From an uncultured Spirochaetota bacterium (GTDB taxonomy: Bacteria; Spirochaetota; Spirochaetia; SZUA-6; Fen-1364): a stretch of 64,000 nucleotides of DNA. The stretch is taken from NCBI GenBank assembly GCA_963820525.1, contig CAWGAA010000001.1, positions 160,001-224,000 on the forward strand, read 5' to 3'. Shown piece by piece: positions 1 to 64,000 of this stretch; position 1 is the stretch's first letter, and the number at the start of each line of letters is the position of its first letter. The notes beneath the pieces are model-generated. The model saw only the letters and a program-made list of their open reading frames with translations. It was not told where the DNA came from and ran no database searches. The translations under genes and the position numbers were made by a program.

Positions 1-491
1 CGCGAGATCGTCGCCCAATGGGAGGATCCGCTTCCTGATTGAAGAGAGCAGGAGCCCGCGGGCATAGCCGTCCCGCGTCCGCCCTATCCCTCCCGCGTTC
101 AGCGTGTCTCCCGTGAAGAGAAAGCGCCCCAGGCGGAAGCAGAGCGAGTCGATGGAGTGCCCGGGGGTCTCCAGGACCTGGAACGTGAAAGCGCCGAAGT
201 CCAGCTCGTCCCCATCCTGGATGTGGTGGGCGGGAAAATCGAGGACGCTGGGCTGGTTGGAGTAGATCTCGGCGTCATAGACTTTGAGGAGCGTCTTGAT
301 CCCGTTGATATGGGCATTGTGGGCATGGGTGACGAGGATCCTCCTGATCGAAAGCCGGTTCCCTTCCACGGCCTGCAGGAGCTGCGTGTCGAAGACTCCC
401 GGATCGATGAGCACGGCGTCTCCCCCCCGTCGCTTCCGACGAGGTACGTGTTGGAGAAGCCGACGGAGGAGAACAGCGAGTAGAAGATCAC
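1..491 (-). CDS. MBL-fold metallo-hydrolase (glyoxalase II-like); 3' end outside window; apparent frameshift at 422-428
   Basis: GTG at 491 overlaps the upstream stop (GTGA). Reads VIFYSLFSSVGFSNTYLV, then in another frame DAVLIDPG...ILVTHAHNAHING...LETPGHSIDS...FFTGDTL, the MBL motifs. One more G in the G7 run restores the frame. Confidence 0.8.
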
Positions 492-1084
492 CGCCCCACC
501 TCGACAAACGTCGCCTCGTTCGTGTTCGACGAGCGGAAATCCACGCCTCTCACCGTCCCGTCGAATCGCACCCGTGTGAGGTTGCAGTCTTTCATTCCCA
601 CCCCCTCGAACGAGCCTCCGAGGAAGCGCGAGGCGTAGAGGTTGGAGTGGTTGAACGTCGTGGCGCGGCAGCGGATCCCCATGAAGTTGCACTGCAGGAG
701 GTCGCTCTCGGCGAAGAGGCACTCCTCGATGAGTGAGCCGGCGAAGACGGAGTTCAGGAGGGTGCTGCCTGAAAAATCGCAGGCGAGGATCTCGGCCGAG
801 TCGCAGAAGACGAGCTGAAATGAGGACTTTCTCAGAAGCACGCTCCGCAGCCGAAGGCCGGCCAGGTTGCATCCCGAGACCTGGACGCCGCTTGCGTCGA
901 GATCGGCGAGAGTGATGCCGCTGATATCGTAGTCGACGAGGCGCTTCTCGCCGTGCAGGATCTCCGCGATGCGGCGGGCGTAGGAGACGACGTCATCGCA
1001 GTGGACTGAGCAAACGGAGAGACCCGTGAGCGCTGTCCCAGCGCAGTGGGGAACCGAGCAGGGGCGAAAGCTGACCATTTCCAT
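488..1084 (-). CDS. Pentapeptide-repeat protein with N-terminal Cys/His cluster
   Basis: Repeats such as CDFSG STLLN SVFAG SLIEE CLFAE SDLLQ CNFMG; N-terminal CSVPHC...CSVHC. Start is ATG 1084 or 1078. Confidence 0.8.
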   Translation of the reverse strand: MEMVSFRPCSVPHCAGTALTGLSVCSVHCDDVVSYARRIAEILHGEKRLVDYDISGITLADLDASGVQVSGCNLAGLRLRSVLLRKSSFQLVFCDSAEILACDFSGSTLLNSVFAGSLIEECLFAESDLLQCNFMGIRCRATTFNHSNLYASRFLGGSFEGVGMKDCNLTRVRFDGTVRGVDFRSSNTNEATFVEVGR

Positions 1085-1088
1085 TGAA

Positions 1089-1117
1089 AGGATATACCCA
1101 AGAGGGTGCGTCCGCAA
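1089..1117 (-). promoter_or_regulatory. Putative sigma70 promoter for the pentapeptide gene
   Basis: TTGCGG-17nt-TATCCT on the minus strand, 4 nt before ATG 1084 and 10 nt before ATG 1078. Confidence 0.45.
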
Positions 1118-1174
1118 GTCCGCGCGCGACGCCGGTTGGCTTCGCACCCATGGCTCACCGTGCATGCCTCCGGA

Positions 1175-1203
1175 TTGTATCCTCCCGGCGAATTGTATAT
1201 CAT
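1175..1203 (+). promoter_or_regulatory. Putative sigma70 promoter, leaderless transcript of the murI operon
   Basis: TTGTAT-17nt-TATCAT, 7 nt before ATG 1211. Confidence 0.55.
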
Positions 1204-1210
1204 CTGGTGC

Positions 1211-1501
1211 ATGTGCGCCTGCCATTTCTGCGGAACCGTCATCGAAAACCCGAGGGAGGTGTTTCGAGGTTCCGAATGCCCCGGATGCGGGAAGGATCTC
1301 AAGATCTGCCTCAATTGCAAGTTCTCCAGCCCCGGCGCCCACTGGGACTGTTCGGAGACGATCGACGAGCCGGTGGCGGAAAAGACCCGGGGGAATTTCT
1401 GCACCTATTTCGTTTTTCGGGATTCGGCCGCTCGGAGCGACAGTCCCCGGGGCACCGACGCCGCGCGCAAGAAGCTGGATCGGCTCTTTGGAGATGGCTG
1501 A
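1211..1501 (+). CDS. Small Cys-rich (putative Zn-binding) hypothetical protein
   Basis: CHFCG...CPGCGKDLKICLNCKF...C...NFCTYF...ARKKLDRLFG; overlaps the murI start. Confidence 0.7.
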   Translation: MCACHFCGTVIENPREVFRGSECPGCGKDLKICLNCKFSSPGAHWDCSETIDEPVAEKTRGNFCTYFVFRDSAARSDSPRGTDAARKKLDRLFGDG

Positions 1502-2285
1502 CGGGCCGATCGCCTTCATTGATTCGGGAGTCGGCGGGCTTCCCTACCTTGCCAGCACGCGGCGCTTTGTGCCGGGAAAGCGCATGGTTTACGCGGCGGA
1601 CCGTGAAAACTTCCCCTATGGAGAGAAAAGCGCCGAAGATATCACGCGTTCGGTCCTCTCGCTGACAGACCGGCTGATCCGAAAGGAAGATCCCCGGCTT
1701 ATCGTCGTGGCGTGCAACACCATGTCGGTTGTCGCGCTCGCGGCGCTGCGCTCCCGCTTCTCCCTTCCCTTCGTGGGGGTGGTTCCCGCCGTCAAGCCGG
1801 CCGCCGCCGCCTCCCGGGCCAAGTGCGTCGGGGTGCTCGCCACGCAGCGCACCGTTGAGGGGCGCTACCTCAAGGACCTCATCGAGAAGCATGCCGCAGG
1901 CTGCCGCGTGGCGAGCCTTCCCGCGGCGGATCTCGTGAGCTTCGTGGAGGAGGATTATTTCCGCTCTACTCCCGAGGAAAGGCGGGCGCGCGTCAGGCGT
2001 GAGGCTGAGCTTTTCCGCAGGGAGGGGGTGGATACGGTGGTTCTCGCCTGCACGCATTTCCTGCACCTGGAGGAGGAGTTCAAAGCCGAGCTGGGAAAAG
2101 GAATCGCCGTGGTCGACTCCCGGGAGGGAGTGGCCAGACAGGTTGCGCGGCTCCTCGACGGAGCAGAGGCCGCGCACGATGAGCGGCAGGGCGACTGCCT
2201 CTACCTCACGGGGCCGAATCCCATCGAGGAGCGCTACGTTTTCTTTGCACGGAAGTTCGGCCTGTCCCTGGCGGGAATCATCTGA
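1494..2285 (+). CDS. murI: Glutamate racemase
   Basis: IAFIDSGVGGL, FPYGEKS, VVACNT and VLACTHF catalytic motifs. Confidence 0.95.
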   Translation: MADGPIAFIDSGVGGLPYLASTRRFVPGKRMVYAADRENFPYGEKSAEDITRSVLSLTDRLIRKEDPRLIVVACNTMSVVALAALRSRFSLPFVGVVPAVKPAAAASRAKCVGVLATQRTVEGRYLKDLIEKHAAGCRVASLPAADLVSFVEEDYFRSTPEERRARVRREAELFRREGVDTVVLACTHFLHLEEEFKAELGKGIAVVDSREGVARQVARLLDGAEAAHDERQGDCLYLTGPNPIEERYVFFARKFGLSLAGII

Positions 2286-2287
2286 CA

Positions 2288-3226
2288 ATGGCGGAAACTC
2301 GAAGCGGCCAGGTGCTTTTCGGCATCAACTCGATCTATACCGTGCTGACGGAGGATGGAAGCCGGCTCCTCTGCCGGATAAAGGGAAAAGTGTTGAAGGG
2401 GGGCGGGAAGAGCTACAACCCTATCGCCGCGGGAGATTTCGTCGACATCATTCCCGATTCGATCAGTCCCGCAGGCGGAATGATCACGGGCATCAGGGAC
2501 CGGCGCACGCAGCTTGCCAGGTGGAACAAGAAGGGAAGAGCCCGGCAGGTCCTCGCCGCCAATGCGGATCTCGCCGTATGCGTCACATCGCCCAAATCCC
2601 CTCCGTTCCGGCCCCGATTCATCGACAGGATCATCGCGGCGGCGGAGGGCGGCCGGATGCAGGTTCTCGTGCTCATGAACAAATCGGACCTGGGGGTGAG
2701 CGATGAGACGAGGGAAAGGCTCTCCTCTTTCATGAGCATCGGCTATCCCGTCCTCTCGTGCTCCGCCGTCACGGGGGCCGGAATCCCGGAGCTTGCGAAG
2801 GCACTGGAGGGAAAGATCTCCGCGTTCGTCGGGCAGTCAGGGGTTGGAAAATCATCCATCCTCAACGCGATGAACCCGGGCCTGAACCTCAAGATAGGGG
2901 AAGTCTCGCAGAAGCATGACAGGGGAAGCCATACGACGAATTTCTCCGCCCTCATGACCCTCGCGGGCGGCCTGAAGGTCATCGATACGCCCGGAATCAG
3001 GGAGCTGGAGCTGTCGGATGTCCTGCCGGAAGAGCTGGCCTACCTCTTCCGCGAGTTTTCTGCCTACGCCTCATCGTGCGCTGTGCCGGTCTGCCCCCAC
3101 GACGAGGAGCCGGGCTGTGCCGTGAGGGCCGCGGTGGAGAAGGGTGAGATCCACCCGGATAGGTATGAGAGCTATATCAGGACTTTGAGCGAGCTGCGGG
3201 AAACGAGGCGCCGGCTCCATGGATGA
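2288..3226 (+). CDS. rsgA: Ribosome small subunit-dependent GTPase A
   Basis: Circularly permuted GTPase: NKSD, GQSGVGKSS, HTT, DTPG; C-terminal CxxxxCxHxxEPGC. Confidence 0.95.
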   Translation: MAETRSGQVLFGINSIYTVLTEDGSRLLCRIKGKVLKGGGKSYNPIAAGDFVDIIPDSISPAGGMITGIRDRRTQLARWNKKGRARQVLAANADLAVCVTSPKSPPFRPRFIDRIIAAAEGGRMQVLVLMNKSDLGVSDETRERLSSFMSIGYPVLSCSAVTGAGIPELAKALEGKISAFVGQSGVGKSSILNAMNPGLNLKIGEVSQKHDRGSHTTNFSALMTLAGGLKVIDTPGIRELELSDVLPEELAYLFREFSAYASSCAVPVCPHDEEPGCAVRAAVEKGEIHPDRYESYIRTLSELRETRRRLHG

Positions 3227-5561
3227 GCATTCGATCGAGCTCCTGGAGTTCGAAAGGATCAGGGGCGAGCTCATCGGGCTGTGCCTGAGCCCCCAGGGAG
3301 CCCGGCTCGTTTCGGGCCAGGATTTCGAGACGGAGCCTTCACGAATCAAGGAATCCCTCGATCTCGCGCTGGCGGCGCGCGCGGCGCTGGAGGCCGGTAT
3401 TCCTCTGCCCGGCTTCGATTTTCCCGACATTGATGAAATACTCCCTGTTCTTGGCAAGGCAGGCCTCGAGCTTGAAGGAGAGGAGCTGGCGGCCGTGGGC
3501 AGGAGCATCCTCTCCAGCCTGAAGCTCAAGCGCTTCGTCGTGAAGGCCTCGGAGCAGGAGAGGCTGCGGCGGATCGCTCAGGAGATCCCCGACCTTTCCC
3601 CGGTCTCGCGCCGCATCTTCCATACCGTGGATCCCGAGGGAAACCTCCGGGAGAAGCGGATCCCCGAGCTGGCCGCGATCCGGGATCGCATCCGCCGGCT
3701 GCGGGAGGAGGCCGAGCGCACCGCGCGGGGGATGCTCGATTCGGACTCCTCCCGGTCCTACTGGCAGTCGAACCTTCCCACGCAGAGGGACGGCAGGCTC
3801 GTCCTGCCTTTGAAGAGCCAGTTCAAGGGCCGCGTGAAAGGAATCGTCCACGAGATGTCGGCGAGCGGCTCCACCGTTTTCATAGAGCCGCTGGAGATCG
3901 TCGAGAAAAACAACGCGATAGTTCAGGAGGAGAGCCTCTACAAGCAGGAGGTGCGCAGAGTCCTTCGCGGACTTTCCGCCGAAGTGTCGGAGCGCTTCCG
4001 CGAGCTCGCCGAAATGTCGCGTGTGGTCGCCGAGGTGGATGCCCTGCTTGCCCGCGCGCGCTATGCGATATTGTACCGGTGCCGCGCGGCGGAGCCCAGC
4101 CCGGACAGGGTTTCTCTTCGGGAAGCCCGCCACCCCCTGCTCGGCTCGTCATGCATTCCCATTACCATTGCCGCGGGGGGAGAGTACACCATCCTCATCA
4201 TCACGGGGCCGAACACGGGAGGAAAGACCGTCAGCCTCAAGACCGTCGGCGTGCTCGCCCTCATGAACCAGTTCGGCATGGAAATCACGGCTGCCGAATG
4301 CTCCACGCTCCCCGCCTTTGACGGGATCTTCGCCGATATCGGCGACGAGCAGTCCATCGAGCAGTCCCTCTCCACCTTCTCGGCCCACGTGACGAACCTG
4401 GCGAAGATCTTCGAGGGCGTCACCTCACGTTCCCTGGTGCTTCTGGACGAGCTGGGGGCGGGAACCGATCCGGAGGAGGGGGTGGCCCTCGCCATGGCGA
4501 TTCTTGACCGTCTCCTGGAGTCCGGCTCCACGGTCTTTTCCACAACTCACCACGGCATTCTCAAGAACTACGGCTACACCCGAAGCGGGGTTCAAAACGC
4601 TTCCATGGGATTCGACAGGGAGACCCTGAGCCCGACGTACCGGATCCTCATGGGCGTGCCGGGTGAAAGCCATGCACTGGAGATAGCCCGCCGCAGGGGA
4701 ATTCCCCCGGAGGTCGTGGCCAACGCCGTTGCTTACCTTGCGGATGAAAGGACGGAGCTCTCCCAGATCGTGGCGAACCTCTCCGAGCGGCACCAGAAGC
4801 TCGCCCAGGCCGAGGAAGAGCACCGGGCGAAGGAGTCGGATCTGCGGGAGAAGAGGAGGAGGACCGACCTCAAGGAGCTGGCCCTCCGACAGAAGGAGCT
4901 TGAGCTTCGCAGGCAGGGGTTGAAGGAGCTTCGCGACTTCCTCTCCTCGATCAGGAAGGAATGGGAGGAGCTGCGGGCCGCAATGGCGGAAGCACCGCCG
5001 GGCCGCGGGGAGGTCGGACGGCTGTTCGGCGGAGTCCAGGAGCGGATAGAAAAGGAGGAGGCGCGGATCGCCCAGGAAAGGGAGAGCCTCACCCTCCCGG
5101 GGGAGGTGGAGATCCGCGAGGGAATGGAGGTGACGATCAGAAACAGCGCCCGGAGAGGCAGGGTCCTGCGGAGGGACCGGGGCAACAGGTGGGTGGTGGA
5201 GACCGAGACGATGCGCCTGTCCCTGCTTCCCTCGGAAATGAGGCCGGTGGAAGATTCGGGACCTCCACCGTCAGAGGTGCGGGTGAGCTACGTCACCTCG
5301 GAAGCTTCTCCGCTTCCCGTCGTGGAGCTCGACCTCCGTGGAATGAGGCTTGAGGAGGCCATCCGCAGCCTGGAGAGGCAGATCGACAGCGCCCTGGTTC
5401 ACGGCCTGCGGCAGTTCGGGGTAATCCACGGGAAAGGGGAGGGGATCCTCCAGCGCGCCATCCATCAATATCTCAAGGAGGCGCCGATGGTTGAAAACTA
5501 CCATTTCTCGGCCCCCGAGGAAGGCGGATTCGGCAGGACCCTGGTGGTGCTGAAGGGCTGA
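3219..5561 (+). CDS. mutS2: MutS2 family protein with Smr domain
   Basis: ITGPNTGGKT, DIGDEQSIEQSLSTFSAH, LLDELGAGTDP; C-terminal Smr LDLRG...IHGKGEG. Confidence 0.95.
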   Translation: MDEHSIELLEFERIRGELIGLCLSPQGARLVSGQDFETEPSRIKESLDLALAARAALEAGIPLPGFDFPDIDEILPVLGKAGLELEGEELAAVGRSILSSLKLKRFVVKASEQERLRRIAQEIPDLSPVSRRIFHTVDPEGNLREKRIPELAAIRDRIRRLREEAERTARGMLDSDSSRSYWQSNLPTQRDGRLVLPLKSQFKGRVKGIVHEMSASGSTVFIEPLEIVEKNNAIVQEESLYKQEVRRVLRGLSAEVSERFRELAEMSRVVAEVDALLARARYAILYRCRAAEPSPDRVSLREARHPLLGSSCIPITIAAGGEYTILIITGPNTGGKTVSLKTVGVLALMNQFGMEITAAECSTLPAFDGIFADIGDEQSIEQSLSTFSAHVTNLAKIFEGVTSRSLVLLDELGAGTDPEEGVALAMAILDRLLESGSTVFSTTHHGILKNYGYTRSGVQNASMGFDRETLSPTYRILMGVPGESHALEIARRRGIPPEVVANAVAYLADERTELSQIVANLSERHQKLAQAEEEHRAKESDLREKRRRTDLKELALRQKELELRRQGLKELRDFLSSIRKEWEELRAAMAEAPPGRGEVGRLFGGVQERIEKEEARIAQERESLTLPGEVEIREGMEVTIRNSARRGRVLRRDRGNRWVVETETMRLSLLPSEMRPVEDSGPPPSEVRVSYVTSEASPLPVVELDLRGMRLEEAIRSLERQIDSALVHGLRQFGVIHGKGEGILQRAIHQYLKEAPMVENYHFSAPEEGGFGRTLVVLKG

Positions 5562-5572
5562 ACGCGGGGCCT

Positions 5573-5611
5573 CCCCGGCGGGCTTGGCGCCTTCCGCCAA
5601 GCCCGCCGGGG
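5573..5611. terminator. 17-bp perfect GC-rich hairpin after mutS2 (terminator or REP-like)
   Basis: CCCCGGCGGGCTTGGCG-ccttc-CGCCAAGCCCGCCGGGG; no U-tract. Confidence 0.55.
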
Positions 5612-5660
5612 GACTGCGCGCGCTCAAGCGGACGAGCGCTGACGGTTTGCGCGCCCTCTC

Positions 5661-5690
5661 TTGCGCGCGAAATGAGTGAAAGTGTAGTAT
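5661..5690 (+). promoter_or_regulatory. Putative sigma70 promoter, leaderless
   Basis: TTGCGC-18nt-TAGTAT, 6 nt before ATG 5697. Confidence 0.5.
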
Positions 5691-5696
5691 GGCGCG

Positions 5697-5975
5697 ATGA
5701 ACTCCGGGCTCGTTTTCCAGCTCTTTTCGTCGTGGAAGATCATTTTCGTCTGCGCCTGCATCATGTTCCTGCTGCCCCTCATATTCTACCTGGCGTCGCT
5801 CAAGCCGGCGCGCCGGCGTCTTCCCCCATTGAAGCTCGGAAAGTCGAAGAAAGCCCGCCCGGCGCCCGCCGCTTCCAAAGCCACGGAGGAAAGGGGAAGG
5901 GGGGAAAGGCACAGGGAGGAGAAGCGAGAGGAAGAGAAGGAAGAGGACGAGACCGAGTACAGGGAACGGAAATGA
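5697..5975 (+). CDS. Small single-TM membrane protein with charged tail
   Basis: Hydrophobic [21 protein letters not shown] then a K/R/E-rich tail; stop overlaps the uvrA ATG. Confidence 0.65.
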
Positions 5976-8797
5976 AGAGCATCGTCATCAAGGGTGCCCG
6001 GGAGCACAACCTGAAGAACATCGACCTGGAGCTCCCCCGGGACAAGCTGATCGTCATTTCCGGCCTGAGCGGCTCAGGAAAGTCTTCCCTTGCTTTCGAT
6101 ACGATCTTTGCCGAAGGGCAGAGACGTTACGTGGAATCTCTCTCCTCCTACGCCCGCCAGTTCCTGGGCAGGCTGGACAAACCGGACCTGGATTCCATCG
6201 AAGGGCTCTCCCCCGCCATCGCGATCGAGCAGAAGACGACCCGCCGCAATCCCCGCTCAACCGTGGGGACGGTAACTGAAATCTACGATTACCTCAGGCT
6301 CCTCTTTGCGCGGATCGGCACCCCCCATTGCCCCAAGTGCGGAAGGGAGATCCAGGAGCAGTCGGTCGATCAGATCGTGGACTCCCTTTCGCTCCTGCCC
6401 GAGGGCATGAAGCTCACCCTCCTTGCCCCCGTGGTCTCGGGCAAGAAGGGCGAGCACCAGAAGGTTCTCACCGACGCCAAGCGCCTCGGCTACGTGAGGG
6501 TGCGCGTGGACGGAGATGTCCGCACCCTCGATGAGCAGATCGTTCTGGACAAGAAGAAGAAGCACTCGATCGAAATCGTCGTCGACAGGCTCGTGGCGAG
6601 CCCCGATGCCAGGAAGAGACTGGCCGAATCCGTCGAGAACGGCCTGGAGGTCTCGGGGGGGACGATCGTCGCCCTGGTCAAGGAAAAGAACGGGGAGCGC
6701 GAGGTGATGTACTCTCAGACCAGCTCCTGTCCTGTCGACGGGATCAGCATTCCGCAGCTCCAGCCCCGGCTTTTCTCCTTCAACAACCCCTTCGGGGCCT
6801 GCACGGAGTGCTCCGGGCTGGGAGTCACCCTGGAGTTCGATCGCGAGCTCGTGATCCCCAACCCGGATCTCTCCTTCAACGAAGGAGCCATCGTTCCCTA
6901 CAACCCCAAGGCGAACTGGTACAGGAGCCAGTTCGAATCTCTGGCGAAACACTTCACGTTCAGCCTGGATACCCCGCTGTCGAAGCTTCCCGCTGCGGTG
7001 ATTGAGGCGATCCTCTACGGGACGAAGGAGAAGATCGGGTTCAAATACACGAGCAGGGACGGGCGCGGCAAGTGGGAGTTCGAGTCGGGATACCGGGGAG
7101 TCCTCAATGAGCTGAAGCGCAGGTATCTCGAATCGAGCTCGGAGGACGTGAAGCAATGGCTTGAGGGCTTCATGGCCCAGAAGGAATGCGAGGCCTGCGG
7201 GGGAAGGAGGCTGAAGCCGGAGGTGCTTGCCGTCACCGTGGGAGGGAAGAATATCCACGAAGTGGCAAGCCTCTCCGTGCTTGATTCCATCTCCTTTTTT
7301 TCCACGCTGGAGCTTTCGACGACACAGCGCGCCATCGCGCGCCAGATTCTCAAGGAGTTGGCGAGCCGCCTGTTCTTCATGAAAAACGTCGGACTGTCCT
7401 ACCTCACCCTGGAGCGGCGGGCTTCCACGCTTTCCGGCGGCGAAGCCCATCGGATACGGCTGGCCACGCAGATCGGGTCCTCCCTCGTCGGCGTGCTCTA
7501 CATTCTCGACGAGCCCACCATCGGGCTCCACCAGCGCGACAACGAGATGCTGATCAGCACCCTTACTCACCTGCGCGACATCGGCAATACCCTTATCGTG
7601 GTGGAGCACGACGAACAGACCCTGAGGACCGCTGATTACATCGTGGACCTCGGCCCCGGCGCCGGAGTCCATGGGGGCCATGTCGTGGCCGCAGGCACTT
7701 TTGACGAGGTGGCAGGCAATTCCAAGTCCCTCACGGGACAGTTTCTCACCGGCGCCCTGACCATCGAGCCGCGCCTCCTGCGGCGAAAGGGAAACGGAAA
7801 GGCCATCAGCCTCTTCGGTGCGGCGGAGCACAATCTCAAGGACATCGATGTCCGCTTTCCCCTCGGAGTGCTCACCGTCATCACGGGGGTATCAGGCTCG
7901 GGCAAGTCGTCCCTCCTCACGGACCTCCTCCATCCCATCCTCTCGAATAGAGTGGCCCGCACCCACTGGCCGGAGGGGAAGTACCGGTCCATCGAGGGAG
8001 TGGAGGAGATCGACAAGGTCATCAACATCGACCAGAGCCCCATCGGGCGCACCCCCCGCTCCAACCCGGCAACCTACGTCGGCCTCTTCGGCCCGATACG
8101 GAGCCTCTTTTCCCAGCTTCCCGAGGCCAAGGCGATGGGCTTCAAGGCAGGCCGCTTCTCTTTCAATGTCAAAGGGGGGCGCTGCGAGAAGTGCCAGGGG
8201 GCGGGCACGGTCACGATCGAGATGCATTTCCTTCCCGACGTGTACATCACCTGCGATGTCTGCAAGGGGCGCAGGTACAACCGCGAGACCCTCGAGGTCA
8301 GGTACAAGGGAAAGAACATCCACGAGATCCTCGAGATGACGGTTGAGGAGGCGTTCGCTTTCTTCCGCCATATTCCCCCCGTGGCCGGAAAGCTCAGGAC
8401 CCTCCAGGATGTCGGCCTCGGCTACGTCAAGCTCGGTCAATCCGCGCTCACCCTCTCGGGAGGCGAGGCCCAGCGGGTGAAGCTTTCCCTGGAGCTTTCC
8501 AAGCGGAGCACGGGCCGCACCTTCTACATCCTGGACGAGCCGACGACGGGCCTTCACTTCGTGGACGTGAAAAAATTGATGGAGGTGCTGCAGATTCTCG
8601 TTGACAACGGCAACACGGTGGTCCTCATCGAGCACAACCTCGACGTCGTCAAGTGCGCGGACTATGTCATCGACCTGGGCCCCGAGGGCGGAGACCGGGG
8701 GGGGTATATCGTGGCCGAGGGTACGCCGGAGGAGGTTTCGCGAGCGCGGTCTTCCTACACGGGCCAGTTCCTCAGTCGGGTGCTGGGCGCCCGATGA
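5972..8797 (+). CDS. uvrA: Excinuclease ABC subunit A
   Basis: [32 protein letters not shown]; second ABC domain [20 protein letters not shown]. Confidence 0.98.
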
Positions 8798-11700
8798 AGA
8801 GGCTGGTCCTCCTTTTCCTTCTGCTCTCCTCAGCTTCCATTCTCCTCGCTGAGGACCAGCCTCCCGCCCCCTCTCCCGCTCCCCCCGTTCCGCCCAAGGA
8901 AGCGGAACAACCCCCGAGCCCTCCCACTGCGGAGGGTCTGGTCTCGACCACCCTGCCCGAGGATATCTCGACGGCGAGCTACTACGAGCTGGTCGCATGG
9001 TGCCGCCAGCTCGGTCTCGACGATTCGGGGTCCCGGGCGGACATCCAGAAGAAGCTCTATACCTATTACAAGATCACGCCTCCCGCGGAGGCGGCAAAGG
9101 GGAAACGCGTCATTTCGGTGCGCTCCGCAAAGGAATCGGAGTATTTCACCGTTGAGCAGGTGAGCGAGAAATACATCGTGCTTCGCGGCGACGTGGTCGT
9201 GATCCTCTCGGATCAGGAGTCTGGGGCGGTGCAGGAGATCCACGCTCAGAAGATCACCTACAACCAGACCCTCAATTCAGTCACGGCGGAAGGAGGGGTG
9301 GAGTACAAGATAACGCGAAGCGGAAAAACGGATACCTTCACGGGAGAGAGCCTCTCCTTCGACGTGGACACCGGAGAGGGGGCCTTCTACAACGGCAGGA
9401 CCTCCCGCCCCCTGAACCGGGGAGACCAGCAGGTCACCTTCTTTTTCCAGGGCGACACGATCTCGCGGCTCGAGAACGACACCGTGGTTCTCGGCAACGG
9501 AAGCTTCACCTCCTGCGATTTGCAGGAGGCGCCGCATTGGCAGATGAAGGCCACCCGCGTGTGGATCCTGGGGCCGGGGGAATGGGCCCTGCAGAACGCG
9601 GTCCTCTCCGTCGGCCGAATCCCCATGCTGTATCTTCCCTTCTTCTTCCTCCCGGGAGACGAGCTTTTTTTCAACCCCTCCATCGGGTACGATCTGAGAA
9701 AAGGCGAGTACCTCCAGACCACGACGTACCTCATCGGAAAGAAGAAGCCGCAAAAAGGCACCTCCTTCTCCTTCATGCAGATGGCATCGGGAGAAGAGAC
9801 CGACTACGATCTGGAGCTTCACGGCCTGTTCCTCCGCAAGATCCCCCCCAAGGAATCGGGCAAGAAGGCGGATACCTCTTCGCTGAAGGTCCAGCTCGAC
9901 GGATACTCGAGCCTCGGAGTCTTTCTGGGCCTTGCCGGGGATTTCCCTCCTCTGGTCACTTTCCAGCTCGGCCTGGCGGAGAGCCGCAGCATCACCACCG
10001 ATTCCTTTGGCGCCAACACACCGCTTTTCATCCAGCCCGATGGAAGCACCACCAGCTACTGGAACCAGTCATCGATCTTCGGACTGCCGGTTCCCTTCCG
10101 TTTCGGCATGCAGGGAGACCTGAATGCCTCGGCAAGCTTCGGCTCAATCACGTCGCACTTCGAGTATTTCTCCGACCCCTTCTTCACGCAGGATTTCTAC
10201 ACCAGAAGCGAGGGCATCCAGTTCACGAGCAATCTTGCCGCCCTCCTGGTGCCGCCTCAGCAGACAGCCATCCAGAGCAACCTCTCCTGGGACTTTACGA
10301 GCAGGGCAGACTTTTCCAGCCTCATCAAGACTTCCCTGCTTCAGTCATTCTCCATCCCCTCCTTCAACCTCAAGTTCACCTGGCAGAGCAAGGAGACCCC
10401 ATCGACCGCAGGCACGCCCCTGTCCGTCGACCCCGGCAGGGTGTTCTACTACCCTTCGAGCCTCGTGGCGCCCAATTTCTCGCTTTCCGCATCGGGGGAG
10501 ATCCTGCATTACAGCTCGCTGCAGGAGGCGACTGGGCAACAGCCTCCGGCGCCGGCGGGGGCCCCCCCGGCACCGCAAACCCCCGCGAGCACACCTCCCG
10601 CCCCTGGCACGCCGCCGGCAGCGCAGCCCCCCGCCGCGCCGGGGACTCCCCCGGCACCGGGCACGCAAGAATCGCCGGGCGCGCCTCCAACGCCGGCGCA
10701 GCAGCCCCCTGCTTCGCCTCCGACGCAAGGAAATCCTCCAGTGCCGCCTGCCGGCGAGCCGGCGCCTCAAGCGAAGCAGCAGGCTTCGCCATCCGCCGAT
10801 CCGGGCAGGGGTTTTCGCCCACCCGTCAAGCCATTTCAGGCCGAAAAGCAGGAAGCGAAGGCTCCCGCCGTGGACCACTTTGTTTTTCGCGCGCCACAGC
10901 TGCGAAAGGACCAGACGATCTCCGCACAGCAGATGGAGACAACGGCTTCAATCGCCTACCAGGTGCAGCCGCGCGCGACCCTCGAGCAGACCTTCGATTC
11001 CAGCTCCTGGCAGTCGCAGAAGGATGTCGACTTCCGCCTCCTCTATGGCACGTTCGAGACGGGCGGCTCCAGCCAGCTCTCGGGCAATATCACGTTCTTC
11101 AACAAGGGCTTGAGTTCCACTCTCACCCTGGCCGCGGACGGGACCTACCGCAATCGCTACAGCCCTTCCTCGTCGCTCACGCCTTCGCAGTGGCAGAGCC
11201 TCCTGCTGGGAGACCTGCAGCAGGACCGTTTCGCGCTGCGGAGCATATTCCAGAGCACCGTGCTCCCCCTGGCGCAGGTTCCGCTTCTCTCCGCCTCTAA
11301 TCTCAACTACAGGCTGAACCTGAGGCTGTATCAGCTCAGCACGATTGGAAGCGACCCTCTCAATCCGCAGTTCAATGGGGTTGGCCCGGCCTGGGATCAG
11401 ACCGCGATTTCAGAGCATGCTCTCCAGGGAACCCTCGCGCTCAAGGCTTTCGATCAGAGCCAGACGCTTGCCGTGACCGCGCAGCTTCCCCCCCTCAACC
11501 AAAGCCTGATGGCGCGGCTGGACACGGGAATCTGGATCTTCAAGACCTACGCCCAAGGCGGAGCCACCCAGCTGGCCGGGGTCTGGCAGTACCAACCCCT
11601 CGTTGCAGGGGAGATCGTTCAGTTCTCCACGGATGCCAATATCTCGGAGGAGCTTCAGTTCGATGTGAGCGGAAGGGCTTTGAGCAAGTCGACGAGCCAG

Positions 11701-12357
11701 CTCAAGCTCTGGGGACTGACCAGCACCTTCACCGCGGAGAACATGTACCCCGTGGACCATTGGCTGGGCACCCAGCTCACTGGCGCTGCGCAGCAGTTCC
11801 TTCCCTCGCTTTTTCGCGTGGAATATAATTACTCGGGCGGCCCCATCTGGTTGTGGAAAAACCGGATCAAGCTTGACCCCACGCTGAAGACGAGCTGGTA
11901 CCTGAACCTCCAGAAGTACGCTGACAACTCGCTGGACTTCACCCTTTCGCTGAACTTCTCGATCTTCAAGTTCCTCGACCTGTCGTTTTCCTCGACGTCC
12001 TACAACAACAAGACCTATCGCTGGATACCGGGATGGCCGGAGTCGGTGCCGGGCGGCGGAGAGTCCGAAGTGAATCCACTCGTGGACCTTCTTCGCTCGT
12101 TCAATTTCTTCAATACGAGCGATCGGTTCCTCTCCTCCTTCAAGCTGCGAAGCCTTTCGCTGAAGGCCGTCCACCACCTCCATGACTGGGATGTCACCCT
12201 GGAGTACCAGGGTTCGCCGCAGCTCCAGACGATCGGGGGAGTCCCCCAGTACGCATGGACCCCCGCATTCGCAATCCAGGTGCAGTGGGTCCCCGTCCCC
12301 GAGGTGAGAACAAGGATGTACCAGGATACCACGGGCGCCTTCTATATCAGGGATTGA
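8794..12357 (+). CDS. lptD: LptD/OstA-like outer-membrane protein (spirochaete type) with Pro-rich insertion
   Basis: Signal peptide, beta-jellyroll region (GSFTSCD...PHWQMKATRVWILGPGEW...LYLPFFF) and long beta-strand-rich C-terminus. Confidence 0.7.
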   Translation: MKRLVLLFLLLSSASILLAEDQPPAPSPAPPVPPKEAEQPPSPPTAEGLVSTTLPEDISTASYYELVAWCRQLGLDDSGSRADIQKKLYTYYKITPPAEAAKGKRVISVRSAKESEYFTVEQVSEKYIVLRGDVVVILSDQESGAVQEIHAQKITYNQTLNSVTAEGGVEYKITRSGKTDTFTGESLSFDVDTGEGAFYNGRTSRPLNRGDQQVTFFFQGDTISRLENDTVVLGNGSFTSCDLQEAPHWQMKATRVWILGPGEWALQNAVLSVGRIPMLYLPFFFLPGDELFFNPSIGYDLRKGEYLQTTTYLIGKKKPQKGTSFSFMQMASGEETDYDLELHGLFLRKIPPKESGKKADTSSLKVQLDGYSSLGVFLGLAGDFPPLVTFQLGLAESRSITTDSFGANTPLFIQPDGSTTSYWNQSSIFGLPVPFRFGMQGDLNASASFGSITSHFEYFSDPFFTQDFYTRSEGIQFTSNLAALLVPPQQTAIQSNLSWDFTSRADFSSLIKTSLLQSFSIPSFNLKFTWQSKETPSTAGTPLSVDPGRVFYYPSSLVAPNFSLSASGEILHYSSLQEATGQQPPAPAGAPPAPQTPASTPPAPGTPPAAQPPAAPGTPPAPGTQESPGAPPTPAQQPPASPPTQGNPPVPPAGEPAPQAKQQASPSADPGRGFRPPVKPFQAEKQEAKAPAVDHFVFRAPQLRKDQTISAQQMETTASIAYQVQPRATLEQTFDSSSWQSQKDVDFRLLYGTFETGGSSQLSGNITFFNKGLSSTLTLAADGTYRNRYSPSSSLTPSQWQSLLLGDLQQDRFALRSIFQSTVLPLAQVPLLSASNLNYRLNLRLYQLSTIGSDPLNPQFNGVGPAWDQTAISEHALQGTLALKAFDQSQTLAVTAQLPPLNQSLMARLDTGIWIFKTYAQGGATQLAGVWQYQPLVAGEIVQFSTDANISEELQFDVSGRALSKSTSQLKLWGLTSTFTAENMYPVDHWLGTQLTGAAQQFLPSLFRVEYNYSGGPIWLWKNRIKLDPTLKTSWYLNLQKYADNSLDFTLSLNFSIFKFLDLSFSSTSYNNKTYRWIPGWPESVPGGGESEVNPLVDLLRSFNFFNTSDRFLSSFKLRSLSLKAVHHLHDWDVTLEYQGSPQLQTIGGVPQYAWTPAFAIQVQWVPVPEVRTRMYQDTTGAFYIRD

Positions 12358-12384
12358 CTCTCCTTTGTCATTATCGATACCATC
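12355..12384 (+). promoter_or_regulatory. Putative sigma70 promoter for the phoH operon
   Basis: TTGACT-18nt-TACCAT, then an AGGAGG RBS before ATG 12400. Confidence 0.5.
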
Positions 12385-12399
12385 GTTTTCAGGAGGTCT

Positions 12400-13359
12400 A
12401 TGGAGAAACCGCTGACAGTCGTATTGAGCGACCAGGCCATTCTTCCCGAGGTTTGCGGAGCCAACGACAGCAACCTCAGGATCTTTGAAGAGCTGCTGGG
12501 CATCCGGATCTTCTCCCGGGGCAACGAGATCTTCCTCGAAACCGAGGACGATTCCGTAGAAAGAACCTTCAAATCACTGCTGCATCAGGTCGAGGATCAC
12601 ATCAGGCTGGGTCAGTATCCCGGCCCCGATCTCATCCGTTCCATCCACAGGACAATCCAGAGCGGCGAGTCCGAAAAGGCGGAGCTGCTCAAGCAGACCC
12701 ATGTGGTCATCCCCAATGGGTTTCGCAAGGTCTATCCCCGCACCTTCAACCAGGCCACCTACCTCGATGCGATAGAGACCAATGAGATGGTCTTTGGAGT
12801 CGGCCCCGCGGGCACCGGCAAGACATACCTTGCCGTGGCCCAGGCGCTCAAATGCGTCCTTGGGCAGGACCTGCGCAAGCTCATCATCACCCGCCCCGTC
12901 GTGGAGGCCGGGGAGAGCCTCGGCTATCTGCCCGGAGACCTGACGCAGAAGATCCATCCCTATCTCCGGCCGCTGTATGACGCGATCGAGTCCCTCGTTC
13001 CGCTGGAGATATTCCGGCGCATGGAGGAGAACGACGCCATCGAGATCGCCCCGCTCGCCTACATGCGCGGCCGCACCCTCTCGGGAAGCTTCATCATTCT
13101 CGACGAGGCCCAGAACACGACCCGGGAGCAGATGAAGATGTTCCTCACCCGCATCGGAGAGAACGCGCGCGTCGTCGTGACGGGGGACATCACCCAGATC
13201 GACCTCCCCCGAAGGTCGGATTCGGGCCTGCTCAACGTGATCCAGATCCTCAAGCCCATCCGCGAGATCCGGTTCGTATTCTTTGAAGAGCATGACGTCG
13301 TTCGAAACCCGCTGGTAAGAAAGATCGTCCACGCCTATGAGACAGCTCACGAAGAGTAG
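12400..13359 (+). CDS. phoH: PhoH family ATPase
   Basis: [41 protein letters not shown]. Confidence 0.95.
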
Positions 13360-15613
13360 CCTCCGCCGGCTCATGCTGCGGGCGGCGGAGGCATTCCATG
13401 CCTGGAAGGTGGAGCGGCGGACCACCATGCTCGTGGCCGGCTCGTTTTTCCTGGCGCTCGCCATTGTCCTTCTGGCCACTCAGCTCACGGGTTTTTCGCT
13501 TCCGATCCGGCCGACGGATTGGGAGGCGGGCAGGGTGGCGGAGAAGGATTTCGTGGTCGATCGGGACTTCCCCTTCGTCGACGAGAAGGCCACGGAGCTG
13601 AAGAGGGCGGCGCGCGAGAAGATCGTCCCGCCCGTATTCAGACTGAACGACGAGATCACCGCGAACGCCATCAGGAGATTCGGCTCCTTTGACAACGCCA
13701 TCCTCCGTCTCGCACGCGACCGGACCTCGGAGGAGAAGGCCTTCCTTCGCCTGCAGGTTGACTTTCCCGGGCTCTTGAGCGCAAGCGACGTGCACACCTT
13801 GATGGCGTACCCCAACCTTGAGCGGGCACTCGACGACGCGAGACGCCTCCTTCAAGACGCCCTCGATGCGGGGATCGTGGATCTTTCGGGTCATCGCGAG
13901 GAAATCGCGAACGCGGACGGCATCGAGCTGTGGAAGGACCGCGGCGCCGGCATCCAGACGGAGGAGATCCCGCTGGAAGGGCTGGGGACCGTGGAAAACC
14001 TCTCCAAAATGATGCAGGCGGACGTGAACGCCACGGTGCGCTCCGATTCCGAGAGGCGGCTTGTTCTCCTGCTCCTGCGCGCCTTTGCGGTGGAGAACGC
14101 CTTCTCCGATGCGCAGAACACCGCGGCGCACCGCGCCAGCGCGGGTCAGTCCGTGGAGCCGGTCACAGAAAAGCTCGTGAAGGGTCAGGTGCTCGCCCGC
14201 AGGGGGGACGTCATCTCCGATTCCACGGCCGCAAAGATCCGGGCTCTCGGGGAATACTCCAATACGGTGAACCTCAACGGCGTGATCGGAAGCGCCTTCT
14301 TTCTCGTTCTCGTGTTCTGCGTCTCCCTGTTCCTCTTCATTCCGAGGACGGGGGCGGGCTCGCTGCGCAGGAGCCAGATCTCCCTGATGTGCAGCCTTGG
14401 GCTGGCGTACCTCCTCCTGGCCGCGCTTTCGGTGAGGTTCTTCGCGCTGCCGGATTGGGTTCCCGCTTCGGTCATGGTGCCCGCCAGCGCCTTCTCCATG
14501 CTCGTCACGATCCTCGTCTCCAACCCCGCCGGCATTTCCTTCTCTCTCATCGCGTCCCTCGCCCTGATGCTCCTGACGGGAATGAACATTCACGCCTTCC
14601 TCTTCGCGCTGCTCAGCGGAATTGCAGGCGTGGCGGTGGTGATGAACGCGGAGAGGCGCATCGACCTCATCCGGGCCGGGCTCATCCTGGCTCTCATCGA
14701 CTGCGGCATCATCGGTGTGCTCGGTTTGCTCTCGAATTTCGATCCCGGCCGGTTTTTGCAAGCGGGGGGCTGGGCGGCTTTCAACGGCCTCGCCTGTGGG
14801 GTGCTCTCCCTCGGGTTCCTGCCCGTCTTCGAGCACCTGCTGAACGCTCCGACGCGGTTCCGCCTCATGGAGCTCTCGGACCTCAACTCCCCGATCTTCA
14901 AGCGGATGCTCTCCCTGGCGCCGGGGACCTACACGCATTCGATCAGCGTCGCCAACCTGGCGGAAAGCGCCTGTGAGGCGATCGGCGCGAATGCCCTGCT
15001 GGCCCGCGTGAGCGCCTACTACCACGACATCGGCAAGATCGATCAGGCCGACTATTTCATCGAGAACCAGAAGACGTTCAACAAGCACGACGACATGAGG
15101 GCCAGCCTTTCAGCGGCGGTGATAAAGAGCCACGTGCGCATCGGCGTGGAGAAGGCCAGGGAGCTGGCCCTCCCTCAGGCCATCGTTGACATCATCGCCC
15201 AGCACCACGGCCGGGGGCTCATCACCTATTTCTACCACCGGGCGGTGAACGAGGAAAAAAACCCCCGCGTGTCCCGCGATGATTACTCCTATCACGGGGT
15301 CAGGCCGAAGACCAAGGAAGCGGCAGTGCTCATGCTCGCCGACACCGTCGAGGCCGCCTCCCGAACCCTCAAGAGGCCCACCGAGGCGCGCCTCGAACGC
15401 TTCGTCTGGGACATCGTCATGGACAAGTTCCACTCCGGCGAGCTCGCCGACTCCAACCTGACCCTCAAGGACCTGGAGACCGTCAAGCGAAGCTTCGTGC
15501 GCATTCTCCAGGGTTACTTCCACGCGCGCATCGAGTACCCCAAGCTCCGGCGCGGCAAGGGGGAGCCGGGGCCGCTGGGCTCCGCGGACCAGGCCCGGGA
15601 GTCGCTGTCGTGA
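13337..15613 (+). CDS. pgpH: 7TM-HD (HDIG) phosphohydrolase, PgpH-like c-di-AMP phosphodiesterase
   Basis: Extracellular domain, about 7 TM helices, APGTYTHS...YYHDIGK...QHHG...MLADTVEAASR; phoH-HD-ybeY gene order. Confidence 0.8.
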   Translation: MRQLTKSSLRRLMLRAAEAFHAWKVERRTTMLVAGSFFLALAIVLLATQLTGFSLPIRPTDWEAGRVAEKDFVVDRDFPFVDEKATELKRAAREKIVPPVFRLNDEITANAIRRFGSFDNAILRLARDRTSEEKAFLRLQVDFPGLLSASDVHTLMAYPNLERALDDARRLLQDALDAGIVDLSGHREEIANADGIELWKDRGAGIQTEEIPLEGLGTVENLSKMMQADVNATVRSDSERRLVLLLLRAFAVENAFSDAQNTAAHRASAGQSVEPVTEKLVKGQVLARRGDVISDSTAAKIRALGEYSNTVNLNGVIGSAFFLVLVFCVSLFLFIPRTGAGSLRRSQISLMCSLGLAYLLLAALSVRFFALPDWVPASVMVPASAFSMLVTILVSNPAGISFSLIASLALMLLTGMNIHAFLFALLSGIAGVAVVMNAERRIDLIRAGLILALIDCGIIGVLGLLSNFDPGRFLQAGGWAAFNGLACGVLSLGFLPVFEHLLNAPTRFRLMELSDLNSPIFKRMLSLAPGTYTHSISVANLAESACEAIGANALLARVSAYYHDIGKIDQADYFIENQKTFNKHDDMRASLSAAVIKSHVRIGVEKARELALPQAIVDIIAQHHGRGLITYFYHRAVNEEKNPRVSRDDYSYHGVRPKTKEAAVLMLADTVEAASRTLKRPTEARLERFVWDIVMDKFHSGELADSNLTLKDLETVKRSFVRILQGYFHARIEYPKLRRGKGEPGPLGSADQARESLS

Positions 15614-16071
15614 GCCGTGTGGAGGTCGTGGCCTCGGGCCTCGCGCGCCCCCGCTGGAGCCCACGGCTTTCCCGTTTCTGCCGCGCGGCCCTCAAGATCA
15701 TGGGCCACGCGGACTGGGAGGTGTCGATCCTGCTCTGCGACGATGAGACGATGCGCTCGCTCAATAAGAAGTACCGGGGAACGGACTCCTCGACGGACGT
15801 GCTCTCCTTCCGCCAGGGCGATGAGGAGTCGCCGGGATGTTCGGCGGCTGTCGGCGATGTCGCCATCTCCCTGGACACCCTTCGGGCCAATGCCGGCAAG
15901 CTGGGGCTTTCAGAGGATGAGGAGCTGAAGCGGCTGGCGGTTCACGGACTGCTCCACCTGGCGGGGATGGACCACGGGAGGGGCAGGAGCGGGGCCATGC
16001 TCACGCTTCAGGAAAAGCTCTTGAGGGATCTCGCCGGACAGCATATCGTATCGTCACGCTCGCACCGATAG
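15610..16071 (+). CDS. ybeY: rRNA maturation endoribonuclease YbeY
   Basis: LNKKYRG...TDVLSF...HGLLHLAGMDH. Confidence 0.92.
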   Translation: MSRVEVVASGLARPRWSPRLSRFCRAALKIMGHADWEVSILLCDDETMRSLNKKYRGTDSSTDVLSFRQGDEESPGCSAAVGDVAISLDTLRANAGKLGLSEDEELKRLAVHGLLHLAGMDHGRGRSGAMLTLQEKLLRDLAGQHIVSSRSHR

Positions 16072-16103
16072 TGTAAAGTGAGAGGGGAGGGGCCTCGAAG
16101 GGT

Positions 16104-18083
16104 ATGCGCAGAGCTTACGGTCTGGTCTTCGCGCTGCTCGCGTTGGCGCTGGCTGCGCCGGCGGTGTCGGCCCAGGACGCGATCGGGCTGTACCGCGCAG
16201 GAAGCGACGCGCAGGCTTCCGGCGACTACTACCAGGCGATAGAAAAGTTCAAGTCGGCCCTTGGCGCCAACCCGACATATCTGGCCCCGATGATCGGCCT
16301 GGCCGAGTGTTTCTTCCTCCTGGAGGAATACGACGAGGCGGCGCGATGGGTCTCTGCGGCGAAAAAATACGACAGGGACGATCCCGACCTCGCTGTGCTG
16401 GAAGGACGGATCGACATCGGCCGGGGAGACATCTCTTCGGCGCGCTCGCTCTTCCAGTCCGTGCTCTCACGCCAGCCGAACAATCTGGAGGCCCGCTTCG
16501 GCATGGCGGAGGCCGAGGTGTCGGAGGGAAGGGCGAAGGAGGCCCTCTCCCGGTACTCCCAGACCCTGAAGATGGCACCGGAGAGCTCCAAGGCGCTGCT
16601 TTCCCTCGCGCTGCTCTCCGATGAGATGGGAGACCAGACCGCGGCGTCGAGGTATTTCGACCTGGTGCTTCGAAGCCACTCCGATGATCCGCAGGTCGAG
16701 CTGGAGGCGGCAAGCTGGTACGCGCGCCGCGGCAGCCTCACCGATGCAGAGAAACGCGCCAGGATAGCGCTCTCCTTGAAGCCGGGCCTTCAAGCAGCCC
16801 AGCTCCTCCTCGGCGCCATCTTTCTGCAGAGCGGCCGCCCCCAGGACGCGATCGACGCCTACCGGCAGGTGGTTTCAGCAAACCGGGAGGAGGCGCTCGC
16901 CTGGTACGGCCTGGGCGTCGCCTATGCTCGGAACAAGGATACGACGAATGCCCTCGGAAGCCTGGGGACCGCGCTCTCGATCCGGCCACAGGACGAGGTG
17001 TCCAGAATCGCGGCGGAAAGCATTGCCCTCGATTTCCTGAAAATGGACGACCCTCAACGGCAGAAGCTGGCCGCCTACCATGTGAAGCTGGGATCCGAGC
17101 TGGAGAGCCAGAGCTTCCTCGACCGCGCGCTGGCCGAATACAGGAGGGCCCTGCTCCTGGATCCCATCTCCCGGGACGCGAGGGTTGCCTACGCCCGCAT
17201 CTTTCTCACCATGGGATTCCCTGCCAAGTACCTGAACGAGCTCCAGGTTCTCTCCAAGCTCGGCGTGAAAGACACCTTCGTGAGCGACGAGATCGAGACC
17301 TACACGAGCCGACTCGCCGATTCCCTTTCCGCCTCATGGGGCGTGGACCAGTTCGCCATAGATCGGCGGAAGTACACAGTCCCCGTATTCACGGTCTCCT
17401 CGACGAACCGGCTGTTCCATCCCCAGTCAAGCGATCTCCTCGCCCGCTTTTTCACCGACATGCTGCTGCGCTACGACTCCCTTTCCATTCCGGCCGGTCC
17501 TCCCGCCGTATCCGGTGTGGACGAGGCGTTCCGCAGCGCGCGGGAAAAAGGGAGCGACTACTTTCTCCTTCTCGGCTTCGACGAGTCTGAGCGGAGCTTC
17601 TCGGCCGACGCGGATCTGTATCTCTCCGCGACCGGCGAGCGTGTGGCATCCTACGGGGGCTTTCGCACGGGAAACGACAGGATCCGGGACGATTTTATCA
17701 AGATCGGCGCCCAGCTGGCCTCGGCGCTTCCCCTGCGGGGGACGCTCCAGAGCCGGAAGCTGGACCAGGGCCTGATCGACCTCGGCTCCTTTTCCGGGGC
17801 CAAGAAAAACGATTCCCTCGTCGTTGTCAGGCGGGATACCGTGCGCCTCGATCCACAGGCGCCGGGACTCCTCTACGCGGATTCGGATGTGCTGGGAACC
17901 TTCACCATACAGGCCGCCGACGAGGGAGTCGCCGCGGGGAACCTCCAGAGGAAGGGGTACTTCGATTTCATCAATCCCGGGGACGAAGTAGTGTATCCCG
18001 TGGCGAAGAAAGAGCAGGCCCCCCTGCAACCGGCCCCCCGGAAGGGCAATATCCTCACACGCCTGTTCGGAATCAAGGGCTGA
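16104..18083 (+). CDS. Exported tetratricopeptide-repeat protein
   Basis: Signal peptide, about 10 TPR-like helical repeats and an alpha/beta C-terminal region. Confidence 0.8.
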   Translation: MRRAYGLVFALLALALAAPAVSAQDAIGLYRAGSDAQASGDYYQAIEKFKSALGANPTYLAPMIGLAECFFLLEEYDEAARWVSAAKKYDRDDPDLAVLEGRIDIGRGDISSARSLFQSVLSRQPNNLEARFGMAEAEVSEGRAKEALSRYSQTLKMAPESSKALLSLALLSDEMGDQTAASRYFDLVLRSHSDDPQVELEAASWYARRGSLTDAEKRARIALSLKPGLQAAQLLLGAIFLQSGRPQDAIDAYRQVVSANREEALAWYGLGVAYARNKDTTNALGSLGTALSIRPQDEVSRIAAESIALDFLKMDDPQRQKLAAYHVKLGSELESQSFLDRALAEYRRALLLDPISRDARVAYARIFLTMGFPAKYLNELQVLSKLGVKDTFVSDEIETYTSRLADSLSASWGVDQFAIDRRKYTVPVFTVSSTNRLFHPQSSDLLARFFTDMLLRYDSLSIPAGPPAVSGVDEAFRSAREKGSDYFLLLGFDESERSFSADADLYLSATGERVASYGGFRTGNDRIRDDFIKIGAQLASALPLRGTLQSRKLDQGLIDLGSFSGAKKNDSLVVVRRDTVRLDPQAPGLLYADSDVLGTFTIQAADEGVAAGNLQRKGYFDFINPGDEVVYPVAKKEQAPLQPAPRKGNILTRLFGIKG

Positions 18084-18098
18084 AGCGGCTCTCTCCCG

Positions 18099-18127
18099 TT
18101 GACACTCCCCCCTCTTTTCCCTATATT
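18099..18127 (+). promoter_or_regulatory. Sigma70 promoter for pgk-tpiA-secG and possibly the ATPase genes
   Basis: TTGACA-17nt-TATATT; AAGGAG RBS before ATG 18170. Confidence 0.7.
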
Positions 18128-18169
18128 CGTGCAGATCTCTAACCTCATATTTCCACCGGGCTAAGGAGC

Positions 18170-19360
18170 ATGGAGATGGCCAAGAAGAGCGTCCGAGACA
18201 TCGACCTCAAGAACAAGAAGGTGCTGGCACGGGTTGACTTCAACGTCCCGCTCAAGGACGGCGCGATCACGGACGACACGCGGATCACCGCCGCGCTGCC
18301 CACGCTGAAGTACATCCTGGACCAGAAGGGAGCCAAGCTCATCCTCATGAGCCACCTCGGCCGGCCGAAGAAGGGCCCCGACAAGGAGAACTCGCTGGCT
18401 CCCGTGGCCAAGAGGCTCTCGGAGCTCCTGGGCAGGAAGGTCACACTGGCCCCGGACTGCATCGGGCCCGAGGCGGAGAAGGCCGTCGCGGCCATGAAGC
18501 CCGGAGACGTCGTCCTTCTGGAGAATGTCCGCTTCCATCCCGAGGAGGAGAAGAACGATCCCGCTTTCGCCAAGGCGCTCTCCTCACTCGGAGACGTCTA
18601 CGTGAACGACGCGTTCGGAACCGCCCACAGGGCGCACGCATCCACGGAAGGCGTTGCCCGCTATCTTCCCGCCGTGGCCGGCTTCCTGATGGAGAAGGAG
18701 ATCACGTTCCTCGGCGGGGTTCTTGAAAACCCTGCCAAGCCCTTTGTCGCAGTCATCGGCGGCGCGAAGGTCTCCACCAAGATCGCCGTCCTCCAGTCTC
18801 TCCTGCCCAAGGTAAGCACGTTCATCATCGGCGGCGGAATGGCGTATACATTCCTCAAGGCGAAGGGGATCTCGGTCGGCAAGTCCCTCGTGGAGGAAGA
18901 GTTCGCCAAGACGGCATCGGACTTCCTCGAGGCCGCCGAGAAGGCGAAGGTCGAGGTCCTCCTGCCCGTGGACCACAAGGTTGCACCCGAGTTCTCGGAG
19001 AGCGCGAAGGCGGAGCTTGTTGACGGAGTCAACGTTCCCGAGGGCAAGGTCGCGATGGACGTCGGCCCCAAGAGCCTCGCCCTTTTCCGCGACCGGATCG
19101 CAAAAGCGAAAACAGTGGTCTGGAACGGACCCCTGGGGGTGTTCGAGTTCGCCGAGTTCAGCCAGGGAACCCTGGAGCTCGCCAAGATGGTGGCGGCGTG
19201 CCCCGGCGTCACCGTGGTGGGCGGAGGGGACTCCGTCGCCGCCGTGAACAAGTTCGGCCTCGCCGACAAGATAAAGCACGTTTCGACCGGCGGCGGCGCT
19301 TCCCTCGAGTTCCTCGAGGGCAAGGAGCTTCCCGGCATCACGGCTCTGCAATCGAAGTAG
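18170..19360 (+). CDS. pgk: Phosphoglycerate kinase
   Basis: [39 protein letters not shown]. Confidence 0.98.
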
Positions 19361-19367
19361 GCGCGCG

Positions 19368-20123
19368 ATGAGACAGAAGTTCATAGCCGGCAACTGGAAG
19401 ATGTACAAGACAACGGGGGAGGCATCGGCGCTCGCCCGCACGCTCGTCTCCGCCCTTTCCTTGGAGAAGGGAAAGAGGATCATGGTGGCTCCTCCCTACA
19501 CAGCCCTTCACGCGGCGCGGGAGGCGCTTGCCGGCTCCCCGATACTGCTGGGGGCCCAGAACTCGGCCCAGGAGCTGGAGGGCGCGCACACGGGAGAGGT
19601 ATCTCCCCGGATGCTGAAGGACGCGGGCGTCTCCGTGGTCATCCTCGGACATTCCGAGCGCCGTCACGTCTACGGTGAAGTCGACTCCCTCATCAACAAG
19701 AAGGTTCGTCTCGCACTCTCCGAAGGCCTCGAGGTCATCCTCTGCGTGGGGGAGACCCTCGGCGAACGGCAGGGGGGCGTCACGGAAAAGGTGGTGGAGA
19801 CGCAGCTTGTGGGAGGCCTCGCCTCGGTGGATACCGCGGCCTTCGCGCGTGTGACCATCGCCTACGAGCCCGTGTGGGCCATCGGTACCGGGAAAAACGC
19901 GACCCCCGCAGACGCTGACTCGGTGCACCGCTTCATCCGCGGTGTGATCACGCGCCTGTACGGGAAGACGCAGGCCGAAAACATCACGATTCAATACGGC
20001 GGATCGGTGAAGCCGGACAACATCAGGGACCTCATGAAAATGGAGAACATCGACGGCGCCCTCGTGGGAGGGGCCTCCCTGAAGGCTGAAACGTTCCTGC
20101 CGATAGTGCAGTTCGATCGGTAA
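19368..20123 (+). CDS. tpiA: Triosephosphate isomerase
   Basis: AGNWKM, GHSERR, AYEPVWAIGTG, YGGSV, LVGGASL. Confidence 0.98.
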   Translation: MRQKFIAGNWKMYKTTGEASALARTLVSALSLEKGKRIMVAPPYTALHAAREALAGSPILLGAQNSAQELEGAHTGEVSPRMLKDAGVSVVILGHSERRHVYGEVDSLINKKVRLALSEGLEVILCVGETLGERQGGVTEKVVETQLVGGLASVDTAAFARVTIAYEPVWAIGTGKNATPADADSVHRFIRGVITRLYGKTQAENITIQYGGSVKPDNIRDLMKMENIDGALVGGASLKAETFLPIVQFDR

Positions 20124-20136
20124 GGGGGATTTCGAT

Positions 20137-20541
20137 ATGGGTCTTATCAGCATTGCCGTCCTCGTGATCCTGGTGATCAGCGCGATACTCCTCGTGCTCG
20201 TCATCCTCATCCAGGACGAGGAAGGTGAGGGGATCGGCGGTCTATTCGGCGGCGGAAGCTCGACTCCCTTCGGCTCCCGGTCGGGAAACGTGCTCACGAA
20301 GTTCACCGCCGTGCTTGCGACGATATTCCTGTTCTGCGCATTCGCCCTGGCGTGGCTCAACCGCTCTCCCGAAGTCGGCAACGTCATCGGCAAGGCCAGG
20401 CAGCAGAGCATCCAGACCGGCCAGAGTAACGAGTGGTGGATCCAGCTCTCCAAACCGCCCACCGGCGACCAGGGGAAGCCAAACTCTCCCGCCCAGCCCG
20501 ACGGCGCGGTGCCTGCGGCCGGGGATTCGGGAGGAAAATAG
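20137..20541 (+). CDS. secG: Preprotein translocase subunit SecG
   Basis: Two TM helices flanking LIQDEEGEGIGGLFGGG; tpiA-secG gene order. Confidence 0.9.
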   Translation: MGLISIAVLVILVISAILLVLVILIQDEEGEGIGGLFGGGSSTPFGSRSGNVLTKFTAVLATIFLFCAFALAWLNRSPEVGNVIGKARQQSIQTGQSNEWWIQLSKPPTGDQGKPNSPAQPDGAVPAAGDSGGK

Positions 20542-21024
20542 GTGGCGCTGCTTCTCGCGGAGCTCTTCACGCCGGGGCGCATCAAGACCGACCTCGAGGC
20601 GGAGGACAAGCCGGAGGTTTTCGAGGAGCTCGTGGACCTGCTGGTGACACAGTACATGCTCGATTGCAGAGACGAGATCCTCGAAGCCATCAGGGTCCGC
20701 GAGGAGAAGATGTCCACCGGAATCAAGAGGGGCATCGCGATACCGCACGCGAAAACCTCCCTCACAAAGGGTGTCATCGGCGTCCTGGGAATCTCTCGCA
20801 GGGGCATCGATTACGAGTCCCTGGACGGCGAGCCGGTGCACCTGCTCTTTCTCATGGTGAGCTCGGAGGATGATGCCGGCCAGCATCTCGCTGCGCTCAA
20901 GAAGATCGCCCTGCTCGTGGAGAATCCCGACTTCTACTCCGAGATGCTCGCCGCGAGCGATCCTGAGAAAGTGAATAGGATCATCCGCAAGCACGAGGAG
21001 ATCCTCGATTCCCAGGAATCCTGA
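20542..21024 (+). CDS. PTS EIIA (Fru/Ntr type) domain protein
   Basis: REEKMSTGIKRGIAIPHA phospho-His motif; no EIIB/EIIC nearby. Confidence 0.88.
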   Translation: MALLLAELFTPGRIKTDLEAEDKPEVFEELVDLLVTQYMLDCRDEILEAIRVREEKMSTGIKRGIAIPHAKTSLTKGVIGVLGISRRGIDYESLDGEPVHLLFLMVSSEDDAGQHLAALKKIALLVENPDFYSEMLAASDPEKVNRIIRKHEEILDSQES

Positions 21025-21042
21025 AAAAGCGACGGTGGGAGA

Positions 21043-21348
21043 ATGTCGGACATTCTTGACAAGCTTCTGGGCATAGAGAAGGACGCTTCCGGGCTGACAG
21101 CGGAGGCGGAGGCGGAAGCCAATCGGAGGAAGACCCTCGCCCGGATCGAAGCCCAGAAAGAGCACACCCGGTTGCTTGCGGAGAAGGCCCGGGAGATCGA
21201 GAGCCGCATCGCCGAAGAGCGCGCGCGGCTCGCCGAGGAGCGGGAGCTGAAGAACCGCGCCTATGCCGAGGGCTTGCGCACGCGGCCCCTGAGCGTCGAG
21301 GAGTTCCGCCGAGCGCTGCTCGCCTTCATCAGCTCCGAACGCGCATAG
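21043..21348 (+). CDS. V/A-type ATPase peripheral stalk subunit G/H
   Basis: Short E/A/R-rich coiled coil at the head of the ATPase operon. Confidence 0.7.
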   Translation: MSDILDKLLGIEKDASGLTAEAEAEANRRKTLARIEAQKEHTRLLAEKAREIESRIAEERARLAEERELKNRAYAEGLRTRPLSVEEFRRALLAFISSERA

Positions 21349-21362
21349 GGAAGGCGCCCACG

Positions 21363-22355
21363 ATGCTGCGCACCTTCAGGTATGCCTTCATCCTCGCCAA
21401 GATCTACGGGATCCTTTCCAAGTCGTTCATCGGAGAAAACTACCGGGAGATCCTCCGCCTGCGCACCGTGAGCGACGTGTACGATCGTCTCTTTCCCGGC
21501 AAGCGTTCAGAGCTTCCCGAATACCAGCTTACCTCGGAGCTGGAGCGCAGGGTGGTGGAGGCCGCCATCTCCACGCTGATCTCTGTGCTCGACCTGTTGG
21601 GTTCTCCCGAGCCTATCCTCGTTCACATGCTTCGAAAGTACGAGTATCAGGGGCTGAAGTCGGTGGTCCGGGGCATCGTGAACTCCCAAGTCGCCGAGTC
21701 CGCGGTCTGGGACCTGGGACGCTACGGGGGAATAGAGCTCGCCGGTTCGAAGGACTACGAGAAATCAATCAACCAAAGCCAGTATTCCTGGATCATGCCC
21801 CTCGTGAACGCCACCCCCCTTGTGGGAATCGAGAATGCGCTGGACCGGGACTACTACACGAAGCTTCAGAAACTTGCCCGTGAGCTGCCCCCAAAAGACC
21901 GCTCCGGGGTCTCCCGCCTCGTGTCGCTGGAAATCGTCCTGGCAAACGTGATCTGGGCTTTCCGGCTGCGGTTCTATTTCGGGCTCGACGAAGAGAAGGC
22001 AAAGGACCTCCTCATTCCCGGGATGGTGGACGCCGAACGGAGAGCCGTGATGCAGGTATTCGATATTCCCTCGGATTCCCTGGAAGGCTGGCGGAAGTGG
22101 AAGTTCGGCTGGCTCATTGAAGACCAGCTGAGCGAGGTCTTCCAGGCGCCCGACCCGATACGAGCGGAGCAGAACGCGACACGGAGGCTTTACACGCGGT
22201 CGCACCAGCTCTTCCACCAGGACCCTTTCACGCTTACCCCCCTGGTGGCGTTCTTCAAGCTCAAGGAATATGAAGCAAGCCTCCTTTCGACGGCCGTCGA
22301 GGCGCTTCGCCTATCGGTTTCGGAACAGGAGGTCCTCACTCTCCTCGGGGTGTAA
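21363..22355 (+). CDS. atpC: V/A-type ATPase subunit C (AC39/d)
   Basis: About 330 aa, helical, YAFILAKIYG...ENALDRDYY; operon position. Confidence 0.8.
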   Translation: MLRTFRYAFILAKIYGILSKSFIGENYREILRLRTVSDVYDRLFPGKRSELPEYQLTSELERRVVEAAISTLISVLDLLGSPEPILVHMLRKYEYQGLKSVVRGIVNSQVAESAVWDLGRYGGIELAGSKDYEKSINQSQYSWIMPLVNATPLVGIENALDRDYYTKLQKLARELPPKDRSGVSRLVSLEIVLANVIWAFRLRFYFGLDEEKAKDLLIPGMVDAERRAVMQVFDIPSDSLEGWRKWKFGWLIEDQLSEVFQAPDPIRAEQNATRRLYTRSHQLFHQDPFTLTPLVAFFKLKEYEASLLSTAVEALRLSVSEQEVLTLLGV

Positions 22356-22358
22356 AAG

Positions 22359-24350
22359 ATGTTCACCGAGCGCATGAAGAAAATCGAGCTTCTCGTACTC
22401 AAGCGCGACATGGACGACGTGCTGCGGTATCTCGGATTCGCCGGATGCATGCAGCTCATCGCGGAGGCTCGCTCCGAGAGGGAGGTCAATCCGGAAGAGA
22501 GGGAGATCGCTGACCTTCGGGGAAAGATCGAGTCCGTGGCCCGTTTCCTCGGCATCACGGGATCCGGCTCCCGGTCGTCCTCCTCCACGGCCATGGAGCG
22601 GCGCGAGCTCATCGAGACGTCCCAGAAGCTCATCGACGGGCTTGCCGGCATGGTAGAAGAGGAGAGCCGCCTCCTTCAGGAGAAGCTCAACCTCAAGCAG
22701 TCTGCGGAAGAGCTTTCTGCTTTCGCCAACCTGAAGGTGGCCTTCAACGAGCTGGAACATCTCACCTACCTCTCCTTCAGGCTTGGTTCGGTCCAGCCGG
22801 AAAGCATCCCGGAGCTCTCCCGGCTTCTGGAAAAGCGGGCCCTCATCGTGCCCCTCAGCCGGCCCGGCTTTATCATGGCGATTTCCACCAAGAAAGGCCG
22901 CTGGGCGCTGGATTCCGAGCTGAAGAAGGTGGGATTCCAGGAGGCGAAGTTCCCTCAAGATCTCAAGGGAATCCCGGCGGAGGTCCTGCCTGCCATTACG
23001 CAAAGCCTTTCCTTTGCCGAAGGGGCCCTTGCGGCATTGGAAAAGAGGAAGGAAGAGTTCCGCGCCCATTCGCGCGGGCTCGTGCAGACCCTCCTCGACA
23101 ACCTCGACCTCGACGTGTCGATCGATACCGTGAAGCAGAATCTCGCCTCGACCGGCTCGGTCCAGAGGATCTCGGGATGGATTCCCCGCAAGCGATTCGA
23201 GGAGGTCGTCGCCGGCCTCGAAAAAATAACACGGGGCAGCATCGCGATCCGCGCATTCGAGCCCGAGGAGCTGCCCGAAGTGCGCTCGGGAAAGACCAAG
23301 GTCCCCGTCGTCGTCTCCCACGGACCCATCGTTCGGTCATTCGAGAGGATGGTGTTCTCCTACAGCGTGCCGCTCTACGGCACGATCGATCCCACCCCGT
23401 TCGTGGCCACCATCTTCGTCATCCTCTTTTCCATCATGTTCGGAGATGTGGGGCAGGCCCTGGTGGGGCTCATATTCGGCCTCTTGATCAGCAGCGGCAA
23501 GATCCCGGCCTTCGAGGGCTGGAGGCGGAAGAACTTCGGCACGATATTCATCGTGGTCGGGGCGGCATCAATGGTCACCGGCTTTCTCTACGGATCCTTC
23601 TTCGCCAACGAGAGAATCCTCGTGCCCGCGTCACGCTTCGTGACTCAGCTCATCGTCGGCCGTCCCATCGACCACATCATCTCCCTCCAGGGGACCACGA
23701 GAATTCTCTCCTTCTTCGGTTTCACGATCGCCGTGGGAGCCATCGTCAACACCATCGGGCTCGTCATCAATATGATAAACCAGGTGCGCCTGCGCAACTG
23801 GGAAAAGGCCATTCTCTCCAAAACCGGCCTCGCCGGAGCCGTCTTCTTCTGGTACGTGCTTTCCGTTGCCGTTCGCATTCTCCTGGGAGGCAAGTTCAAG
23901 GGCTTCGATCTGGCTCTCATAGCGGTGCCGCTGCTCGCCATCTTTTTCCGCGAGCCCATCTCCCACCTGTTCTCCGGGAAGCGGCCCATCCTGAAGGAAG
24001 GCTTCCTCTCCTTCTTCATGGAGGGGATCGTGGAGATCCTCGAGTCGGTCACCTACTACATGTCCAACTCGGTCTCGTTCCTCCGTGTCGCCGCCTTCGC
24101 GATGGCTCACACCGTCCTGTCCCTGATCGTCTTCACGATCGGAGACCTCGTGGCCTCCGCCCCGGGGGGCGTCGTGTTCCAGATCCTCATCATCGTGCTG
24201 GGAAACACCATTATCATCGTGCTGGAAGGCCTGATCGTCACGATCCAGGTCATAAGGCTGCAATACTACGAGTTCTTCTCCAAGTTCTTCACGGAGACCG
24301 GGGAAGAGTTCCGTCCCTTCACACTACACACATCGGGAGGTCCGTCATGA
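22359..24350 (+). CDS. atpI: V/A-type ATPase subunit I (a)
   Basis: IDPTP, IMFGDVGQ, SNSVSFLRVAAFAMAH, IRLQYYEFFSKFF. Confidence 0.95.
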   Translation: MFTERMKKIELLVLKRDMDDVLRYLGFAGCMQLIAEARSEREVNPEEREIADLRGKIESVARFLGITGSGSRSSSSTAMERRELIETSQKLIDGLAGMVEEESRLLQEKLNLKQSAEELSAFANLKVAFNELEHLTYLSFRLGSVQPESIPELSRLLEKRALIVPLSRPGFIMAISTKKGRWALDSELKKVGFQEAKFPQDLKGIPAEVLPAITQSLSFAEGALAALEKRKEEFRAHSRGLVQTLLDNLDLDVSIDTVKQNLASTGSVQRISGWIPRKRFEEVVAGLEKITRGSIAIRAFEPEELPEVRSGKTKVPVVVSHGPIVRSFERMVFSYSVPLYGTIDPTPFVATIFVILFSIMFGDVGQALVGLIFGLLISSGKIPAFEGWRRKNFGTIFIVVGAASMVTGFLYGSFFANERILVPASRFVTQLIVGRPIDHIISLQGTTRILSFFGFTIAVGAIVNTIGLVINMINQVRLRNWEKAILSKTGLAGAVFFWYVLSVAVRILLGGKFKGFDLALIAVPLLAIFFREPISHLFSGKRPILKEGFLSFFMEGIVEILESVTYYMSNSVSFLRVAAFAMAHTVLSLIVFTIGDLVASAPGGVVFQILIIVLGNTIIIVLEGLIVTIQVIRLQYYEFFSKFFTETGEEFRPFTLHTSGGPS

Positions 24351-24655
24351 AGAAGCGCATTTTCGCAACATTGATCCTCTTCCTTTTCTTCGCCCTGCCC
24401 ATCGCCTTTGCCCAGGGCGAAGCCGCAGCGGCGCCGGCCGCATCGCCGTCCACCATCAAGTATATAGCGGCGGCGGTGGCGGTGGGGTTTGCGACGATCG
24501 GCGGAGGGATCGCGGTAGGCCAGATCGGCGCCGCGGCCATGGCCGCCATGAGCGAAAATCCTGAGCTTTCCGGCCGGGCCCTTCCCTACGTCGGATTGGG
24601 CGAAGGTATCTGTCTCTGGGGCTTCATCGTCGCCCTCATGATTCTCTCCGCGTAG
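24347..24655 (+). CDS. atpK: V/A-type ATPase proteolipid subunit K (c), single hairpin with signal-peptide-like leader
   Basis: ATG 24347; IGGGIAVGQIGAAAMAAMSENPE...GLGEGICLWG with the conserved Glu. Confidence 0.9.
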   Translation: MKKRIFATLILFLFFALPIAFAQGEAAAAPAASPSTIKYIAAAVAVGFATIGGGIAVGQIGAAAMAAMSENPELSGRALPYVGLGEGICLWGFIVALMILSA

Positions 24656-24665
24656 CGGGCCGGCC

Positions 24666-24974
24666 GTGAACTTTCACGTCATTGGAGACGAAGAGATCGT
24701 CACGGGATTCCGTTTCGTCGGCGTCGAGGGAAGCGTCGCCTATTCCCGCGCCGAAGCGCTGGAGGCCTTCAAAGCGGTCACTACCGCGGCGGGGGAGGTG
24801 ATGGTCTTGATCATCACGGAGCAGATTTCCGCGATGATCGCGGAAGAGGTCATGGACTGGCAGTTCAACGGCTCCTATCCCCTGATCGTAGAGATTCCGG
24901 GGATCGAGGGGCACCTGGAGAACAGGAAAAGCCTCATAGATTCGATTCGTGAGGCCGTGGGAGTACATGTCTAG
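24666..24974 (+). CDS. atpF: V/A-type ATPase subunit F
   Basis: VIGDEEIVTGFRFVGV...PLIVEIP...IREAVG. Confidence 0.92.
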   Translation: MNFHVIGDEEIVTGFRFVGVEGSVAYSRAEALEAFKAVTTAAGEVMVLIITEQISAMIAEEVMDWQFNGSYPLIVEIPGIEGHLENRKSLIDSIREAVGVHV

Positions 24975-25143
24975 CCAGGGACGGCGGAAGGGCGCGGAGC
25001 CAGGGATGGCGGCAGTGCCCTCTAGCCCTGCGCCGGTACTCCGCCCTACGGCTGTACTCAGCCGTATTGGGCGGAAGGGCGCGGAACCCTGCGGCTGTAC
25101 TCAGCCCTGCGGCGGTAATCCGCCGCACAAGGCGGCAGTGCCC
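24974..25143. repeat. Mosaic intergenic repeat (BIME/REP-like) between subunits F and E
   Basis: GGCGGAAGGGCGCGGA at 24983 and 25070; GGCGGCAGTGCCC at 25008 and 25131; four 18-nt units at 25024, 25042, 25085 and 25103. Confidence 0.8.
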
Positions 25144-25171
25144 CATACAGTGCGCCGAAGGAGTTTTGCCG

Positions 25172-25771
25172 GTGGAAGTCGTTAAGACCAGCGAAGAGCT
25201 GGAGAAGCAGATCCTCGAAGACGCTCGCAGGAAAGCGAGCCGCATACTCGAGAACGCAGAGAAGGAGTGCGCCGCCATCCGCGCCGAATGGGCGAACAAG
25301 CTGAAGGTGGAGGGCGAGCGCATAGATGGCGAGCTCGAGATGAAGATGACTGCCCTGAGAGAGGAACTGGCGGCGTCTCTGCCGCTCGATTTCATGCGAA
25401 CACGGCTCTCCTTCATAGAAGAGACGGTCCGGGGGAAGCTGCGCGAAGTATTTCAGGGTCTGTCTGAAGAAGAAAACGCCGACATTATCACCGTTTTGGT
25501 GAAGCGAATACAGCCCGTATTCGAGGGAAAGACCGTGGTGGCGTACACCGGGGGCATCGCAGCAGCCCGGGCGGAGAAGATCTTGAAAACCATCCCCGGG
25601 ATCGCAGTGAAATCCATGAAGAGTCTCCCTCCCGAGAAAGGCCATGGGATAATCCTCGAGACTTCGGACGGCAAAATACGGTTCCGGGGTACCTTTGACG
25701 AGCTCGAGAAGCTCCTGATGGAAGAGCATCGTGAGGAGCTTGTCGAAGCGCTGTTGGGAAAGGAGATCTAG
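25172..25771 (+). CDS. atpE: V/A-type ATPase subunit E
   Basis: GTG 25172 after GAAGGAG; N-terminal coiled coil ILEDARRKASRIL, C-terminal GIILETSDGKIRF. Confidence 0.85.
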   Translation: MEVVKTSEELEKQILEDARRKASRILENAEKECAAIRAEWANKLKVEGERIDGELEMKMTALREELAASLPLDFMRTRLSFIEETVRGKLREVFQGLSEEENADIITVLVKRIQPVFEGKTVVAYTGGIAAARAEKILKTIPGIAVKSMKSLPPEKGHGIILETSDGKIRFRGTFDELEKLLMEEHREELVEALLGKEI

Positions 25772-25809
25772 CGCGCACCGCCTGGGCGCGTCTGACGGGA
25801 TAAGAGAAG

Positions 25810-27564
25810 ATGCTTGAAGGAAAGGTCATTCGGATCAACGGTCCCATCGTGAAAGCCGTCGGGCTGGGCGCGAGCGGGCTCTACGACGTGGTGGAGATCG
25901 GAGAGAAAAGGCTCATAGGAGAGATCATCCGCCTGGATGGAGACACCGCCACCATCCAGATCTACGAAGACAACACCGGGATGCGGGTGGGGGAGAGCGC
26001 ATTCTCCCTGGAAAGACCGCTTTCCGTGCATCTCGGCCCCGGCCTCCTCGGCAAGATCTACGATGGAATCCAGAGACCCCTGCGCGAGATCAAGAAAACA
26101 GCGGGCGGCTTCATCATGCCGGGAATCAAGATCCCACCCATCGAGGCTGAAAAGAAATGGCGTTTTATGCCTTCCATCAAGAAAGGGGACCGCGTTGCGG
26201 CCGGCACCCAGCTGGGGGAGGTGAGGGAAACAGAGACAATCCTGCACCGGATCCTCCCTTTTCCCGAGATGAAGGAGGCGCTGCTGGAATGGATCGCCCC
26301 CGAAGGAGACTACGACCTCACCGAGACGGTGGCCCGCTACTCGGACGGCACGTCCTCCACGATGGCCCACTACTGGCCCGTTCGGCGTGCGCGGCCCTAT
26401 ATCCAGAAGCTTGGAATGGAGGAGCCCCTGGTCACCGGCCAGCGGGTCATCGACGTGTTTTTTCCCATCTCGCGCGGCGGAACTTCGGCAATCCCCGGCG
26501 GCTTCGGCACGGGAAAGACCATGATGCAGCACGCCCTCGCCAAGTGGTGCGACGCGGACGTGATCGTCTACATCGGCTGCGGAGAGCGCGGCAACGAGAT
26601 GACGGACGTGCTCACCTCGTTCCCCGGCATCCAGGACCCGCGCACGGGCAGGTCCCTCATGGAGAGGACCATCCTCATCGCCAACACCTCCAACATGCCC
26701 GTGGCGGCCCGCGAGGTATCGATCTATACGGGGACCACCCTGGCCGAGTACTACCGCGACATGGGCTATGACGTTGCGATCATGGCGGACTCCACTTCCC
26801 GCTGGGCGGAGGCGCTCAGGGAGCTGTCCGGCCGCCTGGAGGAGATGCCGGCGGACGAGGGGTTCCCCGCGTACCTTCCCACGCGGCTTGCCGAGTTCTA
26901 CGAGCGGGCTGGCAGGGTGAAAACCCTGGGGAAAAAGCTCGGTTCGATCTCCCTCATTGGAGCCGTCTCTCCTCCGGGAGGGGACTTCTCGGAACCGGTC
27001 ACCCAGCACACCAAGCGCTTCATCCGCTGTTTCTGGGCGTTGGACAGGGAGCTTGCCAATGCCCGGCACTACCCCGCCATTTCGTGGATAGACTCGTACA
27101 GCGAGTACGCGGAGGAGATCCGGGGCTGGTGGGAGAAAGTGAACCCTGACTGGAGGGGCACGCGGGAGAAGGCGCTCGACCTTCTGAAGCGCGAGCAGAG
27201 GCTTTCCCAGATCGTCAAGCTCATCGGCCCCGACGCGCTTCCCGACAATCAGAGGCTGGTGCTCCTCACGGCGGAGATGATCAAGAACGGCTTCCTCCAG
27301 CAGAACGCCTACGACGATATTGACATGTTCTGCGTTCCGGAAAAGCAGGTCCGCATCCTCAAGCTCATCATGGACTTCCATGCTCGGGCGCTCACAATCA
27401 TCCAGCTCGGCGCTCCCCTTTTGAAAATCCGGGAGCTTCCCTGCCAGGAGAAGATCGTGCGGGCAAAGTCCACGGTGAAAAACGAAGACCTGGCGAAGCT
27501 CTCCCAGATGGAGGCCGAGATGACCGAGGAGATGGACGAGCTTGAGAGGAGCTACAGGAGATGA
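25810..27564 (+). CDS. atpA: V/A-type ATPase catalytic subunit A
   Basis: [44 protein letters not shown]. Confidence 0.98.
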
Positions 27565-29018
27565 AAGGGGTAGAGTATCGGGGCCTCACCCGCGTCGAGG
27601 GGCCCATCATCATCCTCGATCGAGTCGAGAACGTGGGGCTGGGGGAGCTGGTCCTCGTCTACGACCGCGAAGGCAAGCAGCGGGAGGGCAGGATCATCGA
27701 GCTTTCCCAGAACGCCGTGGCCGTGCAGATATTCGGCTCCAACACGGGGCTCTCCACGGAGACATCCACCGTGGAGTTCCAGGGCAAGCCCATGGAGATG
27801 CGGGTATCCCGGGACATGCTGGGCCGGATCTTCAATGGGCTGGGCAAGCCCCTCGATGGGTATCCCGCCCCGTTCACCTCGAACGCCCGCGACGTGAACG
27901 GCATTCCCATCAACCCGGACGCCCGCACGTACCCCAAGGACTTCATCCAGACCGGGCTGTCCTGCATCGACGGGATGAACACCCTGATCCGGGGGCAGAA
28001 GCTACCCATCTTCTCGGGAAACGGCCTTCCCCACAACAGGCTGGCGGCGCAGATCATCAGGCAGGCCAGGATTCTCACAGCGGCGGAACCCTTCGTCATG
28101 GTGTTCGCCGCCATGGGGGTCAAGTACGACGTGGCGCGTTTCTTCATCGACAGCTTCGAAGAGAGCGGGGTGCTCGCCAATGTCGTCATGTTCCTCTCCC
28201 TTGCCGACGACCCCTCCATCGAGAGGCTCATCACCCCGCGCTGCGCCCTCACCGCGGCCGAGTACCTTGCATACGAGTGCGACATGCACGTTCTGGTTAT
28301 CATGTCGGACATGACGAACTACTGCGAGTCGCTCCGCGAGGTGTCGACCATCCGTGGAGAGATCCCCTCGCGCAAGGGATATCCCGGGTACCTCTACTCG
28401 GACCTTGCCTCGCTGTACGAGCGCGCCGGAAAAATCGAAGGCTCCCAGGGCTCGATCACACAGATCCCCGTGCTCACGATGCCCAGCGACGACATCTCGC
28501 ATCCCGTGCCGGACTTAAGCGGCTACATCACGGAGGGCCAGATCGTCCTCGAACGCGAGCTGTTTCAGAAGGGGATTTATCCTCCCGTGGCGGGCCTTCC
28601 CTCCCTTTCGCGCCTCATGAAAGACGGAATCGGAGCCGGCATGACCCGCGAGGATCACAAGGAGCTTTCCTCCCAGCTCTTCGCCGCCTACTCACGGGTC
28701 AAGAGCATCAGGAGCCTGGCTGCGGTGATCGGAGAGGAGGAGCTTTCCGAGCTGGACAGGATGTACCTCGGCTTCGGGGACCGCTTCGAGCGGGAGTTCC
28801 TGGCCCAGGGAGAACGCGAGAACAGGAGCATCGACCAGACGCTCGATCTGGGGTGGAAGATCCTCACGGCGCTTCCCAAGGGCGAGCTGTACAGGATCCG
28901 CGAAGAGATGGTGAGCAAGTATTATCCGCAAGATCTCACGGTGGCGGGGGGAGGGCCGGCGCCGATCCCTAGGGCGGGCGACCGCGCCGCCCCCAAGACC
29001 GCGGGACGCAAGGAGTAG
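27561..29018 (+). CDS. atpB: V/A-type ATPase subunit B
   Basis: [39 protein letters not shown]. Confidence 0.98.
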
Positions 29019-29024
29019 GAGCCG

Positions 29025-29654
29025 ATGGCCCGCTATGACGTTCCTCCGACCAAGTCGTCCCTGCTCGCCGTCAAGGAGCAGCTGTCGATTGCGCGGGAAG
29101 GCTTCGAGCTTCTCGAGCAGAAGCGCGAGATCCTCGTCATGGAGCTCATGCGGATGGTCGAGGAGGTGAAGCTGCTGGAGAGGGAGATGGACAAGCGCAT
29201 CGAGGGCGCCTACGGGACGCTTCGGCGCATGTTCGTTCGAGTCGGGCGTCAGTCGGCAAAGGAAATCTCCGCGGGGATACGCTTCGACTATACGGTGCGG
29301 GAGAAGCAGGGCAAGCTCATGGGCATCCCGCTTCCCACCCTCGACATGCAGATGCCCAAGATGGACCTCAAGTATTCGTTCATGAGCACATACAGCTCGT
29401 GCGACAAGACGATGATCGAGTTCTTCGAGCTGTTGAAGCTGGTGGCGCGCATGGCGGAAATCCGCACCATGGTATGGCAGCTGGCCAAGGAAGTGCGCAA
29501 GACCCAGCGCAGGGTGAACGCGCTGGAAAAGATCGTCATTCCCGACGTCCTGGAAACCAAGAGCTTCATCGAGGGAGTGCTCGAGGAGAGGGAGCGCGAG
29601 GTTTTCTTCGTTCAGAAAATCCTGAAGGCACGCTTGCTGGGAGAGAGAGTATGA
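29025..29654 (+). CDS. atpD: V/A-type ATPase subunit D
   Basis: PTKSSL...LLEQKREIL...KTQRRVNALEKIVIP...LEERERE. Confidence 0.96.
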   Translation: MARYDVPPTKSSLLAVKEQLSIAREGFELLEQKREILVMELMRMVEEVKLLEREMDKRIEGAYGTLRRMFVRVGRQSAKEISAGIRFDYTVREKQGKLMGIPLPTLDMQMPKMDLKYSFMSTYSSCDKTMIEFFELLKLVARMAEIRTMVWQLAKEVRKTQRRVNALEKIVIPDVLETKSFIEGVLEEREREVFFVQKILKARLLGERV

Positions 29655-30133
29655 AAGCCCTGTTCCAGAATATCGTCGTGGCCGTAAGCGGCTCCGAGGC
29701 GTCAATCAGCGCAAGCAAGTTCGGCATCGCAATGGCCAAGCTGTACCGCTCCCGGCTCATCGCCGTGTACGTGGTGGATACGGCCACCCTCAAGGAGCTT
29801 CTGATATCCAAGATCTTCATCGAGGACGAGAGCTTCGAGTACGAGAAGAGCCTCGAGGAGAACGGCATGAGGTATCTCAACTACATCGAGGAGCTCGCCG
29901 ACACGAAGGGCGTCTCGGTGGAGAAGGTGATGAGAAAGGGAGCCATCTTCTCGGAGATCATCAAGGTGGCGGAGGAATCGGAAGCGGATCTCATCCTCCT
30001 GGGCGGGTTCGAGGAAAAGGGCGGATACCGGGACATCCTGAGCCGGCAGCACAGGGATATCCTGCGAAACGCAAAATGCTCGGTCCTCGTCGTGAAAGAG
30101 CCGAACATGGATTTCATCTTCAAAAGATTATAA
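29651..30133 (+). CDS. Universal stress protein (UspA family)
   Basis: IVVAVSGSEAS...IIKVAEESEADLILLG...AKCSVLVVK; ATGA overlap with atpD. Confidence 0.9.
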   Translation: MKALFQNIVVAVSGSEASISASKFGIAMAKLYRSRLIAVYVVDTATLKELLISKIFIEDESFEYEKSLEENGMRYLNYIEELADTKGVSVEKVMRKGAIFSEIIKVAEESEADLILLGGFEEKGGYRDILSRQHRDILRNAKCSVLVVKEPNMDFIFKRL

Positions 30134-30163
30134 TTGTGCGATAGTATCGCTTGCTTACTCTTG

Positions 30164-30192
30164 TTGACAGATTCAGTAAACTCTTCTACCCT
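30164..30192 (+). promoter_or_regulatory. Putative sigma70 promoter
   Basis: TTGACA-17nt-TACCCT; GGAGG RBS before 30216/30219. Confidence 0.55.
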
Positions 30193-30215
30193 GTCATTGT
30201 AAACCCGGAGGGATC

Positions 30216-30884
30216 GTGATGATAGACGTGCAGAAGAAGGTAATCGGGCTGTTCGAACAACTCATCACTCAGGGAGAAGAGATCAAGAATACCTGCAAGA
30301 AGCTCTCGTTCGCGGGGAACAAGAAAGCCATCGATCCCCAGACCTGGGAAACGTGGAAGACGAGCTGTCTCACCCTCCTCAGGTCCACGTTCGGCACTTC
30401 CAGCCCCCACTACGACAGTTTCTCCAACGTCAAGTTTTTCGACTATTACAACTCGACCCTCATCTACCTCGGAATCCTGCAGAGCGCGCGCGACGATATC
30501 GAGAAGGGCTATTTCTACCACAAGAACCTGATGCTGAGCGTCAATGTCTTCACCTCGTTCCTTTCACGCGCCAAGGCCTTTGAGGAAGAGGGACAAAGGG
30601 AGAAGGCGCTCGGGCTCCTGGAGACCGTCATGTCGGAGGGATTGAAGAAGCTTGCGGAAAGCAAGCGCCTGGCGATCTCCGCCTCCGACGGCCGCGAGCG
30701 CATCACGGAGGCACTCGTGACTGCCGGGGCCTTGAGCCAGGAGGCGCGAGAGAAGCTGGTCGAGCTGGATCGCTTCATCGCGGGAGGCCGGTCAGGCTCG
30801 GCGGCAGACTTCGCCCTCTGGAACACCTGGCTTCAGAAGTTCATCTACGAGAATCTCGGCTCCCAGATCGTCATCCTCAACTGA
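30216..30884 (+). CDS. Hypothetical helical protein, degenerate DUF4145/HEPN-like
   Basis: WKTSCLTLLRSTFGTSSPHY...ILQSARDDIEKGY...FLSRAKAF...LLETVMSEGLKKLA resembles DUF4145-type proteins; lacks RxxxxH. Confidence 0.55.
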   Translation: MMIDVQKKVIGLFEQLITQGEEIKNTCKKLSFAGNKKAIDPQTWETWKTSCLTLLRSTFGTSSPHYDSFSNVKFFDYYNSTLIYLGILQSARDDIEKGYFYHKNLMLSVNVFTSFLSRAKAFEEEGQREKALGLLETVMSEGLKKLAESKRLAISASDGRERITEALVTAGALSQEAREKLVELDRFIAGGRSGSAADFALWNTWLQKFIYENLGSQIVILN

Positions 30885-30902
30885 AGAGAACCGCCGCACG
30901 GC

Positions 30903-31982
30903 TCACTGCTCGGCCGGTATTTTCACGCTGAGGAGCTTCGGTGTGTCCTGGACGACGAGCGCGTACAGGATATCCGCCCTGACCACGGCTGAAAGGCCAA
31001 GGAGAGGGATGTCGCTTTCCAGGAGAAGGGAGCGCTCGTATCGGCCCCCCCTCCGGCTGAGGAGCCAGAGCGCGTAGCTCGAAGCGCCTCCGCTCAGCCG
31101 CTTGACTCCGTCGTAGAGAAACAGATAGCCGGTCCCCCGAGGAGCCAGGAACAGGTTGGCGGTCTCTTCGCTCGCGCAGACGATTGTCGATCGAATATCC
31201 CCTCCGTCCGATTGCTCCAGGAGCAGGATCCTCTTTCTCCGCGGATCAAAGGAGGCCACGGCAAGGATGCCCCGCGGCGTCACCGCTGCAGAATAGACGC
31301 CTGTGGGCAGGGCAATCGCCTTCTCCTGCACGGCCATGTCCTTGATCGTGATCACAAGGAGCTTTCCCGATTGCGCGTCGAACACGGTGAACCCCCCGGA
31401 AACCGCCTTTCCCGGGGCCGCGGGAGTGAAGGGGAAGATGCCGGCGAATCCGATCCGGCCGCCGAGATTCGTCATGAGCGAATCAGAGCACCAGAAAGCC
31501 GCCGGCTCTCCCTTGCCGCCGGGCAGAATCGCTACAGGCCTTCCCGGGGGCTCCAGAACGTCGACGGTCCATGGGGCGTCCCCGTCGCGTGAGAGTTCTT
31601 TCAGTATCCGCCTGTCGTCCTTCTTACGATCCGCGTAGAGGATGTACACATCCTTTCCAAAGAGCGCGCTGGCGTGCTCCCCGAAATCGATCGCCCGGGT
31701 GGGAGCGACGTCGATCGTGTCCGTCACGGAGGGAGCCGGGGCGACGCGAGGCAGCTCGAACCCCCGGACGGGGATCTCCATGACGCAAAGGGAGGCCGAC
31801 TCCCAATTCGAGGTGACCGCAATGAGCCTGTCGCCCGCGTCCAAAAGGGATGTGAACCGGCCGGCGCGCGAGGTGGAGAGATCCAGGATGCGGCTCTCGA
31901 GCCCGATCGACGTGTCGCGCCCGCCGCAGCCGCCCAAGCTGAGCGAAACTGCCAAAAAGAGAATCATTGTCTTGACCCGCAT
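30903..31982 (-). CDS. Putative lipoprotein, beta-rich (propeller-like)
   Basis: MRVKTMILFLAVSLSLGGC lipobox followed by repeated short beta-strands. Confidence 0.7.
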   Translation of the reverse strand: MRVKTMILFLAVSLSLGGCGGRDTSIGLESRILDLSTSRAGRFTSLLDAGDRLIAVTSNWESASLCVMEIPVRGFELPRVAPAPSVTDTIDVAPTRAIDFGEHASALFGKDVYILYADRKKDDRRILKELSRDGDAPWTVDVLEPPGRPVAILPGGKGEPAAFWCSDSLMTNLGGRIGFAGIFPFTPAAPGKAVSGGFTVFDAQSGKLLVITIKDMAVQEKAIALPTGVYSAAVTPRGILAVASFDPRRKRILLLEQSDGGDIRSTIVCASEETANLFLAPRGTGYLFLYDGVKRLSGGASSYALWLLSRRGGRYERSLLLESDIPLLGLSAVVRADILYALVVQDTPKLLSVKIPAEQ

Positions 31983-32018
31983 TTTTTTGCCACCGTATAC
32001 TATTCGAGCAAAGGGGGA

Positions 32019-32721
32019 ATGTATAGAGAAGCACTTCTCGATCCTCAAGCAGAGATACGGCGAGAAGAAGCTGAAACAGGCGGCGCTGCGGCGGGCTCAC
32101 CTCAACTACCAGCGCATCCACATCGGAGACAATCCCGGAAGCGGCCGGGTCAAGTTCCTCCTCGCCCAGATGCACCAGAACTACTACTTCGGATTCTCCG
32201 AGAGCGCGTGCATCCTCGCGGGCACGCTCCTGGAGCAGGGGCTGATCTACCGGCTCGGCGGCCTGATGGACACGAAGGGGCCGCTGCGCTTTCGAAAGAA
32301 CGGAGAAACGAAGTGGCTGCAGACCCGGCACGACCTGCTTGACCTGGAGCTGGTTGACATGCTGGATCTCGCCCGCGCCGAGGGGATCCTCAGGGAAGGC
32401 AGGATCATCCTCCTGGCCCACGAGTTGCGCTGGATCAGGAACATGGTTGTGCACGACAAGATCCCCCTCTTTGCCGGCCGCGACGCGCGATTCTTAGAGA
32501 TGTCCGTGGTGAAGAGTAGAAGGGGGAGAGTGAAGTATGCTAAGATACTCCTCGAAAAATCGGAAGTCGCCGAGCTTTCAGGCTCGCGCGCCGAGCTTAC
32601 CGCGTACTTCTGCGTGAGCCGGGCGCGCATGATCCTGAGGAGCCTGTTCAACACTGCGGAAACGGAGGCGGGCAAGAAGAATGAGAGTAGTGGTGATCTT
32701 TTTCTCTGGAAAGAATCGTGA
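32019..32721 (+). CDS. HEPN/DUF4145-like protein; the SD-preceded ATG is out of frame by one base
   Basis: ESACILAGTLLEQGL...LVDMLDLARAEGIL...ELRWIRNMVVH (RxxxxH). ATG 32019 follows GGGGGA, but the long frame continues from 32023. Confidence 0.6.
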
Positions 32722-33094
32722 CCGGCTGATGAACGTCGCCAAGGCTCTGGGAAGGGGCATCGAGAAGCAGGGAAACCAGGTCGACGTGTTCGATGGCGTC
32801 AAGGACGCCAACGTAAAGCTCACGATGTACCAGTACGTCGTCATCGGAGCCGAGCCCATGGGCGCTTTCGGGGGAAAAATCCCGCAGGCTGTGAAGCCGT
32901 TCCTGGAGACGGCCGGCATGGCTTCCGGAAAGAAGAGCTACGCTTTCGTGACCCGGACGGCAATCGGGGCCGAAAGATCCTTGGGCGCGCTCATGAAGAG
33001 CATGGAGCATGAAGGGCTGTATCTGAAAAACTCCGATGTTCTGCGTTCAGCCGAGGAGGCCGAGGAGATCGGCCGCAGGCTCCACGTGAGCTGA
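32681..33094 (+). CDS. Flavodoxin-like fold protein
   Basis: VVVIFFS...AKALGRGI...YQYVVIGAE...GKKSYAFV...EAEEIGRRL topology; FMN-binding loop is degenerate. Confidence 0.7.
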   Translation: MRVVVIFFSGKNRDRLMNVAKALGRGIEKQGNQVDVFDGVKDANVKLTMYQYVVIGAEPMGAFGGKIPQAVKPFLETAGMASGKKSYAFVTRTAIGAERSLGALMKSMEHEGLYLKNSDVLRSAEEAEEIGRRLHVS

Positions 33095-33097
33095 GAC

Positions 33098-33130
33098 CCG
33101 CGTCAGGCGCCCAACGGGTGCCCGACGCGG
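33098..33130. terminator. GC-rich imperfect hairpin between convergent genes
   Basis: CCGCGTC-AGGCGCCC-AAC-GGGTGCC-CGACGCGG. Confidence 0.45.
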
Positions 33131-33148
33131 CGTGCGGGGGGCTCCCCT

Positions 33149-33922
33149 TCATTCCTTCCAGGGGAAGATCATCCCCTTCAACGTTCGTTTTCCAACCCGC
33201 TCCCTGTCCTCGATGAGAAGCGCGTCCCAGGGGATCTGTCTCCGGTTCGCCTGAGGATTCTTCTCGATATAATCGTACTTGTACAACCGCAGCTTCACAG
33301 CCACGTTCCACAGGAGGAAAACGGTCGAGAGCCCGGGGAGAATGAAGGCCACGAAAAGGGAGACCCCCGTGGTGATCAGGGTGCAAAGGAAAAGCCCGAT
33401 GGTGAAGCCCGAGTTGTCCAGGAGGACGAGGAAGCTCTTTCTCACCATCTTTCTGAAATTCCGATCCAGCCGCGACTGGATGGGGAAGATGTACTGCCCG
33501 GCGAGCAGGAGGATTACGGTCACCCAGAACAGGAGCGAGACAGCAAGGGGACCGACTATGGATTGAAGGCTTCCATAATAGCGGAAAGCAACCCTGACGA
33601 CGAAGACGTACACGGCGATAACGAGGGCCAGCAGAAGACTCGTGGGAAACGTCTCCTTCACGAAACGCCAGAAATCGCCGAACCCTGGCTGCTTGTAGTC
33701 CGCGATCTCCGAGGTCATGCGGCTCACCGCCCCCATGTAGACAGCGAGCAGGGCGATGCCGATCACGAGGGTCGCCAGAGCGAGGGCGGGGATGGAACCG
33801 AACAGAGGGTTGAGAACGAAAAAAATCGCCATGACGACGATGAATCCGAGGTTCATGATGATGATGCGGAACATGTTGTCCCACATATCGAAGAACGTCT
33901 TCTTGAGAAGGAATCCAAACAT
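33149..33922 (-). CDS. Multi-pass membrane protein (DUF624/YesL-like)
   Basis: MFGFLLKKTFFDMWDN with about 5-6 TM segments. Confidence 0.7.
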   Translation of the reverse strand: MFGFLLKKTFFDMWDNMFRIIIMNLGFIVVMAIFFVLNPLFGSIPALALATLVIGIALLAVYMGAVSRMTSEIADYKQPGFGDFWRFVKETFPTSLLLALVIAVYVFVVRVAFRYYGSLQSIVGPLAVSLLFWVTVILLLAGQYIFPIQSRLDRNFRKMVRKSFLVLLDNSGFTIGLFLCTLITTGVSLFVAFILPGLSTVFLLWNVAVKLRLYKYDYIEKNPQANRRQIPWDALLIEDRERVGKRTLKGMIFPWKE

Positions 33923-33928
33923 GGCAAA

Positions 33929-33957
33929 ACCATAGCATTCACCGTGAAAATGGTCAA
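33929..33957 (-). promoter_or_regulatory. Sigma70 promoter (extended -10), leaderless
   Basis: TTGACC-17nt-(TGc)TATGGT, 6 nt before ATG 33922. Confidence 0.6.
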
Positions 33958-34119
33958 ACCTCGGCAGCGCCGGCCCCGGAGGCTCGGCCCTCGGGCGGCC
34001 GTCAGCCTGCCAGATCAATCCCGCGGCGACGTCAGCCCGGCGCACGCCGCCCCCGGGTGGCTCTCGCCGCCTTGACAAGGAGTGACTCCGTTAGCATCAT
34101 AGAATCTGTAAACCGCGCG

Positions 34120-34929
34120 ATGGTGAACTACTACGAGATCCTTGGGATCGGCCAGAACTCGACGACTCAGGAGATCAAGAAATCCTTCCGCAAACGCGCG
34201 AAAGAGATGCACCCGGACCTCAGCAGGGATGACAAGGACCGCTCGGAAGAGCGGATGCGCCTCCTGCTGGCGGCCTACGAAGTCCTGAGCAACCTCGAGA
34301 AGCGCCTGGAGTACGACCGCGCCCTCGGCGTGTTCCTCAGGGAGCGGGGATTCGACTACCGGGAGTTCCTCAAGCGCAGGAAGAACGACCCCTATAGCCA
34401 GTCGAAGCTCATTTTTCACGACCTGCTGACGAATCACAAGGACGAGGCGCTTGCTCTCTATGAGTCGCTCACCCTTACCCGCCGGTTCAACCTCGAGATG
34501 TACCTGTCGCGCGAGGACTACATGGACTGCGCTTTCCTCCTGGCGGAGCTGTTCGAGGGCAGGCAACGCTTCGCGGAAGCCTATGAGCTGTACAAGAAGC
34601 TCTATATCTACGAGCTTCAAAAGCCGTATTTCCACCATTTCACGGAGGAGATCGTGGACCGGCTTCGCAGCATCATCTGCTTTCACCTCGTCGGCCTTCT
34701 CTCCCCGCAGGAGTCCATCCGGTACCTCAACGAGATGATCCGCTTCGATTTCTCCCGCAAGGACAACGCGTTTTTCTACAAGAAGCTCGCCGAGGTCTAT
34801 TCCGCCCTGGGAGAGACTGATATGGCCGTCCAGTGCCTCCAGAAGGGGCTCCAGCTCGACCGCAAGCTCTCCGGGGTCAAGAAGCTCATGGAGAGGATCG
34901 GCTACTCGGTGTGCCTTGACAATCCCTGA
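34120..34929 (+). CDS. J-domain (DnaJ-like) protein with C-terminal TPRs
   Basis: NYYEILG...KEMHPDL...AYEVLS; TPR-like C-terminus. Confidence 0.88.
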   Translation: MVNYYEILGIGQNSTTQEIKKSFRKRAKEMHPDLSRDDKDRSEERMRLLLAAYEVLSNLEKRLEYDRALGVFLRERGFDYREFLKRRKNDPYSQSKLIFHDLLTNHKDEALALYESLTLTRRFNLEMYLSREDYMDCAFLLAELFEGRQRFAEAYELYKKLYIYELQKPYFHHFTEEIVDRLRSIICFHLVGLLSPQESIRYLNEMIRFDFSRKDNAFFYKKLAEVYSALGETDMAVQCLQKGLQLDRKLSGVKKLMERIGYSVCLDNP

Positions 34930-34998
34930 TCTCTCCTGTTTACTTTCCCCCGTTCTCCTCAATCCAGCGGAATCGCATTCAAGGAGCGAGCATTCACG

Positions 34999-36051
34999 AT
35001 GAAACGGATCTTCGTTTTTTGCCTTTTTCTGGCGGCAGGGGCGGCATCCCTCTTTGCCCAGGCCATCGACAAGCCCGCCGCCACGGTCAGGCTTACAAAG
35101 CCCGAGGCGATAACGGTCAAGCAGCTTCGAAAGCTCGTCGATCCCCTGGAGGATCGGACGAAGAGGCAGCTCTCGAAGGAAGAGCGCATTCAAGTCCTTG
35201 ACAACATGATAAACCGTGATCTGCTCGAACAAGCCGCGGAGAGAGACAAGGTTGTCGTTTCGGACGCCGAGCTGAAGGCCAGGATGGATGAAATGAAAAA
35301 GGCGGCAGCTGCCCAGCTTGGCAGGGACCTGAGCGACGCCGACATGCTGAACATCGTGAAATCGCAGAACATGACGTGGGACGACTACGTCAGGGGGATA
35401 AAGGATTCGCTTCTGTTCCTCAACTACGCACGATTCAAGAACAAGGGGTTATTCGATTCGGTCGCCCAGCCAACGAATGATGACGCTCGCGACTACTATG
35501 AGCAGAACAAGACCAAGGAGTTCGTCTGGGACGACACGGTGAGGCTCCGCTGGATCCTCATCGACACGACACGGCTTGCTTCGAAAGATGAGCGGGACAA
35601 GGCGTCCAAGCGCGCCGATGACATCAACAAGGAGCTTCGGGGCGGCGCAAAGTTCGAGGACCTGGTGACGAAGTATTCTGACGACACATCCTCGAAATAT
35701 CGGGGAGGGGACGTGGGATGGCTCGTTCGGGGCGATGAGCAGCGGCGGCAGTTGCTGGGAAGCGACTTCAGCGACGCTATTTTCGCCCTCAAGAAGGGCG
35801 AGACCAGCGGCGTTGTCTCCTGCAAGGTCGGCTTCGCCATCGTGCAGGTGACGGACAGGATCGACGCGAAGATCCTCGGCTTCGAAGAGAAGATCCCGCC
35901 TCTGTACCAGACCATGGTGAAGGATTTCATCAAGAGCAAGCTGCTCATGCAGCGGCAGAACGATACATTCACGAAAGCCCTCACCGATATCGTCGCGGCC
36001 CTGCGCAAGCAAGCCGAAATCAAGGTCTTCGACGAAAACTTAAGCTGGTGA
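34999..36051 (+). CDS. surA: SurA/PpiC-type periplasmic peptidyl-prolyl isomerase
   Basis: Signal peptide, SurA-N-like helices and a parvulin domain (FEDLVTKYSDD...GGDVGW). Confidence 0.8.
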   Translation: MKRIFVFCLFLAAGAASLFAQAIDKPAATVRLTKPEAITVKQLRKLVDPLEDRTKRQLSKEERIQVLDNMINRDLLEQAAERDKVVVSDAELKARMDEMKKAAAAQLGRDLSDADMLNIVKSQNMTWDDYVRGIKDSLLFLNYARFKNKGLFDSVAQPTNDDARDYYEQNKTKEFVWDDTVRLRWILIDTTRLASKDERDKASKRADDINKELRGGAKFEDLVTKYSDDTSSKYRGGDVGWLVRGDEQRRQLLGSDFSDAIFALKKGETSGVVSCKVGFAIVQVTDRIDAKILGFEEKIPPLYQTMVKDFIKSKLLMQRQNDTFTKALTDIVAALRKQAEIKVFDENLSW

Positions 36052-36130
36052 TGCGACGGCGCCGGCGGACAGGCCGCAGGCGGCGCGGGGGCTCGCCGGC
36101 GCGAGGGCCGCGAGGAACCGCCGGGTAGCC

Positions 36131-36556
36131 ATGGGAGCACGCAGAAGGGGAAGGATCATTGCCTTCCAGACTCTCTATCGATTCGACCTCTCGGGGGCGT
36201 GCCTCGAGGAGCTGCTCGATTTTTCCTGGATCGACGCTGAGAAGCTCACGAAGCTTCCCCACGAGGCCCTGCTTTTCTCGCGTCTTCTCATCCAGGGAAC
36301 CCTGGAAAACCTGGAGCACATAGACTCCGCAATAAAAAAGCAGCTGGAGAACTGGGACTTCTCGCGGCTTTCACGGGTGGACCTCGCGCTGCTTCGAATC
36401 AGCACCTACTGCCTGCTCTACCAGAAGGACATCCCCCCGACCGTGACGATAGACGAAGCGGTTGACATCTCAAAAACCTACGGCGCGGAGGATTCCTATC
36501 GATTCATCAATGGTGTTCTCGACGGGATCCATAAGCAGCTGGATCCCGGCCGGTGA
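36131..36556 (+). CDS. nusB: Transcription antitermination factor NusB
   Basis: RRRGRIIAFQTLY...RLSRVDLALLR...IDEAV...FINGVLD. Confidence 0.95.
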   Translation: MGARRRGRIIAFQTLYRFDLSGACLEELLDFSWIDAEKLTKLPHEALLFSRLLIQGTLENLEHIDSAIKKQLENWDFSRLSRVDLALLRISTYCLLYQKDIPPTVTIDEAVDISKTYGAEDSYRFINGVLDGIHKQLDPGR

Positions 36557-36631
36557 CGGACGCGGCTAAACTTGAAGCGCCGGCGGAACAATGGTATCCT
36601 TCCCGCCGACGGCTCATCGAAAGGAGACGGC

Positions 36632-37099
36632 ATGGCACCCAACAAGAGCGATACGACGAATTGCATCATCGGCGAAGGGTCGATCTTCGACGGCCGGTTC
36701 TACGTTAATGGCTCGATCCTCATCGAGGGCAAGTTCCAGGGCGACATCAAGACGGACGATCAGCTCGTGGTGGGGCCGACGGGAAAGGTGAAGACCGATA
36801 TCGTGGCGCGAAGGGTGACCGTTGCGGGAACGCTGATCGGCAACATCTCCGCCTCGGAGGAGGTGACTCTCCTGCACACGGGCAAGGTACTGGGCAACAT
36901 CAACACCCCGAAGCTGACGGTGGAGCCGGGGGTCATCACCGAGGGCAAGGTCATCATCACATCGGGCCAGACCGACGACGCCAAGAAGATCATCGAAGAC
37001 TCCTTCGGAACCAACACGGACGACTCCTTCCTGTCCATCATGAAAGACAGGAAGAAGGATCGCGCGAAGGAAAGAGAGAAGGAAGATCCGGGCAAATAG
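36632..37099 (+). CDS. Bactofilin (polymer-forming cytoskeletal protein)
   Basis: IIGEGSIFDGRF...IEGKFQGDI...VGPTGKVKTDI...VAGTLIGNI beta-helix; upstream TTGAAG-17nt-TATCCT promoter. Confidence 0.92.
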   Translation: MAPNKSDTTNCIIGEGSIFDGRFYVNGSILIEGKFQGDIKTDDQLVVGPTGKVKTDIVARRVTVAGTLIGNISASEEVTLLHTGKVLGNINTPKLTVEPGVITEGKVIITSGQTDDAKKIIEDSFGTNTDDSFLSIMKDRKKDRAKEREKEDPGK

Positions 37100-37106
37100 G
37101 CCGCGT

Positions 37107-37866
37107 ATGATCCGCTTGAAGAATGAAAAGGAACTCGCCGGGATACGTGAATCGGCGAGTCTTCTCTCCCAGACCATGCGCGAGGTCGCCCGGCGCGTTG
37201 GAGAGGGCGTTTCGACGCGTGAGCTGGACGCCTTCGCCCGCTCGTACATCGAGAAGCACGGCGGGACGCCGTCCTTTCTCGGCTACATGAATTACCCCGC
37301 TTCACTGTGCGTTTCGGTGAACAGCGAGGTCATCCACGGCATCCCCGGCGCGCGAAAACTTCGGCAGGGCGATATCGTGAGCCTCGACCTCGGCGTGAGC
37401 CTCAACGGCTACTTCTCCGATATGGCCGTGACCCTGCCCGTAGGCGACATACCGGCGGCCAGGAGGAAGCTCCTCGATGTGACGCGCCGGTGCCTCAGCG
37501 CGGGGATCGAGCAGGCGGTCCCGGGAAACCGGGTGAGCGACATCTCCCGCGCCGTCTTTGAGCTCGCCGATAAAAACGGCTTCGGCGTGGTTCGCGAGTA
37601 CTGCGGCCACGGCGTCGGCTTCGCCAACCACGAGGACCCGCAGATCCCCAACTACGTGGGAGCCGGACCCAACCCGCGCCTGCGGGAGGGCATGGTGCTC
37701 GCCATAGAACCGATGATAAACGCGGGAACGGGCGACATCGAGCTTCTCTCCGACGGCTGGACGGTCATCACGGCAGATGGTTCCCCATCGGCCCACTTCG
37801 AGCATACCGTGGCAGTAGTCCGGGACGGCGTGGAGGATCCTCACGTCTTTCGACTACGAGGGGTGA
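37107..37866 (+). CDS. map: Type I methionine aminopeptidase (one extra base near 37836; uncorrected ORF runs to 37910)
   Basis: SVNSEVIHGIP, GYFSDMA, YCGHGVG, AIEPMIN, SAHFEHTV; removing one G gives the usual GVEILT ending. Confidence 0.95.
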
Positions 37867-37869
37867 GCC

Positions 37870-38460
37870 ATGAGGAAAGAGTTTCTCCCCTTCCAGACCG
37901 TGCGCAATAATGCGCTGAAGCTCGCCGCCCGCATCTACCGGGAAGGCTTCCTCCCCGACGTGATCTACGTGTCGCTTCGCGGCGGGGCCTATATGGGCAA
38001 CGTGCTCAGCGAGTTCTTCAAGATCGTGCACAAGGGAAAGCGCCCCGTCTACTATGCGGCCGTCGTGGCCCGCTCATACACAGATATCGGAGAGCAGGAT
38101 CGGGTGAGGGTGGACGGCTGGACCTACGATCCCGAGTACCTGCGGACCGGCGACAGGGTCCTCCTGGTGGACGACATCTTCGATTCAGGCAGGACGGTCA
38201 ACCACCTCGTGGAGATCATCATGGACAAGGGCATCCCTCGCGACGACGTGCGGGTGGCGGTCCACGACTACAAACTGCGCCGCTACCTCTCCCGCCAGCT
38301 CCCCGTCCAGCCCGACTACTGGTGCCGCTTCCACGACCTCGCCGGGCCCGAAGACGACTTCTGGATACACTACATGAGCCACGAGCTCGTGGGATTGACC
38401 GAGGATGAGAAGAAGCTGCATTACTTCGATGAGGACCCCGAGCTGAAGGGAGTCCTGTAG
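37870..38460 (+). CDS. Type I phosphoribosyltransferase
   Basis: SLRGG and the PRPP-binding VLLVDDIFDSGRT motif. Confidence 0.88.
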   Translation: MRKEFLPFQTVRNNALKLAARIYREGFLPDVIYVSLRGGAYMGNVLSEFFKIVHKGKRPVYYAAVVARSYTDIGEQDRVRVDGWTYDPEYLRTGDRVLLVDDIFDSGRTVNHLVEIIMDKGIPRDDVRVAVHDYKLRRYLSRQLPVQPDYWCRFHDLAGPEDDFWIHYMSHELVGLTEDEKKLHYFDEDPELKGVL

Positions 38461-38472
38461 GGAGGAGTCTCC

Positions 38473-39591
38473 CTACTGGATTGTCCAGCCGGAGACGCCG
38501 CTGGCGTTCGTGGCGTCCAATTTGCCCTTCCACAGGCCATTGCCGGCGGTGCAGGCGAACACGATATTCGTCGACGTATCGATCACTATCTTTCGGATCA
38601 CCGCGGTATAGAGGCTGAGGGTGATCATGGTCGTGTCCGCGGACCGCGACAGGGTGTTTGACGTGAGGTCAAGGTAGTAGTAGCCGTATCCTTCGGAACC
38701 GATGAGAAGCAGGTTGTGGCCCGAGGAGCCGGTGACGGGCCCCGAGATGCCGAAGTAAGAAACCGCGGTGCCGCCCTGGGTATCGGCTGAGATCGAGTTC
38801 CAGGCGCCGTTGTAATAATAGATCCCGCTCGCCTTGGAGGAAACGTAGACCACGCCGGAATTCAAGAAAACACCCTGAAGGACGTCCCCGGTGTTGATAT
38901 TCATGGAAGAAAGCGGGCTCGCAGCTCCCCGGTAGACCTGGCTTCCAGACACCGCGTAGTAGTTGGCTCCGTCATAGGTAGCGTCATTGATGGGGGTTTT
39001 CCAGCTCGATCCACCGAGAAGGGGATTGTATGTTGTCCCATCCGTGGAGTAGTAAAGGGTGTAATAGAACGGCTGTTCTGAAGGGCCTGCGCCGGAAATC
39101 GGCGTTGCCATGATGATGAGAAGCTGGCCATTGGCGACGATCAGCTTCGTAACCTGCGCCTTTGGGTCTGCGCCAGGAATCGAGACCAATGTCGAGGTAG
39201 AGAAGTCAGTTCCAGTTGCCTTGTACAATCCGAGGTTCGATCCTGGGGTAAAGAAGCCGCCGTAGAGGTTGGTTACCGTGGCGACGGTGAAGGCGACGAG
39301 CGCGTTGCACAAAGCTCCGGACTGGGGAGGGCTCTTCTTATCGACAGGCACCCATTGGACATTCCCCGTCCCGTCTCCGACGCCCTTGAATATGGATCCC
39401 GCTGCGGCGTAGAAGTCGTTTCCGATCTTCGCCACATCGAAGATGCTTAAGAGGTTTCCCAGGTTCGACTGCGGCTGCTCGGTCTCGTTTTCCAGGATGT
39501 AGAATATCAAGCCTCCGTTGGGCGTGCACGAAACCAGGAGCGCGGCGAGAATCACCGCGGGAATGACACGGAAAATCGGGCGTGGATTCAT
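38473..39591 (-). CDS. Surface lipoprotein, beta-propeller-like, S/T/G-rich
   Basis: LAALLVSC lipobox, YYSTDG Asp-box-like motif and repeated beta strands. Confidence 0.75.
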   Translation of the reverse strand: MNPRPIFRVIPAVILAALLVSCTPNGGLIFYILENETEQPQSNLGNLLSIFDVAKIGNDFYAAAGSIFKGVGDGTGNVQWVPVDKKSPPQSGALCNALVAFTVATVTNLYGGFFTPGSNLGLYKATGTDFSTSTLVSIPGADPKAQVTKLIVANGQLLIIMATPISGAGPSEQPFYYTLYYSTDGTTYNPLLGGSSWKTPINDATYDGANYYAVSGSQVYRGAASPLSSMNINTGDVLQGVFLNSGVVYVSSKASGIYYYNGAWNSISADTQGGTAVSYFGISGPVTGSSGHNLLLIGSEGYGYYYLDLTSNTLSRSADTTMITLSLYTAVIRKIVIDTSTNIVFACTAGNGLWKGKLDATNASGVSGWTIQ

Positions 39592-39605
39592 CTCTTTTGT
39601 TTCCC

Positions 39606-40205
39606 CTAATAGTGGTAGAGCGCCGAGAAGGAGACCTCAAGGAAGTTCCCGACCCGGGATTGGCTTGGATCGGCCGCGAACTGCATGTCCCACCAGTAGA
39701 CGGTGTTCACGCCGAATGACCAGGAGGAGTTGAAGATCCAGAACAGGGAGGCGCCGGGCTTGAGGAGCGGGTCGATGATCGAGCTGTCCTGGTACTTGAC
39801 GATGTTCATGCCTGCTCCCAGGTAGATCGGGATCTCGAAGGGATAGATCGTGAAGCTGTAGGAAATCTTCGCCGTGATAGGGAGCATGAGCAGGAGGTTC
39901 GAGTTGGGGCTCAAAGCGAACAGGCCGCCGACTTCGATCCCCAGGCGGATGTTCGGCGTAAGGTACGCCTGCCACTGGAGGGAGCCGATTCCGCCCACGC
40001 TCAGGTGCGTGCTGTAGGCCGCCGGCTGCCAGGACATGAAAAACAGCGGCATGAAGATCCCGGCGTTTACCGCCAGCGTTTGATCGCCAAGGGAGTACTG
40101 GGGAGCCGCCTCGGGGCGTGTCTCCTTCTGCTGGGCGAAGAGGGGGGAAAGGATGCACAGGACAAGGGAAAGAACCATCAAGGTCCGTACGACTGCTTTA
40201 TTCAC
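39606..40205 (-). CDS. TP0733-like 8-stranded outer-membrane beta-barrel
   Basis: Signal peptide, YSLGDQ, alternating strands and terminal ALYHY; GTG start at 40205 is inferred. Confidence 0.7.
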   Translation of the reverse strand: MNKAVVRTLMVLSLVLCILSPLFAQQKETRPEAAPQYSLGDQTLAVNAGIFMPLFFMSWQPAAYSTHLSVGGIGSLQWQAYLTPNIRLGIEVGGLFALSPNSNLLLMLPITAKISYSFTIYPFEIPIYLGAGMNIVKYQDSSIIDPLLKPGASLFWIFNSSWSFGVNTVYWWDMQFAADPSQSRVGNFLEVSFSALYHY

Positions 40206-40264
40206 GCGTTTTCTCCGTACTTGATGTGTCGGTATAAAGATCCTACCATCAGCGGGAAGTTTTT

Positions 40265-41128
40265 TCAAGTTTCAGCGAGGCCCTCGGCGTTCTCTACGTC
40301 GAGCACGAGGTTTCGGATGGGGCCGTCGATGGAGATTTCCACGCTCCTCTGGGAGTCCCGCACACCCGTGCTCACGAAAGATCCGTCTTCCATCCGCTCG
40401 AGGTCGCCCTGGGGATAATCGACCCGACAGAAGGGGTTGAGCAGGACCACCTGAGCATAGGCGCGGGAGGGAAGCACAATGGACAGGTCTGCGCTGGAGG
40501 AATATATCTGCGCCGTGAGCTTTTTCTGCAGCCCACCGATGTAGATTTCCTGTTTTCCGTATCCCGCCCGCATGTCGATGCTCTCGACGCTGAGCCGGCG
40601 CAGGTCCATGAGGAGATTGGCCTCGTGGAGGTGGAGCTCCAGCCGGGCCGGAAGTGAGCGGGGCAGCCCGAGGTGCCAGGTATTGAGGAGCTGGAAATAC
40701 GAGGGAAAGAAGGGCTGGCTCGTCGTTATCGCAAGGATCGTGGTTGCGCCCCGCGTTTCGCGCACGATCGCCGGATCCCCCATGGGCCCGATCTGCTCCG
40801 CGGTCAGGATGGGGCTGCCCTTTGCCGCACACAGGTTGAGCGTGCCATAGGAGAAATGCACCCTGCAGAGAAGCTCTGCGGAGTCGGGCTCCATGGGGAG
40901 AGGGAATTCCTTTCGCTGCATCAGAGACGAGCGGGTGAATCGCCGCTTCATGAGCGAATCCGTCAGAAGGAGGATCCCCGCCAGGATGAGCACGAGGGGC
41001 CAGAGGTCGACGACGGCCTGTTTGGTGGCTTCGGGGATGAGCTGAAGGTTGTACCCGAGGAGGAACAGCCCGAGGATCAGGCAGAAGGCGGAGACCAGGA
41101 GGGTGATCCTCTTGGTGAGGGGGTGCAT
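40265..41128 (-). CDS. LiaF/DUF5668-like membrane protein with beta-rich C-terminal domain
   Basis: Two TM helices with the LWPLVLILAGI motif, then a beta-rich region. Confidence 0.65.
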   Translation of the reverse strand: MHPLTKRITLLVSAFCLILGLFLLGYNLQLIPEATKQAVVDLWPLVLILAGILLLTDSLMKRRFTRSSLMQRKEFPLPMEPDSAELLCRVHFSYGTLNLCAAKGSPILTAEQIGPMGDPAIVRETRGATTILAITTSQPFFPSYFQLLNTWHLGLPRSLPARLELHLHEANLLMDLRRLSVESIDMRAGYGKQEIYIGGLQKKLTAQIYSSSADLSIVLPSRAYAQVVLLNPFCRVDYPQGDLERMEDGSFVSTGVRDSQRSVEISIDGPIRNLVLDVENAEGLAET

Positions 41129-41134
41129 GGCGCT

Positions 41135-41164
41135 ACTCTAGGCGCTTTGGCGGCCGGTTGTCAA
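41135..41164 (-). promoter_or_regulatory. Sigma70 promoter, leaderless
   Basis: TTGACA-18nt-TAGAGT, 6 nt before ATG 41128. Confidence 0.6.
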
Positions 41165-41236
41165 TGAGAGCTCCGTGGCCGCGAGTAGACAGCGGAAGAA
41201 CGCGTGTGTACATTAAAGAGCGTTTGGAGGTGCTGC

Positions 41237-41596
41237 ATGAGTGACATCGTGCCCAGGAGCCAGTTGAACAAGAGAGGCGTCCAGGGGGTTGCCGCAATCG
41301 CGGGAGGAATCGGCGTCTTGATACTGTCGGCCTTCGGCGGGCACCTGATCGGCGGCCTGCTCGTGGGAGGCGCCATCACCATTGTCGGTCTCGCTCTCAG
41401 CGGCTCCAGGAATGACAGGACCGTGGGCCTCGTGACAGCGGCTTTGGGGGCGGCGACCATTATCTCATCCATCCCGTTCCTGCGGGGCATCGGCGGGTTT
41501 TTCCATGGCTTGATGGTCGCCTCAGGCATCGTTCTCCTCGGAATCGGCGGTCTCTCACTTTTCCGCTTCATCTCGGGCCTGCGCAAGAGGATGTAG
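41237..41596 (+). CDS. Small Gly-rich 4-TM membrane protein
   Basis: GGAGG RBS; four hydrophobic segments. Confidence 0.75.
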   Translation: MSDIVPRSQLNKRGVQGVAAIAGGIGVLILSAFGGHLIGGLLVGGAITIVGLALSGSRNDRTVGLVTAALGAATIISSIPFLRGIGGFFHGLMVASGIVLLGIGGLSLFRFISGLRKRM

Positions 41597-41614
41597 CGGG
41601 GCTCATTTCTTCCC

Positions 41615-42925
41615 ATGCCGCAAAAAACAGTTTGGATTGAGACCTACGGCTGCCAGATGAACAAGGCCGAATCCGAGGCCTTGCTCCTCGAGCTGGTGCG
41701 CGAGGGTTGGGCCGAAGGGGAATCCCCCGACGCCGCGGACCTCGTGGTCATCAACACATGCTCCGTGCGAGAGACGGCTGAAGAGCGCATCCGGGGCCGG
41801 CTCGGCCACTACCGCAGCCTGAAAAAAGGCCGTCCCTTCACGCTTGCGCTCGTCGGGTGCATGGCTGAAAGGCTCCGCAGCGGCATCGCGGCGGAGTTTC
41901 CCGAGGTCGACGTCGTCGCGGGGACCTTCCGCAAGCGGGACCTCGTAGCGGCCGTGCGCGAATCCGAGCGCGAGAGAGAGCGAGTCGTTCTCACCGGCGG
42001 AGAGGAATACTCCTTCGCCAAGGTCCACTGCGCGGGCGGATTCAAGGCGTTCGTCCCTATAATGCACGGATGCGACAACTTCTGCACGTACTGCATCGTG
42101 CCGTACGTGCGCGGCCGCGAAGTATCCCGAGATCCTGATGAGATCCTGGCCGAGATTCGGTCCCTCGAGTCAAAGGGGGTGAGGGAGATCACGCTGCTGG
42201 GACAGAACGTGAACTCCTACCATTTTCAAGCGCGCCCGCCCGCCGTTGGCTTCGCTCGGCTGTTGAGGATCATCTCCCGCTCGGTATCCGGAATCCATTG
42301 GGTCAGGTTTCTGACCTCTCATCCCCGCGACCTCACGCAGGAGATCATAGAAGAGATAGGGGAGAATCCCCTGTTCTGCCGTCACATCCATCTGCCCATC
42401 CAGAGCGGCTCAAGCAAGATACTGCAGGCCATGAACCGCGGCTACACGAAAGAGGAGTATCTGCGGCTGGTGGAGGGGATCCGCAAGGCCCTCAGGGGAG
42501 TCTCGATCACGACCGATATTCTCATTGGGTTCCCGGGAGAGACCGAGGAGGATTTCATGCAGACCCTCGATCTCATGGAGCGCGTCGGCTTCGACGATGC
42601 TTTCATGTATTACTTCAATCCGCGGGAGGGAACCCCGGCGTTTGACATGGAGCGCCAGCTCGCATCTGAGGTGAAGCTCGAGCGGCTGGCCCGGGTGATC
42701 GAGACGCAGAGAAGGATTGTGGACCGCCGCATGGCGGAGCGGCTGGGAAACGAAGTCGAGGTCCTCGTTGAAGGCATTTCGAAAAAGAACGACGGAGAGC
42801 TTCTTGCCCGAACGGAGTGGGACGGCATGGCCGTGTTCCCAGGGCCCCTTTCCCTCATTGGAAGCTTCGCGCGCATCAGGCTGGAAGGGCAGAGCGGCAG
42901 TACTTTCCGCGGCCGGCAGATCTGA
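41615..42925 (+). CDS. miaB: tRNA-2-methylthio-N6-dimethylallyladenosine synthase MiaB
   Basis: ETYGCQMN, NTCSVRE, GCDNFCTYC radical SAM motif and TRAM domain. Confidence 0.95.
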   Translation: MPQKTVWIETYGCQMNKAESEALLLELVREGWAEGESPDAADLVVINTCSVRETAEERIRGRLGHYRSLKKGRPFTLALVGCMAERLRSGIAAEFPEVDVVAGTFRKRDLVAAVRESERERERVVLTGGEEYSFAKVHCAGGFKAFVPIMHGCDNFCTYCIVPYVRGREVSRDPDEILAEIRSLESKGVREITLLGQNVNSYHFQARPPAVGFARLLRIISRSVSGIHWVRFLTSHPRDLTQEIIEEIGENPLFCRHIHLPIQSGSSKILQAMNRGYTKEEYLRLVEGIRKALRGVSITTDILIGFPGETEEDFMQTLDLMERVGFDDAFMYYFNPREGTPAFDMERQLASEVKLERLARVIETQRRIVDRRMAERLGNEVEVLVEGISKKNDGELLARTEWDGMAVFPGPLSLIGSFARIRLEGQSGSTFRGRQI

Positions 42926-44198
42926 CGCCCGTCGGGCCTCTTTCATCCTCCTGATTGCCTTTCTTCTCCTCCTTCCCATACAGCGAGCAGGCGCGCAATC
43001 CGGCAAGCTCGACGAGGCGGGCAGGCTGGAGCGGGGAGGGGATTCTCCGGCAGCGCTTCGGCTCTACCGCGAGCTTTTGGCGGAGCTTCCCTCCGGCCTG
43101 GAGCTTTTCTCCGCCTTCGACGGGTATTTCCGGCTGGAAATGGATCTGGCCGCGCTGCTGTCAGCTTCGCGGGACCTGGTGGCGAAGGTGAAGGAAGATC
43201 CGCTTCCCGATGGGCTGGCCGTAAAGATAGCGCGCCTGTTGGAGCTTGCCGGACGCGGGGATGAAGCTTTCGCGCTCTACAAAAGGGATTTCATGAAAAG
43301 CGGCTCCACCGATTCCCTGGCGGCCGCGGCCAGACTGTGTATCGAGATGAACGACCTCGCGGATGCGGAGCGGATTCTCGCCGGAAGCCAGGGCGCGGCG
43401 GCCGGAGTGCTTGCGGGACAGATCGCGCTCCAGCGCGGCGACTACGAGCAAGCGCGGGCCCGTTTCCTTGCGGTCGCCAATGGAAGCGCTGGCTCCGAGG
43501 AGACGCTCCAGGCGATGTACGGATTGTACGCAGCTGCAGTCTTGAAGGGAGATTCCCAGGAGACGGCTGACGCGAGGGAAAGACTTCTGAAAGCCTTTCC
43601 CCAATCTCCGGAGGCGGCGATCGCCCGCAGCCAGGGCGCCGGGTCGCCGGAAATCTCCCGAATCGTTCTTTCTCCGCTGCCCGTTCAGCTGCTGGGGAGC
43701 GTGAACAACGTCCAGGTTGCCGTCGCAGGCTCCCGACCCGAGATACAGGAGCCGGCAAGCCAGCTTGTTGCTGCTCAGACCGCGGTAGGCCAGCCTCCAC
43801 AGTCGCCTGAAGGCCCGCTTCCCCCACTTCCCACCCCTGAGCCCCCTGCAAGCCCGCTTCCCGCGCCCCAGGGGCCGGCAAGCCAGTTGCCTACCCCCGA
43901 GCCCTCAGCACCCTCGCCACCTTCACTCCAGCCGACGGCCGCGAATACGCCCGACAAGCCTTCGCCGAAGGTGTCGGTCCAGGCAGGGTCCTATCAAGTG
44001 CTGGAGAACGCCGAAGACATGGTTTCTGAGCTGAAAAAGAGGGGATTCGCCGCAGTGGTGCGAGAAGAGATGGTTTCAGGCAGGAGATTATTCAAGGCCC
44101 TGGCCGGCGCCTCGCTCGGCATGGATGAGGCGAAAGATGTTCTCGCTCGGCTGGCCAGTCAGGGATTCGAGGGCTTCATCGTCTTCGAGAAGCAGTAG
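42858..44198 (+). CDS. TPR + Pro-rich linker + SPOR domain protein (start uncertain)
   Basis: Signal-like FILLIAFLLLLPIQRAGA, TPR helices, Pro-rich repeats and C-terminal VQAGSY...NA. No ATG near the expected start (about 42920); nearest in-frame TTG is 42858. Confidence 0.75.
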   Translation: MEASRASGWKGRAAVLSAAGRSDARRASFILLIAFLLLLPIQRAGAQSGKLDEAGRLERGGDSPAALRLYRELLAELPSGLELFSAFDGYFRLEMDLAALLSASRDLVAKVKEDPLPDGLAVKIARLLELAGRGDEAFALYKRDFMKSGSTDSLAAAARLCIEMNDLADAERILAGSQGAAAGVLAGQIALQRGDYEQARARFLAVANGSAGSEETLQAMYGLYAAAVLKGDSQETADARERLLKAFPQSPEAAIARSQGAGSPEISRIVLSPLPVQLLGSVNNVQVAVAGSRPEIQEPASQLVAAQTAVGQPPQSPEGPLPPLPTPEPPASPLPAPQGPASQLPTPEPSAPSPPSLQPTAANTPDKPSPKVSVQAGSYQVLENAEDMVSELKKRGFAAVVREEMVSGRRLFKALAGASLGMDEAKDVLARLASQGFEGFIVFEKQ

Positions 44199-44213
44199 GC
44201 GGCCTTTTCCCCT

Positions 44214-45721
44214 CTATTTGTTCGATTCTTGAATCCGCTCCACAGTGATCGGATCTCCCGCAGCCTCTTCGAACCCGTCGACGGTGAGCAGGACGGGAGA
44301 GAGAGTCAGGGTCTCGATAGCGCGATCGAAAACGCGCTTTCTTCCCGGCTGCACGAGGAAGCTCTTTGATTCGGCGGGCAGGCCCCGGGCATCGAAGAGC
44401 CGAATGCTCAGGATCCGATGTCCCTCGATGGAGAACACGACGAACGCGCCGGAGCGTGCCTGGGCTCCCGCAGCCCAGATGAGCCGCTGCCCGAGAAAGG
44501 TGATCACCAGGCCGTCCGTGCTCTGATACGTTCCTTCAAGATCCGGGGGGGCAAGAGTCACCGGCAGGGAATCCCGCGTGAGGTATCGACGGGCCACATC
44601 ATCGGTGAGCTTCTGATACACGGCGCTGCTGGAGTCTCCCAGATCGCCGCCCTGGATGGCGATTTCGAGGCTGCTGGTCGAAACGACGCGGATGGAGAAA
44701 GTGCGGGACACCGTATGGACCGCTTCATTCTCCGTGAACACGAGAAGGCGGTCATAGACGGTGCGGATGCTTCCGCCCCAGACGTACATTTCCTCTGTAT
44801 CACCGAGGTACCGTGTTATACGACGGCGATCCGGCTCGAAGCTGACGATCTCCAGGGCTCGGACTTTCTGGGATGGAGCGGTGGGCTCGCTGAGTTCCAC
44901 CCATGGGCCCTGGAGGAACTGCTCGAAGCTTTCCACGTTGGTGCCGGTGAAGAGCCGCGCGAGCTTATCCTGTTCCACTTTTTCGCGCGGGACCTTCTGC
45001 GGGTCCCCGCGACATAGCGATTCTCCGCGTAGCTCCAGGAATAGGGTATCCGAATGAGGTCCATGACATTCATTGAATCGGGGTCCTGGGAATAGGCATC
45101 GATGGGAAAACTGTCGGCGTTCTTCTGCCCCAGCGTGTAGGATTCCGGCCGATCGCTCTGCTCGATCACGATATCGTCGGCGACGATGCTGCACACTTCG
45201 CGCATGACAAGACCGAGGCCGGTGGCGGGAGAGGCTCTCTTGAAAACATTGAGGGTGAGCTTCCCGTGGGTGTTCATCCCGCCAACGACAATCTCCAGGC
45301 CATGATCGCCCACCAGGTCCTTCACGTACATGCTGAAGACCCGCGAACTCGTCGAGGCAGTCGGCGATTCCCAGCTCTGGTAGTAGTAGCGTCCCTTGGC
45401 CGAGTCGCAGTCCGCCAGAATGACCCGAACGGGGGAATCCACCTCGTCGCGCTTCTTTACCGCGATTACCTGCTCGGGGTCCGCGTCCTGATCGAGGTTC
45501 ACGTCAATGACGGACAGGAGCTTGTCCCCGCGATCCAGCGTGATCCTCGGGTGGACTTCCCCCTGCTCGGAGCCCGCATCTGCAGCCGCCCCGATCTGGC
45601 CGGCGGCAACCGTTTGCGGTGCGCTGCTGGGGATGATGAGGGCCGGCTCCGCCCTATGGGACGGGAGACACGCCGACAGGCAGGCCGCCAGGATGAGAAG
45701 AGGGATGTGAAGAGGCTTCAT
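44214..45721 (-). CDS. Pallilysin-related adhesin-like lipoprotein; frameshift at about 45001-45008
   Basis: LAACLSAC lipobox and DVNLDQDADPEQVI motif. ORFs 44816..45784 and 44214..45194 join if one base is added to a short homopolymer. Confidence 0.65.
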
Positions 45722-46695
45722 GAGAAATAGGCCTTCAGCTTGTCCAGGATGATCCGTTTTGTCACGGCGATGGTTTCCTTGCACTTGAAGCCGGCGGCAG
45801 TCTTGTGCCCGCCCCCGCCGAAGAACTGTGCGATCTCTGCCACATTGATGTTCCCTTTCGAGCGCAGCGAGCAGCGGACCAGGCCTTCCGTATTCTCCTT
45901 GAAAAAAACCGATACCCGGATTTCCTCGCTCTTGAGGGGAATATTGATGAGCTGATCCGCTTCCTCGTAGATGGCCCCCGATTCTAGGATCATCTCCTTG
46001 TTCATTGTCAATATGGCGACATGGTTCGCGTACACCAGCTCCAAGGTGGAAAGGACCTTCGACTGGAGGATGAGGGCGGAGATCGAGTTGCTCTCATACA
46101 CGCTTGCGTATATCGTGTTGGGCTCGATTCCCCGCAATACCAGGTCGCGCGCGATGTCGAAGGTGAGGGCCGTGGTCTTGGGGTAGATGAAGGAGCCCGT
46201 GTCGTAGACGATCGCCGTATAGAGAGCCTGCGCGATGGAGAAGTCGATCTCGATTTTCATCTCCCTGAAGAGCTGGAAAAGGATCTCCGCGGTGGAGGAT
46301 GCGCTCTTCTGGATGTAGTTGCCGGAAAGGATGTCCTCCTCGTTTTCGTGGTGGTCGATGATGTAGTGCTCGCGCACGCAGGGCAGCACCAGGGTGGCGA
46401 CCTGGCCGATATTGTGGATGTCGTTCGTGTCCAGCATCAGCAGGGAGTATTCCCCGATATCCGGCGGGAGCTGCCGCTCGTTCTCGAGCACCGTGATGGC
46501 CTTGTCCACGTCGAGGAAGGAGAACTTCTTCGGGGTCGGGTCCGCATTGAAAGCTATGGCTGTCTTGCCGATCTGGCGCAGGGCGCGGTACATGGCGCAC
46601 TCGCTGCCGATGGCATCCCCATCCGGCGTTTCGTGAACGGTGATGACGAACTTCTCCGTGCGCCTGAGAAAGTCGATTACTGCTTCGAACTCCAC
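45718..46695 (-). CDS. nrnA: DHH/DHHA1 phosphoesterase (NrnA / pApA phosphodiesterase family)
   Basis: HETPDGDAIGS, IDHH, YDTGSF, SLRSK, GGGGHKTAAG; GTG start at 46695. Confidence 0.85.
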   Translation of the reverse strand: MEFEAVIDFLRRTEKFVITVHETPDGDAIGSECAMYRALRQIGKTAIAFNADPTPKKFSFLDVDKAITVLENERQLPPDIGEYSLLMLDTNDIHNIGQVATLVLPCVREHYIIDHHENEEDILSGNYIQKSASSTAEILFQLFREMKIEIDFSIAQALYTAIVYDTGSFIYPKTTALTFDIARDLVLRGIEPNTIYASVYESNSISALILQSKVLSTLELVYANHVAILTMNKEMILESGAIYEEADQLINIPLKSEEIRVSVFFKENTEGLVRCSLRSKGNINVAEIAQFFGGGGHKTAAGFKCKETIAVTKRIILDKLKAYFS

Positions 46696-47834
46696 TTTGT
46701 TCCACCCTCGAAGAAGCTTGTCCCCTTCTTCACGATTTTCTGGCGTCGAAGCTGCGACGCGGTGGCGCCCGGCCCGATGAAGCTTCCGGGCTCCGCGCGA
46801 AACCCGCCCGGCATGGCCACGTTCATCCCGATGAGGGTGAGTCCCTCGCGGATCTGTTCGGGGAAGTCCTCGTTCGCCGCCGTCGGGGACCTGCCGCCGA
46901 TGTCGCAATTCTCCCCGATGTTGGGCGAGTTGCGGGCCCCTTCGTTCGTGAAGGGAAGAATGACGGCGTTCTGCACGGTGCTTCCGGCGCCGATCCTGTT
47001 GTTGTTCGTGACGATGGAGTTCAGCACCCGGGCGTTGGCGCGAACCGTCACGTTGGGGAAAATCACGGAGCCCTCGACGTAACCCTCGACTTCCGCCCCC
47101 GCGGCAATATAGGAGTCTTTGAGGTGGCCGCGCTCGGAGATGCGGGATTCGCCGAGCTTCTCGGCCAGCGGGGGCACGCGGGACACCACCCGGTTGAACT
47201 CCTCCCCGGTGCAGTTGTTCGCCAGCCAGAGATTCCTCCTGTAGAACTCCATGAGGTCGTTCTGAAAGAGCAGCTCTCCGGGAAGCTCTTCGAGGAGATC
47301 GATCGAAGAGAAGAGGATGCCCTCGAATAGGTACTCGCGGCTTCGGCTGTGCTTTCGCACCCTCGGGGCGTGCTCCGTCAGCAGGCGCAGGAGGAGGCTC
47401 CTTCGCGTCAAGTACATCTCTACCGGCGTCTTCTGGATCGAGGCCTTCACGAGCTCACCCCCGCGTCTCGCCCCAAGGTCGAGAAGCGCGCGCGCGTCGA
47501 ATACGCTCACCGAGGAAAGCGAGCACATCGCCACAACATCCGCCGGGTCCTCCTCCAGAAGCCGGATCAGGCCGTCGATTCCATCTTCGAGAACGTGAAC
47601 CTCGGCGGGGGCCTTCTTCCAGCGCCCGCCCAGCGTGAGGGCGAGGGCGCGCGATGATTCATCGAGCACGATCCTCATGGGGGTTTCGGCGCATGAGAAG
47701 AAGTTTGCCAGGCAAAAATCGACGAGGCAGAAATTCCCCCAGAAGGGCAGGAGAGAGAGCGGATATTCCGGGACGAGTCCCGGAATATCCTGAAAAGGTC
47801 CTGTTTCGAACAGGTAGACTGATGCGGTGCTCAG
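46677..47834 (-). CDS. GlgC/GlgD-like nucleotidyltransferase-fold protein with left-handed beta-helix; probable CTG start
   Basis: Frame stays open upstream of the annotated ATG (47678), giving PLSLLPFWGNFCLVDFCLAN. C-terminus has VEGYVEGSVIFPNVTVRANARVLNSIV. Confidence 0.65.
   Translation of the reverse strand: MSTASVYLFETGPFQDIPGLVPEYPLSLLPFWGNFCLVDFCLANFFSCAETPMRIVLDESSRALALTLGGRWKKAPAEVHVLEDGIDGLIRLLEEDPADVVAMCSLSSVSVFDARALLDLGARRGGELVKASIQKTPVEMYLTRRSLLLRLLTEHAPRVRKHSRSREYLFEGILFSSIDLLEELPGELLFQNDLMEFYRRNLWLANNCTGEEFNRVVSRVPPLAEKLGESRISERGHLKDSYIAAGAEVEGYVEGSVIFPNVTVRANARVLNSIVTNNNRIGAGSTVQNAVILPFTNEGARNSPNIGENCDIGGRSPTAANEDFPEQIREGLTLIGMNVAMPGGFRAEPGSFIGPGATASQLRRQKIVKKGTSFFEGGTKWSSKQ
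47761..47790. repeat. Perfect 14-bp inverted repeat
   Basis: GGATATTCCGGGAC-GA-GTCCCGGAATATCC. Confidence 0.9.
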
Positions 47835-47860
47835 ATTTGCCGGCCCTCTTTATCCGATTC

Positions 47861-49426
47861 TTACCTGGCGCCTCTCGCGGGGCCGGCGCCGCGCTTGCCG
47901 GATGAACGGCGCTGCGGCGCGGCACGCTTCTTTGAAGCGGTCTTGCCTGCGGCCCGAGTCCGCGGAACGCGCGTAGCCGGCGGACTCGCGTCCTGCCGCG
48001 GGGCGCTTTCTTTTGCGGCGTGCGTCGTGCTGGGCCGGGCGTCTGCAACCCTCAACTCCCTGCTTTTCCCATTCTCCGAGCGGAACGGAAAGCTCTGTCC
48101 GAGCACGTCGTCGTTTTCGCCGGAGAGCTTCGGGAAACGGTCAGCCTTCAGCACGTCGAAGCCCAGTCTGCTCTCCTTGAGGCGGAACCGCGCCAGGGAG
48201 CGGGCGTTGCGCCGGGTGATGAGGCTGAAGGTCCCGTCGGTCTCATTGAGGAAGACCTCGCCGCCGGCCCGCAGGGTCACGGGCGCGGTCATGAGCGGCT
48301 CATTGTCAACGTAGAGGAGAAACCGCACGGCTCTCCCCGATGCAAGCCTCCGTGCGGAGAAGATGGCCAGGAGGACGAGGGCCGCGAGCACCGCCAGAGC
48401 GACGAATGCGAGCCACCAGTAGTTCTCGACGACGCTTCTCACCTCGAGCGTGACGCCGACCTCTGACGGGTTGAAGCGTTCTCCAGAGAGGAACGAGAAG
48501 GAGAGGGTGCCGCTGGTTTTTCCCGCCGGCAAATCATTCGGGAAGCGGACGGGGACTCTCACGTTTGTGGTTCCGGAAGCCGCCACCGTGATGGGCAAGG
48601 ACGAAGGCAGGATGTTGGCGGCCGAGCGGGAGCCGAGGCGCGCCTCGATGCCGGCGATGGAAACCGATACCTCATGCGAGTAGCCCTCGCTCTTCAGAGC
48701 GAAGGAAAGCGAGCTGGATCCCCCCGAGCCGACCGGCGCGACGCTCACCCCGCCCGTAAGCGTCACCGAGCCCAGGAGGTTTTCCGTCTGCGCCTTCAAG
48801 CTCTCCACCGAAGGGTTTCCTGAAATCTGCGCAAAAGAGCCGGAGAGTTGCTGGGCAAGCTCTCTCACCTCGGCTTCCACGCCAATGCCGAGGATCTCGA
48901 TCTTCCAACCCTCTTTCTGGATGGTCTTGATGTTTGCCAGGAACTCGTGGTTGAACTTCCCGCTCGGTGAATAGTACTTGCTTGTGGGAGGAGCTTCCTG
49001 TCTGCCATCAGTCATCATGAGGACGAATTTTTTTCTTGAATCATCGGAAAGCGTTGCAATTTGCTCCTTCATGGCATCAAGTGCATTTCCAATATCTGTA
49101 AATCTTCCATTAGCTCTAATTTTGTCAATGATTGCTTTGATTTTTTGAATATCGGTCTGGTTTTTAACGATTTGAGAAACAATGACGTTCGCTTTCCCGT
49201 AGAAGCCAATGATGATGAGATTGTCTCCGGGAATGAGGACATCGTCGAGCAGCCACGTATTGACGTAGCGTTTGACTGAATCGATCTTTCCGTCCTCCGC
49301 CATCGAGAGGGATTTGTCTACGGCAAGGATGATGTCGATGTTCTCGGTTCGTTTGTCGGCGAATGCCGGGAGTGACAGGACGAAGAGCAGCGCCAGAGCG
49401 AGAAGGGAACTTTTCCGCGTTTGCAT
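47861..49426 (-). CDS. Membrane-anchored vWA-domain protein
   Basis: Signal peptide, MIDAS DKSLS...T...MTDG, Ig-like region, one TM helix and a basic C-terminal tail. Confidence 0.85.
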   Translation of the reverse strand: MQTRKSSLLALALLFVLSLPAFADKRTENIDIILAVDKSLSMAEDGKIDSVKRYVNTWLLDDVLIPGDNLIIIGFYGKANVIVSQIVKNQTDIQKIKAIIDKIRANGRFTDIGNALDAMKEQIATLSDDSRKKFVLMMTDGRQEAPPTSKYYSPSGKFNHEFLANIKTIQKEGWKIEILGIGVEAEVRELAQQLSGSFAQISGNPSVESLKAQTENLLGSVTLTGGVSVAPVGSGGSSSLSFALKSEGYSHEVSVSIAGIEARLGSRSAANILPSSLPITVAASGTTNVRVPVRFPNDLPAGKTSGTLSFSFLSGERFNPSEVGVTLEVRSVVENYWWLAFVALAVLAALVLLAIFSARRLASGRAVRFLLYVDNEPLMTAPVTLRAGGEVFLNETDGTFSLITRRNARSLARFRLKESRLGFDVLKADRFPKLSGENDDVLGQSFPFRSENGKSRELRVADARPSTTHAAKESAPRQDASPPATRVPRTRAAGKTASKKRAAPQRRSSGKRGAGPARGAR

Positions 49427-49570
49427 ACAGCCCCCCATCTTCGTATACTTATGTTTGTAGCATGCACCATATCGGGATAAATTGGAAGAGTAAAAAAAAA
49501 ATGTGCTTGAAAGGGTAGGGGTTTTGTGGTTTACTAGGAAAGCGAGAATACACGAGTAAAGGAGAATGGT

Positions 49571-51601
49571 ATGGCAGGTATTGACCTTCCCAAAAGCCCG
49601 AATGTGTTCCACCCGGAGAAACCGAGTGCAGTCGGGTCCCGCAACTCCCTCGCCCAGGAGTTCAGGGATCAGCAGGCTGAGGTCGACCTCCTTCTCAGCG
49701 AAGAAGTAGATAAAGTACTGAATCATCTCACCTCGAAACTACCAAAGGAAGTCGCCGAAAAACTCGACGTCATGGGTGGGTTGAAGGAGAAGCTGTACAA
49801 CTACTTCAACCAGAACTACCAGAACATGTTCAACCGCTACATCGTCACCACGGAAGACGAAATGGTGAAGAAGGTGCGGAACTTCATCGACAAGGAAGAG
49901 ATGAAGGCCCTCGCCCGCTACACTCCCAAGGAGATCGCGGCCCTCCTGGATCAGGTGGGCGGCATCGACAAGTTCAACACGGGTGAAATCGAGAAATCGA
50001 TTGTCAACATGTTCGGCCACTTGCAGGGCCACATCCAGCGCGGCGTCAACGATCTGGAGAACCTCACCAACAGCCTCCTCCGCCAGAAGACCGACGTCGG
50101 CGCGTTCATCAGGGGCGAGAACGCGTACTCCATCGTGAAGTGCTCCTTCAAGGACAACGCGATAAAGCCCAAGACCGTCACTGACGTGAAGCTCTCGGTC
50201 AACATCCTCGACTCCGAGCTCATCAGCCCCATCTTCCACTATCAGGTCACCGTGGAGTTCCTGATCAAGGACCTCATCTCCAAGAACATCATGGACCTGA
50301 TCGACAAGGAGATCGAGAAGCTCAAGGACCAGCTGGTGGACGAGGGCAAGGAAGAGCTCTCCGACGGCGAGATCCTCTTCGAAAAGATGGAGAGGGTGGA
50401 GAAGTTCACCTCGGACGACAAGGACGACCCCAAGTCCAAGAGGTACAGCTTCTTCGCCAAGAGCCTGATGGACAAGATCGAGGGTCTGCGCGCCGAGATC
50501 GATCCCGAGGAATACGATCCGGTCAACGTTCGCGAGAACCTGAAAAAGATCATCGACCTTGAGAACATCAGGAACAGGGGCTTCAACACGGCCATCAACT
50601 CCATCACCTCCATCCTCGACACCTCCAAGATGGGCTACCAGCACGTGGAGAACCTCAAGAACGCCCGCGAGCTGGTGCTGAGGGAGTATGAGGACACGGA
50701 TGCCAGCCAGGTGCCCGATGAGAGGTACTCCATCCGGCTGAAGTATTACGACCAGGCCCAGCTGCTGGAGGAGCGCAAGTCCTACGACGTTCAGGCCAAG
50801 AGCTTCGAGGTCGAGGTCCAGCACCTGTGGGACGTGCTCGAGATGGTCTATGAAGACTCCAAGTTCATGAAGGGCGTGGTCGATTTCAGCGACCTGGCCA
50901 GGAGAATGAAGGGAAAGATCAAGAGGAGGATCAAGGCCAAGACGGGAGATCCCCTCTACGAAGACATCGAGAAGTCGTGGGACGAGATCATCTTCGTCCG
51001 GCCGGGAGACACCGAGGTCGAGCGGATGAACCGCACCTACATCCCCGAAAAGGACAAGATCAAGAGACGGATCATCCTCATGAGGGACAAGCTGCAGAAG
51101 CTGTACGGCTACCGCTACCCGATCCAGCGCCGGGTCATGGAAGATCGGCTTACCTATCTCGAGAAGGATTTCCTGAAGTTCGAATACATGATCAACCCGT
51201 ACCACATCCAGCCCGGCCTTCTGCTCGACGTGGACATCACCTCGATCAAGAGGAAGAAGGCGACCCTTGACGGAATGTCCAACGTGCTCAACGAGTTCCT
51301 CTATGGAGTGTCGAAGGGATTCCAGGATGCGGCTTTCGCTTCCTTCTCCCGCAGGCGCTCCACGGTCAGGGCGGACATTGCCCAGTCCTTTGCCGGCACT
51401 TCCCCCGGGCAGGAGCAGCCAACCGAGGGCGCGCCCTCCAAGGGCTCCGAGTACCTCGACATGATCAATGTCCCCGCGGCGGCGGAGTCAAAGGCACCCG
51501 CCCGCACTCCGGGCGTCGTGGACGTGTCCAAGCGAGGACGGAGACCCGCCAGGAGGGGCAGGCCCCGGAGGGGCGGTGACGCGGGCTTGAGAGAAATCTA
51601 A
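49571..51601 (+). CDS. cfpA: Cytoplasmic filament protein A
   Basis: Recognisable N-terminus [26 protein letters not shown]; 676 aa, coiled-coil rich; C-terminal [10 protein letters not shown]. Confidence 0.92.
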
Positions 51602-51619
51602 GTCCTCTCCATGAGATAG

Positions 51620-51657
51620 ATGGTGACCTTCTCACGGAGGTCACCATTTTCATTTTT
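51620..51657 (+). terminator. Rho-independent terminator after cfpA
   Basis: ATGGTGACCTTC-tcac-GGAGGTCACCAT followed by TTTCATTTTT. Confidence 0.75.
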
Positions 51658-51692
51658 CAGCGTTTTTTGAGCAGAGATAGAGGGAAGAACAC

Positions 51693-52727
51693 ATGCAGGA
51701 ACAACTCCATCTGTTTGACGGGCTCAGCACACGCGATGGGTTCAACAAGTCTCTCAAGCACTTCAAGTTCATCGCGAATGTCATTGGCGAGTTCGAGAGA
51801 AACCGCAATCTTGCGGAAGTCCTGAGTGACAGCCTGGCGGAAAAGTCGATCGAGCCTGACCAGGTTCTTCCCACGATCTGCGCCATCCTCGTGGACAAAT
51901 ACCACTACGCGTACCGCTCGTACAACCTCGAGGAGAACTTCGAGGATTTCGACGCGGTAGCGGCGGAGGCGAGCAAGTGGAAGGCCGTGGACCTCGTCGT
52001 GGCCTACTTCCACCCCGAGCTCGGCGTCGTGGCGGTCAATCCCAAGAACCCTGCCCACTGGAGCGTGGTCCAGAGCCTGAAGAAGAACGAGCTGGTCACC
52101 GTTTTTGCCGGCGCGTTCCAGAAAACGACCACAAGCGATACGTACATGCAGGCGATCGAGCTCCTCCTCTCCATGATCCAGGGGGGGAAGGTCCGCACCC
52201 CCGCGGCGCTCACCAAGGGCCGCTTCGTGCAGAGGGCACCCTCCAAGGCGCCGGCTCCCGCGGCCGCACCCAGGCGCGTGGGCCGTCCAAAGTCAGCCAG
52301 AGCGGCTTCGGCTGCTCCCGCCGGCGCGGCACCTGCCGCGGCCTCGGTGGCAGCGGCCGCGGCCGCCGCTCCCGCAGCCGCTCCATCCGGCGCGCGCAAG
52401 AAGATGACTCCCATGTACGGGATCGTCGTGACGAACGAGCTGTTCCACAACGGGAACGTGGAGGCCTGGAAAAAGATCATCCAGAGCTATACGACGAAAT
52501 ACCCCGGATTGGAGGTGTACGTCTTCTACGAGGGCGAGCGAATCCACGACATCAACACCCTCTTCAAGTGGGGGAAGGTGAAGCACGGGAGCGCCATCAT
52601 GATCTCCGTGGCGGGAGACGATATCAGGGACGTCGCCAAGCTCAACCGTTACCTGAAACAGGGAGCGAGCCATATGTTCGAGGCTTTCCTGAAGGCTCCC
52701 GTCAACGCGATTCTCAATCTCTTTTGA
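51693..52727 (+). CDS. Hypothetical protein: N-terminal domain, Ala/Pro linker and C-terminal HPr-like domain
   Basis: C-terminal IVVTNELFH...VKHGSAIMISVAGDD...L matches the HPr pattern by eye; long Ala/Pro linker. Confidence 0.6.
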   Translation: MQEQLHLFDGLSTRDGFNKSLKHFKFIANVIGEFERNRNLAEVLSDSLAEKSIEPDQVLPTICAILVDKYHYAYRSYNLEENFEDFDAVAAEASKWKAVDLVVAYFHPELGVVAVNPKNPAHWSVVQSLKKNELVTVFAGAFQKTTTSDTYMQAIELLLSMIQGGKVRTPAALTKGRFVQRAPSKAPAPAAAPRRVGRPKSARAASAAPAGAAPAAASVAAAAAAAPAAAPSGARKKMTPMYGIVVTNELFHNGNVEAWKKIIQSYTTKYPGLEVYVFYEGERIHDINTLFKWGKVKHGSAIMISVAGDDIRDVAKLNRYLKQGASHMFEAFLKAPVNAILNLF

Positions 52728-52830
52728 GCGGCGTTTGCCTTTGGCAGGCCGCTGATTTAGCGCGGCGTACGGAACAGGTAAGCCGCCGCTGATACAAGAG
52801 CGGCGTTTGCCTCCGGCAAGCCGCCGCTGA
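52726..52830. repeat. Three tandem REP-like imperfect palindromes
   Basis: GAGCGGCGTTTGCCT at 52726 and 52798; AAGCCGCCGCTGA twice; unit 3 folds as AGCGGCG.TTTGCC-tcc-GGCAAG.CGCCGCT. Confidence 0.75.
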
Positions 52831-52850
52831 GGTGCAAGGGAAGGAAAGGC

Positions 52851-55492
52851 ATGAAGAAGAACATCTATTTCTTCGCCCAGGGCGAAGCGAACACCAAGCC
52901 CCAGGTCCTCGAGAGGATCGGCATCCGCGGGCGTCTGGCCATGGAGCTTGCCGACCTCGATCTTCCCATACTCCCCGGTTTCATCATCGACGCGGACGTC
53001 GCCTCCCACCTCAAGGACTACAAGATCCGGCCGGCCCTCGAGCCGTGGTTCGACAAGCTGGCCAAGCTCACCGGCAAGAGCTTCGGTGACGCGGACAATC
53101 CCATGCTGGTGAAGATCGTCATCAGCCCCAACCTCGTGATCGCCACCTATCCGACCCTCCACAACTACGGCCTTACCGAAAAGACCCTCAACGGGTTCAA
53201 CGCCTTCGTCGGGGAAAACTTCGGCCTGCACGAGCTGCAGTTTCTCACCCGGGGAAACCTCGAGATCGAGCTCGCTATAGCCGAGATCGAGGGGCGAGAG
53301 AAGGAGGCCAAGGCCCTGAAGCAGTCGATCAAGCAGCTGGATGCCGACATGGATTCCGAGATGGACGCGAAACGAAGGAGGGAGTGCGTCACCAAGTACA
53401 TGGCAATGCTTCCCGAAGGCTTCTTCGCGGACTCGTTCTCCCAGCTGGAGATCGCGCTCAACAGGATCAGCCATCTTCTTTCCATAAACGACCAGAACCA
53501 GGAAGACACGGCGCTCCTCATCCAGCCCATGGTTTACGGAAACTATGGAAAGGATTCCGCATACGGGCAGTTCTACACCCGAAACATCGTCACCGGAGAC
53601 AAGCAGATTCAAGGCGAGTTCTTCCAGAGCAAGTTCAACGCCATCGGCGCCTCCGGGTCAGAGATCGAAAAGATCGCGAAGAACTACTTCAACGATCTGG
53701 AACGGATAGCCCACAGGGTGGAGGACCATTTCAAGGAGATCCGCTCCATCCGCTTCACCGTCGAAAACAAGAGGCTGTGGCTCATCGATCAGCGCTCCGT
53801 GATGACCAAGTCCACGCAGTCGGACATCCGCACCCTTCTGGACCTGCACTCCAGAAAGATCGTGAACGACGAGTACGTCATCAACCAGATAAAGCCGGGA
53901 CAGCTGAACGAGATCCTGCACCCCATCATCAACCTCTCCTCGGTGCAGAAAATGAAGAACCTCTCCGGCGGCATCGCGGGTGCCCCGGGGGCGGCCATCG
54001 GACGGGTGTTCTTCAGCACGGCCGGGCTTCTGGACGCATTCAAGAGCGCTCAAAAACTGGGCCAGGACACCAAGCTCATCCTCTGCCTGCCCGCAAGCTT
54101 CGCGGAGGACGTCAAGGCGATCGAGGTCGCCACGGGGTCCTCTCCACGGAAGGCGGCTATTCGGCCCACGCCTCCGTCGTTGCGCGCCAGTACGGGAAGG
54201 TGTCGTTTGTGAAGCCGGACATGAAGATCCGCGGCAACCGCGCTACCGTGGGGGACACCGTGATCAAGGAGGGTGATTACCTCACCCTGAACGTCCCCTT
54301 CTACGGAATTCCCTCCGTCTACCTCGGCAAGGCCGAGCTCATCGAGCCGGATCCCGAGGAGTCGGGGATGCTCGACTTCCTGAAGATCGTCCAGAAGTTC
54401 GTGACGCGCTTCCACGTGAGGACCAATGCCGACACTCCCCGGGACGCGGCTCTCGCGCGGACATTCGGGGCCCGCGGCATCGGGCTGTGCCGCACCGAGC
54501 ACATGTTCTTCGCCGAAAAACGGATCAACGTTTTCCGCGAGATGGTGATCTCCGGCTCCCTGGAGGAGAGGAAAAAGGCCCTGGCCAAGCTGCAGCCCAT
54601 GCAGCAGGCGGACTTCTACAAGCTGTTCAAGATCATGGAGGGAAACCCCGTCATCATACGGCTGCTCGACGCCCCGCTCCACGAGTTCCTGCCCCATAAC
54701 GAAACGGAGATGGAGCAGTTCATGAGCTACCTCAACGCGGGCAAGAAGGCCGACGCCCGGCTGCCCGAGAGGGAGGTGCGGGCGCGCTGCGATGCCCTGC
54801 ACGAGTTCAACCCGATGCTGGGCCACAGGGGATGCCGAATCGCCGTCTCGTATCCCGAGATCTACGAAATGCAGGTCCGCGGTATCTTCGAGGCCGTCTA
54901 TACGCTGAAAAAGGAAGGGATCAAGGTCCAGCCCGAGATCATGATCCCGATCATCATGAACGAAAACGAGCTGAAGCTCATCATCTTCGGCAAAAAGATC
55001 GAGGGCAAGCACATCCGCGGCCTCGTGGACGTCGAGAAGGACGTTCGGGACAGCTTCAAGGCCAGGCCAGCGGAGTACATGATCGGGACCATGGTCGAGC
55101 TTCCCGCCGCGGCGCTGGGAGCCGACCACCTGTCGCGATACGCCCAGTTCTTCTCCTTCGGGACCAACGATCTCACCCAGACCACGATCGGGCTCTCTCG
55201 CGACGACTTCAACACCTTCATGCCGGACTACACGCAGTTCGACCTTCTCGAGGGAAACCCCTTCCAGCTGCTCAATCCCCAGGTGAAAGAGCTGATCCAG
55301 ATGGCGGTCAAGCGCGGCCGGATGTCCCGGCCGGACCTCGAGGTGGGTCTCTGCGGCGAGCATGGGGCCATCCCGGAGAACGTGCGTTTCTGCATCGACG
55401 CGGGGCTCGATTACGTTTCCTGTTCCCCGTACTCCGTGCCCATCGCGAACCTGGCCATCGCCCAGATCATGATCGAGAAAGCGGCGAAATAG
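52851..55492 (+). CDS. ppdK: Pyruvate phosphate dikinase homologue (divergent N-terminal domain); frameshift in G4 at 54134-54137
   Basis: QPMVYGN, GGYSAHASVVARQYG, GIGLCRTEHMF, IRLLD, NPMLGHRGCR, FSFGTNDLTQ, GLCGEHG. Adding one G joins ORFs 52851..54212 and 53384..55492. Confidence 0.88.
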
Positions 55493-55516
55493 CTGGGCGA
55501 GACGCGACCGAAAGCA

Positions 55517-55548
55517 ATAAAAAAGGGGGCGAAAGCCCCCTTTTTTAT
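55517..55548. terminator. Bidirectional rho-independent terminator
   Basis: ATAAAAAAGGGGGC-GAAA-GCCCCCTTTTTTAT between convergent genes. Confidence 0.92.
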
Positions 55549-55583
55549 CGTCACTGCGCTGATTGACGGGCCTGCGGCACCCG

Positions 55584-56135
55584 CTACTTGGCCCAGATGC
55601 TGAAGCGATTCAGGCACTTCTCGACGAGGCCGGCAACCTTGTCGGCGTCGTCCTTGGGAACATTCGCTTCCTTGTTGAGAGTGGTCTCGAAAAAGCTCTT
55701 GATGGTTTCCATGACGTCGGCAAGGTTGTAGAAGAGGAAAGCGAAGTTGATTCCCGACGGCTTGATGATCGTGAAGGATCCATAGGTGAGAATGGGCTCC
55801 TTGCTCACCATCACCTTGGTCTGGTTCTTCGAGGTGAGGATCTCCAGCTCCGAGAAGCGGTGGGGGATCTGCTCCTTTGACTGCCTGCGGAACGGCTCAA
55901 GGTGCTTCTGGGCATAATTGGGAGGCTCGCTGAGGACGAAGAGCTTGTTGCCGTCGGTCTGGAAGGTGAGGCCCTCCTCGGAAAGGTAGATGCTCTTCAC
56001 CCCATTGTACGCAACGACTTCATACTTCGAATATGCCGAGTTCTCGTCGAGGAAAGAGGAGATGATGTATCCCCCCTCCTTGGGCAGCTTGTTCTCGCCG
56101 TAGGCCTGAAATAAATCGAGGGCTTTCGTTGCCAT
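55584..56135 (-). CDS. Hypothetical protein
   Basis: AGGAGG RBS, TTGAAT...TGaTATAAT promoter and coding-like codon usage; no recognisable motif. Confidence 0.8.
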   Translation of the reverse strand: MATKALDLFQAYGENKLPKEGGYIISSFLDENSAYSKYEVVAYNGVKSIYLSEEGLTFQTDGNKLFVLSEPPNYAQKHLEPFRRQSKEQIPHRFSELEILTSKNQTKVMVSKEPILTYGSFTIIKPSGINFAFLFYNLADVMETIKSFFETTLNKEANVPKDDADKVAGLVEKCLNRFSIWAK

Positions 56136-56249
56136 ACCGCTCTCCTCCTAGAGACGATTATATCAGGAAGAACGTGAAATTCAAGGAACAGATCCGACTC
56201 AGCCGTATCGAAGGGGCCCTTTCTCAAGGCAAAGCCATGCACCCCCGCC

Positions 56250-58161
56250 TCAGCTCTCCACGCCGGCGGCCCTGCGGTACTCCTCGGCGCGGGAGAGGAA
56301 TGTAGTGGCGAACTCGCCGTTTCCCATCTTGCGGTAGACCATTCCGAGGTTCCGGTATGCCCTCCAGTCCCGGGGCGAGAGGGAGATCGCCCTGCGGAAA
56401 GTCTCCGCCGACTTCTCCATCGCCTTCTCCTGGAAGTGCAGGACACCGAGCATCAGGAGAAGCGAGAGCTTCTCCCCGTGCACCTTGAGGAACCCCTCGA
56501 TGACCTGGATCCCGATGTTGCGGGCCCCCAGCTTGTCCAGGCAGTAGACGACGGCCTTGACCAGCTCCTCGGAGTCCGGCTTCTCGCGCAGCAGGTCCTT
56601 CAGGATGATCAGGGCGTCCGAATACTTTCCGCTCCTCCTGAAGCAGAGGGCAAGCATCGATTTGAGCCTTCCGTTTTTCGGTTCGGAAGGAAGAAGCCGC
56701 GCGATGTGCACCGCGGCATCGGCGAAGTCTTCCAGCTCCAGAAGGATTCGAACGAGAGCCCTGCGCGTCTTTCTGTCCTCGGGATTCAAATCGAGGTAGC
56801 GCGCGTAGACGCCCTTGAGCTTTTCCCTGTTGCGGAGGGAATCGTAGATGGAGGCCAGGGCGAGAAGGGCGCCTCCGTCATCCGCGGAGACCTTCAGCGT
56901 GCGGATGAACCATCCTTCGGCCAGCTCGGGCAGGCCCGCCTTCAGGTACGTACCGGCGAGGGCGGACATGAGCAGGGGGTCGGGGCCCTTCACGCGGATC
57001 TGCTGCTGCAATGCCGTGATCGCCTCCTCGGCTGGAGCGCCGGTTCTGGCCAGGGCGAGTGAGTTGAAGTACAGCGCCACCGGGTCGGCGGGATGGTTTT
57101 TCAGTATCCTTCGGGCATGGGAAAGGAGCTCTCCATGCTCGCCCAGCTCCCACAGAACGGCGAGCAGGGCGCAGTGTATCTCCAGCGATTCCCTGTCTCT
57201 CTCAATGGCGCGAAGGTAGTGGTTTCTGGCCTTGACGTAGTCGCCGAGGTTGCGGTACGCCTCGGCGACGAGGGCGTGAAGCTGGGGGTCGTCGTACGCT
57301 CCCTTGAGCAGCTTGGTGGCGGAGAAGATCGCCTCCTTGTAGCGCCCCTCGCTGAAGCGCCGCACGGCGATGATGCGAAGGATCTCCTCGGGGTTCTGGC
57401 CGACGGCGGTCTCCGTCTTGAGGAAAGCAGTCCCCGCTCGGATCTCTTCCCCGGCTGCTGTCTTCCTGCCCAGGTCCAGGAGCACGAGGGATTTCTGGAG
57501 GTGAAGGAGGGGATCCTCGGGGGAAATCCGGCAGGCGGCGTCGATGTGGAAGAGGGCCTTCTCCCCCTCGCCCAGCTCGCGATAGATCGTGGCGAGATAG
57601 AGGTGGGGCGCCATGGCGGGGCCGCGCAGGCGCAGGATCTCATCGAACAGCCCGGCGGCTTCGATGAGCCTTCCATGGTAGAAGAGCTTTATGGCAGCCA
57701 CCAGAGTTGCGTTGAGCAGGCCCGCGAGCAGGCTCTTGCTGGCCGGGTCGAGCTCCAGGGCCTTTCTGAAGAAAGCGAGCGATCTCTCGGGCCTGCGCGC
57801 CTTGAGGCAGGCGAAGCCGAGCAGGCCGTATGCCTGGGAAAAGTCGGGGTTTCTTTCAACGGCTTCCCGGAGGCTGCGGATTGCGGCGGGATACATCTCC
57901 AGGGCGATCAGTGACCTGCCCAGGAAGAAATGACCGGCCGCCGAATCGGGCTTCAACCGGACATAGGAATCGAGGGCGCGGACCGCCTTCTCCAGCTCTC
58001 CCAGGGCGTGGTAGCTCCTGCCGAGATAGAGCAGGGCCTGGGGGTAGCCGTCCGAGGTGCCCACCAGGCGCGTGAGAAGCTCCACGGCTTTTGCGTAATC
58101 CCGCCGCCTGCCCGCTTCGATGGCTTGCTGGAACACCTCTGCGCTGTCGCGCGTGGCGCAT
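56250..58161 (-). CDS. Long tetratricopeptide-repeat protein; the SD-preceded ATG (58161) is out of frame by one base
   Basis: Many TPRs (ALLYLGRSYHALG, GHFFLGRSL, AYRNLGMVY); AAGGAGG precedes ATG 58161. Confidence 0.85.
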
Positions 58162-58276
58162 CCCTCCTTTTCGCCCTGCCGCGCTCCGAATATACCATCG
58201 AACGAGATTGCTTTACAAACCCGCCAATCTCCTTTACAAATGGACTCCATGGGTCGCGACGGCAACGGGGATCGAA

Positions 58277-59716
58277 ATGGAATCTCGTGACATTTTCTCC
58301 AACATCTCGCCTCTGGACCACCGCTACTCGCTGTCCGACCCCGACCTGTTCCACGAGCTGCAGGGGTACTTGAGCGAGGATGCGGCGGTGCGTGCCTGCG
58401 TGCGGGTGGAGGTCGCCCTCCTGAAGGCGCTCCTTTCCCGGGACGCCGTGCTGGCAAAGCGCGTGGACCTCATTTCCTCGCTTGACGCGATCGGGCAATC
58501 CATCAGCCCCGAGGACGTCTACGCCGAGGAGGAGAAGACCCGGCACAACATCCGCGCCCTGGTGAACGTGCTGAAGGCCAGGGTTGCCGAGGAGGCGAAA
58601 CCCCTCGTTCACCTCGGCGCGACTTCCGTGGATATCCTCGATACGGCCGCCTCGATCCGCTACAGGGACGCGGTTCGCCGCGTGATCCTCCCGCTCCTCC
58701 TCGACCTGGAAGAGGAGCTGATTGCCCGAGCCAGGCAGGAGGTGGACACGCCGCAGATCGGCCGCACGCATGGACAGCATGCCGTGCCCATCACCTTCGG
58801 ATTCGCCATGTCCCTGTACGTTTCCCGGCTGGGCAAGTCCATCCAGCGCCTCGAAGCGAAGGCGGGTAACCTCCGGGGCAAGCTCTCCGGCGCCGTCGGC
58901 GCCTACAACGCCACCTCGCTCCTGGTCAAGGATCCCGAGGAGTTGGAGCGCGTATTCCTCGCAGGCCTGGGCCTCGAGCCGTCGGAGACCTCGACGCAGC
59001 TGGTGGAGCCCGAGCACCTGCTCGAGCTGCTCTTGGAGATGAATACGGCCTTCGGAATCATCGCCAACCTCGCGGACGATCTTCGAAACCTCCAGAGGAG
59101 CGAGATCGGCGAAGTGCGGGAGGAGTTTGCCGAGAGCCAGGTCGGCTCATCCACGATGCCGCAGAAGCGAAATCCGTGGAACTCCGAGCATGTGAAGAGC
59201 CTGTGGAAGGCGTTTTTCCCCAGAGCCATGACCTTTTTCATGGATCAGATATCGGAGCACCAGCGGGACCTCACCAATTCGGCGTCGTCGCGGTTCGTTG
59301 CCGACTACATGGCGGGATTCGCCTGTGCGGTCTCGCGCGCCCGAACCGTCGTGCGCTCCCTCTCCGTCAACCGCACCCGCATGGCGGAGAACCTCGCAAA
59401 AAGCGGAGACTTGGTGTTCTCCGAGCCTCTCTACGTCCTTCTAGCCCGTGGAGGAGTCCCGGACGCTCACGAGCGGATCCGCAGGGCAACTCTTCGAGCC
59501 GAAAAAAGCGGGGAGCGGCTGCGGGATGTGCTTCGCCAGGATGCCGAGCTCTGGCGGATCCTCGATAGAAACCTCTCCGAGACAATCGGGATGAACGCGG
59601 AGGGCTTCCTCTCCGATCCGTCGAAGTACACGGGGCGCGCGGCTGCCAAGGCCGCTGCAATCGCCGAGAGGTATTCGACCCTGGTGGATGCCCTTCGCAA
59701 GGAGTTGAAGTCATGA
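58277..59716 (+). CDS. purB: Adenylosuccinate lyase
   Basis: ISPLDHRY, HLGATSVD, GRTHGQHA, GSSTMPQKRNP. Confidence 0.96.
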   Translation: MESRDIFSNISPLDHRYSLSDPDLFHELQGYLSEDAAVRACVRVEVALLKALLSRDAVLAKRVDLISSLDAIGQSISPEDVYAEEEKTRHNIRALVNVLKARVAEEAKPLVHLGATSVDILDTAASIRYRDAVRRVILPLLLDLEEELIARARQEVDTPQIGRTHGQHAVPITFGFAMSLYVSRLGKSIQRLEAKAGNLRGKLSGAVGAYNATSLLVKDPEELERVFLAGLGLEPSETSTQLVEPEHLLELLLEMNTAFGIIANLADDLRNLQRSEIGEVREEFAESQVGSSTMPQKRNPWNSEHVKSLWKAFFPRAMTFFMDQISEHQRDLTNSASSRFVADYMAGFACAVSRARTVVRSLSVNRTRMAENLAKSGDLVFSEPLYVLLARGGVPDAHERIRRATLRAEKSGERLRDVLRQDAELWRILDRNLSETIGMNAEGFLSDPSKYTGRAAAKAAAIAERYSTLVDALRKELKS

Positions 59717-60943
59717 AACTCGTGGTGATCGGGGCTCAGTGGGGAGATGAGGGCAAGGGGAAGATCGTCGATTTCCTCGCCCAGAACGCTGATCTCGTCC
59801 TTCGTTTCTCCGGCGGAGCGAACGCCGGCCATACCATCGTCAAAGGCGGGCAGACCTTCAAGCTCCACCTTCTTCCTTCCGGCATCGTCTATCCGGACAA
59901 GACCGTCATCCTGGGCATCGGCATGGTTATCGACCCACAGGCGCTCTTCGATGAGCTGGCCATGATCGAGAAGTCGGGAATCCGATGGGAGGGGAGGGTG
60001 CTGGTGTCAGACAGGGCTCACATGGTCCTGCCGCGTTACCGGGAGATCGACAAGCAGAAGGATGGGTCGCGCATCACTCCCATCGGGACCACGGGGCGCG
60101 GGATCGGCGTCACCTATGCCCTGAAGGCGGACCGTGACGGGATCCGCGTGGCCGACCTCTACGACTCGAAGGTGTGGGCCCGCATCCCCGCCGGCGACAA
60201 GGCCTACCTGGAACCCTTGAAGGAGAGGCTTCGCCCTATGGTCGTCGACGTCTCGCTGTACCTGGCAAAGAGCGCGGCGCGGCAGATTCTCTTCGAGGGG
60301 GCCCAGGGGACCCTCCTCGACCTTGACTTCGGCACCTATCCCTATGTCTCCTCGGGAATCTCGGCGGCGGCGGGGGCCCCCATCGGTGCGGGGATCGGGC
60401 CCCATGCGATAGACCGCGTCATCGGGGTGTTCAAGGCATACTCGACGCGTGTGGGCAATGGCCCGTTTCCCAGCGAGTTCAAAGAAGAGCGCGACGGAAA
60501 CCTCTGCGATACGGTGCGGGGCATCGGCCAGGAGTACGGGGTTACTACGGGAAGGCCGCGGCGCTGCGGTTACCTGGACCTGGTGGCCCTGCGTTACGCC
60601 TGCCGTTCCAACTCGATCGACTCGCTGGCCCTCACGAAGCTCGACGTGTACGACGGCTTCGACGAGATAAAGGCGTGCATCGCCTATGAGTATGCCGGCA
60701 GTCGTCTCGAGGAGTTCCCCGCCACGCTGGAGGTGCTGGAATGCGCCGCTCCCGTCACCGTGAGCTTCCCCGGCTGGAAGGAGGAGGCCAAGAAAGCGAG
60801 ATCCTACGGCAAGCTTCCCTCGGAGGCCAGAGAGTATATCGCGTTCATCGAGAAGTATGTCGGGGTTCCCGTCTCGATCGTCTCCGTGGGAAGCGAGCGG
60901 GATCAGACCATTGCTCAGGAAGGACCCGTGGACAAGATCCTGA
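59713..60943 (+). CDS. purA: Adenylosuccinate synthetase (reads through into guaA as assembled)
   Basis: GAQWGDEGKGK, GGANAGHT, EGAQG, GVTTGRPRRCG; natural end is probably ...RKDPWTRS* at 60943. Confidence 0.92.
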
Positions 60944-62481
60944 TCCTGGACTTCGGCAGCCAGAGCACGCAGCTCATCGGCAGGCGGGTGCGGCAGCTCG
61001 GGGTCTACAGCGAGATCGTGGCGGGAGATTCGCCCGTCGGTGATATCGACTTCACGGACGCCAAGGGAATCATCCTCTCCGGTTCGCCGTTTTCCGTCTA
61101 CGAGGAGGGAGCCCCCGTCGTGGACCGGGAGATATACTCCAAAGGCCTGCCAGTGCTCGGAATCTGCTATGGGCTTCACAGGCTGGCCACGGACCATGGA
61201 GGCACGGTCTCTTCCCTCGGCCACAAGGAGTACGGGAGGGCCCGCATCGAGCTCAAGGAGAAAACGAAGCTGTTCTCCCGGGTGCCCCGGCGATCCTTCC
61301 TCTCGTGGATGAGCCATGGCGACACGGTGACGGAGACGCCGCCCGGGTTCCGCATCATCGCCACTTCAGAGGCGGGACTGCCCGCCGCTTTCGCGGGAGA
61401 CTCCGGCATGAGCTGGGGAGTGCAGTTTCATCCCGAGGTGAGCCACTGCCAGTACGGCATGGAGGTGCTCGAGGCCTTTGTCCTGGACATCAGCGCGGCA
61501 AAGCCCCAATGGGACATGGAGGCTTTCCTCCGCCGCGAAAGAGAAACGATCAGGATTGCCGTGGGCGGCACCGATGTGGTTCTTCTCATCTCCGGCGGGG
61601 TCGATTCCTCCGTCGTTGCTGCCCTCCTGCTCAAGAGCCTGGACCCTGGCCGTGTACGCCTCCTCTACGTAGACACGGGACTGATGCGAAAGGGCGAATC
61701 GCGGGAGGTGATCGAGAACCTCTCGGGCCTTGGGGCTACGTACGTCACCACGGTGGACGCTTCCGATCGATTCTACAGGACGCTGGCAGGCGTGACCGAA
61801 CCCGAGGAGAAGCGCAGGATAATCGGGGACCTGTTCATCAGGGTTCAGGAAGAGGAGATCCGAAAGACGGGTCTCACCGAGTATTTCCTGGCGCAGGGGA
61901 CCCTCTACACTGACCTCATTGAATCGGGCAGGGGGGTGGGGAAGAAGGCCAATGTGATCAAGACGCATCACAATGTACGCTCCCCCCTCGTCGAAGAGCT
62001 GCGCAGCCGCGGCCGCATCATCGAGCCGCTCTCCACGCTCTACAAGGATGAGGTGAGGAAGCTCGGCTTCACCCTCGGGCTTCAACCCTCCATCGTCTAC
62101 AGACACCCTTTCCCCGGGCCCGGCCTTGCAGTCCGCATCCTGGGTGAAGTGACGCGGGAGAAGTGCGAATTGCTGAGAGAAGCGGATGCGCTTTTCCTTT
62201 CCGAGATCAGGGCCAGGGGGCTGTACGACAAGATCTGGCAGGCATTCTGTGTCCTTTTGCCCGTGAAATCCGTGGGAGTCTCGGGAGACATGAGACGCTA
62301 CGGCCACGTGCTCGCGCTTCGGGCGGTAGCTTCGCTGGACGCTATCACGGCGGACGTTTATCCGTTCCCTATCCAGGACCTTTTGGAGATCTCCTCCCTC
62401 ATCACGAACAGAATCCCGCAGATCGGCAGGGTTGTTTACGACATCTCCAGCAAACCGCCCGCTACGATCGAGTGGGAGTAG
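60928..62481 (+). CDS. guaA: GMP synthase (glutamine-hydrolysing)
   Basis: GTG start after AGGAAGGA; ILDFGSQ, LGICYG, QFHPEV, SGGVDSS, HPFPGPGL, KPPATIEWE. Confidence 0.96.
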   Translation: MDKILILDFGSQSTQLIGRRVRQLGVYSEIVAGDSPVGDIDFTDAKGIILSGSPFSVYEEGAPVVDREIYSKGLPVLGICYGLHRLATDHGGTVSSLGHKEYGRARIELKEKTKLFSRVPRRSFLSWMSHGDTVTETPPGFRIIATSEAGLPAAFAGDSGMSWGVQFHPEVSHCQYGMEVLEAFVLDISAAKPQWDMEAFLRRERETIRIAVGGTDVVLLISGGVDSSVVAALLLKSLDPGRVRLLYVDTGLMRKGESREVIENLSGLGATYVTTVDASDRFYRTLAGVTEPEEKRRIIGDLFIRVQEEEIRKTGLTEYFLAQGTLYTDLIESGRGVGKKANVIKTHHNVRSPLVEELRSRGRIIEPLSTLYKDEVRKLGFTLGLQPSIVYRHPFPGPGLAVRILGEVTREKCELLREADALFLSEIRARGLYDKIWQAFCVLLPVKSVGVSGDMRRYGHVLALRAVASLDAITADVYPFPIQDLLEISSLITNRIPQIGRVVYDISSKPPATIEWE

Positions 62482-62535
62482 GGGCTTTAGATAATAGCTA
62501 TACGTTTCCGATAAATAGGGTAGCGAGGAAAAGCC

Positions 62536-62937
62536 ATGCCGCCAGATTTGCCGGAAAACCCTTCCATCACTGAGATGCTGACATGGATCATGTCGAACTA
62601 CGATATGACCAAATCCGGCCTCGCCCGCATGTTCCAGAAAACCCAGTCCACAATCCACCACTGGCTTCGAACGGGACAGATATCGCACAAGAACCTCATG
62701 AAGGTCCGCTCCAGCTTCTTCTTCCTCCATGACGCCAGGGATCCGCATGCCAACGAGAGGCAATGTGAGCGGTGCGCGAAATGGCTTCCCCTGAGCGAGT
62801 TCCGTGAAGGGAAAGCCATCTGCCACTCCTGTGAGAACTCCCGGACCCTCCAGTACTACTGGGCCCACCGCGACGAACAGCTGTCGAAGCGCAAGGCCAA
62901 GAACTGGTACAACAAGAGGTCGCTCCGCGGTTGTTGA
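62536..62937 (+). CDS. XRE/Cro-like HTH fused to a CxxC...CxxC zinc finger
   Basis: MTKSGLARMFQKTQSTIHHW HTH, then RQCERCAKWLPLSEF...ICHSCE and a basic tail. Confidence 0.7.
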   Translation: MPPDLPENPSITEMLTWIMSNYDMTKSGLARMFQKTQSTIHHWLRTGQISHKNLMKVRSSFFFLHDARDPHANERQCERCAKWLPLSEFREGKAICHSCENSRTLQYYWAHRDEQLSKRKAKNWYNKRSLRGC

Positions 62938-63016
62938 GCGCTGTTTCCCGCGCCGGCAGGCGGCGGCGCTGGCAATGCAGATCGAAATAAGCTATAGTAG
63001 CTGCCGGGAAAACGCA

Positions 63017-63625
63017 ATGCGAACAATCTTTCTTTCGCTCGTCGCGGCTCTCGCTCTCACCTCATGCGTGGGCATCGACAGCAAGATGGTCGTGCGTGCG
63101 GACGGTTCCGGCACCATCGATCTCACCTACAGGATTTCCCAGATGATCGCGGACCTCGGCAAGACCGGCACCGAGCAGGTCCCGCTTCCGCTCCCCGTAA
63201 CCCGCGAGGACTTCGAGCGCGGGCTTGCGGGAGTTCCCGGCGTCCAGCTGAGAGGGTTCGCGCGCACGCAGAACGAGAAGGACATCATCATCAAGGCCCA
63301 GATATCGTTCGACCGCGTCGAATCCCTGGCCCAGGTTGCCGCATTCCGCGCGGAGGCGCCCAGCCTTGTAACTTCGGAGGGGCGCCATACCTTGAGCCAG
63401 CTCATCGTGAAGGGGACCAGGCAGGAGATGAGCCCGGACAGCCTTCAGATGATGGATACCTTATTCCAGGGGTACGCTATCTCGGTTTCGGTCGAAGCTC
63501 CCGCCGCGATCCAATCCACCACCTTGGGCACCGTTTCCCCGGATAAGAGGACTCTGACTTACAATGCATCCGTGAAGGATCTTGCCACCGCGAAAAACGA
63601 CGTGGTCCTTTCCCTTACATGGTAG
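63017..63625 (+). CDS. Lipoprotein (LppM/DUF3153-like)
   Basis: LALTSC lipobox followed by the VRADGSG motif. Confidence 0.7.
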   Translation: MRTIFLSLVAALALTSCVGIDSKMVVRADGSGTIDLTYRISQMIADLGKTGTEQVPLPLPVTREDFERGLAGVPGVQLRGFARTQNEKDIIIKAQISFDRVESLAQVAAFRAEAPSLVTSEGRHTLSQLIVKGTRQEMSPDSLQMMDTLFQGYAISVSVEAPAAIQSTTLGTVSPDKRTLTYNASVKDLATAKNDVVLSLTW

Positions 63626-63636
63626 GAGGAACCGCC

Positions 63637-64000
63637 ATGCAACGCGCACTGAAGCTGCTTTTGGCATGCTGCACATCGATCGTTCTTGTTCTGTTCTCAT
63701 GCGCCACCGCGGGCGGCAACAAACCGGCCGCTATTAACGCGCCGCCCGTAGAATCGTCTTCGGATACCGGCCAGAGCGCCCGCGACGCGGAGAAGCGGAT
63801 GAAGGGGTTCCTCGACAATGGAATGGAGAAGATCGAAGACGGCAGCGTCTCCGAGGGGATTCAACAGCTCGTCGCCGTGCTCGCAGTCAGGGACTCCCTC
63901 GACACCCCTTCCAAGGCGACCGACGATCTGGCGCGCAAGGCCGAGACGGAGCTCACAATGATCGGCTCCGCGCTCACCCTCGATACGGGCACGGAGTGGG
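63637..64000 (+). CDS. Lipoprotein, partial (runs off the window)
   Basis: AGGAGG RBS; MQRALKLLLACCTSIVLVLFSC lipobox; frame open to the end of the window. Confidence 0.75.
   Translation, partial: MQRALKLLLACCTSIVLVLFSCATAGGNKPAAINAPPVESSSDTGQSARDAEKRMKGFLDNGMEKIEDGSVSEGIQQLVAVLAVRDSLDTPSKATDDLARKAETELTMIGSALTLDTGTEW

What the first reader, a model, noticed from the sequence alone, without database searches (positions are those of the whole stretch)
49571..55492. Candidate PEP-driven phosphorelay next to the cytoplasmic filament gene: cfpA / HPr-like protein / ATP-dead PPDK
Seen: cfpA is followed on the same strand by a protein ending in an HPr-like domain, then by a PPDK homologue. The homologue keeps its PEP/pyruvate site and phospho-His, but its ATP-grasp residues are substituted. 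Established: PPDK and PTS Enzyme I share the PEP-binding barrel and His domain, and EI passes phosphate from PEP via His to HPr. Inference: this PPDK may act as a dedicated EI-like kinase for the adjacent HPr-like protein, linking the PEP/pyruvate ratio to CfpA filaments or to the orphan EIIA at 20542. Caveat: a terminator at 51620-51657 separates cfpA from the other two genes, so the link to CfpA rests on proximity only.
Basis: partly seen in the sequence, partly recalled or inferred. Interest (0 to 1): 0.85.

Follow-up and report, generated by a model that had tools for sequence, protein, structure and literature searches.

The report
Filament-linked dead-ATP PPDK and double-HPr protein
Next to the spirochaete cytoplasmic-filament gene cfpA lie a protein built from two copies of the HPr phosphocarrier fold and a copy of pyruvate phosphate dikinase that keeps its PEP site and catalytic histidine but has lost its ATP-handling residues, which hints at an undescribed PEP-driven signalling or docking module tied to the filament.

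Summary
cfpA (49571-51601) is followed by a TP_0747-family protein (51693-52727) and a PPDK paralogue (52851-55492). The paralogue keeps His455 and all seven PEP/pyruvate-site residues checked in 70 of 70 orthologues. Its ATP-grasp residues are replaced and a 16-residue loop is deleted. The middle protein contains two HPr-like folds, not one: residues 72-165 (Z 10.1) and 238-325 (Z 7.7). Neither shows sequence similarity to HPr. The frame break at 54134-54137 is one missing G. Contigs from two public runs carry the fifth G, so the gene is probably intact. Gene order held in all 80 related loci where the contig allowed. In 301 sampled Spirochaetota genomes, 104 of the 109 with any of the three genes have all three. 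A 1.1-Mb relative, apparently Treponema pallidum, has only this paralogue, with no canonical PPDK and no pyruvate kinase. Phosphotransfer to the neighbour is untested, and the link to the EIIA at 20542 has no support. Earlier notes of this scan describe the same trio in other genomes. I found nothing in print on the altered ATP site.

The parts
49571..51601 (+). cfpA, cytoplasmic filament protein A (676 aa)
   Evidence: NF040882 scores 1184.7 bits against a cut-off of 500. ORF.
51618..51659 (+). Terminator-like hairpin (14 pairs) plus T-rich tail between cfpA and the next gene
   Evidence: A hairpin with a T-rich tail was found in this spacer by a crude rule in 50 of 77 spacers (76 related loci plus the window itself), with different stem sequences.
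51693..52727 (+). TP_0747-family protein, 'p344' (344 aa): helical N-terminus, HPr-like fold 1, Ala/Pro-rich linker, HPr-like fold 2
   Evidence: ORF. Its relatives carry the precomputed family PF27497, which the Atlas names TP_0747_N. Alignment A1.
51906..52187 (+). HPr-like fold 1 (residues 72-165); no His at the place of HPr His15
   Evidence: Model pLDDT 87.5. The top five VIA rows are HPr or NPr, at Z 10.1, 9.4, 9.0, 8.4 and 7.7; the next, unrelated row is at 6.4. The first 28 Foldseek rows printed are all HPr, best E 9e-3.
52404..52667 (+). HPr-like fold 2 (residues 238-325), the most conserved part of the protein; invariant His252 at 52446-52448
   Evidence: Model pLDDT 85.6. Best HPr matches are Z 6.9 and 7.7. 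Mean column identity is 85% over 80 sequences.
52851..55492 (+). PPDK paralogue (TP0746 / TDE0844 type, about 880 aa), read here in two frames
   Evidence: Against TIGR01828 the N piece scores 155.5 bits and the C piece 489.1 bits, below the cut-off of 843.45. PDB alignments. In orthologues the two pieces abut in one frame.
54134..54137 (+). Run of four G where five are needed: the frame break
   Evidence: Sequence. A contig of run X1 (0 other letters over 53600-54517) and one of run X4 both have an extra G behind 54133.
54167..54169 (+). Codon of the catalytic histidine (His455 in 1DIK numbering)
   Evidence: His in 70 of 70 orthologues.
54389..55468 (+). PEP/pyruvate-binding barrel
   Evidence: PF02896 at E 1.5e-71. 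R561, R617, D620, E745, N768, D769 and C831 are kept in 70 of 70 orthologues.
55519..55545 (.). Palindromic hairpin flanked by an A run and a T run, between the PPDK paralogue and the convergent gene at 55584-56135

Best explanation
The region is the spirochaete cytoplasmic-filament module: cfpA, then a two-gene unit behind a terminator-like hairpin.

The last gene descends from pyruvate phosphate dikinase but can very probably no longer run the ATP/AMP-PPi half-reaction. It keeps the PEP/pyruvate half-site and the swivelling catalytic His. The step it can still do is the one Enzyme I does: PEP + enzyme-His gives pyruvate + enzyme-His~P.

Its constant neighbour is built from two HPr folds. I think it is the dedicated partner of that phospho-His domain. 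Fold 2 (His252) may accept the phosphoryl group, or the protein may dock onto and read out the enzyme's phosphorylation state. In either case the pair would couple the PEP:pyruvate state of the cell to something that happens at CfpA filaments.

Shown here: gene order, co-occurrence, loss of the nucleotide-site residues, retention of the PEP site and His, and the two HPr-like folds (predicted models). Inferred: autophosphorylation from PEP, any transfer or binding to the neighbour, and any physical link to CfpA.
For: Enzyme.
- Residues shared by the maize, Flaveria and C. symbiosum PPDK chains and by this genome's own canonical PPDK are replaced in the paralogue.
- Counts over 70 orthologues: K22>R 70, R92>V 69, M103>Y 70, D104>P 70, R135>F 69, Q277>F 70, E323>R 68, Q335>D/E 68. 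A 16-residue deletion removes the QGEDVVAG loop.
- H455, R561, R617, D620, E745, N768, D769 and C831 are kept in 70 of 70.
- TIGR01828 scores are 608-692 bits for paralogues and 1225-1408 for canonical copies, against a cut-off of 843.
- Lys22 of PPDK is cited as a contact of the ATP gamma-phosphate (PMC4844700, passages read).

Partner.
- HPr is the best fold match for both domains.
- The alignment ranges (model residue 4-5 opposite HPr residue 1) put His252 opposite HPr residue 14-15, if that stretch aligns without gaps. This is my inference; no residue-level alignment was printed.
- The motif TNELFH(N/Y)GNVEAW, with the His, survives in a clade whose CfpA is only 39-41% identical to the window's.

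Linkage.
- The PPDK paralogue lies just downstream in 80 of 80 related loci. cfpA lies upstream in 76 of 80; the other four are cut by a contig end.
- In 301 sampled genomes of the phylum, p344 is in 107, cfpA in 108 and the paralogue in 106. All three are in 104 of the 109 genomes that have any.
- The three genes are kept even where they lie on separate contigs, in one family of 1.3-1.9 Mb genomes.
- T. denticola TDE0842, TDE0843 and TDE0844 are listed together as repressed by the same partner species (PMC3914990, Table 5 passage).

Precedent. In rifampin phosphotransferase the same kind of swivel His domain docks on a domain with an HPr-like subdomain (PMC4844700, passages).
Against: - Neither HPr-like domain resembles HPr in sequence (hhalign probability 0.2). 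There is no PF00381 hit.
- Fold 2 scores Z below 8, a range the search tool says can reflect a common arrangement.
- HPr's Arg17 has no counterpart, and fold 1 has no His at the active-site place.
- Stand-alone relatives of fold 2 lack the His. They sit between a purH-like gene and a UbiE-type methyltransferase gene, not beside a PEP enzyme. The fold family is therefore not tied to phosphotransfer as such.
- The replacement residues in the ATP site differ between the main clade and the distant clade (K22>R against Q, R92>V against T/A/S, R337 kept against S). That looks like loss of a site, not a newly built conserved acceptor site.
- A 1.1-Mb relative has neither pyruvate kinase nor a canonical PPDK. 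There the paralogue may still have to make pyruvate at a useful rate.
- A conserved terminator-like hairpin separates cfpA from the pair.
- Except for Lys22, the roles of the ATP-site residues are recalled from the C. symbiosum mutagenesis literature, which I could not open.
Confidence: 0.4

Rival explanations
1. The paralogue is PEP-dependent and ATP-dead, but p344 is not phosphorylated. The two HPr folds are pseudo-carriers that only dock, as adaptor or regulator. They might tether the enzyme to CfpA filaments or gate its PEP-to-pyruvate turnover, while the phosphoryl group goes to water or to a small molecule.
For: Fold 1 has no His at the active-site place. There is no HPr sequence signature and no Arg17 equivalent. 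Stand-alone relatives of fold 2 lack the His. Fold 2 is conserved across the whole domain, at 85% mean column identity, as expected of a multi-contact docking surface. The ATP-site replacements differ between clades.
Against: His252 and its motif are kept in the deeply divergent trio clade but not in the stand-alone paralogues, which points to a trio-specific role for that loop. The invariant catalytic His and PEP site imply that a phospho-enzyme is formed and needs an outlet.
Confidence: 0.25
2. The gene is still a working pyruvate phosphate dikinase, or a close variant that uses a nucleotide, despite the substitutions. Its place beside cfpA is only a conserved gene order.
For: It is annotated and discussed as Ppdk in T. 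pallidum (PMC10013896, passages). The 1.1-Mb relative G099 has no other PPDK and no pyruvate kinase. The three-domain layout, Q240 and usually R337 are kept. The N-terminal domain is conserved among orthologues, at 46-79% identity to the window.
Against: Residues shared by all solved PPDKs and by the genome's own canonical copy are replaced in 68-70 of 70 orthologues, and a loop is deleted. All paralogues fall below the curated family cut-off. Most genomes checked keep a canonical PPDK as well (G000, G015, G106, G295). In the distant clade even R337 and K22 are Ser and Gln.
Confidence: 0.15
3. Both proteins are mainly structural parts of the filament ribbon, and the enzyme chemistry is vestigial.
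For: Near-perfect co-occurrence with cfpA. A tomography paper whose title reports novel bridging and anchoring components of the treponemal filaments is cited in PMC3398590 (reference list seen only).
Against: A vestigial active site would not stay invariant. The catalytic His and seven PEP-site residues are kept in 70 of 70 orthologues and in the distant clade.
Confidence: 0.1

Closest known systems
Pyruvate, phosphate dikinase (EC 2.7.9.1; TIGR01828; 1DIK/1KBL, 1VBG, 5JVJ, 2X0S)
   Same: Three-domain layout, the catalytic His on the swivel domain, and a complete PEP/pyruvate site. The C-terminal half matches at E 1e-110 to 1e-114.
   Different: The nucleotide-site residues are replaced and a loop is deleted. 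The score is below the family cut-off. The Thr that sits before the His in canonical PPDK is Ser or Ala. The gene always lies beside a TP_0747-family gene.
PTS Enzyme I with HPr (TIGR01417 / PF00381)
   Same: The logic: a PEP-binding barrel and a swivel His domain next to a small protein of HPr fold. The barrel matches EI at E 7e-21.
   Different: There is no EI-type N-terminal HPr-binding domain; the N-terminus derives from an ATP-grasp. The partner has two HPr folds with no HPr sequence signature. The genome has a separate canonical EI and HPr.
Treponemal cfpA locus: T. pallidum TP0748-TP0747-TP0746 and T. denticola TDE0842-TDE0843-TDE0844
   Same: The same three genes in the same order. The T. 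denticola gene table is in PMC3914990. The Pfam family is named TP_0747_N. G099 and G015 show the trio.
   Different: None in kind; this is a free-living relative. In print the last gene is treated as an ordinary Ppdk and the middle one as hypothetical.
Rifampin phosphotransferase (PMC4844700)
   Same: A member of the PEP-synthase/PPDK lineage whose swivel His domain hands phosphate to a non-canonical acceptor site that includes an HPr-like subdomain (passages).
   Different: That enzyme keeps a working ATP-grasp and lacks the PEP barrel. Here it is the reverse.

Membership tests
CfpA (NCBIfam NF040882) | Score above the curated cut-off over the full model | tested here: met
   1184.7 bits against a cut-off of 500, model positions 1-604 of 605.
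Pyruvate, phosphate dikinase (TIGR01828 equivalog) | Score above the curated cut-off of 843.45 bits | tested here: not met
   155.5 + 489.1 bits for the two pieces. Intact orthologues score 608-692 bits and canonical copies 1225-1408.
Pyruvate, phosphate dikinase | ATP-grasp nucleotide and Mg site residues (K22, R92, M103, R135, D321, E323, Q335; 1DIK numbering; roles recalled, except K22 from PMC4844700) | tested here: not met
   All are replaced in the window. All except the variable D321 position are replaced in 68-70 of 70 orthologues; D321 is mostly Ser (52 of 70). The own-genome canonical copy keeps every one.
Pyruvate, phosphate dikinase | Catalytic His455 and PEP/pyruvate-site residues (R561, R617, D620, E745, N768, D769, C831) | tested here: met
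   Kept in 70 of 70 orthologues.
PTS Enzyme I (TIGR01417) | Score above 341.7 bits and an EI-type N-terminal HPr-binding domain | tested here: not met
   109.7 bits for the C piece in the protein scan, and 89.5 and 18.8 bits for the two matches in the genome scan. The N-terminus aligns with PPDK positions 1-437. No EI N-terminal family appears in the Pfam scan.
HPr (Pfam PF00381) | Sequence match to the family | tested here: not met
   No hit in the Pfam scan of p344. The whole-genome scan finds only the canonical HPr. hhalign probability is 0.2 for both domains.
HPr (fold) | Open-faced beta-alpha-beta-beta-alpha-beta-alpha sandwich covering the whole of HPr | tested here: met
   Fold 1: Z 10.1, rmsd 2.1, 80 of 85 residues. 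Fold 2: Z 7.7, rmsd 2.3, 79 of 88 residues. Both are predicted models.
HPr (active site) | His15 at the start of helix 1 with Arg17 | tested here: inconclusive
   Fold 1 has no His there (sequence NFEDFD). In fold 2 the alignment ranges place His252 opposite HPr residue 14-15, but no residue-level alignment was available. The motif is H-N-G-N, without Arg.
TP_0747_N (Pfam PF27497) | Match to the family model | not testable with these tools
   The family is absent from the local Pfam copy. It is precomputed on all 120 relatives listed, including the window's own cluster, and is named by the Atlas.

The most novel reading that the evidence does not exclude
The CfpA filament carries its own PEP-fuelled phosphorelay. 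The TP0746-type enzyme charges its His from PEP and phosphorylates His252 of the TP0747-type double-HPr protein. That protein in turn controls a filament-associated process, such as division or chromosome partitioning, according to the PEP:pyruvate ratio. As a corollary, Treponema pallidum has no true pyruvate phosphate dikinase, and the last step of its glycolysis needs re-drawing.
Probability: 0.25. Interest if true: 0.85.

Novelty: new variant of a known kind. Interest (0 to 1): 0.7.

Why it matters
CfpA filaments have been known for decades, but their function and their partners have not been worked out. This gives two concrete, conserved candidate partners and a testable biochemical idea.

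It also questions a textbook assignment. The only 'Ppdk' of the syphilis spirochaete appears to be this ATP-site-deficient paralogue, in a genome that also lacks pyruvate kinase. That bears on how the organism is thought to make ATP and pyruvate.

More generally, it would be an example of a central metabolic enzyme turned into an Enzyme-I-like signalling device.

Tried and rejected
- Complex prediction of an intact orthologue of the PPDK paralogue (L019, 880 aa) with the C-terminal HPr-like domain of the same locus: no verdict. The score was 0.00 against a mark of 0.32, and the controls were not run. This says nothing either way. The N-terminal HPr-like domain, full-length p344 and CfpA were not tried, because only one job was allowed.
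- RNA evidence: no RNA holder was listed among the public runs.
- Sequence routes to HPr all gave nothing: the Pfam and NCBIfam scans and hhalign of either domain against the genome's own HPr. A profile search of 1.84 billion representatives with the C-terminal domain gave 129 hits at E<=0.001. None was in HPr's size range as a full match, and none was fused to a PPDK-like protein.
- Stand-alone relatives of the C-terminal domain were followed into metagenome contigs, to see whether they also sit beside PEP enzymes. They do not. In the loci checked they are flanked upstream by a purH-like gene (5 of 5) and downstream by a UbiE-type methyltransferase (4 of 5).
- Papers that might describe cfpA transcription or the ATP-site mutagenesis could not be opened.
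- Literature searches for TP0746, TP0747, TDE0843 and TDE0844, and for Treponema with PPDK and pyruvate kinase, found no paper that notes the altered ATP site or the HPr folds. Subscription journals are largely outside the library.
- PF27497 could not be scanned locally.
- The scan's notes near this place in this genome: none.
Full report
WHAT IS THERE. Three genes lie on the + strand.
- cfpA runs 49571-51601 and scores 1184.7 bits against NF040882, whose cut-off is 500.
- A 344-residue protein ('p344') runs 51693-52727.
- A PPDK homologue runs 52851-55492, read in two frames.
- Upstream on the other strand is a VWA-domain membrane protein. Downstream are a convergent 183-residue ORF and a TPR protein.
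- A 14-pair hairpin with a T-rich tail follows cfpA at 51618-51649.
- A palindromic terminator-like site at 55519-55545 closes the unit.

THE FRAME BREAK. At 54134-54137 the window has four G. Five are needed to read A-T-G-V-L-S-T-E-G-G-Y-S-A-H. In related loci the two pieces abut in one frame, and 62 loci gave complete ORFs of 878-889 residues. Two public-run contigs carry an extra G behind 54133: one from run X1, with no other difference over 53600-54517, and one from run X4. The break is therefore most likely an assembly error in a homopolymer, or a strain variant, and not a dead gene. X1 may be the sample the window came from, so it is not independent.

THE ENZYME. The C-terminal half is an ordinary PPDK half (489 bits to TIGR01828; E 1e-110 to solved PPDKs). 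The N-terminal half is far off (155 bits). I mapped the window onto 1DIK numbering through the printed alignments.
- Kept: H455, R561, R617, D620, E745, N768, D769, C831.
- Changed or lost: K22, R92, G101, M103, R135, T253, D321, E323 and Q335 are replaced, and E279/D280 are missing.
- In 70 orthologues the pattern is fixed: K22>R 70, R92>V 69, M103>Y 70, D104>P 70, R135>F 69, Q277>F 70, E323>R 68, Q335>D/E 68, and a 16-residue deletion. The His and the seven PEP-site residues are kept in 70 of 70.
- The same genome's canonical PPDK (contig 2, 1225 bits) has every canonical residue.
- The catalytic roles of these residues are recalled from the C. symbiosum mutagenesis work, which I could not open. 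Only Lys22 is backed by a passage I read (PMC4844700).
- Independent of recall, these residues are shared by the maize, Flaveria and Clostridium chains and by the canonical paralogue, and the paralogue falls below the curated cut-off.

THE MIDDLE PROTEIN. It has no local Pfam or NCBIfam hit. Its relatives carry PF27497, which the Atlas names TP_0747_N. It is therefore the family of T. pallidum TP0747.
- Alignment shows an N-terminal domain, an Ala/Pro-rich linker and a 107-residue C-terminal domain that is almost invariant.
- The C-terminal domain model (pLDDT 85.6) has HPr as its best match in three searches: Foldseek E 0.062; Z 6.9; and Z 7.7 at rmsd 2.3 over 79 of 88 residues. The tool warns that this Z range can mean only a common arrangement.
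- The N-terminal model (pLDDT 87.5) was a surprise. After a helical bundle, residues 72-165 match HPr more clearly. The top five rows are HPr or NPr, at Z 10.1 to 7.7, with the next unrelated row at 6.4. The first 28 Foldseek rows printed are all HPr.
- So the protein has two HPr folds. Neither resembles HPr in sequence.
- Fold 1 has acidic residues where His15 would be.
- In fold 2 the alignment ranges put His252 opposite HPr residue 14-15. I could not see a residue-level superposition, and there is no Arg17 equivalent.

CONSERVATION.
- A genome scan found relatives of p344 in 537 of the 598 pattern matches that were checked, all in spirochaete records among the 80 kept.
- In those 80 loci the PPDK paralogue follows p344 in 80. 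cfpA precedes it in 76; the other four begin within 330 bases of a contig end.
- In 301 sampled genomes of the phylum, p344 was found in 107, cfpA in 108, and the paralogue's N-terminal half (E<=1e-50) in 106. All three were found in 104 and none in 192.
- Of the five exceptions, three are 80-82% complete genomes. The other two are 93% and 97% complete.
- These genomes are related to one another, so the counts overstate independence.
- In one genus cfpA lies on another contig while p344 and the paralogue stay adjacent. In a family of 1.3-1.9 Mb genomes all three lie on separate contigs yet all are kept (same calls).
- A hairpin with a T-rich tail sits after cfpA in 50 of 77 spacers (76 related loci plus the window itself) by a crude rule, with differing stem sequences. 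Strong termination or attenuation after cfpA therefore looks like a conserved feature.
- T. denticola TDE0842, TDE0843 and TDE0844 are listed together as repressed under the same conditions (PMC3914990, Table 5 passage).

A DISTANT CLADE. Seven metagenome loci (L120-L126) hold a p344-like gene and at least part of its neighbours. Five of them (L120, L122, L123, L125, L126) show the whole trio, with CfpA 39-41% and p344 28-30% identical to the window's.
- The enzyme's His and PEP site are again intact. The ATP site is changed further (K22>Q, R92>T/A/S, R337>S).
- The C-terminal motif TNELFH-Y-GNVEAW keeps the His.
- Submitters label relatives of this clade 'Deltaproteobacteria', 'Proteobacteria' or 'bacterium'. 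I did not test that taxonomy.
- Stand-alone relatives of fold 2 (108-129 residues) lack the His and lie in an unrelated context.

THE SYPHILIS SPIROCHAETE. G099 is a 1.1-Mb single-contig genome of the same class. Its gene coordinates agree with those printed for TP0746, so I infer it is T. pallidum or a near relative.
- It has the trio.
- Its only PPDK-family match of any strength is the paralogue, at 608 bits.
- It has no pyruvate kinase match.
- Its paralogue shows the same substitutions as the others.
- In print the gene is taken to convert PEP, AMP and PPi to pyruvate and ATP (PMC10013896, passages).
- This cuts both ways. Either that assignment is wrong, or the paralogue retains more activity than its sequence suggests.

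READING. The anatomy fits an Enzyme-I-like first step (PEP to enzyme-His~P) with the double-HPr protein as partner, working with CfpA. I put 0.4 on that reading, with or without actual transfer to His252. I put 0.25 on docking only, 0.15 on a still-working dikinase and 0.1 on mainly structural roles. The proposed tie to the EIIA at 20542 has no support. That gene is a normal PTS_EIIA_2 protein, and the genome has a canonical EI and HPr.

NOVELTY. Earlier notes of this scan describe the same trio, the double HPr fold and the ATP-site loss in other genomes. I reached the same points independently before reading them. My literature searches found no paper that describes them.

Noticed in passing
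L120-L126 (metagenome loci); e.g. L123:2597-7842: A deeply divergent version of the same module: cfpA-like, p344-like and PPDK-like genes in one order, whole in five of the seven loci. CfpA is only 39-41% identical to the window's. Submitters label relatives of this p344 as Deltaproteobacteria, Proteobacteria or bacterium MAGs, so the module may reach beyond classical spirochaetes.
   Followed up: partly
L102, L104, L105, L115, L118 (metagenome loci): Stand-alone 118-182-residue relatives of the C-terminal HPr-like domain lie just downstream of an AICARFT/IMPCHase-like gene in all five loci. A UbiE-type methyltransferase gene follows in four of the five. They keep the EAW...SY...KL.R...LF motifs but not His252.
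   Followed up: partly
G099:C1:810752-816533 (L096): This 1.1-Mb genome has the trio, but no canonical PPDK and no pyruvate kinase match. Its annotated Ppdk is the ATP-site-deficient paralogue.
   Followed up: partly
G055, G101, G017, G143, G122, G031, G115, G150, G043: In three families the PPDK paralogue's open frame is 965-972 residues, and the window's N-terminal half matches only from about residue 160-185 onward. The first 270 or so residues there are replaced or much diverged.
   Followed up: no
window 20542-21024 (+): A PTS_EIIA_2 (EIIA-Ntr type) protein at E 4.8e-33. The genome also has a canonical EI (contig 2, 561 bits) and a canonical HPr (contig 1) elsewhere.
   Followed up: partly
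L022 and L044: In these two related loci the PPDK paralogue matches only in parts and gives no long open frame. These may be further frame errors or masked stretches.
   Followed up: no
window 54451-54524: Contig depth from the wetland runs jumps to hundreds or thousands over the GLCRTEHMFF-coding stretch. Many unrelated organisms' PEP-utilising genes lie on it, so this is a conserved-motif pile-up and not a feature of this genome.
   Followed up: no

Follow-up and report, generated by a model that had tools for sequence, protein, structure and literature searches.

The closest described relatives of the gene analysed here are pyruvate phosphate dikinase (PPDK; EC 2.7.9.1; TIGR01828; structures 1DIK/1KBL, 1VBG and 5JVJ/5JVL), Enzyme I of the PTS with its partner HPr (PtsI/PtsH, EI-Ntr/NPr), the mycobacterial protein VadK, and the Treponema clusters TP0748-TP0747-TP0746 and TDE0842-TDE0843-TDE0844. 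By its match to NF004531, a short model, VadK has the ATP-grasp and His parts and no PEP domain; its retained half would be the opposite of the half kept intact here. VadK (Rv1127c) is described in a preprint as a PPDK-derived, autophosphorylating regulatory histidine kinase outside central metabolism (10.1101/2025.10.30.685616, in excerpt). VadK offers a precedent for the protein studied here, both being PPDK relatives with a regulatory role, reported in the excerpted preprint for the former and proposed for the latter.

In array data of Treponema denticola, three genes are repressed together: TDE0842 (listed as cfpA), TDE0843 (a conserved hypothetical protein) and TDE0844 (a putative pyruvate phosphate dikinase) (PMC3914990, Table 5, in excerpt). 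In a cfpA mutant the chromosome is condensed, the cells are filamentous and virulence is lost (PMC3398590, in excerpt), and the CfpA ribbon has previously been tied to division and chromosome structure. For T. pallidum, TP0746 is treated as a glycolytic Ppdk that makes ATP from PEP, AMP and PPi (PMC10013896, in excerpt), and TPANIC_0746 ranks with the highly expressed genes there (PMC8525777, in excerpt).

The window, which is the whole stretch of 64,000 nucleotides analysed here, contains the same three genes in the same order as the two Treponema clusters (Table 1). The PPDK-like gene is the third gene of this conserved operon, after cfpA and a TP0747-like gene. The hairpin that directly follows cfpA may possibly act as a partial stop. 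In the spacer before the PPDK-like gene, the 25-nt hairpin repeat has 2 matches against 0 expected and the predicted fold reaches -62.5 kcal/mol (z -2.85), while this spacer is only ~20-25 nt in relatives.

Table 1. Positions of the operon features and key codons in the window
Feature	Position	Strand	Basis or remark
Promoter-like site upstream of cfpA	49420..49449	+	Consensus scan, 9/12 matches; weak pattern match only
cfpA, cytoplasmic filament protein A, 676 aa, first gene of the trio	49571..51601	+	NCBIfam NF040882 cfpA_ASD, 1184.7 bits (cut-off 500)
Terminator-like hairpin directly after cfpA	51618..51649	+	14-bp stem, T-rich tail
TP0747-like gene, 344 aa	51693..52727	+	Nearest ESM Atlas clusters carry PF27497 TP_0747_N
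Structured intergenic spacer	52728..52824	+	Two copies of a 25-nt GC-rich hairpin repeat (52728-52752, 52800-52824)
PPDK-like gene, frame 1 (aa 1-429)	52851..54137	+	Remodelled ATP-grasp domain (aa 1-~340), linker, start of swivel domain
Codon of R26	52926..52928	+	
Codon of K88	53112..53114	+	
Codon of V90	53118..53120	+	
Codon of R298	53742..53744	+	
Codon of R301	53751..53753	+	
Codon of D313	53787..53789	+	
Codon of R315	53793..53795	+	
GGGG run, one G short in the assembly (apparent -1 frame change)	54134..54137	+	Comparison with public contigs
PPDK-like gene, frame 3	54137..55492	+	Phospho-His swivel domain and PEP/pyruvate TIM barrel; PEP-utilizers_C 241.4 bits
Codon of carrier His (His455 equivalent)	54167..54169	+	His in 68/68 clade members
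Symmetric terminator-like hairpin	55519..55545	.	Common to the convergent downstream gene

Generally, the three genes are inherited as a unit. In 61 related loci, cfpA lies upstream in 52 and the TP0747-like gene in 59. The trio is found in 18 of 20 loci sampled at phylum level, the other two having too little upstream flank for cfpA, and also on a metagenome contig of the sister type. Among 251 genomes of the phylum, cfpA and the PPDK-like gene occur together in 86, each occurs alone in 1 and neither is present in 163, counts that overstate the support because related genomes are not independent. In 70 of the 86 genomes the two genes are adjacent, with a gap of 1.09-1.68 kb.

In this assembly the PPDK-like gene is broken over two frames at the GGGG run, and the frame-1 ORF stops at 54212. 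The preliminary description, which concerned the interval 52851-53830 within the frame-1 ATP-grasp domain, does not mention the break; owing to the frame change, the C-terminal residues that it cited sit in another frame. The break is an assembly error and not biology, because both public contigs that span the site (X1 and X4; 2/2) have a fifth G there. Contig X1 has 0 other differences from the window over 918 nt. A programmed frameshift was considered and is ruled out by the additional G of these contigs together with the relatives, in which the gene is a single frame and, in the 11 compared at the site, has no G5 run.

Taken at face value, the frame change, the end of the frame-1 ORF and the motifs called eroded would speak for a decaying or broken gene. 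A pseudogene is nevertheless very improbable: besides the extra G in 2/2 contigs, an intact 880-aa protein (P0156) has only 3 residue differences from the two parts in the window, 6 of 6 variants in one public contig fall at third codon positions with the frames correct on both sides of the break, and dN/dS is far below 1. Other genes of the assembly are spread over frames too.

Three colinear domains are present in the encoded protein, namely the ATP-grasp domain, the swivel His domain and the PEP/pyruvate TIM barrel, and it shares with PPDK this architecture, the carrier His and the PEP/pyruvate residues. Identity to canonical PPDK is ~48% in the PEP domain and ~25% in the ATP-grasp domain. 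Equivalents of His455, R561, R617, E745, N768, D769 and C831 are present in the window, as had been claimed from the letters alone, and likewise in 68/68 members of the clade to which it belongs. In the swivel His loop, E449 is found in 68/68 clade members, while 51 canonical sequences have R (21), T (12) or K (5) among the residues there. The motif GGMTSH reads GGYSAH in the window, so the earlier report of a replaced regulatory Thr is correct as to the letters. However, the Thr is changed to Ser, which can still be phosphorylated (the following Ser is changed to Ala), and the point is moot here because 0 matches to a PDRP/DUF299 gene were found in this genome. The position is Ser or Ala within the clade, and the argument from the regulatory Thr was dropped.

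In order to compare the nucleotide-binding half, alignments were made with HMMER. The N part of the window protein matches maize PPDK 1vbg (E 2.9e-34; 1vbg residues 3-423), and a profile of 31 orthologues matches Clostridium symbiosum 1dik with E 9.7e-193 (positions 16-876 on 1dik 12-873). Residue numbers follow C. symbiosum and were checked against 1dik, and statements about the pocket refer to alignment with these solved PPDKs. According to mutagenesis papers, the residues K22, R92, G101, R135, D321, E323, Q335 and R337 make up the ATP/Mg/Pi site in C. symbiosum. In the window they read R26, V90, deleted, F131, S299, R301, D313 and R315, so that only R337 is retained and K22 is conservatively changed to Arg. 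The motif replacements that had been noticed by eye are borne out by both alignments: LLGGKG is RIGIRG, SVRSG..SMPGMM is KIVISPNLVI-ATY (with S90 changed to K88), DMEFT is SIRFT and LQTR is IDQR. Further changes, absent from the preliminary description, are R135 to F131, Q320 to R298 and Q277 to F262, the last accompanied by a lost QGED stretch. In Flaveria PPDK, Arg95 and Glu324 take a direct part in ATP binding (PMC5507339, in excerpt).

From these replacements, both Mg ligands and the phosphate binders of the Arg/Gly loop are lost, and fixed basic residues (K88, R298 and R301) and D313 are gained. Pfam PPDK_N matches the window protein over aa 271-325 only, its 27.1 bits barely reaching the cut-off of 27. 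Of the adenine hinge, Q240, M242, G254 and R259 are retained, as is R337, and a nucleotide may therefore still bind. The distant PPDK_N proteins of the same genome retain the canonical motifs.

The replacements are not private to this genome. Their classes are fixed in 48/48 intact order-level orthologues and in 19-20 of 20 orthologues sampled over the phylum, with variation at the D321 and R135 positions. Throughout the clade R92 is V or I, the G101 loop is shortened, R135 is mostly F or Y and the QGED stretch is gone, while E323 is R or K in 67/68 members and Q335 is D or E in 68/68, which makes a charge-swapped pair. The signature residues R26, K88, V90, S92, F262, R298, R/K301, D/E313, K320, E434 and Y/F437 are all found in the window and P0156.

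For the ATP-grasp domain, NG86 gives a dN/dS of 0.015-0.12 (a value was obtained for 13 of 14 close pairs), and the His and PEP domains are similar. Mean conservation is 0.817 over the 26 columns of former ligands and 0.693 over the domain; 55 of 10,000 random column sets score as high. The domain had been called eroded in the preliminary description, and this word does not survive, since the changes are fixed across the phylum, dN/dS is low and conservation at the former ligand positions exceeds that of the remaining domain. In a tree that took in 14 of the 48 order-level sequences, with the window gene placed via P0156, the latter falls in a clade of 55 sequences (support 1.0) with a stem of 0.73 substitutions per site and 0 canonical PPDKs inside. 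A separate spirochaete clade, for which a phylogeny had been suggested, was thus recovered, and it is largely spirochaete. Judged from its sequence, the PPDK-like gene is a functional member of an old paralogue branch of PPDK, remodelled and not decayed, with strong purifying selection on the whole protein, and this branch holds the Treponema genes annotated as Ppdk, TP0746 and TDE0844.

Family models place the branch outside canonical PPDK. Against the TIGR01828 cut-off of 843.45 bits, the intact orthologue L028 scores 661.0, those of genomes G220 and G128 score 655.7 and 609.1, and the two halves in the window score 156.8 and 487.3; the canonical PPDK of the same genome (G000, contig 2), a second copy whose presence had been proposed as a check, scores 1224.9. 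The Enzyme I model TIGR01417 (cut-off 341.7) gives 107-108 bits, from the C-terminal barrel alone. The earlier doubt about the standard PPDK annotation is upheld by the sub-threshold score (661 against 843.45 bits). The gene is commonly annotated as the glycolytic enzyme PPDK; relatives are annotated as ‘pyruvate, orthophosphate dikinase’ by JGI and, for some, as ‘putative PEP-binding protein’ by NCBI. In comparison with canonical PPDK, the divergent family is a separate clade below the cut-off and is linked to cfpA, not placed beside glycolytic genes.

A protein that still works as PPDK, converting PEP + AMP + PPi and pyruvate + ATP + Pi into each other, with K88, R298 and R301 in the place of R92, R135 and the Mg ions and with kinetics or regulation perhaps unlike those of the canonical copy, would account for the strong purifying selection on the nucleotide domain, for the retained adenine hinge and R337 and for the conservative Arg at K22. 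A further case in its favour is G128, a 1.14-Mb treponeme genome. G128 has the trio, the coordinates of its match agree with the published ones of TP0746 (PMC10013896, in excerpt), and its protein is ~48% (N part) and ~63% (C part) identical to the window protein. The divergent type is the only PPDK-like gene there; 0 candidates for pyruvate kinase were found in G128 and a canonical PPDK was likewise not found, and the divergent gene is therefore its obvious route from PEP to pyruvate. The high expression in T. pallidum and the glycolytic role given to TP0746 in the papers cited above point the same way.

Yet we consider a working PPDK unlikely. The Mg ligands have become a charge-swapped pair and R92, G101, R135 and QGED are changed or lost. 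Distant PPDK_N proteins of the same genome have kept these motifs. The score lies below an equivalog cut-off, and a glycolytic role leaves the tight linkage to cfpA unexplained. Moreover, a canonical PPDK is kept side by side with the divergent type in most genomes that have the latter: a TIGR01828 match over the cut-off is found in 175 of 251 phylum genomes, and only 5 genomes with the divergent type have a single, sub-threshold match (G128, G170, G215, G178 and G233). The window genome also has, elsewhere, pyruvate kinase, PtsI and HPr besides its canonical ppdK, and differs from the Treponema-type locus of G128 in having canonical PPDK and pyruvate kinase in addition.

Scaled to the PEP domain, divergence of the N domain is ~1.5 times as fast as in canonical PPDKs (ratio 1.46-1.56, compared with 0.98). 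This, and the co-inheritance with cfpA, would suit a catalytically inert N domain in a protein that serves mainly as a scaffold of the filament ribbon, its PEP site being a ligand sensor and no phosphate being passed on. Such a scaffold is improbable in our estimate, for the carrier His and the loop around it do not vary among the 68 clade members (68/68) and all catalytic residues of the PEP domain are kept, which is more than a sensor needs, and the partner has an invariant His of its own.

That partner candidate is the TP0747-like protein, encoded directly upstream, for which models suggest a tandem HPr fold. It has a helical N-terminus, an HPr-fold domain 1 (aa 72-166), a low-complexity Ala/Pro linker and an HPr-like domain 2 (aa 236-330). 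The AF2 model of the whole protein has a pLDDT of 85.8, and that of domain 2 alone 92.6. The domain 1 model matches HPr with Z 10.2-10.3 and rmsd 1.9-2.0 over 79-80 residues, with Asp/Glu and not His near the helix start. For domain 2 alone, HPr takes the first four places among 48,161 chains, at Z 7.0-7.6, a middling range ~1 above an unrelated fold. In this model His252, a candidate for the His15 position of HPr, lies just before helix 1; it belongs to the motif NELFHNGNVEAWK, is His in 45/45 sequences, and has 12 neighbouring residues that are invariant or nearly so in the same 45. Sequence methods find no such likeness: Pfam PTS-HPr matches 0/45 members, and when the family and its C-domain are each aligned to 12 true HPr sequences, hhalign gives probabilities of 1.4% and 1.0%. 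Foldseek with the whole model gives 0 matches at E <= 0.001, though HPr chains top its list.

Compared with the PTS, the PPDK-like protein and Enzyme I have in common a PEP-binding TIM barrel and a swivelling phospho-His domain, and a protein with a predicted HPr-like fold, whose conserved His would stand where helix 1 begins, is encoded alongside. However, the N domain here is a modified ATP-grasp and not the helical HPr-binding domain of Enzyme I, and the carrier, a two-domain protein of 344 aa, differs from HPr in having no sequence-level likeness to it.

The label of an ATP-making glycolytic enzyme is probably wrong for this gene, because the ATP pocket is rebuilt, the PEP half is kept, and the gene is inherited with cfpA and a carrier-like protein. 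The reading we favour, with a probability of about one half, is that the protein is charged by PEP on its carrier His and acts in a relay or sensor linked to the filament, not as a maker of ATP. PEP would phosphorylate the carrier His at the C-terminal domain, and the swivel domain would then dock on the rebuilt, cationic and metal-free cleft of the N domain, where the phosphate would make no ATP from AMP and PPi. It might either be transferred to His252 of the HPr-like partner or merely be held, in which case the protein would keep the CfpA filament system informed of the PEP/pyruvate state. A lost ATP/Pi half-reaction and an N domain repurposed for partner binding, both proposed in the preliminary description, are thus hypotheses here too, the former ligands being gone and a candidate partner being encoded next to the gene. 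The whole would resemble a PTS Enzyme I/HPr pair on a PPDK chassis, tied to a cytoskeletal ribbon. The narrower proposal that a PEP-driven phosphorelay, made of this PPDK-chassis ‘Enzyme I’ and the tandem HPr-fold carrier, couples the PEP/pyruvate state to the CfpA ribbon in spirochaetes and a few other bacteria with cfpA is offered tentatively. The situation in G128, with a sole PPDK-like gene and no pyruvate kinase, is more easily explained by turnover of PEP to pyruvate at glycolytic rates.

The cationic pocket could also receive a different, small acceptor, such as phosphate or a nucleoside mono- or diphosphate, from a PEP-driven phosphotransferase; for example, PEP + Pi would give pyruvate + PPi and feed PPi-dependent glycolysis. 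We know of no such activity in the family, the idea is pure inference, it accounts neither for the cfpA linkage nor for the HPr-fold neighbour, and the gene also persists in genomes that have an ordinary pyruvate kinase and PPDK. We therefore give it a small chance, even though the PEP half and carrier His are intact, basic residues are gained and metal ligands lost at positions that are still highly conserved, and G128 must have some way of turning PEP into pyruvate. In other anaerobes, where the PPi for PPi-dependent glycolysis comes from is an unsolved question (PMC8863071, in excerpt).

If the clade has no PPDK chemistry, metabolic models of treponemes would lose a step from PEP to pyruvate and ATP, above all for the G128 type, and if syphilis-type treponemes have no true PPDK, the textbook glycolysis balanced in ATP and PPi would need redrawing. 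Irrespective of this chemistry, the gene is inherited almost without exception with cfpA and an HPr-fold protein, which gives the cytoplasmic filament its first candidate regulatory partners; its function has been obscure ever since the cfpA mutant was reported (PMC3398590, in excerpt), and these candidates are experimentally tractable. The altered ATP site and the HPr-like partner appear to be new, as no paper describing either was found in a literature search that had older cfpA papers, which may have a bearing on how the operon is built, outside it.

A metagenome scan for sister-group members gave 80 loci, of which 79 were ordinary PPDKs and only L131 was of the sister type. Proteins of the wider family are named just ‘PEP-utilizing enzyme’.

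The PEP/pyruvate site and the carrier His (the His455 equivalent) of the PPDK-like protein are intact, while its N-domain cleft is rebuilt and lacks the ligands for metal and phosphate on which ATP chemistry relies. The motif differences, noticed by eye in the preliminary description, are borne out by HMMER alignments to maize PPDK (N part, E 2.9e-34) and to C. symbiosum PPDK (1dik), where a 31-orthologue profile gave the full-length alignment (E 9.7e-193) on which our numbering is based. Functions are assigned to the numbered residues on the basis of C. symbiosum mutagenesis work. The adenine-hinge residues Q240, M242, G254 and R259 are retained, and so, as had been claimed, are the equivalents of His455, R561, R617, E745, N768, D769 and C831. 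In Pfam, the PPDK_N match is confined to aa 271-325 and lies at threshold (27.1 against a cut-off of 27 bits), and PEP-utilizers_C scores 241 bits. For Flaveria PPDK, Arg95 and Glu324 are reported to take a direct part in ATP binding (PMC5507339). A further claim, that the regulatory Thr is replaced, stands as to the replacement (GGMTSH has become GGYSAH, with Ser in place of the "regulatory" Thr) but not as to regulation, since no PDRP gene was found by a search of the window's genome (G000).

Features of the window, with N-domain residues of the PPDK-like gene (C. symbiosum residue in the first column, window protein residue in the second)
Feature	Position or residue	Strand	Remark
Pallilysin-domain gene	44214-45194	-	326 aa
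cfpA	49571..51601	+	NF040882, 1184.7 bits against a cut-off of 500
Hairpin 3' of cfpA	51618-51649		14 bp, T-rich tail
TP0747-like gene	between cfpA and PPDK-like gene	+	344 aa; nearest ESM Atlas clusters with PF27497 TP_0747_N
Hairpin repeats in spacer	52728-52824		two copies, 25 nt
PPDK-like gene, frame 1 part	52851-54137	+	429 aa, ends ...EVATG
Frame switch of PPDK-like gene	54134-54137	+	GGGG run
PPDK-like gene, frame 3 part	54137-55492	+	begins VLSTEGGYSAH...
Convergent gene	55584-56135	-	183 aa
PurA/GMP synthase ORF	59713-62481	+	922 aa
K22	R26
S90	K88
R92	V90
G94	S92
G101	deleted
R135	F131
Q277	F262		QGED stretch after it lost
Q320	R298
D321	S299
E323	R301
Q335	D313
R337	R315		retained
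R341	K320

The domain had also been called eroded, a view that the comparative data contradict: the replacements are fixed, dN/dS is low and the former ligand columns are conserved. K22R, S90K, R92V, G94S, the G101 deletion, Q277F and R341K each occur in all 48 intact orthologues of the order. All 48 also have F or Y at position R135, R or K at E323 and D or E at Q335, and the same pattern recurs in 19-20 of 20 genes from other families of the phylum. By NG86 on 14 close pairs, dS being saturated in some or all regions for 2 of them, dN/dS is 0.015-0.12 in the ATP-grasp domain, 0.012-0.13 in the His domain and 0.024-0.10 in the PEP domain. However, the ratio of ATP-grasp to PEP divergence is 1.46-1.56 in PPDK-like proteins and 0.98 in canonical PPDKs (about 1.5 times faster), which indicates that some constraint was lost. 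Conservation of the 26 former ligand columns (gaps scored as a state, site list partly taken as background) is 0.817, against 0.693 for the domain, and 55 of 10,000 random sets were as high. In the swivel domain, Tyr or Phe occupies position 452 in 68 of 68 PPDK-like sequences, and all 68 carry Glu at 449, in the loop before the carrier His, where, of 51 canonical sequences, 21 have R, 12 T and 5 K. Judging from these residues, the His loop may have been re-paired by charge complementarity with a more basic, metal-free cleft.

Because the gene changes frame in the assembly, a mechanical ORF list gives a 453-aa ORF and an overlapping 702-aa frame. When public contigs were aligned on 53600-54700, both of the two spanning the break had an additional G behind 54133, one without further differences over 918 nt and the other with 8 differences; in one contig, all 6 variants, those before the break and those after it, are at third positions of codons in the correct frame. 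The near-identical public protein P0156 (880 aa) is uninterrupted, with 3 residue differences from the two parts encoded in the window. Among 61 related loci, the gene is a single frame of 870-890 aa in 48, cut by a contig end in 7 and frame-broken in 6, 5 of which belong to one series of MAG records, and no G run was present at the junction in the 11 relatives whose sequence was inspected. On this sequence evidence, the frame break is a homopolymer assembly error. A pseudogene would fit a broken frame, and it is a very improbable reading beside the strong selection on all three domains of the protein. Two further PPDK_N-family genes, on G000 contig 1 (1341720-1342868 and 1843273-1844157), each run across two or three frames and retain the canonical GGK, VRSS and DIEF...LQCR motifs; genes scattered over frames in this way suggest that the assembly contains numerous small indel errors. 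The PPDK-like gene reaches 965-972 aa in three other families of the phylum (loci L122 of genome G091 and L130 of G082; genomes G057, G130, G071 and G123), because its N-terminal domain carries about 90 extra residues, inserted beyond approximately residue 165.

A FastTree phylogeny of 112 sequences (14 of 48 order-level and 20 phylum-level genes, P0156, 26 divergent and 37 canonical database representatives, 14 canonical genes of relatives) places the PPDK-like genes in a separate clade, as the preliminary description had considered, with 55 members, support 1.0, a stem of 0.73 substitutions per site and zero canonical PPDK. In an exhaustive representative search, 62 clusters at E <= 1e-30 came ahead of the first canonical PPDKs (25-30% identity). 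Against the NCBI PPDK equivalog model (cut-off 843.45), an intact orthologue scores 661 bits and two treponeme-family genes 656 and 609, and a second, canonical copy in G000, whose presence had been a point to check, scores 1225 bits. This copy (contig 2, about 156810-159797, minus strand; locus L012, 810..3797) encodes 995 aa with every motif intact. Its C-terminal tail of about 80 aa is Ala/Lys/Pro-rich and resembles histone H1, and canonical frames in close relatives are likewise long (972-996 aa). G000 further encodes pyruvate kinase, PtsI and HPr. PPDK is the ancestor of the PPDK-like gene, yet the gene falls outside PPDK on two defining tests.

A canonical-PPDK match above the cut-off was found in 175 of 251 genomes of the phylum with a completeness of 90% or more, and canonical PPDK is retained beside the PPDK-like gene in most carriers; only carriers G128, G170, G215, G178 and G233 have a single sub-threshold match. 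Genome G128 (1.14 Mb, single contig), which has the same trio and residue pattern, lacks pyruvate kinase and any second PPDK, and this favours a working PPDK with an unorthodox pocket, a reading that we consider doubtful.

The TP0747-like partner has zero matches in local Pfam or NCBIfam. PTS-HPr was found by Pfam in 0 of 45 family members, and hhalign of the family with HPr gave a probability of 1.0-1.4%. An AlphaFold2 model from 45 sequences (pLDDT 85.8) predicts a helical N-terminus and two beta-alpha-beta-beta-alpha-beta-alpha domains with a disordered linker between them. In a second-look structure search, modelled aa 72-166 matched the full length of HPr (Z 10.3, rmsd 1.9, 79 of 83 residues), the top 31 rows all being HPr, Crh or NPr; in a Foldseek-independent search of 48,161 chains, HPr had Z 10.2 and the next fold reached 6.5. 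For the C-terminal domain alone (pLDDT 92.6), the best four matches are HPr (Z 7.6, 7.2, 7.2 and 7.0, spanning HPr 1-84) and the next fold has 6.2, so the predicted likeness is top-ranked but middling in score. His252 stands directly ahead of helix 1 of the second domain, within the run V246-K260, in which 13 of 15 positions show little or no variation across all 45 sequences; the motif is also present in G128, G220, G289, G135 and a metagenome contig of the sister type. In domain 1, the corresponding place is acidic in 35 of 45.

Of the 61 related loci, 52 have cfpA and 59 have the middle gene, with strand and order the same. The PPDK-like gene (called at E <= 1e-75, 38-55% identity) and cfpA each occur in 87 of the 251 genomes, jointly in 86, each alone in 1 and neither in 163; as related genomes are not independent, these counts describe a pattern and have no statistical weight. 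In the 86, they are adjacent (gap 1.09-1.68 kb) in 70, 7 kb apart in 1 and on separate contigs in 15. The sister-type metagenome contig also carries cfpA, a 362-aa gene and a PPDK-like gene together. In T. denticola, joint repression of TDE0842 (cfpA), TDE0843 (conserved hypothetical) and TDE0844 (putative pyruvate phosphate dikinase) is listed in Table 5 of PMC3914990, and PMC8525777 reports high expression of TPANIC_0746 in T. pallidum, where TPANIC_0748 is cfpA. A strong hairpin directly 3' of cfpA might keep expression of this gene high relative to that of the two genes that follow it. The spacer between the TP0747-like and PPDK-like genes is 123 nt, against about 20-25 nt in relatives, and its GC-rich hairpin repeat is absent from the rest of the window. 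The 183-aa protein convergent to the PPDK-like gene, without a Pfam or NCBIfam match, is kept at the same place in 42 of 61 related loci (59-81% identity), with a large TPR protein next in 49 of 61.

Given the co-inheritance and co-regulation of the PPDK-like gene, cfpA and a protein of predicted HPr fold with an invariant His, we propose, with a probability of about 0.5, a PEP-charged phospho-His protein. The carrier His would be charged by PEP, the swivel domain would dock on the N domain, the phosphate would be either handed to partner His252 or kept as a state signal, and the output would concern the CfpA ribbon. Transfer to another small acceptor such as Pi, with the same intact PEP site, is improbable in our view, and an inert scaffold is equally improbable.

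The PPDK-like protein and its partner would function like an Enzyme I/HPr pair, but the gene is not a member of the Enzyme I family (TIGR01417, 107-108 bits against a cut-off of 341.7). VadK of mycobacteria presumably retains the opposite half of PPDK from the half kept intact here. It is a PPDK-derived regulatory kinase according to a preprint (10.1101/2025.10.30.685616). The G128 match (812084-813367, minus strand) fits the coordinates printed for T. pallidum TP0746 in PMC10013896, which places one SNV, at 810772, in codon 869 and another, at 811414, in codon 655. None of the papers found by our literature searches mentions an altered ATP site or an HPr-like partner.

Elsewhere in the window, one ORF combines adenylosuccinate synthetase (PurA) with an entire GMP synthase (GATase and GMP_synt_C), and purA of the related locus L071 is a stand-alone 409-aa gene; the combined ORF is either a real fusion or a further assembly indel. 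The product of another gene contains a Pallilysin beta-barrel domain (PF18663, E 7.2e-11); this family takes its name from a Treponema pallidum protein and here occurs in a free-living wetland or sediment spirochaete.
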